A DNA stretch of 16,685 bases from Promethearchaeati archaeon (GTDB taxonomy: Archaea; Asgardarchaeota; Heimdallarchaeia; JABLTI01). The notes below the pieces were generated by a model. The model was given only the letters and a program-made list of their open reading frames with translations. It was not told the DNA's origin and did not search any database. The stretch is taken from positions 1 to 16,685 of the forward strand of contig JABLTI010000060.1 in the NCBI GenBank assembly GCA_013166835.1, written 5' to 3'. How positions within the stretch are numbered: position 1 is the first letter of the stretch; the number at the start of each line of letters is the position of its first letter. The position numbers were made by a program, and so were the translations under genes. Positions 1 through 16,685 of the stretch are shown piece by piece.

Positions 1-1298
1 TTGTCATAATCACTTCTAGGTATAAAGAAAAAGTATCCAGTTTCTATTTTTCTTGATCCTCTTTTCGGGTCATCAGGGTGTAATGGTATATCTCTAACTC
101 TTTTTTCAGATAAACCAACAACAAACAAGATAACAGGGTCAGGAACAAAGAAATACCTATTTGAACTTGAATCTATGAGTTTTCTATTTGTTGCTGAAAT
201 TAAACTCCAATCAATATTTGTTGGTTGAGTTGTCATGCCAACTTCTAATGCAATTTGCTTTATTGTTTCGGGTATAATACCTCTTTTCTTCAGTCCTTTA
301 ATAGTCACTAATCTGATATCATCCCAACCCTCGACTTTTCCTTCCTCAACTAATGGGATTATTTTACGTTTAGAAGCTGGACTACCAATAACGTTGAATC
401 TTGCATAATGGAATATGTGTGGTTGTGGTAATAATCCAAGTAATTCCCTTATTTTATTTTGTAATTCTATTCTGGTATCAAATTCTGCACTTCGACCGAC
501 ATGAGTTATTCCACATATTTTATCCTCAATCGCATTTGCAAAATCATACAAAGGCCAAACATTATACTTTCGATTTTGTAGGCAATGAGCATCTTTTCTA
601 ATTGCCAAAATTGCTGGATCACGCATAACTGCATTTTGACTTTGCATATCACCTCTTAACCGCAGGACTATCACACCTTCTCCATACTCACCTTTCAACA
701 TTTTATTCCATTCTTTCATGATTGCATCTGGTTTCTTCTTTGCATGTTCACATGATTGCATCTTTGAACGTAAATCTCTCATTGTTTCAACAGAACAAAT
801 GCAAGTATATGCTTGTCCTTTTTTGATTAATTCTTCTGCTTTTTCATAGAAAATGGGAATATCATTTGACACAATTACTTCTTTACTAGGAGTAAGTCCT
901 AGCCATTCTAGAGATTCTCGATGAGCTTCATAATACTTGATTTCTGCTTGTTTCGGATTAGTATCCTCGAATCTTAGAATAAAGGATCCATCGTATCGAT
1001 TAGCGTAATGATGAGCGAAAAATGCTGTATAGGCATGCCCTAAATGCATTTCACCATTAGGTTCTGGGGCATATCTTGTAACAACTTTTCCTTTTATAGC
1101 ATCTTTTAGTGGAGGTAATTCTCTTACTTTCTTTTCGGTCACTTTTCTCTCGAGGAATTCAGGAGCTATTTTGGTCAATTTCTCAATTTGAGCATCTAAA
1201 GATAACTCATTGAGAGAAGGGATTAGTTCTTCGATAAGATCATTTACCTTCTTTGAATGTGGTCTCATATCTACATGAGTTGCCATGATTTTTTGCAT
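1..1298 (-). CDS. gltX: Glutamyl-tRNA synthetase, archaeal/eukaryotic type. Partial: the C-terminus runs off the left window edge. The start is uncertain; the first in-frame ATG is at 1296-1298, but homology continues up to 1382.
   Basis: Hand translation of the minus strand (not in the ORF track because it has no stop in the window). It gives ...KKIKDLIQKYGLENAIKHNGKANDKAVMQKIMA... (the N-terminal helical domain typical of archaeal GluRS), then VVTRYAPEPNGEMHLGHA (HIGH-type motif), ILRFEDTNP, and WPLYDFANAIED. The frame was verified at positions 1035-1052 and 1296-1385. Confidence 0.85.
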   Translation of the reverse strand, partial: MQKIMATHVDMRPHSKKVNDLIEELIPSLNELSLDAQIEKLTKIAPEFLERKVTEKKVRELPPLKDAIKGKVVTRYAPEPNGEMHLGHAYTAFFAHHYANRYDGSFILRFEDTNPKQAEIKYYEAHRESLEWLGLTPSKEVIVSNDIPIFYEKAEELIKKGQAYTCICSVETMRDLRSKMQSCEHAKKKPDAIMKEWNKMLKGEYGEGVIVLRLRGDMQSQNAVMRDPAILAIRKDAHCLQNRKYNVWPLYDFANAIEDKICGITHVGRSAEFDTRIELQNKIRELLGLLPQPHIFHYARFNVIGSPASKRKIIPLVEEGKVEGWDDIRLVTIKGLKKRGIIPETIKQIALEVGMTTQPTNIDWSLISATNRKLIDSSSNRYFFVPDPVILFVVGLSEKRVRDIPLHPDDPKRGSRKIETGYFFFIPRSDYD

Positions 1299-1549
1299 TA
1301 CTGCTTTATCATTTGCTTTACCATTATGCTTGATTGCGTTTTCTAGACCGTATTTTTGAATTAAATCTTTGATTTTTTTCTCTACATTATCTGACAAAGT
1401 TTGACCATTCCTTTTTTTCGAGTTTGTGTTATCAAAAATCGATATTAATGAATATTTAAAGTATTCTTCTGATTAAGCTATCAAAATAGATTCTTATAAA
1501 TGAACTGCTAAAAAATAAGAAAAAAGAAAGTTATACTCAAGAGCACAAA

Positions 1550-2242
1550 TCATTTCTTCTTCAAAATTATCCGAGCATCTACTCCAAAAACGCCATCTTC
1601 ATTAGCGATTATTGGGTTAAGATCAATTTCTTTAATGTAATCTTCTAAATCAATTGCTAATTTCGAAACCTTTACTATCATCTCAGCTAATGCATCTCTA
1701 TTTACAGGCGGTAATCCTCTGAATCCATTGAGCATTTTTTGTGTTTTTATTTCATTAATCATTCGTAGAGCTCGTTCTTTTGTTGTAGGACACAACCTAA
1801 ATGTTACATCGCTAATTATTTCAACCAATACTCCACCGATTCCAAATGCAACTACTGGACCAAAGGTAGGATCAATATTCATACCAATTATTAATTCAGT
1901 TCCTTTCTTCACTTGTTTCTCAATTAGAATGCCCACCAAATCATATTTTGCGAGTCTTTTTTTCATATCGTCAAACTTTGCTTTCAGATCACTATCATCA
2001 TTTATTCCAATAACAACTGCTTTGTAATCTGATTTGTGCAAGATTTTTGATGACATGGCTTTTATAACAACAGGATATCCAACTTTCTTTGCGAAGGTTA
2101 ATGCTTCCTTAGTATTGTTCACTAATGCATTGGGTGGAAATGTTATACCTACACTTTCAAAGATTTTCAAAGCTTCATGTTCTAGAAGAAAATCTCTGCC
2201 TTCTTTGTATGCTACATCTATTGATTTACTATCAATTTTCAT
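1550..2242 (-). CDS. acdB: ADP-forming acetyl-CoA synthetase (acetate-CoA ligase, ADP-forming), beta subunit (ATP-grasp domain)
   Basis: 230 aa, matching the size and sequence pattern of Pyrococcus-type ACD beta (LLEHEALKIF..., GYPVVIKA, IDLNPI). It lies 14 nt downstream of the alpha subunit. An AAGGTGA Shine-Dalgarno-like element precedes the ATG. Confidence 0.85.
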   Translation of the reverse strand: MKIDSKSIDVAYKEGRDFLLEHEALKIFESVGITFPPNALVNNTKEALTFAKKVGYPVVIKAMSSKILHKSDYKAVVIGINDDSDLKAKFDDMKKRLAKYDLVGILIEKQVKKGTELIIGMNIDPTFGPVVAFGIGGVLVEIISDVTFRLCPTTKERALRMINEIKTQKMLNGFRGLPPVNRDALAEMIVKVSKLAIDLEDYIKEIDLNPIIANEDGVFGVDARIILKKK

Positions 2243-2256
2243 TTCTCTTTCACCTT

Positions 2257-3684
2257 CTACTTTGGAATCTCTCTTATGATTGGCAGCTTTTGTCCGTGAT
2301 CCCGGAGATAGTCTGCATACTCAGTTAGTTTATCTATCCCATAGATTGCTCTTGCAGGAGTGGGATAAAATGGAAAGTTCATTTGTTCTAATTCTTCTCG
2401 AATATAAACCGCTTCTGCTCCACCAAGAGCGCAAAAAGTGATGGTTTTGTTCATTGTTTTCGCGTAGGGTTTCAATCCTTCCATTAGGTCTTTCACGTTG
2501 ATTGCTGGAGGTGTTGGAATGATAATATATGTTATAGAATCAATATTAGGATCATCCTTCGTTTGCTCTAAAGAGTAAATGTACTCTTTTGCTGTTGCAC
2601 TTCCAGTTAAATCAATTGGATTTTCAACAGAGAAAAATGCAGGTAAGTCCTCCTTCATCTTATTGTGAATGGTGGGAGATATTTTCGCTAATTCTAAACC
2701 TAATTCACCAACGGAATCAGAAGCCATAACTCCAGCTCCTCCTCCATCAGTAATTATTAGAACTCGATTTCCTTCGGGTAACAAAGAACTATTGAAAGCA
2801 ACCATACAATCAAATAATTCGTCCCAAGTATACACACGTATAATTCCTGCTTCTCTAAATAAAGCGTCAGTTACAGCATCATTTGCAGCAAGAGAAGCTG
2901 TATGACTAGCAACTGCTTGAGCTCCTGCTTTGTTTCGGTTTGCTTTTATCGCTATGATTGGTTTCTTCAAAGAAACTTTTCTCGCAGCTTCTATGAATCT
3001 TTTTCCTTCATTAAAACCTTCCAAGTAAGCCAGAATAATTTTTGTTTCAGGATCATCTCCGAAATATTCTAAGATGTCTGCTTCATTGATGTCCGAGGCA
3101 TTCCCATAGCTAACGAATTTTGATAGGTAGTTACCATTCCCAAGAGTACCCATAATATCTAGAAATGCGGATCCAAAAGCACCACTTTGTGTAAGAATAG
3201 ATATACCGCCATTTTTAGGTCTTGTCAATTTACTTTCAGGCAAAAAGACCATATCAATTCCCCTTTTGGGATAAAAAAGCCCAATACAATTTGGACCAAC
3301 TATTCTAATGTTGTTTTCCTTGGCGATTTCATCAATTCGTTTTTGAAGATTCTTCCCTTCTTCGCCAATCTCCTTAAATCCGCCGGTGATTATTACAACG
3401 GATTTTATTCCCTTTTTAGCACAATCCTCAATAGAAGAAGGTACGTATTTTGCTGGTACAATAATTACGGCTTCTTCTACTGGATCATCAAAATCAAGCA
3501 CTGATTTGTACACGGGTTGTCCTAGAATTTCTCCTCCTTTAGGATTTATCAGATACGTTTTACCTTCAAAATTCTTTATGAAATTCTCTGCAATCACATA
3601 ACCTGGTTTATCAGTAGCAGATGAAGCACCAAAAATTGCTATGCTTTTCGCTTCGAAAAAGCTTTGTAACGGGTTTTTAACCAT
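2257..3684 (-). CDS. acdA: ADP-forming acetyl-CoA synthetase, alpha subunit (CoA-binding and succinyl-CoA-synthetase-like domains)
   Basis: 475 aa, colinear with my recalled P. furiosus AcdA sequence. Matches include FEAKSIAIFGAS..KPGY, VIIVPAKYVP, the phosphohistidine loop AVASHTASLA, and LIITDGGGAGVMA. Confidence 0.9.
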   Translation of the reverse strand: MVKNPLQSFFEAKSIAIFGASSATDKPGYVIAENFIKNFEGKTYLINPKGGEILGQPVYKSVLDFDDPVEEAVIIVPAKYVPSSIEDCAKKGIKSVVIITGGFKEIGEEGKNLQKRIDEIAKENNIRIVGPNCIGLFYPKRGIDMVFLPESKLTRPKNGGISILTQSGAFGSAFLDIMGTLGNGNYLSKFVSYGNASDINEADILEYFGDDPETKIILAYLEGFNEGKRFIEAARKVSLKKPIIAIKANRNKAGAQAVASHTASLAANDAVTDALFREAGIIRVYTWDELFDCMVAFNSSLLPEGNRVLIITDGGGAGVMASDSVGELGLELAKISPTIHNKMKEDLPAFFSVENPIDLTGSATAKEYIYSLEQTKDDPNIDSITYIIIPTPPAINVKDLMEGLKPYAKTMNKTITFCALGGAEAVYIREELEQMNFPFYPTPARAIYGIDKLTEYADYLRDHGQKLPIIREIPK

Positions 3685-3943
3685 TTTTATTATACACTCA
3701 CAGTGGTAATAATTCTAAACTTTCAGCTAAATTTATCTTCCCGTTCCATTATTTTTTTATCTCTTTTAAGACTTTTTGAGAGTAGGTAATAGTTCTGGAA
3801 TATTTCATGTGTTATTTTTCCTTAAATTAATTCTTTTGGTGAACCCTCTCTATTATCAACACCTTTAGGTTTGGAAACAAATTTTTGAGATTATCCAATA
3901 AAGTATATGAGTGTAAATTGTTAATATTCGGTAGTGATGGCAG

Positions 3944-4747
3944 ATGAATGAAGTAATTCAAGCTTTAGAGAAAATAAGAAAGGAGTTCAAAGGAAAAGTA
4001 GGAGAAAATGCGGGAATTATTATTGGTGAGGATTGGTTACATAAATCGAAAACAAAAATTAAGAAATGTATAATCTCAGCAAGGCTTACACGTAAAGTTG
4101 TTGCTACTGCTGCTAAAGAAGATGTTCAATTAATCATTACTATTTTTCCACCAATTTTTACTCAAGGGAGTCATAGGAAAATCAGTAAAGAACACCTTGA
4201 CCTATTAAAGATTTTATTAGAGAATAGCATAAGTGTTTATTCTCTTGGCGAGGATTGGTTGAACACAGAAAATGGTGGATTTGATTATCTATTAAATCTT
4301 CTCGATTTCCAATATACATCACCTTTGGTTATAGAGTATCAAAACAAACATAAGAATAACGAAAAGAAAACTGGTCGATTGGGTGAACGAAAAAAGAAAA
4401 TCTTATATAATGAATTACTAGAATTACTCAGACAACACATTAGTAATGATTTACGTTATTTAGGGTATAGTCAAGCTAAGGTGCAAAAAATAGCTTTCTT
4501 CTATGAAATTAGGAATGAATTAATGGAAATCGTAAATGAGCTCAATTTGGATGTTCTTCTTGTTGGTGAAGCAACTTATGAGGGATTACTTACAGCTCAA
4601 CTCCAAAAAACACCAACAGTGATTTTAGAAAAAAGAAATCTTGAGAATGCTGTTCTTGCTAGTATAAGAAGAAAATTGATGGAAGAAGTTGCAGTTGACC
4701 TTCCAGAAATAATTATTCTGAAACAGGATAAAATAGGAACAAATTGA
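3944..4747 (+). CDS. NIF3 (YbgI/DUF34)-fold protein with the conserved metal-binding histidines substituted
   Basis: 267 aa, colinear by eye with E. coli YbgI. LIITIFPPIF aligns with AVIVHHGYFW, SVYSLGEDWLNTENGGFDYLLNLL with [25 protein letters not shown], and DVLLVGEATYE...ILEKRNLE with DAFITGEVSE...AAGHHATE. Confidence 0.55.
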   Translation: MNEVIQALEKIRKEFKGKVGENAGIIIGEDWLHKSKTKIKKCIISARLTRKVVATAAKEDVQLIITIFPPIFTQGSHRKISKEHLDLLKILLENSISVYSLGEDWLNTENGGFDYLLNLLDFQYTSPLVIEYQNKHKNNEKKTGRLGERKKKILYNELLELLRQHISNDLRYLGYSQAKVQKIAFFYEIRNELMEIVNELNLDVLLVGEATYEGLLTAQLQKTPTVILEKRNLENAVLASIRRKLMEEVAVDLPEIIILKQDKIGTN

Positions 4748-4761
4748 AATTTTACTTGTTT

Positions 4762-5673
4762 CTAATCAACTGCTTTCTGTAGCACTTCTACAATTTGATC
4801 TGTTTCAATTAGCATTTGTCCTAATCTGGGTCTTCTTTTGCTTAACCCAATAAAGACACAATTTTCATTAACTGCTTTGAAAACCATGAAGCTCTTCTTT
4901 TTCATTTGTAAAATCGTAGAGCTGACTTCATCATCTTGATCGAGTTCATCTGAAATTCTACTAACAGAATCCAACATCACATTAGCAGCAATTTCAACAA
5001 TTTGAGGTAATTCGCCTGCATCGTAAATTGGTAATCCATCTTTAGAGTAAACTGCCACGCCTAAGAATGACGAACCTCGGAGAGAACGTTTAAGGAATTG
5101 CTTAATGGGAATTTGATCATCCACTTCCTTCATTAAGACATCCTTAAAAGCATAAAAAGTAGAGGCGTCGTAGATACTGGTTTCATGTATAATAACCTCT
5201 GATCCTTCATCTATGAACAAATTCTTTGTAGCTCGAATATAATCGGAAATATTTTCTTGCTCTGCCATTTTATCGATTTTGTTCAATAGTAAGTAAATTC
5301 TAGCATCAGAACTGAATTTTCGTAAATGTTTCACTAGAGCATCAAACCAATATTTTGCCATTGAAAACTTTGATTGTTCGTTTATATCCAATACGAAAAC
5401 TAGAGCTTCGACGTGTTTGTATATCGGATCACGGTCACTTGAAATCACGTCTTGAATTGAATACTCACCACCGCATCTCACAACGAGAACTTTCCTTTGC
5501 AAAAGATCTCTCATTGTATTCCCAACATCAAGCTTTTCCATAACAGCTTTTAGTTCTGTAGGAGGAGTATTATCAACAACAACTGCTTTTATTGTTCGTA
5601 AACCGGCTCCGGGAAGACCGGCAATAAGTATCTTTTTTGGTTCTTCTTCATAAGTCGACAAGGAACTCACCAA
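4762..5673 (-). CDS. Rag/Gtr1-family small GTPase-like protein with a C-terminal roadblock/LC7 domain. G1 and G3 motifs are degenerate. The start is non-ATG (TTG at 5671-5673 or GTG at 5668-5670).
   Basis: By-eye alignment to human RagA. KKILIAGLPGAGLRT aligns with KKVLLMGKSGSGKTS, VVRCGGE with LWDCGGQ, LLLNKID with CLVHKMD, and ETSIYDASTFYAF with RTSIWDETLYKAW. The C-terminal about 115 aa (FLGVAVYSKDGLPIYDAG...VFIGLSKRRPRLGQM) has the roadblock/MglB pattern. Total length of 303 aa is close to Rag proteins. Confidence 0.75.
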   Translation of the reverse strand: MVSSLSTYEEEPKKILIAGLPGAGLRTIKAVVVDNTPPTELKAVMEKLDVGNTMRDLLQRKVLVVRCGGEYSIQDVISSDRDPIYKHVEALVFVLDINEQSKFSMAKYWFDALVKHLRKFSSDARIYLLLNKIDKMAEQENISDYIRATKNLFIDEGSEVIIHETSIYDASTFYAFKDVLMKEVDDQIPIKQFLKRSLRGSSFLGVAVYSKDGLPIYDAGELPQIVEIAANVMLDSVSRISDELDQDDEVSSTILQMKKKSFMVFKAVNENCVFIGLSKRRPRLGQMLIETDQIVEVLQKAVD

Positions 5674-5723
5674 GCCAAAATTAAGCTAACTTTCTTACTG
5701 TTATAGCGTTAAGCTAAAAAAAG

Positions 5724-5784
5724 ATTTGTGAAAAGGAAAAAGAAAACGAAAAGAAAAACAGGTGTTCAGCTACTAGAGCTGAAC
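5724..5784 (-). terminator. Putative terminator downstream of the ESCRT-III gene: a perfect 8-bp hairpin followed by repeated oligo-T tracts
   Basis: GTTCAGCT (5764-5771) and AGCTGAAC (5777-5784) pair around a 5-nt loop, starting 15 nt past the stop at 5799-5801. On the minus strand it is followed by CCTGTTTTTCTTTTCGTTTTCTTTTTCCTTTTC. Oligo-T tracts are the known archaeal termination signal. Confidence 0.4.
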
Positions 5785-5798
5785 TTTAAGAAAAACAA

Positions 5799-6407
5799 TT
5801 ATTCCTTATCTTCTCGAAGTTTTTCTATTTCTTTGGCTAATTCTGTAGAACGAATATCTGGAGTTGGTAAACCTGTTTCAGCACCAAGACCGATTTCAGT
5901 GCCAATTTCGCCCATGATTTTATCAACTTCAGTTTCATCAACATCGAGGGACATCATGTTTTCAAAATCTTCATCCATCATATCAGTTGTCATTTCGATG
6001 CCTTCGAATGAATTTTCAAGGTCCTCAACTAATGCAGAAATTTCAGGAGCGTTCAAACTCGCATTTACTTCTCGTAAAGCGCCAGCCATTCCTTTCAATT
6101 CCCCTGCTAATTGCTGGACAGAATCAGCTTGCTCTAATCTAAAAATAATGCCTTCAATTCTTGTTGTGAGTCGAGTGTAACTGTACACCCATTTTCTATT
6201 TCTAGCCACATTTGAGGCATATAATCTTGCTTGATCCATTAAGCCTTTTCTCATTGCATCTCGAGTCTTTCTTTGCAATTTCTGCTCATCAGTTTCAAGC
6301 TTCTTAGAAGATCGAGCTAGTCGTTTATTAACCATTTTGAGATCGATGATATAATCTCTAGTATTTTTTCCGCCACCTAGCCATCTGACAAATTTTCCGA
6401 ATACCAT
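5799..6407 (-). CDS. ESCRT-III family protein of the CHMP1/Did2 (Vps2/24/46, ESCRT-IIIB) type, with a C-terminal MIM1-like helix
   Basis: 202 aa, colinear by eye with human CHMP1B. DLKMVNKRLARSSKKLETDEQKLQRKTRDAMRKGLMDQARLYASNVARNRK aligns with [51 protein letters not shown], and EISALVEDLENSFEGIEMTTDMMDE with KISALMDKFEHQFETLDVQTQQMED. The C-terminal ELAKEIEKLRE aligns with ELSQRLARLRD. Confidence 0.85.
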   Translation of the reverse strand: MVFGKFVRWLGGGKNTRDYIIDLKMVNKRLARSSKKLETDEQKLQRKTRDAMRKGLMDQARLYASNVARNRKWVYSYTRLTTRIEGIIFRLEQADSVQQLAGELKGMAGALREVNASLNAPEISALVEDLENSFEGIEMTTDMMDEDFENMMSLDVDETEVDKIMGEIGTEIGLGAETGLPTPDIRSTELAKEIEKLREDKE

Positions 6408-6637
6408 TTTTTTTCTAACCTACTTTTTTCTTTTAACAAATAACAATACTTTCACTAAAAAAAAGCTTTCTTAATTGACTATTTATTACATCGATTTTTC
6501 TAAGCTTTTCTTAGTTCTATGACCTATTCTAAAATATATTTTATAAACAGTATATTTTTATCTTTGTATTCAGACCAAACTGTTTAGGAAAAGGCTGGAT
6601 ACGTAATTGGGATGAGTATTAGTTCAAATAAACAAAA

Positions 6638-7549
6638 ATGAACTACTTGAAAAAATACTATAAGAAAACCCTTTTAGCATTGTTTTCTCTTTTACTATAT
6701 ATCAAAATTATTGGAGCTTTTACAAAAATGGTCAAGCCAGGTTCTATTATCGGTGGTTTTGTTATTGCGCTTTCTGTAGCAATTCAGGTTATCACTCTGG
6801 TAGAGATCGCTCATTACTATTGGTTATTATTCATTTGGGTAGCCGGACTTATTGCAGGTGTCACGTATGTTTTAGGGGGAATGGCATTTGACACAGATAA
6901 AATGGAGTATTATACTACCTCAGGTATCAGTCTTGGTGCTATAGGTGCACTTACAGCTTATTTCGCTCTCTTTCAAGGTGAATCAATTTTCTATTCCTTG
7001 ACTGATCTTATTCCCGCGAATCAATCAATAATGGTTGGATGGACTTTTGGTGCGATTGGATTATCAACCATTGCATCATTTCTCGTGGCAATAGCACCTT
7101 TATTCATAGTAGCTGGTGCGGGGAAGCAACTGAAAGGAGTTAAACCAGGTGCAATAATTGGTGGCATTCTTATTTGTGGCTCTTTAGCTTTGCAAGTTAT
7201 TACTGTTGTTCATTTTGCTCATTATTATTGGCTCCTTGTTTTCTGGTTCATTGGTTTACTTGGTGCAATATCCCTTGCTATTGGTGCCCGTTCTAAATGG
7301 GGATACAGTAGTACAGAAGCTTTAGTTACCGCTGGAGTTTTTATTGGCATCTTATTAGTACTGGTTATTTGGTGGACTGTTTCTCCACAAATGATAGGTA
7401 ATATACTTGCGAAAACAACCACAGTTACAAATCCTCTGGGATCAGGTAATATGCCAGCTATTCTGCCGACAGTCTTCTCGTTTGTTGCTGGTGTTGTAGG
7501 CTTCTTTGGAATCCTATTTTGCGCGGCTTCTGATAAGCGAAGATTTTAA
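6638..7549 (+). CDS. Polytopic integral membrane protein of unknown function, with an internal tandem duplication
   Basis: 303 aa, almost entirely hydrophobic segments. A conserved block VKPG[SA]IIGG...QVIT.V..AHYYWLL..W..GL occurs twice. A T-rich tract follows the stop. Confidence 0.7.
   Translation: MNYLKKYYKKTLLALFSLLLYIKIIGAFTKMVKPGSIIGGFVIALSVAIQVITLVEIAHYYWLLFIWVAGLIAGVTYVLGGMAFDTDKMEYYTTSGISLGAIGALTAYFALFQGESIFYSLTDLIPANQSIMVGWTFGAIGLSTIASFLVAIAPLFIVAGAGKQLKGVKPGAIIGGILICGSLALQVITVVHFAHYYWLLVFWFIGLLGAISLAIGARSKWGYSSTEALVTAGVFIGILLVLVIWWTVSPQMIGNILAKTTTVTNPLGSGNMPAILPTVFSFVAGVVGFFGILFCAASDKRRF
6731..7285 (+). repeat. Intragenic duplication: repeat cores at 6731-6877 and 7139-7285 encode homologous membrane modules of about 49 aa
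   Basis: By-eye alignment of aa 32-80 against aa 168-216 gives about 27 identical positions of 49. The DNA copies have diverged mostly at synonymous or conservative positions, so the duplication is old and not an assembly artefact. Confidence 0.7.
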
Positions 7550-7689
7550 TCTTCACTTTTTTTCTTTTATTTTTGATTTTTCTTGTTTCCAGTTTGCTAA
7601 TTTAACAAAGGTCTTAAAAGGAATCCGAATTTATCACATACGTATTATTTATTACACAATCTTTGTTAGGAATTGCGTGAGGAAAAGAA

Positions 7690-8202
7690 GTGACAAAAAA
7701 CATTGAGTATCAATTCGAGTATGGTTGCCTTGGTGGTACATTTGATAGATTACATGGTGGACATAAACTTCTATTAGAAGTAGCATTTAAACTTGCTAAA
7801 AAAGTGCTAATCGGTATAACAACAGATAATTTTGCTAAAAAAGGGAAAGAAATTCCTGAACTTATTTGGAATTTTGAGAAACGTGCTAAAGATGTAACTG
7901 ATTTTCTCCACTCTCTTGGTGTTTCTGATAATCGCATTGATATCAAACCTCTTTCTCGAGCAACGCAATATGCAGATGAAATTCCAGAAATTGGAGTTAT
8001 TGTCCTTAGTCCAGAGACTTATGGCAGGTTATTGGAAATCAATGATGTCAGAAGGAAAAATGGTTTGGAGGAACTTATAGCAATCGCTATTCCTTATCAT
8101 AGAGATGAAAGTGGCAGGATTGTAAGCTCAAAAACCTTCAGAGAACTCGAGGTAAAACTCGAACAACAAAAGAAGCAGAAAGATGATGATGCTTCTTTAT
8201 AG
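7690..8202 (+). CDS. coaD: Phosphopantetheine adenylyltransferase, archaeal type (cytidylyltransferase superfamily), GTG start
   Basis: It carries the nucleotidyltransferase signature GGTFDRLHGGH. At 170 aa it is colinear with my recalled Pyrococcus abyssi PPAT (VVVGGTFDRLHLGHKALL..., IVVSEETY...). A GAGG element lies about 8 nt upstream of the GTG. Confidence 0.8.
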   Translation: MTKNIEYQFEYGCLGGTFDRLHGGHKLLLEVAFKLAKKVLIGITTDNFAKKGKEIPELIWNFEKRAKDVTDFLHSLGVSDNRIDIKPLSRATQYADEIPEIGVIVLSPETYGRLLEINDVRRKNGLEELIAIAIPYHRDESGRIVSSKTFRELEVKLEQQKKQKDDDASL

Positions 8203-8215
8203 GTTTTCTATTCCA

Positions 8216-10936
8216 CTAAAAGAAATCATCTAAAGAACGAATACCTATTATTTTATCAAAAGAAATTCCTATAGGATCAAGTACTTGGGTTAATGTTGAA
8301 TCCATTTGTGCTAAATATTTGTCAGTATCAATCTCACTTACTTCTGCGAGTTCTATAGGTTTAACGCCCTCTGATCCTTTTGTCTTAACATAAGAAATGA
8401 GATCACCTGCACCTAATTCAACACCTTTTTTCTCAACTAATAATCTAGCGGCTTTCACATGTTGAGGTGTTGTTTTCACATATTGATCTAAATTCTTGTT
8501 TAACTGCACTCGGAATTGCAATTCCACAATCGATAATTGACGTTTCTTTAGTTTGGAATAAATATCTTGAACAATATCTTCGATACGGTTCTTTGCTGAA
8601 TCTATGTCATCTTCTGATTTTATTTCACTGAGAATTCCAACGATACTATTAAAGAGATTTTTCAAAAATGGAGGAGTGTTTCTTTTCTTACCAAGGAGTC
8701 CTTTTACATCTACGTTGCCATCGTGATAAACTCCCAGGTAGTTTTTCTTTCGGTCTGAAAGAGCTAGATATCTGTATGTTTTATCTACATCGAGATCAAT
8801 TTTTAGCTCCTCATCACTCCATTTAATTAGTTCTTTTATTTGCTCTTGCTTCGGATTCTTTAGGAAAACGGAATCTGTATCCCCATAGATTACTGATACA
8901 CCCATTTCATTACATTTTTCTATTGTCTTTGTGATTGCTTCACGACCAATAGCTGTAGTAGCTTCTGCTAGTGGGGGGCAATAAAATGGAAAATGAGAAG
9001 CTCCAAATACCCCGTAAGAAGCGTTAATTACGACTTTAAGAGCTGATTGGATTACTTCATAGAAATTCCTTGTAGGTTGATCAAGAGACGTATCCTTTGT
9101 TTTAGGTTTAAACCACGAAACTCGAATATCTCTAATGAATCCAACTAAAATTGACATTAATCCTGCATTTTTTGTGCAAACCCAGTGCTCTGTATCTGGA
9201 ATTAGTTTCTTATTTTTACATTCTGCATGGGTGCAATTCATAGTTTCATATGATAAATTCCAAATCTTAATGATAGTTGGGTACAGACTTGCAAAGTCTA
9301 ATACTGTTACCTCAAAATGAATTCCGGGATCTGGATTTACAACTATTGCTCCTTTGTATTTTTTACCTTTTATCATTGCATCTGTTGTTGAATCCCCTCG
9401 AGACCCTATGATTTCTTCAGGTCGAGGAATCAAGTATGCTCTTCTTCGATGCTCAGCAAAAAGCCAATTCCTAACCCAACTTGAAACTGATTGCCTAGTA
9501 ATATCTTCAATAGTCATTCCAGTTAAACGCATTAAAAGTATAATAAGTCGCATTGTTACTGAATCATTAAATGTTGTTAGTTCGAGGGTTAATTTACTAT
9601 CAATGAAATTGTATTCAGCAAGTGTATAACAATCTAAAAAGCCGATTTCTTTTTCTAAAGTAATTTTATTACTCCCAAGTAAAGCACTACTTACTGCGTT
9701 CAAGGAGCTTTCACTATATTTGGAACCAAAAGCGTAAACCTTTATTGCTGCTTGATTAAAGAACCGATAAGCATCTAAATGAATTGAATTTCTTATTTTA
9801 CAGCTGTCTCGCACTACTAAAATTGGGTTTTCTTTTCGATTTATCTTTAATAATTCAGCTCTGTTAAAGAGATATGGTAAATCATAATTGTCACCATTGT
9901 AGGTTATGATTATTGGATAGGTTTGCATTAGTTTGAAAGTTTCACGAATCAGTTCTACTTCATCATCAAAGAATTGAATTTCAACATCCTCTGATAAATT
10001 CTTAGAACGAGTTCCCATTGGAACATCAGCTCTTTTCAAAGTGAAGACTTTTTTCAAACCATCATTTCCGGCAAAAGCTACAGAGATGACCTTCTCATTT
10101 GCTTTCTTTGGATCTACTAAATGAGTCATATCTGGAGTATAAACTTCAATATCAATTGCTGCTCGTTTTATATGAGGAATTCTTGTTAATAGCAGAGGAA
10201 GATATTGGGGAATTAATTCTGTAACTTCTTTTGGAGAATCTTTAAAGAGTTCAAGAATTTGTTTTTCAACCACTTTTTCGATTTTTGGAAAAGCCGGTTC
10301 TAAATTTCCCTCTTTAATTTGATAATACATGCCCGGAACCAATAACCGGTCATAGAGATAATTTTGATGATATCTAATATTTGCTTCCCACGCTGCAGGT
10401 AGTTTATCTCTTAGACTGTCAAAACCACCAGCAATAGCAAGGGGATCTGTTACACTTATTTTCGTCATTTGGATGTCTTTATCAGTCAACAGATTTCTAA
10501 GTTTGAGGGATTCATAACCAGTTATTTTTGAAAAATTCTTAATAGGGGAAATTTGTTTTAACTCAGTTTCCGATAAATCTGAAAGGCAATAGGGTTTATG
10601 GTTTGTGTTATCATACCAACCATATAATTTGTTTGAATGCTCATCAAGTAAATAGAGAAAAGCTTTCCCACTTTTCCCATCGTATACAGATTGTAAAAGA
10701 CATAGTGGGGGAGTATTTATTGGGCAATGTTCTACTGGTGCTCCTTCAAAGATTACATCCTCGTCTTCATCTTGTGTTTTATCGAATTCATCAATGACAT
10801 CATTATCATTTTCAGCAATTTGTGATGTTTCTGCAGCTGGTTTGGCACCTGTTTTTTCCTTCTCTGCTTTAGGTTTTTCTTTCTTCTCTTTCTCTTCGGG
10901 AAGGAAAGCATCTAAAGAGGACTGTTTTTTTGCCAT
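8216..10936 (-). CDS. polB: Family B DNA polymerase with a lysine/glutamate-rich N-terminal extension
   Basis: Exonuclease motifs are present: AIDIEV (Exo I), YNGDNYDLPYL (Exo II) and YNFIDSKLTLEL (Exo III). Polymerase motifs are present: DFASLYPTII (A), KVVINASYGVFG (B) and YGDTDS (C). Motif spacing is contiguous, so no intein is apparent. Confidence 0.95.
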   Translation of the reverse strand: MAKKQSSLDAFLPEEKEKKEKPKAEKEKTGAKPAAETSQIAENDNDVIDEFDKTQDEDEDVIFEGAPVEHCPINTPPLCLLQSVYDGKSGKAFLYLLDEHSNKLYGWYDNTNHKPYCLSDLSETELKQISPIKNFSKITGYESLKLRNLLTDKDIQMTKISVTDPLAIAGGFDSLRDKLPAAWEANIRYHQNYLYDRLLVPGMYYQIKEGNLEPAFPKIEKVVEKQILELFKDSPKEVTELIPQYLPLLLTRIPHIKRAAIDIEVYTPDMTHLVDPKKANEKVISVAFAGNDGLKKVFTLKRADVPMGTRSKNLSEDVEIQFFDDEVELIRETFKLMQTYPIIITYNGDNYDLPYLFNRAELLKINRKENPILVVRDSCKIRNSIHLDAYRFFNQAAIKVYAFGSKYSESSLNAVSSALLGSNKITLEKEIGFLDCYTLAEYNFIDSKLTLELTTFNDSVTMRLIILLMRLTGMTIEDITRQSVSSWVRNWLFAEHRRRAYLIPRPEEIIGSRGDSTTDAMIKGKKYKGAIVVNPDPGIHFEVTVLDFASLYPTIIKIWNLSYETMNCTHAECKNKKLIPDTEHWVCTKNAGLMSILVGFIRDIRVSWFKPKTKDTSLDQPTRNFYEVIQSALKVVINASYGVFGASHFPFYCPPLAEATTAIGREAITKTIEKCNEMGVSVIYGDTDSVFLKNPKQEQIKELIKWSDEELKIDLDVDKTYRYLALSDRKKNYLGVYHDGNVDVKGLLGKKRNTPPFLKNLFNSIVGILSEIKSEDDIDSAKNRIEDIVQDIYSKLKKRQLSIVELQFRVQLNKNLDQYVKTTPQHVKAARLLVEKKGVELGAGDLISYVKTKGSEGVKPIELAEVSEIDTDKYLAQMDSTLTQVLDPIGISFDKIIGIRSLDDFF

Positions 10937-11143
10937 GCATTACCCTCAAATTCTTACAATATTCCACAATTCATCTTTATATGATTATTATCGGTATTTT
11001 TCGCTACATTTAGACTTGTTCATCGAACTATTAAGCTTTATTCTTAGCTAATTTTACTAATCAAAGTATTTCATTATATACTTATTAATCTCTTGAGAGT
11101 GTGGAGCTTTTATTATTTAATGCATACTCACTCTTGAGTTTTA

Positions 11144-11416
11144 ATGACTAGTAACAATTCGGATAATTCTGCTGTCGGATTTATTGTATTAATATCATTT
11201 GCAGTTCTTGCTCTAATACCTCTGGCAATAGGATTTGATAGTTTCGAAGAGTTATTTCGAGTTGGGAAAATAATTCTTATTGTGGTACTTGTTATTGCGG
11301 TAGTTGCTGGGGCTATCTTTGGTTACCTTTTCTATAAAAGAAAGATTGGAAAAAGAAATGCAAAGAAAGAAAAAAATTCAAATGAAAATTTGAATCAAAA
11401 AAACAAGGAAATATAA
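11144..11416 (+). CDS. Small membrane protein (two predicted TM helices, basic C-terminal tail), hypothetical. It may continue in the -1 frame to 11526.
   Basis: 90 aa. Hydrophobic stretches are GFIVLISFAVLALIPLAIGF and IILIVVLVIAVVAGAIFGYLF, followed by KRKIGKRNAKKEK. I recognised no homolog. Confidence 0.5.
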   Translation: MTSNNSDNSAVGFIVLISFAVLALIPLAIGFDSFEELFRVGKIILIVVLVIAVVAGAIFGYLFYKRKIGKRNAKKEKNSNENLNQKNKEI

Positions 11417-11569
11417 CAAAAATTCATGAAAAGAGAAATTCTGAAGAAATTAAGATCGTTGAACCAATATTTGAGGAAACAGATGAGCTAGTTGAAGAGC
11501 CACTAACTAAACCTTTGAAGAATTAGGTTTCGAATTCGAGATGGAGTTGGAGGAATCTTATTATTTCAG

Positions 11570-12646
11570 ATGAGGTTATTTAGGTTACTAGTTTCTTCGT
11601 TGGTGATAAAAATTAATGTCAAACAAAAAGAAATTTCTCATGGATTAATTCGGTTTTTCAAAGATACAAAACCAAAGATACTAAATACCAAAATACTAAA
11701 CTTGAATGAAATATCTGCGGGTTGGGAGACTGAGTTATATACTTTCGAAATGCAATTTTCTGAAAATGATGGAATTAAAAAGAAAAAGCTCGTTATTCGA
11801 ATGTATCCAGGGAATTCTGCTGAAAGAAAATTAACAAATGAATTCTTTATTTACAAAAATTTAAGCAAACAAAATTATCCTGTTCCAAAAATTCACTATA
11901 TATCAACTGAAAAGCAATATATTGGAAAGCCATTTCTTATTATGGACTGGATTCCAGGTGGTACTTTAGATCAGAAGTTAAGTTCTCAGCCCGAGGAAAC
12001 TTTTAGATTATTCTGTCAGCTTTTTGTTGATCTACATAAACTGGATTGGAAACCATTTCTTAAGAACCAAAATTTAGAAAAAAACTCTATATCACAAATT
12101 GATATTTATCTCGATTCACTTGAAAATAGAGTCAAACAGTTTGAATTAACAGAACTTGAACCAATTTTAATATGGTTGAGAGGTGAAAGAAATAGAATAG
12201 AAAACGAATATTTAGCTCTTGGACATTACGATTTTCATACATTTAATATACTTTTGAATGATAATGGAGAACCATTTGTAATTGATTGGCCTTCTGCGAA
12301 AGTAAATGATTTTCGCTTTGATTTAGGATGGACTTTAACTCTATATAGAGTTTATGGGAATCGTGAAAATAGAAATACTCTTTTTGAAACATATCAAGAA
12401 ATAGCAGGAAAGCAAATTGAACATATGGATTTCTTTGAGGTATCAGCGATACTACGTCGCCTTAGTGATATTCTTGGAACACTCAAATCTAGTGACGAAA
12501 GTACAGGATTACGTAACGGTGTTGCTCAAATGATCAAGGATAGTATTTCGCATGTGGAGAATCTTAATTCCTACCTTGAAGAATTGTCAAGTATTAGAAT
12601 ATTGAAAGTTGACGAGTTAATTGAAAATATAAAAAATAGTGATTAG
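11570..12646 (+). CDS. Phosphotransferase-family kinase (aminoglycoside phosphotransferase / choline-kinase-like fold); substrate unknown
   Basis: The Brenner-type catalytic motif is HYDFHTFNILL (HxDxxxxN). The downstream metal-binding segment is VIDWPSAKVNDFRFDLG. The N-lobe-like segment is ISAGWETELYTF...LVIRMYP. The start could be an internal in-frame GTG at 11603. Confidence 0.75.
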   Translation: MRLFRLLVSSLVIKINVKQKEISHGLIRFFKDTKPKILNTKILNLNEISAGWETELYTFEMQFSENDGIKKKKLVIRMYPGNSAERKLTNEFFIYKNLSKQNYPVPKIHYISTEKQYIGKPFLIMDWIPGGTLDQKLSSQPEETFRLFCQLFVDLHKLDWKPFLKNQNLEKNSISQIDIYLDSLENRVKQFELTELEPILIWLRGERNRIENEYLALGHYDFHTFNILLNDNGEPFVIDWPSAKVNDFRFDLGWTLTLYRVYGNRENRNTLFETYQEIAGKQIEHMDFFEVSAILRRLSDILGTLKSSDESTGLRNGVAQMIKDSISHVENLNSYLEELSSIRILKVDELIENIKNSD

Positions 12647-12718
12647 CTGAGCAATTCAACTAAGATTATGTTTTTAAATTTCGAAAGAGAGTAAGAAAGT
12701 TGCTTTCTTGGAAAAGAA

Positions 12719-12735
12719 CGAAAATATTATAAAGC
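12719..12735 (+). promoter_or_regulatory. Candidate archaeal BRE/TATA element for the tRNA-Asp gene
   Basis: CGAAAATATTATAAAGC lies about 35-50 nt upstream of the mature tRNA 5' end, which would imply a short leader removed by RNase P. The call rests on sequence pattern only. Confidence 0.3.
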
Positions 12736-12768
12736 AGAAACATTCGAAACAATCAGCAAATCTTTTTT

Positions 12769-12846
12769 GCCCTGATAGTGTAGTACGGCCTATCATCTTC
12801 GGCTGTCACCCGATGGACGCGGGTTCGAATCCCGCTCGGGGCGCCA
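12769..12846 (+). tRNA. tRNA-Asp (anticodon GUC), with genomically encoded 3' CCA
   Basis: Hand-folded cloverleaf. Acceptor stem GCCCTGA/TCGGGGC, discriminator G and CCA. D arm GTGT-AGTACGGCCTA-TCAT, as in archaeal tRNA-Asp. Anticodon stem TTCGG/CCGAT with loop CTGTCAC. T arm GCGGG-TTCGAAT-CCCGC. A TTTTTT tract follows. Confidence 0.9.
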
Positions 12847-12924
12847 TTTTTTCATTTTTATCTATAGATTATTTCGCATGTGTTTTTTCAAATTTAAAAC
12901 TGCTATCTTAAAATTTAAGAAATA

Positions 12925-13659
12925 CTAGATTTGCAATTTTCGTTGTAATTTTGTATTCTTCATTAATCTATAGTGTATATACAACAAGAATCCACCAATT
13001 ACAATTGTGGATGCTAGAACATATAGGGACCAACTTACACCAAATGATCCTCTGATATAACTTGTTACTATGAAATCAATCCCAAGGCAGATTAATCCAG
13101 TACCGAAGAGAATGAATGCTGCTATGTTCAGACCCTTATTTTTGATCTTTATGGATCCAATTATTACAAGTGCAGCAATGACAGCTACTACTGCTTCAAT
13201 GGGTAATCCTACTTGTAAGAACCAATTAATTTGTCCATCTTCAATTTTGTCAATCACAAGTAAGAATATTGCTGGTGGGAGAGTTTCACCAATATATAGA
13301 AGTGGTAGTATATTTGGGAACAGCAATGGTGCTGATATTACAAACCATGCTAGGATTAGAGATGATATTGGGTATAATGACCAAGTAACTGTTTTAGTAA
13401 CGATAAGATCAATGAAGAGAGTGATCAGTAAGGGAATTAATAATGTTACACTAACGACTTCCCATGCGAAGATTCTTTTTTGTTTTGTAGTTCTACCTAT
13501 TTTTTCTGTTTTAACTGCAGGTTCATCTGGATATTTCTTGACATAATCAGTTGGTTCTTCATCTGTTTGTTGGATAGATGTCCCACATAGTGGGCATTTT
13601 GTTTTGTGTGGTTCAACTTCTACCCCACATCTACTGCAGAAGGCTTTGTTTTCTGTCAA
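12925..13659 (-). CDS. Zinc-ribbon-containing polytopic membrane protein, hypothetical
   Basis: The N-terminal C4 ribbon is CSRCGVEVEPHKTKCPLCG. It is followed by a charged linker and about 5-6 hydrophobic helices. The start lies 13 nt downstream of the acyltransferase stop, on the same strand. Confidence 0.65.
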   Translation of the reverse strand: MTENKAFCSRCGVEVEPHKTKCPLCGTSIQQTDEEPTDYVKKYPDEPAVKTEKIGRTTKQKRIFAWEVVSVTLLIPLLITLFIDLIVTKTVTWSLYPISSLILAWFVISAPLLFPNILPLLYIGETLPPAIFLLVIDKIEDGQINWFLQVGLPIEAVVAVIAALVIIGSIKIKNKGLNIAAFILFGTGLICLGIDFIVTSYIRGSFGVSWSLYVLASTIVIGGFLLYIHYRLMKNTKLQRKLQI

Positions 13660-13672
13660 TTATTCACTACTC

Positions 13673-15013
13673 CTAATTTGTTTCAATTCTAACTTGAATT
13701 CCATCTTTTACTAGTTTTCTAAAGAACAATTTTTCTACATGGGCTTCCTTTATTATTCTTCCAAAATTAATGTAAAGATTCTCACCATAACTATTTACTG
13801 CGCATCCTGTTTTTGTTACCGGACTTTGTGCGGAGAGGAATTGTATGTTCTCAACTTCTTTATTTAATGGTTCTGGTAATGATACTTTGCCGAGATTTGT
13901 GATTACTCCTGAATACAAGAATTCTCCTTGACCATTATAAATTATTTTTCCGAATAATCTTTTTATGAACAATGGTGTTAAACGAATTAATGGATGCAAT
14001 TCCCCTCTTACATTCCTTGCTATTTGTTGACTTATGTACCTATCAGAAACTTCTACTCGCATATAATGGTAAACTTGTTTCAATATTTCATCAAAAGAAA
14101 AGTGTCCTAATCTAGGATCAATAGATGGTGTTACATATAGGGAAAAATTTCTCATGGTTTTTGAGGGGAAGAATCTTCGTAGATTTACTGGAACCTGTAA
14201 TCGAATTGGCTTAAGTAGTCTCTTTTGTTTTCTTAATGGTAAACTGAACAATATATCTTGTAATGCTTCTAGATAAACAGCAACTAAATATTCAGTTAAT
14301 GTTGCATTCAATTCTTTTGATTTATTGAGTGCTTGTTTAATTGGCATAACGCCTATTGTTAGGTGAAAAACCCCTTTTGGTTCTAATTTGTATGGTATGT
14401 GAAAAGCTTTAGAAACTCTAGGTGGTCCAGGTAAATTTTTTTGATAATTTTTTTTGAATGCATCCTCATATTCCTCATAATGAGGTTCTTGGTTAGATCT
14501 GAAGATATCTTGCCAATCATTCACTACTAAGCCAGTTAAATTAAGATACTCCCCAACAAGCGATTTTAGAAAGATTAACGCACCAGTTCCATCCGTAATA
14601 CTATGGTGAAATTCAACAGAAATTCGATTGTAATATGCTCTAACTCGAAAAGGAAATATGCTTTTTTTTCTTATAGGCATTTCTTGACAGGGATATTTTG
14701 TTTCTTCAATGACAACTGGTATACCAGGATTTGTTTCCCAATACGACCAAAAAAGACCATTTCTTAGATTTACTTTGTAATATGGAAATCTATCTATTAT
14801 ATTTTCGAGCGCTTGCTGCAAAATTGCTGCATTTATTGGTTTTTTTAGATTAGCAAATATTCTAAACATACATGGTATCCTTGCTGATGTAACGAAGGAA
14901 AATACTGTTGCCGCATTATCTAATCTAAACCAATCTTCTTTGGGTGCTTTTTGTATATGGTTTTGATTTGACTTCTCATCTGTTTTTTTTATTTGAAAAT
15001 TACTAGAATTCAT
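13673..15013 (-). CDS. HHxxxDG-motif acyltransferase (condensation-domain / CAT / alcohol-acetyltransferase / WS-DGAT-like superfamily)
   Basis: 446 aa. The catalytic signature FHHSITDGTG is at aa 135-144 (HHSITDG = nt 14588-14608). The N-terminal WFRLDNAATVF...ILQQALENIIDRFPYYKVNL resembles bacterial proteins annotated as alcohol acetyltransferase or condensation-domain proteins. Confidence 0.7.
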   Translation of the reverse strand: MNSSNFQIKKTDEKSNQNHIQKAPKEDWFRLDNAATVFSFVTSARIPCMFRIFANLKKPINAAILQQALENIIDRFPYYKVNLRNGLFWSYWETNPGIPVVIEETKYPCQEMPIRKKSIFPFRVRAYYNRISVEFHHSITDGTGALIFLKSLVGEYLNLTGLVVNDWQDIFRSNQEPHYEEYEDAFKKNYQKNLPGPPRVSKAFHIPYKLEPKGVFHLTIGVMPIKQALNKSKELNATLTEYLVAVYLEALQDILFSLPLRKQKRLLKPIRLQVPVNLRRFFPSKTMRNFSLYVTPSIDPRLGHFSFDEILKQVYHYMRVEVSDRYISQQIARNVRGELHPLIRLTPLFIKRLFGKIIYNGQGEFLYSGVITNLGKVSLPEPLNKEVENIQFLSAQSPVTKTGCAVNSYGENLYINFGRIIKEAHVEKLFFRKLVKDGIQVRIETN

Positions 15014-15123
15014 TGAATTGCATCCATTGCGTCTACAAATTTCTTACAACCAAGGAAAATAAGTTAATGCTATAATTAGTAGGTATCCATCCTACCCAAA
15101 CAATTAGTAAAAGGAAAAAATGT

Positions 15124-15963
15124 CTATTTTGTAAGAGTGTCTTTTATTAGCTTTAGTACAGCTGAAGTTGAAGAATAGAAATTAATCTTTTCTCGTAATC
15201 GTGTTTCAAAAGAAGTCATTTTAGTAATTGGAATAAATTCTATGTTTTTGTAATAGACATCATATAATACTAGACCATCAGGTGGTACTGGTTTTATCCC
15301 GCCTTTTGGTTGGGAGGAAGGAGGATTTAATATTTCATCAATAATTTCAGGAGGATATTTCCCTGCCCCTATATCTAAAATAACAGAGACCATTTTTCTT
15401 ACTTGATTCCAAAGAAAACTTCTAGAAGAGAATTCAAATTCCAATAAATTGTTTTGCAAATTAAATTTAGCAGTTTCTAGGGTCAACACAGTAGATTTGG
15501 GGCTTCCATCAAGTAATCCATCTGGTTTTTTACACAGCTTAGCAAAATCATGAGTTCCTTTTAATTTCTTCATTGCTTTTGTCATCAGTTTAAGATCTTC
15601 ATTAAAGTAATAATGATATAAGCGATATGTTCGCAAGAGTGCATCTCTTCGTGGATGGAAATTTTCTTTTACCTCTGCTTTAGCCCAGGCATAAATATCT
15701 TTTGGAAAAATATCGTTAATTTCTTCTAGATATATTTCATCCTTTAATGAATCGAAGGCAATTACTTGGCTTATTGCATTAACTCCTTTATCGGTTCGTC
15801 CTGCAGCTGAATATCTGGATTCAGAAACATTGTTTATAATTTCTAATTCTGTTAATGTATCAAGTATTGTTCCTTCAACGGTTTTTATTGATTCCGTTTG
15901 TCTTTGAAATCCTTGGTACTCTTTTCCAATGTATGCAATTTTAATTGCAAATCGTACAGGCAT
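15124..15963 (-). CDS. truA: tRNA pseudouridine synthase A (positions 38-40), TruA/Pus1 family
   Basis: The N-terminus FAIKIAYIGKEYQGFQRQ and the catalytic-Asp motif AAGRTDKGVNA are present, along with FLWNQVRKMV. At 279 aa it is typical of the family. Confidence 0.9.
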   Translation of the reverse strand: MPVRFAIKIAYIGKEYQGFQRQTESIKTVEGTILDTLTELEIINNVSESRYSAAGRTDKGVNAISQVIAFDSLKDEIYLEEINDIFPKDIYAWAKAEVKENFHPRRDALLRTYRLYHYYFNEDLKLMTKAMKKLKGTHDFAKLCKKPDGLLDGSPKSTVLTLETAKFNLQNNLLEFEFSSRSFLWNQVRKMVSVILDIGAGKYPPEIIDEILNPPSSQPKGGIKPVPPDGLVLYDVYYKNIEFIPITKMTSFETRLREKINFYSSTSAVLKLIKDTLTK

Positions 15964-16012
15964 AATTGTTATCTTTCCCTTGAAACCGTTTATTATTTCA
16001 AATTAAAAAGAA

Positions 16013-16627
16013 CTATATTATAGTATTTGCGAATTCTTCTTGTAAGTCAGCTTCGATTTTGTTAGTTAAATCTCGACGAAAAACGGGAGGAACTATTCGC
16101 AATTTAGTTATTAGCATATCTAGAATTTGATCTACTACATTTTTTATGTCAAATGGTTTCAATTCAGCTAAACCTTGAACTATGGATTCCTCCACGAAAA
16201 CTTTTACTACAGATGAAATTACTGCAAAAGTTATCCCATCTCTTTCAATATAGTACGGAAAGTTTTTCCTATCACGTAATGTGAAAAATTCTAGATTCTC
16301 AGTTATGGAGCTCACATACCAGTCTAGACTTGTCTCTGGAACTTTGAGTCTCTCAGCAAATTCCTTTTTTGAACTATGATTGGGATGAGAAGCAGGTAAT
16401 CTATTTACTATATACAAAGCAGCAGCATTCAAAGCTTTCTGGTCTCGAGGGAATCCTGCTTTTGTAATATACTTAGCTACTACTTTCAATGCAAAAATTT
16501 TGTAAGAATCCTTCACTGAACTTGAACTAAAGAAGTCATATGCATTTTTTAAGAATTTTATTGTCTCTTCAGGACTTGTGTGATCCCAAAGAAAGAGGTC
16601 TGTTTTCCCAAAAGTTTCAGCATTCAT
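16013..16627 (-). CDS. Hypothetical protein, possibly with a TFIIB/cyclin-like helical repeat in the N-terminal half
   Basis: 204-aa ORF with AAGGTAAGGTA upstream of the ATG. The segment ALKVVAKYITKAGFPRDQKALNAAALYIVNRLPASHPNHSSKKEFAERLKVPETSLDWYVSSITENL resembles a TFB/TFIIB cyclin repeat (...AAALYIA.R......Q.EIA...GV.E.T.R.....). No zinc ribbon is present. Confidence 0.5.
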   Translation of the reverse strand: MNAETFGKTDLFLWDHTSPEETIKFLKNAYDFFSSSSVKDSYKIFALKVVAKYITKAGFPRDQKALNAAALYIVNRLPASHPNHSSKKEFAERLKVPETSLDWYVSSITENLEFFTLRDRKNFPYYIERDGITFAVISSVVKVFVEESIVQGLAELKPFDIKNVVDQILDMLITKLRIVPPVFRRDLTNKIEADLQEEFANTII

Positions 16628-16685
16628 TACCTTACCCTTATTTCCAATAGAGGATTTCTCTTTTATGTTTTACGGCACTCGGAAA

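Follow-up and report, generated by a model that had tools for sequence, protein, structure and literature searches.

The closest described systems to the protein considered here are the eukaryotic Rag/Gtr GTPases (RagA/B, RagC/D, Gtr1 and Gtr2), in which a G domain is followed by a roadblock domain in a chain of ~300 residues, and those Asgard GTPases of the RagGtr-like type that carry a roadblock or a longin domain (Tran et al. 2024, PMC10933270; RagGtr clade, bioRxiv 10.1101/2024.02.28.582541). Asgard Rag-like proteins are many and their functions unknown, and one gene pair in MK-D1 is predicted to encode a heterodimer (PMC10933270). The solved Loki Rag-like proteins have been deposited with GTP or GDP bound, as a homotetramer and as a monomer, so that heterodimers cannot be taken for granted in Asgard archaea. 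PseudoGTPases, which keep a GTPase fold under selection having lost its catalytic motifs, offer a further comparison: those of class i are defined by neither binding nor hydrolysing nucleotide, as in the psGD of AAGAB, a protein-interaction module that has lost G4 and G5 as well and binds no nucleotide, AAGAB itself binding a partner of longin/roadblock fold (PMC12490416). The pG domains of p190RhoGAP (PMC5593906) and degenerate septins (PMC10731463) are additional examples. Ideas on the origin of eukaryotic membrane trafficking give a central place to the small GTPases and the ESCRT proteins of Asgard archaea. Our literature searches returned no pseudoGTPase of the Rag family or from Asgard archaea and no earlier description of a Rag-like gene paired with an ESCRT-III gene, and the words 'Rag' and 'roadblock' occur nowhere in the text of an ESCRT survey (PMC11188069). 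Rag-like GTPases are already known from Asgard archaea; what appears new is a clade with a degenerate nucleotide site that is paired with ESCRT-III.

The stretch of DNA analysed (the window; 16,685 nucleotides) contains a reverse-strand ORF at 4762-5673 of 303 codons, for which a Rag/Gtr-type GTPase with G domain and roadblock had been proposed from the letters alone; the coordinates given for the ORF and its motifs proved exact by codon arithmetic. The family assignment is secure, with Pfam Gtr1_RagA (PF04670) matching residues 14-202 (E=1e-22, 81.1 bits against a cut-off of 22) and matching likewise 30/30 orthologs (identity 56-93%; best 2.4e-27). Membership of the Arf/Arl/SAR group was rejected, as the Arf profile scores 24.4 bits against 81 for Gtr1_RagA and the top structural matches are all Rag/Gtr. 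The best PDB sequence matches are RagA and Gtr1 at ~1e-12 (human RagA 2.6e-12), and the HMMER alignment to human RagA, spanning ORF residues 12-199, pairs the motifs column by column without gaps (GKSGSGKTS with GLPGAGLRT, DCGGQ with RCGGE, HKMD with NKID, TSIWD with TSIYD). The family strings on which the original prediction drew are present, in the forms xCGG[QE] and TSI[YWF]D..[YF].A, and like [HN]KxD are shared with the eukaryotic proteins. A Foldseek search with the AF2 model, which is of low confidence in the switch-I/interswitch region (pLDDT ~60), places RagA, RagC, Gtr1 and Gtr2 at the top (E ~1e-15), with a TM score of 0.69 to the nucleotide-binding domain of RagC (3llu), and recovers the Asgard structures 8yl2 (LokiRagO), 8zla and 9m28 (both LokiRagM) at E ~1e-11 to 1e-13. 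In sequence the ORF is nearer to human RagA than to 8yl2/8zla (~1e-3 to 3e-4).

The order of G domain and roadblock domain was likewise upheld by the model topology and by Foldseek. The predicted secondary structure of the C-terminal domain (alpha-beta-beta-alpha-beta-beta-beta-alpha) is compatible with a roadblock fold, its structural matches to MglB reach TM 0.74-0.78 (E ~1e-7), and the full-length Rag/Gtr chain matches cover this domain too; the Pfam Robl_LC7 profile is weak and sub-threshold (E=0.013 for the ORF; E<=0.1 in 14/30 orthologs, best 4e-4). The association of a roadblock fold with a Ras-like G domain also recalls MglA/MglB, although in that system G domain and roadblock belong to two different proteins, MglA being an active GTPase, whereas the profile matched here is Gtr1_RagA. 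MglA, too, lacks the G3 Asp. The features of the locus are collected in the table.

Table. Features of the Rag-like gene, its ESCRT-III neighbour and the sequence between them (window coordinates).
Feature	Position	Strand	Remarks
Rag/Gtr-like pseudoGTPase CDS (probable)	4762..5661	-	~299 aa from refined TTG 5659-5661; maximal ORF to 5673
C-terminal roadblock/LC7-fold domain	4768..5106	-	ORF residues ~190-302; AF2 and Foldseek
G domain, Rag/Gtr type	5113..5640	-	ORF residues ~12-187; Pfam Gtr1_RagA, RagA alignment, AF2 model
G5 region ETSI (string TSIYD...YxAF)	5173..5184	-	aligned to RagA TSIWD
Intact G4 guanine-specificity motif NKID (N131-D134)	5272..5283	-	[NH]KxD; Lys and Asp invariant 30/30
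Degenerate G3 RCGGE (R66-E70)	5464..5478	-	Asp position is Arg, catalytic Gln position is Glu
Lys47 at the switch-I (G2) Mg2+-binding Thr position	5533..5535	-	aligns with 'AT' Thr of canonical relatives and RagA
Degenerate G1/P-loop GLPGAGLRT (G19-T27)	5593..5619	-	Lys position is Leu, Ser/Thr position is Arg
Shine-Dalgarno-like GGTGA	5667..5671	-	5 nt ahead of TTG start
Conserved A/T-rich box CACAAATCTTTTT	5718..5730	-	~45-70 nt upstream of Rag-like start; candidate promoter element
Hairpin GTTCAGCT-ctagt-AGCTGAAC, then T-rich tract	5764..5784	-	terminator-like, just past ESCRT-III stop codon
CHMP1B-like ESCRT-III (Snf7 family) gene	5799..6407	-	202 aa; upstream of Rag-like gene, co-directional

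The nucleotide site departs from the canonical form in a patterned way throughout the orthologs. At the P-loop Lys position the residue is aliphatic in 30/30 (L23/V5/I1/M1), and at the adjacent Ser/Thr position (26) it is mostly Arg or Lys (R15/K9/Q3/S2/T1), whilst G19, G24 and T27 are invariant. Position 66, corresponding to the G3 Asp, is again mostly basic (R20/P4/K3/Q2/D1), and the CGG that follows is invariant. In the G5 region E164 and T165 are invariant, with S166 and I167 each kept in 27/30 orthologs; in all, 55/303 columns are invariant. The loss of the P-loop Lys, the P-loop Ser/Thr and the G3 Asp, which the original prediction had read from one sequence alongside an intact NKxD, therefore recurs across orthologs as a conserved pattern. 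The degeneration is also wider than was first noted, since the switch-I Thr position is occupied by K27/R3 and the catalytic Gln position by E15/D14/N1, i.e. by an acidic residue in 29/30. A one-residue shift of register that would turn R26-T27 into a working 'K-T' was considered and set aside because position 26 is S/T/Q in 6/30 orthologs, and K29 was discounted as a compensating lysine because the residue aligned with it in RagA, itself canonical, is Arg. Both eukaryotic Rag paralogs, unlike the archaeal protein, retain GxxxxGK[ST], the switch-I Thr and DxxGQ.

These substitutions are carried by a gene under purifying selection (dN/dS 0.07-0.15), with reading frames intact at all loci and no frameshift or internal stop in any ortholog. 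Sequencing error or strain noise can be dismissed, because the same changes are seen again in 30 orthologs, across independent assemblies, at this dN/dS, and a decaying pseudogene is ruled out by the same recurrence and selection together with the intact frames. The pseudo-GTPase reading of the original prediction is supported by this conservation and selection; neither of the outcomes it had named as counting against it, namely a non-Rag family with no roadblock on the one hand and canonical motifs in orthologs on the other, was found. Outside the clade, GxxxxGK[ST] is kept by nearly all of the ~150 top-ranking cluster representatives, which indicates a compact pseudoGTPase clade occurring only in Heimdallarchaeota MAGs; some other Rag-like sequences also lack the Lys. 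Family, architecture and phylum are thus those of the Asgard RagGtr-like GTPases; the clade is nevertheless set apart from them by its tightness and isolation, its nearest canonical relative being at most 28% identical and from another order, by its degenerate active site and by its ESCRT-III neighbour.

That neighbour, a gene immediately upstream of the Rag-like gene, had been overlooked in the first reading of the window. It matches Pfam Snf7 at 1.3e-19 and human CHMP1B at 2e-21 over nearly its full length, with CHMP1A (1e-12), CHMP2A (5e-12) and CHMP3 (3e-9) following and a Vps20/32/60-like chain at 0.04, and meets the expectations for the CHMP1/Vps2-24-46 class of ESCRT-III as judged by these matches. 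The Snf7 gene lies directly upstream of the Rag-like gene, and co-directionally, in every locus with upstream sequence, at a maintained spacing of ~110-250 bp, and reciprocal look-ups starting from the ESCRT-III gene recovered the Rag-like gene. At most loci the pair sits in a syntenic block of PolB, cytidylyltransferase, membrane protein, Snf7, Rag-like gene, NIF3 and acetyl-CoA synthetase. It is kept where the downstream flank has been replaced (L026, whose Rag-like protein carries the same degenerate motifs) and where the upstream flank has been replaced (L037, L038/L039), and is the sole neighbour pairing to survive all three flank replacements observed. The ESCRT-III protein is 83-100% identical across genomes whose PolB is 69-95% identical, the Rag-like protein 56-96%. 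The ESCRT-III relatives returned by a word-indexed search were all at least 82% identical, and the pairing is known within this clade; the closest canonical relatives (Hodarchaeales) do not have an ESCRT-III gene as neighbour. Eukaryotic Rag/Gtr proteins differ in this regard also, the archaeal locus having no Ragulator/EGO or TOR context and an ESCRT-III gene as neighbour.

The spacer between the two genes contains conserved elements of its own. The hairpin just past the ESCRT-III stop codon was matched in a terminator scan, with a folding energy of -11 kcal/mol (z=-3.3), and its GTTCAGC/GCTGAAC stem recurs with variable loops at 8/14 other loci. The A/T-rich box, which may serve the Rag-like gene as its own promoter element, is readable in all 15 intergenic regions compared, including that of the rearranged L026, as variants of which the commonest is (C/G)CA(C/A)AAAT(C/A)TTTTTGAAG. 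With a terminator-like hairpin and T-run after the one gene and a separate upstream box before the other, Snf7 and the Rag-like gene are probably not one obligate transcript, and a single operon is accordingly doubtful. No Rfam family was matched in the spacer, the sole Rfam match in the window being tRNA-Asp.

In the reading that we favour, with a probability of roughly 0.55, the protein is a lineage-specific Rag/Gtr-family pseudoGTPase that does not cycle and serves as an adaptor with a link to ESCRT-III. The residues by which canonical small GTPases hold the beta/gamma-phosphates and Mg2+ or place the catalytic water, i.e. Lys and Ser/Thr of the P-loop, Thr of switch I and Asp and Gln of G3, are all replaced in a constrained pattern, and by established GTPase chemistry such replacements should make a conventional GTP-hydrolysing switch impossible, so that GTP hydrolysis has presumably been lost. 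Retention of G4, G5 and the P-loop glycines would preserve the shape of the pocket, which might still be able to recognise ligands that contain guanine. The intact, invariant G4 and G5 speak against both a simple scaffold free of nucleotide and a class i pseudoGTPase, and in them the clade differs from the psGD of AAGAB. Loss of the P-loop Lys lowers nucleotide affinity without always abolishing binding. In a permanently 'locked' protein the frozen G domain would offer a surface for constitutive binding, and the roadblock domain, by analogy with Rag, MglB and Ragulator proteins, could provide for dimerisation and a platform surface. From the highly conserved CHMP1B-like ESCRT-III gene being the sole invariant genomic partner, we infer that the two proteins act jointly in membrane remodelling, where the Rag-like protein might recruit or position the ESCRT-III protein, or limit its polymerisation. 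A bolder form of this proposal is that the protein is the first Rag-family pseudoGTPase. Its pocket would be charge-swapped, basic residues standing in for the Mg2+ ligands and an aliphatic one for the P-loop Lys, whilst the motifs that recognise guanine stay intact. Such a pocket would take up a guanine nucleotide, or a ligand related to one, in the absence of Mg2+, and the protein would be a regulator or adaptor dedicated to a polymer of CHMP1-like ESCRT-III; this we offer as speculation that is unlikely to hold in full.

Three other explanations deserve consideration. The protein might be a conserved pseudoGTPase engaged in an unrelated process, its place beside ESCRT-III being inherited synteny without functional meaning. 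The genomes with the pair form one moderately divergent Heimdall clade with extensive shared synteny, so shared descent rather than selection could explain part of the adjacency, and the independent rearrangements of the flanks that were seen were of only three kinds; the syntenic PolB-to-acetyl-CoA synthetase block, the terminator-like hairpin and separate box between the genes, and the very different rates of the two proteins all lend themselves to this account. Against it, none but the Snf7-Rag-like pairing outlasts all three flank replacements, and orientation and spacing are preserved; we regard it as less likely than the adaptor reading. Another possibility, and the one raised originally, is that of a dead regulatory half of a Rag-like heterodimer, which would tune or scaffold a live canonical partner encoded elsewhere through roadblock dimerisation. 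The family and the presence of a dimerisation domain are what such a subunit would require, and a loose analogy may be drawn with the IRGM 'GMS' proteins (P-loop Lys to Met), which regulate canonical IRG GTPases. The closest canonical relatives (Hodarchaeales) do occur in tandem Rag-like pairs or arrays, and there is the predicted MK-D1 heterodimer (PMC10933270). The gene neighbourhoods give the proposal no support, however: in a further difference from the eukaryotic system, no gene for a paralogous partner is nearby, since neither the window nor ~8 kb of surrounding sequence at more than 10 orthologous loci contains another Gtr1_RagA or Robl_LC7 gene, and with the Loki structures being homotetrameric and monomeric and the nearest canonical relative just 28% identical and from a different order, we consider a heterodimer unlikely.

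Least probable, in our estimation, is a working but non-canonical nucleotide sensor or switch, in which the basic residues R/K26, K/R47 and R/K66 would replace Mg2+ and neutralise the phosphates. The protein could then bind guanine nucleotides or related ligands Mg2+-free, and might or might not hydrolyse them slowly. It would account for the invariance of the G4 Lys and Asp, the G5 Glu-Thr, the P-loop glycines and T27 among so few invariant columns, and for the patterned nature of the replacements, with the Lys site always aliphatic, the three Mg2+-related sites mostly or always basic and the Gln site nearly always acidic. Yet there is no strict requirement for basic residues, position 26 being S/T/Q in 6/30 and position 66 P/Q/D in 7/30 orthologs; G4 and G5 residues have structural roles as well; and the P-loop Lys, the main phosphate ligand in P-loop NTPases, is without an evident substitute, K29 aligning with an Arg of RagA.

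The locus offers a concrete pair, a strongly conserved Rag-family member without switch chemistry and a near-invariant CHMP1-like ESCRT-III gene genomically tied to it. Should the two interact, Rag/roadblock modules would already have been adaptors for membrane-remodelling polymers in archaea, and a Rag-type member would be added to the pseudoGTPases; were the charge-swapped regulator of ESCRT-III to prove true, a direct link between Rag/roadblock signalling and ESCRT-III would predate eukaryotes. If they do not interact, the clade is still a clean natural experiment on the Rag fold without GTP hydrolysis.

The non-ATG start claimed for the gene also stands, with a small displacement. The listed ORF opens with TTG directly after an in-frame taa, and its first in-frame ATG encodes Met45; initiation at Met45 is ruled out by the conserved G1 region upstream of it and by a conserved Shine-Dalgarno-like sequence and start at codon 5. 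At 13/16 orthologous loci examined, GGTG[AG] is followed after 5-6 nt by TTG or ATG to give 'MS...', and this codon 5, itself a TTG, is most likely the initiation codon here, as judged from the sequence, so that the start remains non-ATG. A conserved TTG start would fit a regulator of low abundance.

A Pfam scan of RagL, the product of the Rag-like gene, assigns residues 14-202 to Gtr1_RagA (E=1e-22, 81 bits against a cut-off of 22) and, weakly, residues 203-267 to Roadblock/LC7 (E=0.013), and its top PDB sequence matches are human RagA (2.6e-12) and yeast Gtr1 (6e-12). An AlphaFold2 model with 30 orthologs as input (mean pLDDT 77.8) comprises a Ras-like alpha/beta domain and, after it, a module with the order alpha-beta-beta-alpha-beta-beta-beta-alpha. 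Foldseek comparison of this model with the PDB places RagA, RagC, Gtr1 and Gtr2 chains on top (E about 1e-15), with the Asgard structures 8yl2 (LokiRagO) and 8zla/9m28 (LokiRagM) next in rank. Taken singly, the predicted C-terminal module matches MglB with a TM of 0.74-0.78 and the predicted G domain matches the RagC nucleotide-binding domain with a TM of 0.69; the whole-chain TM is low (about 0.4) because the domains are oriented differently relative to each other in the monomer model. Profile, sequence matches and fold together bear out the original prediction of a Rag/Gtr-family protein carrying a roadblock domain. The uncharacterised archaeal Pfam family DUF2119 also gives weak matches, in 14 of 30 orthologs (best 2e-4).

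Whilst profile, fold and architecture all place RagL in the Rag/Gtr family, its active site departs from that of the family. Ungapped pairing with RagA sets GKSGSGKTS against GLPGAGLRT, DCGGQ against RCGGE, HKMD against NKID and TSIWD against TSIYD, and codon arithmetic locates GLPGAGLRT at nt 5593-5619, RCGGE at nt 5464-5478 and NKID at nt 5272-5283, as predicted. A search of 5.8 billion proteins returned 40 relatives at 56-93% identity, the named ones nearly all labelled Heimdallarchaeota or "Asgard group", with one labelled Thorarchaeota and one Bathyarchaeia. In an alignment of 30 full-length orthologs, the P-loop Lys position is Leu in 23, Val in five, Ile in one and Met in one, and Lys in none; the P-loop Ser/Thr position is Arg (15), Lys (9), Gln (3), Ser (2) or Thr (1); the switch-I Thr position, set by alignment against canonical relatives and RagA, is Lys (27) or Arg (3); the G3 Asp position is Arg (20), Pro (4), Lys (3), Gln (2) or Asp (1); and the catalytic Gln position is Glu (15), Asp (14) or Asn (1). 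Only 55 of the 303 columns are invariant; these include T27 and the glycines of the P-loop, CGG in G3, Lys and Asp in [NH]KxD, and Glu-Thr in G5. Pairwise dN/dS is 0.07-0.15 (dS 0.16-1.3), and no frameshifts or internal stops were found in the copies compared. Canonical motifs in orthologs, which would have marked the substitutions as errors or strain noise, are thus absent as a set, and that refutation of the original prediction fails; these data point to an active site that is degenerate, conserved and under selection, and RagL is very probably a conserved Rag-family pseudoGTPase.

When 1.84 billion cluster representatives were searched exhaustively with a profile, the RagL clade came out as one isolated 50%-identity cluster (566 bits); the next full-length match, at 157 bits, was the Hodarchaeales protein P0044 (28% identical, P-loop GTAKAGKT). 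Nearly all of the best 150 representatives have GxxxxGK[ST], the switch-I Thr and DxGGQ. The P-loop Lys is also gone from a few unrelated Rag-like lineages, namely P0100 (GMT), P0111 and P0166 (GTT), which retain the switch-I Thr as well as DxGGQ, and P0179 (GVS), P0103 and P0108 (GRS), among the others in which G2 or G3 is partly degenerate; this Lys seems, from these comparisons, to have been lost repeatedly in the Rag-like family. Lys-less representatives also include P0107 and P0175, and GRN is among the P-loop variants of the set.

In GTPases the P-loop Lys binds the beta- and gamma-phosphates, Mg2+ is bound by the P-loop Ser/Thr and the switch-I Thr and, through water, by the G3 Asp, and the catalytic water is placed by the G3 Gln. 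RagL has replaced each of these five residues, the Lys by aliphatic residues, the three Mg2+-related positions mostly by basic ones and the Gln by acidic ones, which makes conventional Mg2+-GTP binding and hydrolysis very unlikely. The guanine-recognition motifs are invariant, unlike in class i pseudoGTPases, where G4 and G5 are lost too and no nucleotide is bound (PMC12490416). Two readings of this pattern remain, a locked scaffold whose pocket would be preserved in structure but empty or collapsed, and a putative Mg2+-independent sensor of a guanine ligand. We favour a non-cycling adaptor, in which the roadblock domain would give a dimer or platform surface, constitutive binding of a partner would fall to the frozen G domain, and RagL would work in membrane remodelling together with the CHMP1-like ESCRT-III protein encoded next to it; we assign this combined reading a probability of about 0.55. 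All functional inference on RagL is genomic.

The suggestion that RagL is one half of a heterodimer is unsupported, as neither the window nor the surrounding 8 kb or so of the orthologous loci contains another gene of the Gtr1_RagA or Robl_LC7 families; a partner encoded distally in the genome is possible but unsupported. By comparison, the nearest canonical relatives, from Hodarchaeales, occur as tandem Rag-like pairs and an array of five Rag-like genes, the pairs agreeing with the MK-D1 gene pair predicted to heterodimerise (Tran et al., PMC10933270). Loki Rag-like proteins of solved structure are given in their depositions as a homotetramer and a monomer, so heterodimerisation does not hold for Asgard archaea in general. 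In the Hodarchaeales locus L023 (1-14915) the five Gtr1_RagA genes surround a gene for a 1026-aa HEAT/TPR protein within 15 kb, and in L021 (5656-7939) a tandem pair precedes a small HATPase_c (histidine-kinase-like) gene, with a Ras/Roc-response-regulator fusion nearby.

Features of the window around the Rag-like gene
Feature	Position	Strand	Remarks
Partial ORF, probably Glx-tRNA synthetase	1-1549	-	at least 490 aa, off window end; assigned by synteny
ADP-forming acetyl-CoA synthetase	1550-3684	-	two subunits
NIF3	3944-4747	+	
Rag-like gene	4762-5673	-	ORF, 303 aa from TTG
A/T-rich box CACAAATCTTTTT	5718-5730	-	recognisable in spacer of every locus compared
Hairpin GTTCAGCT/AGCTGAAC and T-rich tract	5764-5784	-	terminator-like, z=-3.3
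Snf7-family gene	5799-6407	-	
Polytopic membrane protein	6638-7549	+	303 aa
Cytidylyltransferase	7690-8202	+	
Family-B DNA polymerase (PolB)	8216-10936	-	
APH-type kinase	11570-12646	+	
tRNA-Asp (GTC)	12769-12846	+	
ORF without Pfam match	16013-16627	-	204 aa

None of the remaining window genes past the tRNA is Rag-like or roadblock. The Snf7-family protein matches human CHMP1B at 2e-21 over nearly its full length, then CHMP1A, CHMP2A and CHMP3, with a Vps20/32/60-type chain scoring no better than 0.04, and is by these matches CHMP1B-like. Its identity across genomes (83-100%) is unusually high against that of PolB (69-95%) and NIF3 (35-92%) in the same genomes, the Rag-like protein standing at 56-96%. 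Its C-terminus, STELAKEIEKLRED, resembles the consensus of MIM1-type Vps4-binding motifs and is a candidate for one; the window holds no Vps4 or further ESCRT genes.

At all loci with upstream sequence the ESCRT-III gene is the immediate upstream neighbour of the Rag-like gene, in the same orientation and separated from it by about 110-250 bp, and reciprocal look-ups from three ESCRT-III proteins (P0224, P0222, P0218) found the Rag-like gene each time. The whole syntenic block is common to most loci, and adjacency by itself is therefore weak evidence. Three rearrangements are informative here: in L026, whose RagL shows the same degeneration of its motifs, deoxyhypusine synthase and CinA genes stand downstream in place of NIF3 and acetyl-CoA synthetase, and on the upstream side the genes for the membrane protein, cytidylyltransferase and PolB give way to other genes in L037 and to a different set with a RAMP gene in L038/L039. 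Snf7-RagL is intact in all three, the sole neighbour pairing to survive them, and a functional link between RagL and ESCRT-III is tentatively suggested. In these last two assemblies, L038 and L039 (2181-3988), the ESCRT-III gene is directly preceded by a RAMP (CRISPR-associated) gene, a MazE-like gene and a LAGLIDADG-containing ORF.

The predicted non-ATG start of RagL is real and conserved. An in-frame stop codon lies directly upstream of the ORF and the first in-frame ATG is Met45; at 13 of 16 orthologous loci a Shine-Dalgarno-like GGTG[AG] is followed after 5-6 nt by TTG (mostly) or ATG giving "MS...", in the window GGTGA at 5667-5671 and TTG at 5659-5661, so that the product is probably of 299 aa (MSTYEEEPKK...). 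In the spacer, a hairpin stem GTTCAGC/GCTGAAC with variable loops directly follows the ESCRT-III stop codon at 9 of 15 loci (8 of 14 besides the window), and a box CACAAAT(C/A)TTTTTGAAG is conserved upstream of the Rag-like gene at all loci compared. We infer that the hairpin may terminate the upstream gene and the box may be a promoter element of the Rag-like gene, in which case the two would probably form no obligate single transcript. The stem is kept in sequence as well as in structure, and no Rfam family matched the hairpin/box region.

Fusions of Rag/Gtr-like GTPases with roadblock or longin domains are already known from Asgard archaea (PMC10933270; the RagGtr clade of bioRxiv 10.1101/2024.02.28.582541; PDB 8yl2, 8zla and 9m28). 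The searchable literature, which is incomplete and does not include the papers behind the Loki structures, describes no Rag-family or Asgard pseudoGTPase and no Rag-like/ESCRT-III gene pair. RagL is a clean, conserved and testable oddity.

The locus is also carried by L017 (DATKZI010000036.1), a "Candidatus Bathyarchaeia archaeon" MAG compared with L001, L002 and L032; its identities to the window are those of the Heimdall-type contig Ga0307379_10000021, and it is probably a Heimdall contig with a wrong label or in the wrong bin. The membrane-protein gene, oriented divergently from the ESCRT-III gene, lies near Snf7-RagL at most loci, including the rearranged L026, and is lost from L037-L039; its product has no Pfam match and shows an obvious internal duplication (KMVKPGSIIGGFVIALS...HYYWLLFIW against KGVKPGAIIGGILICGS...HYYWLLVFW).
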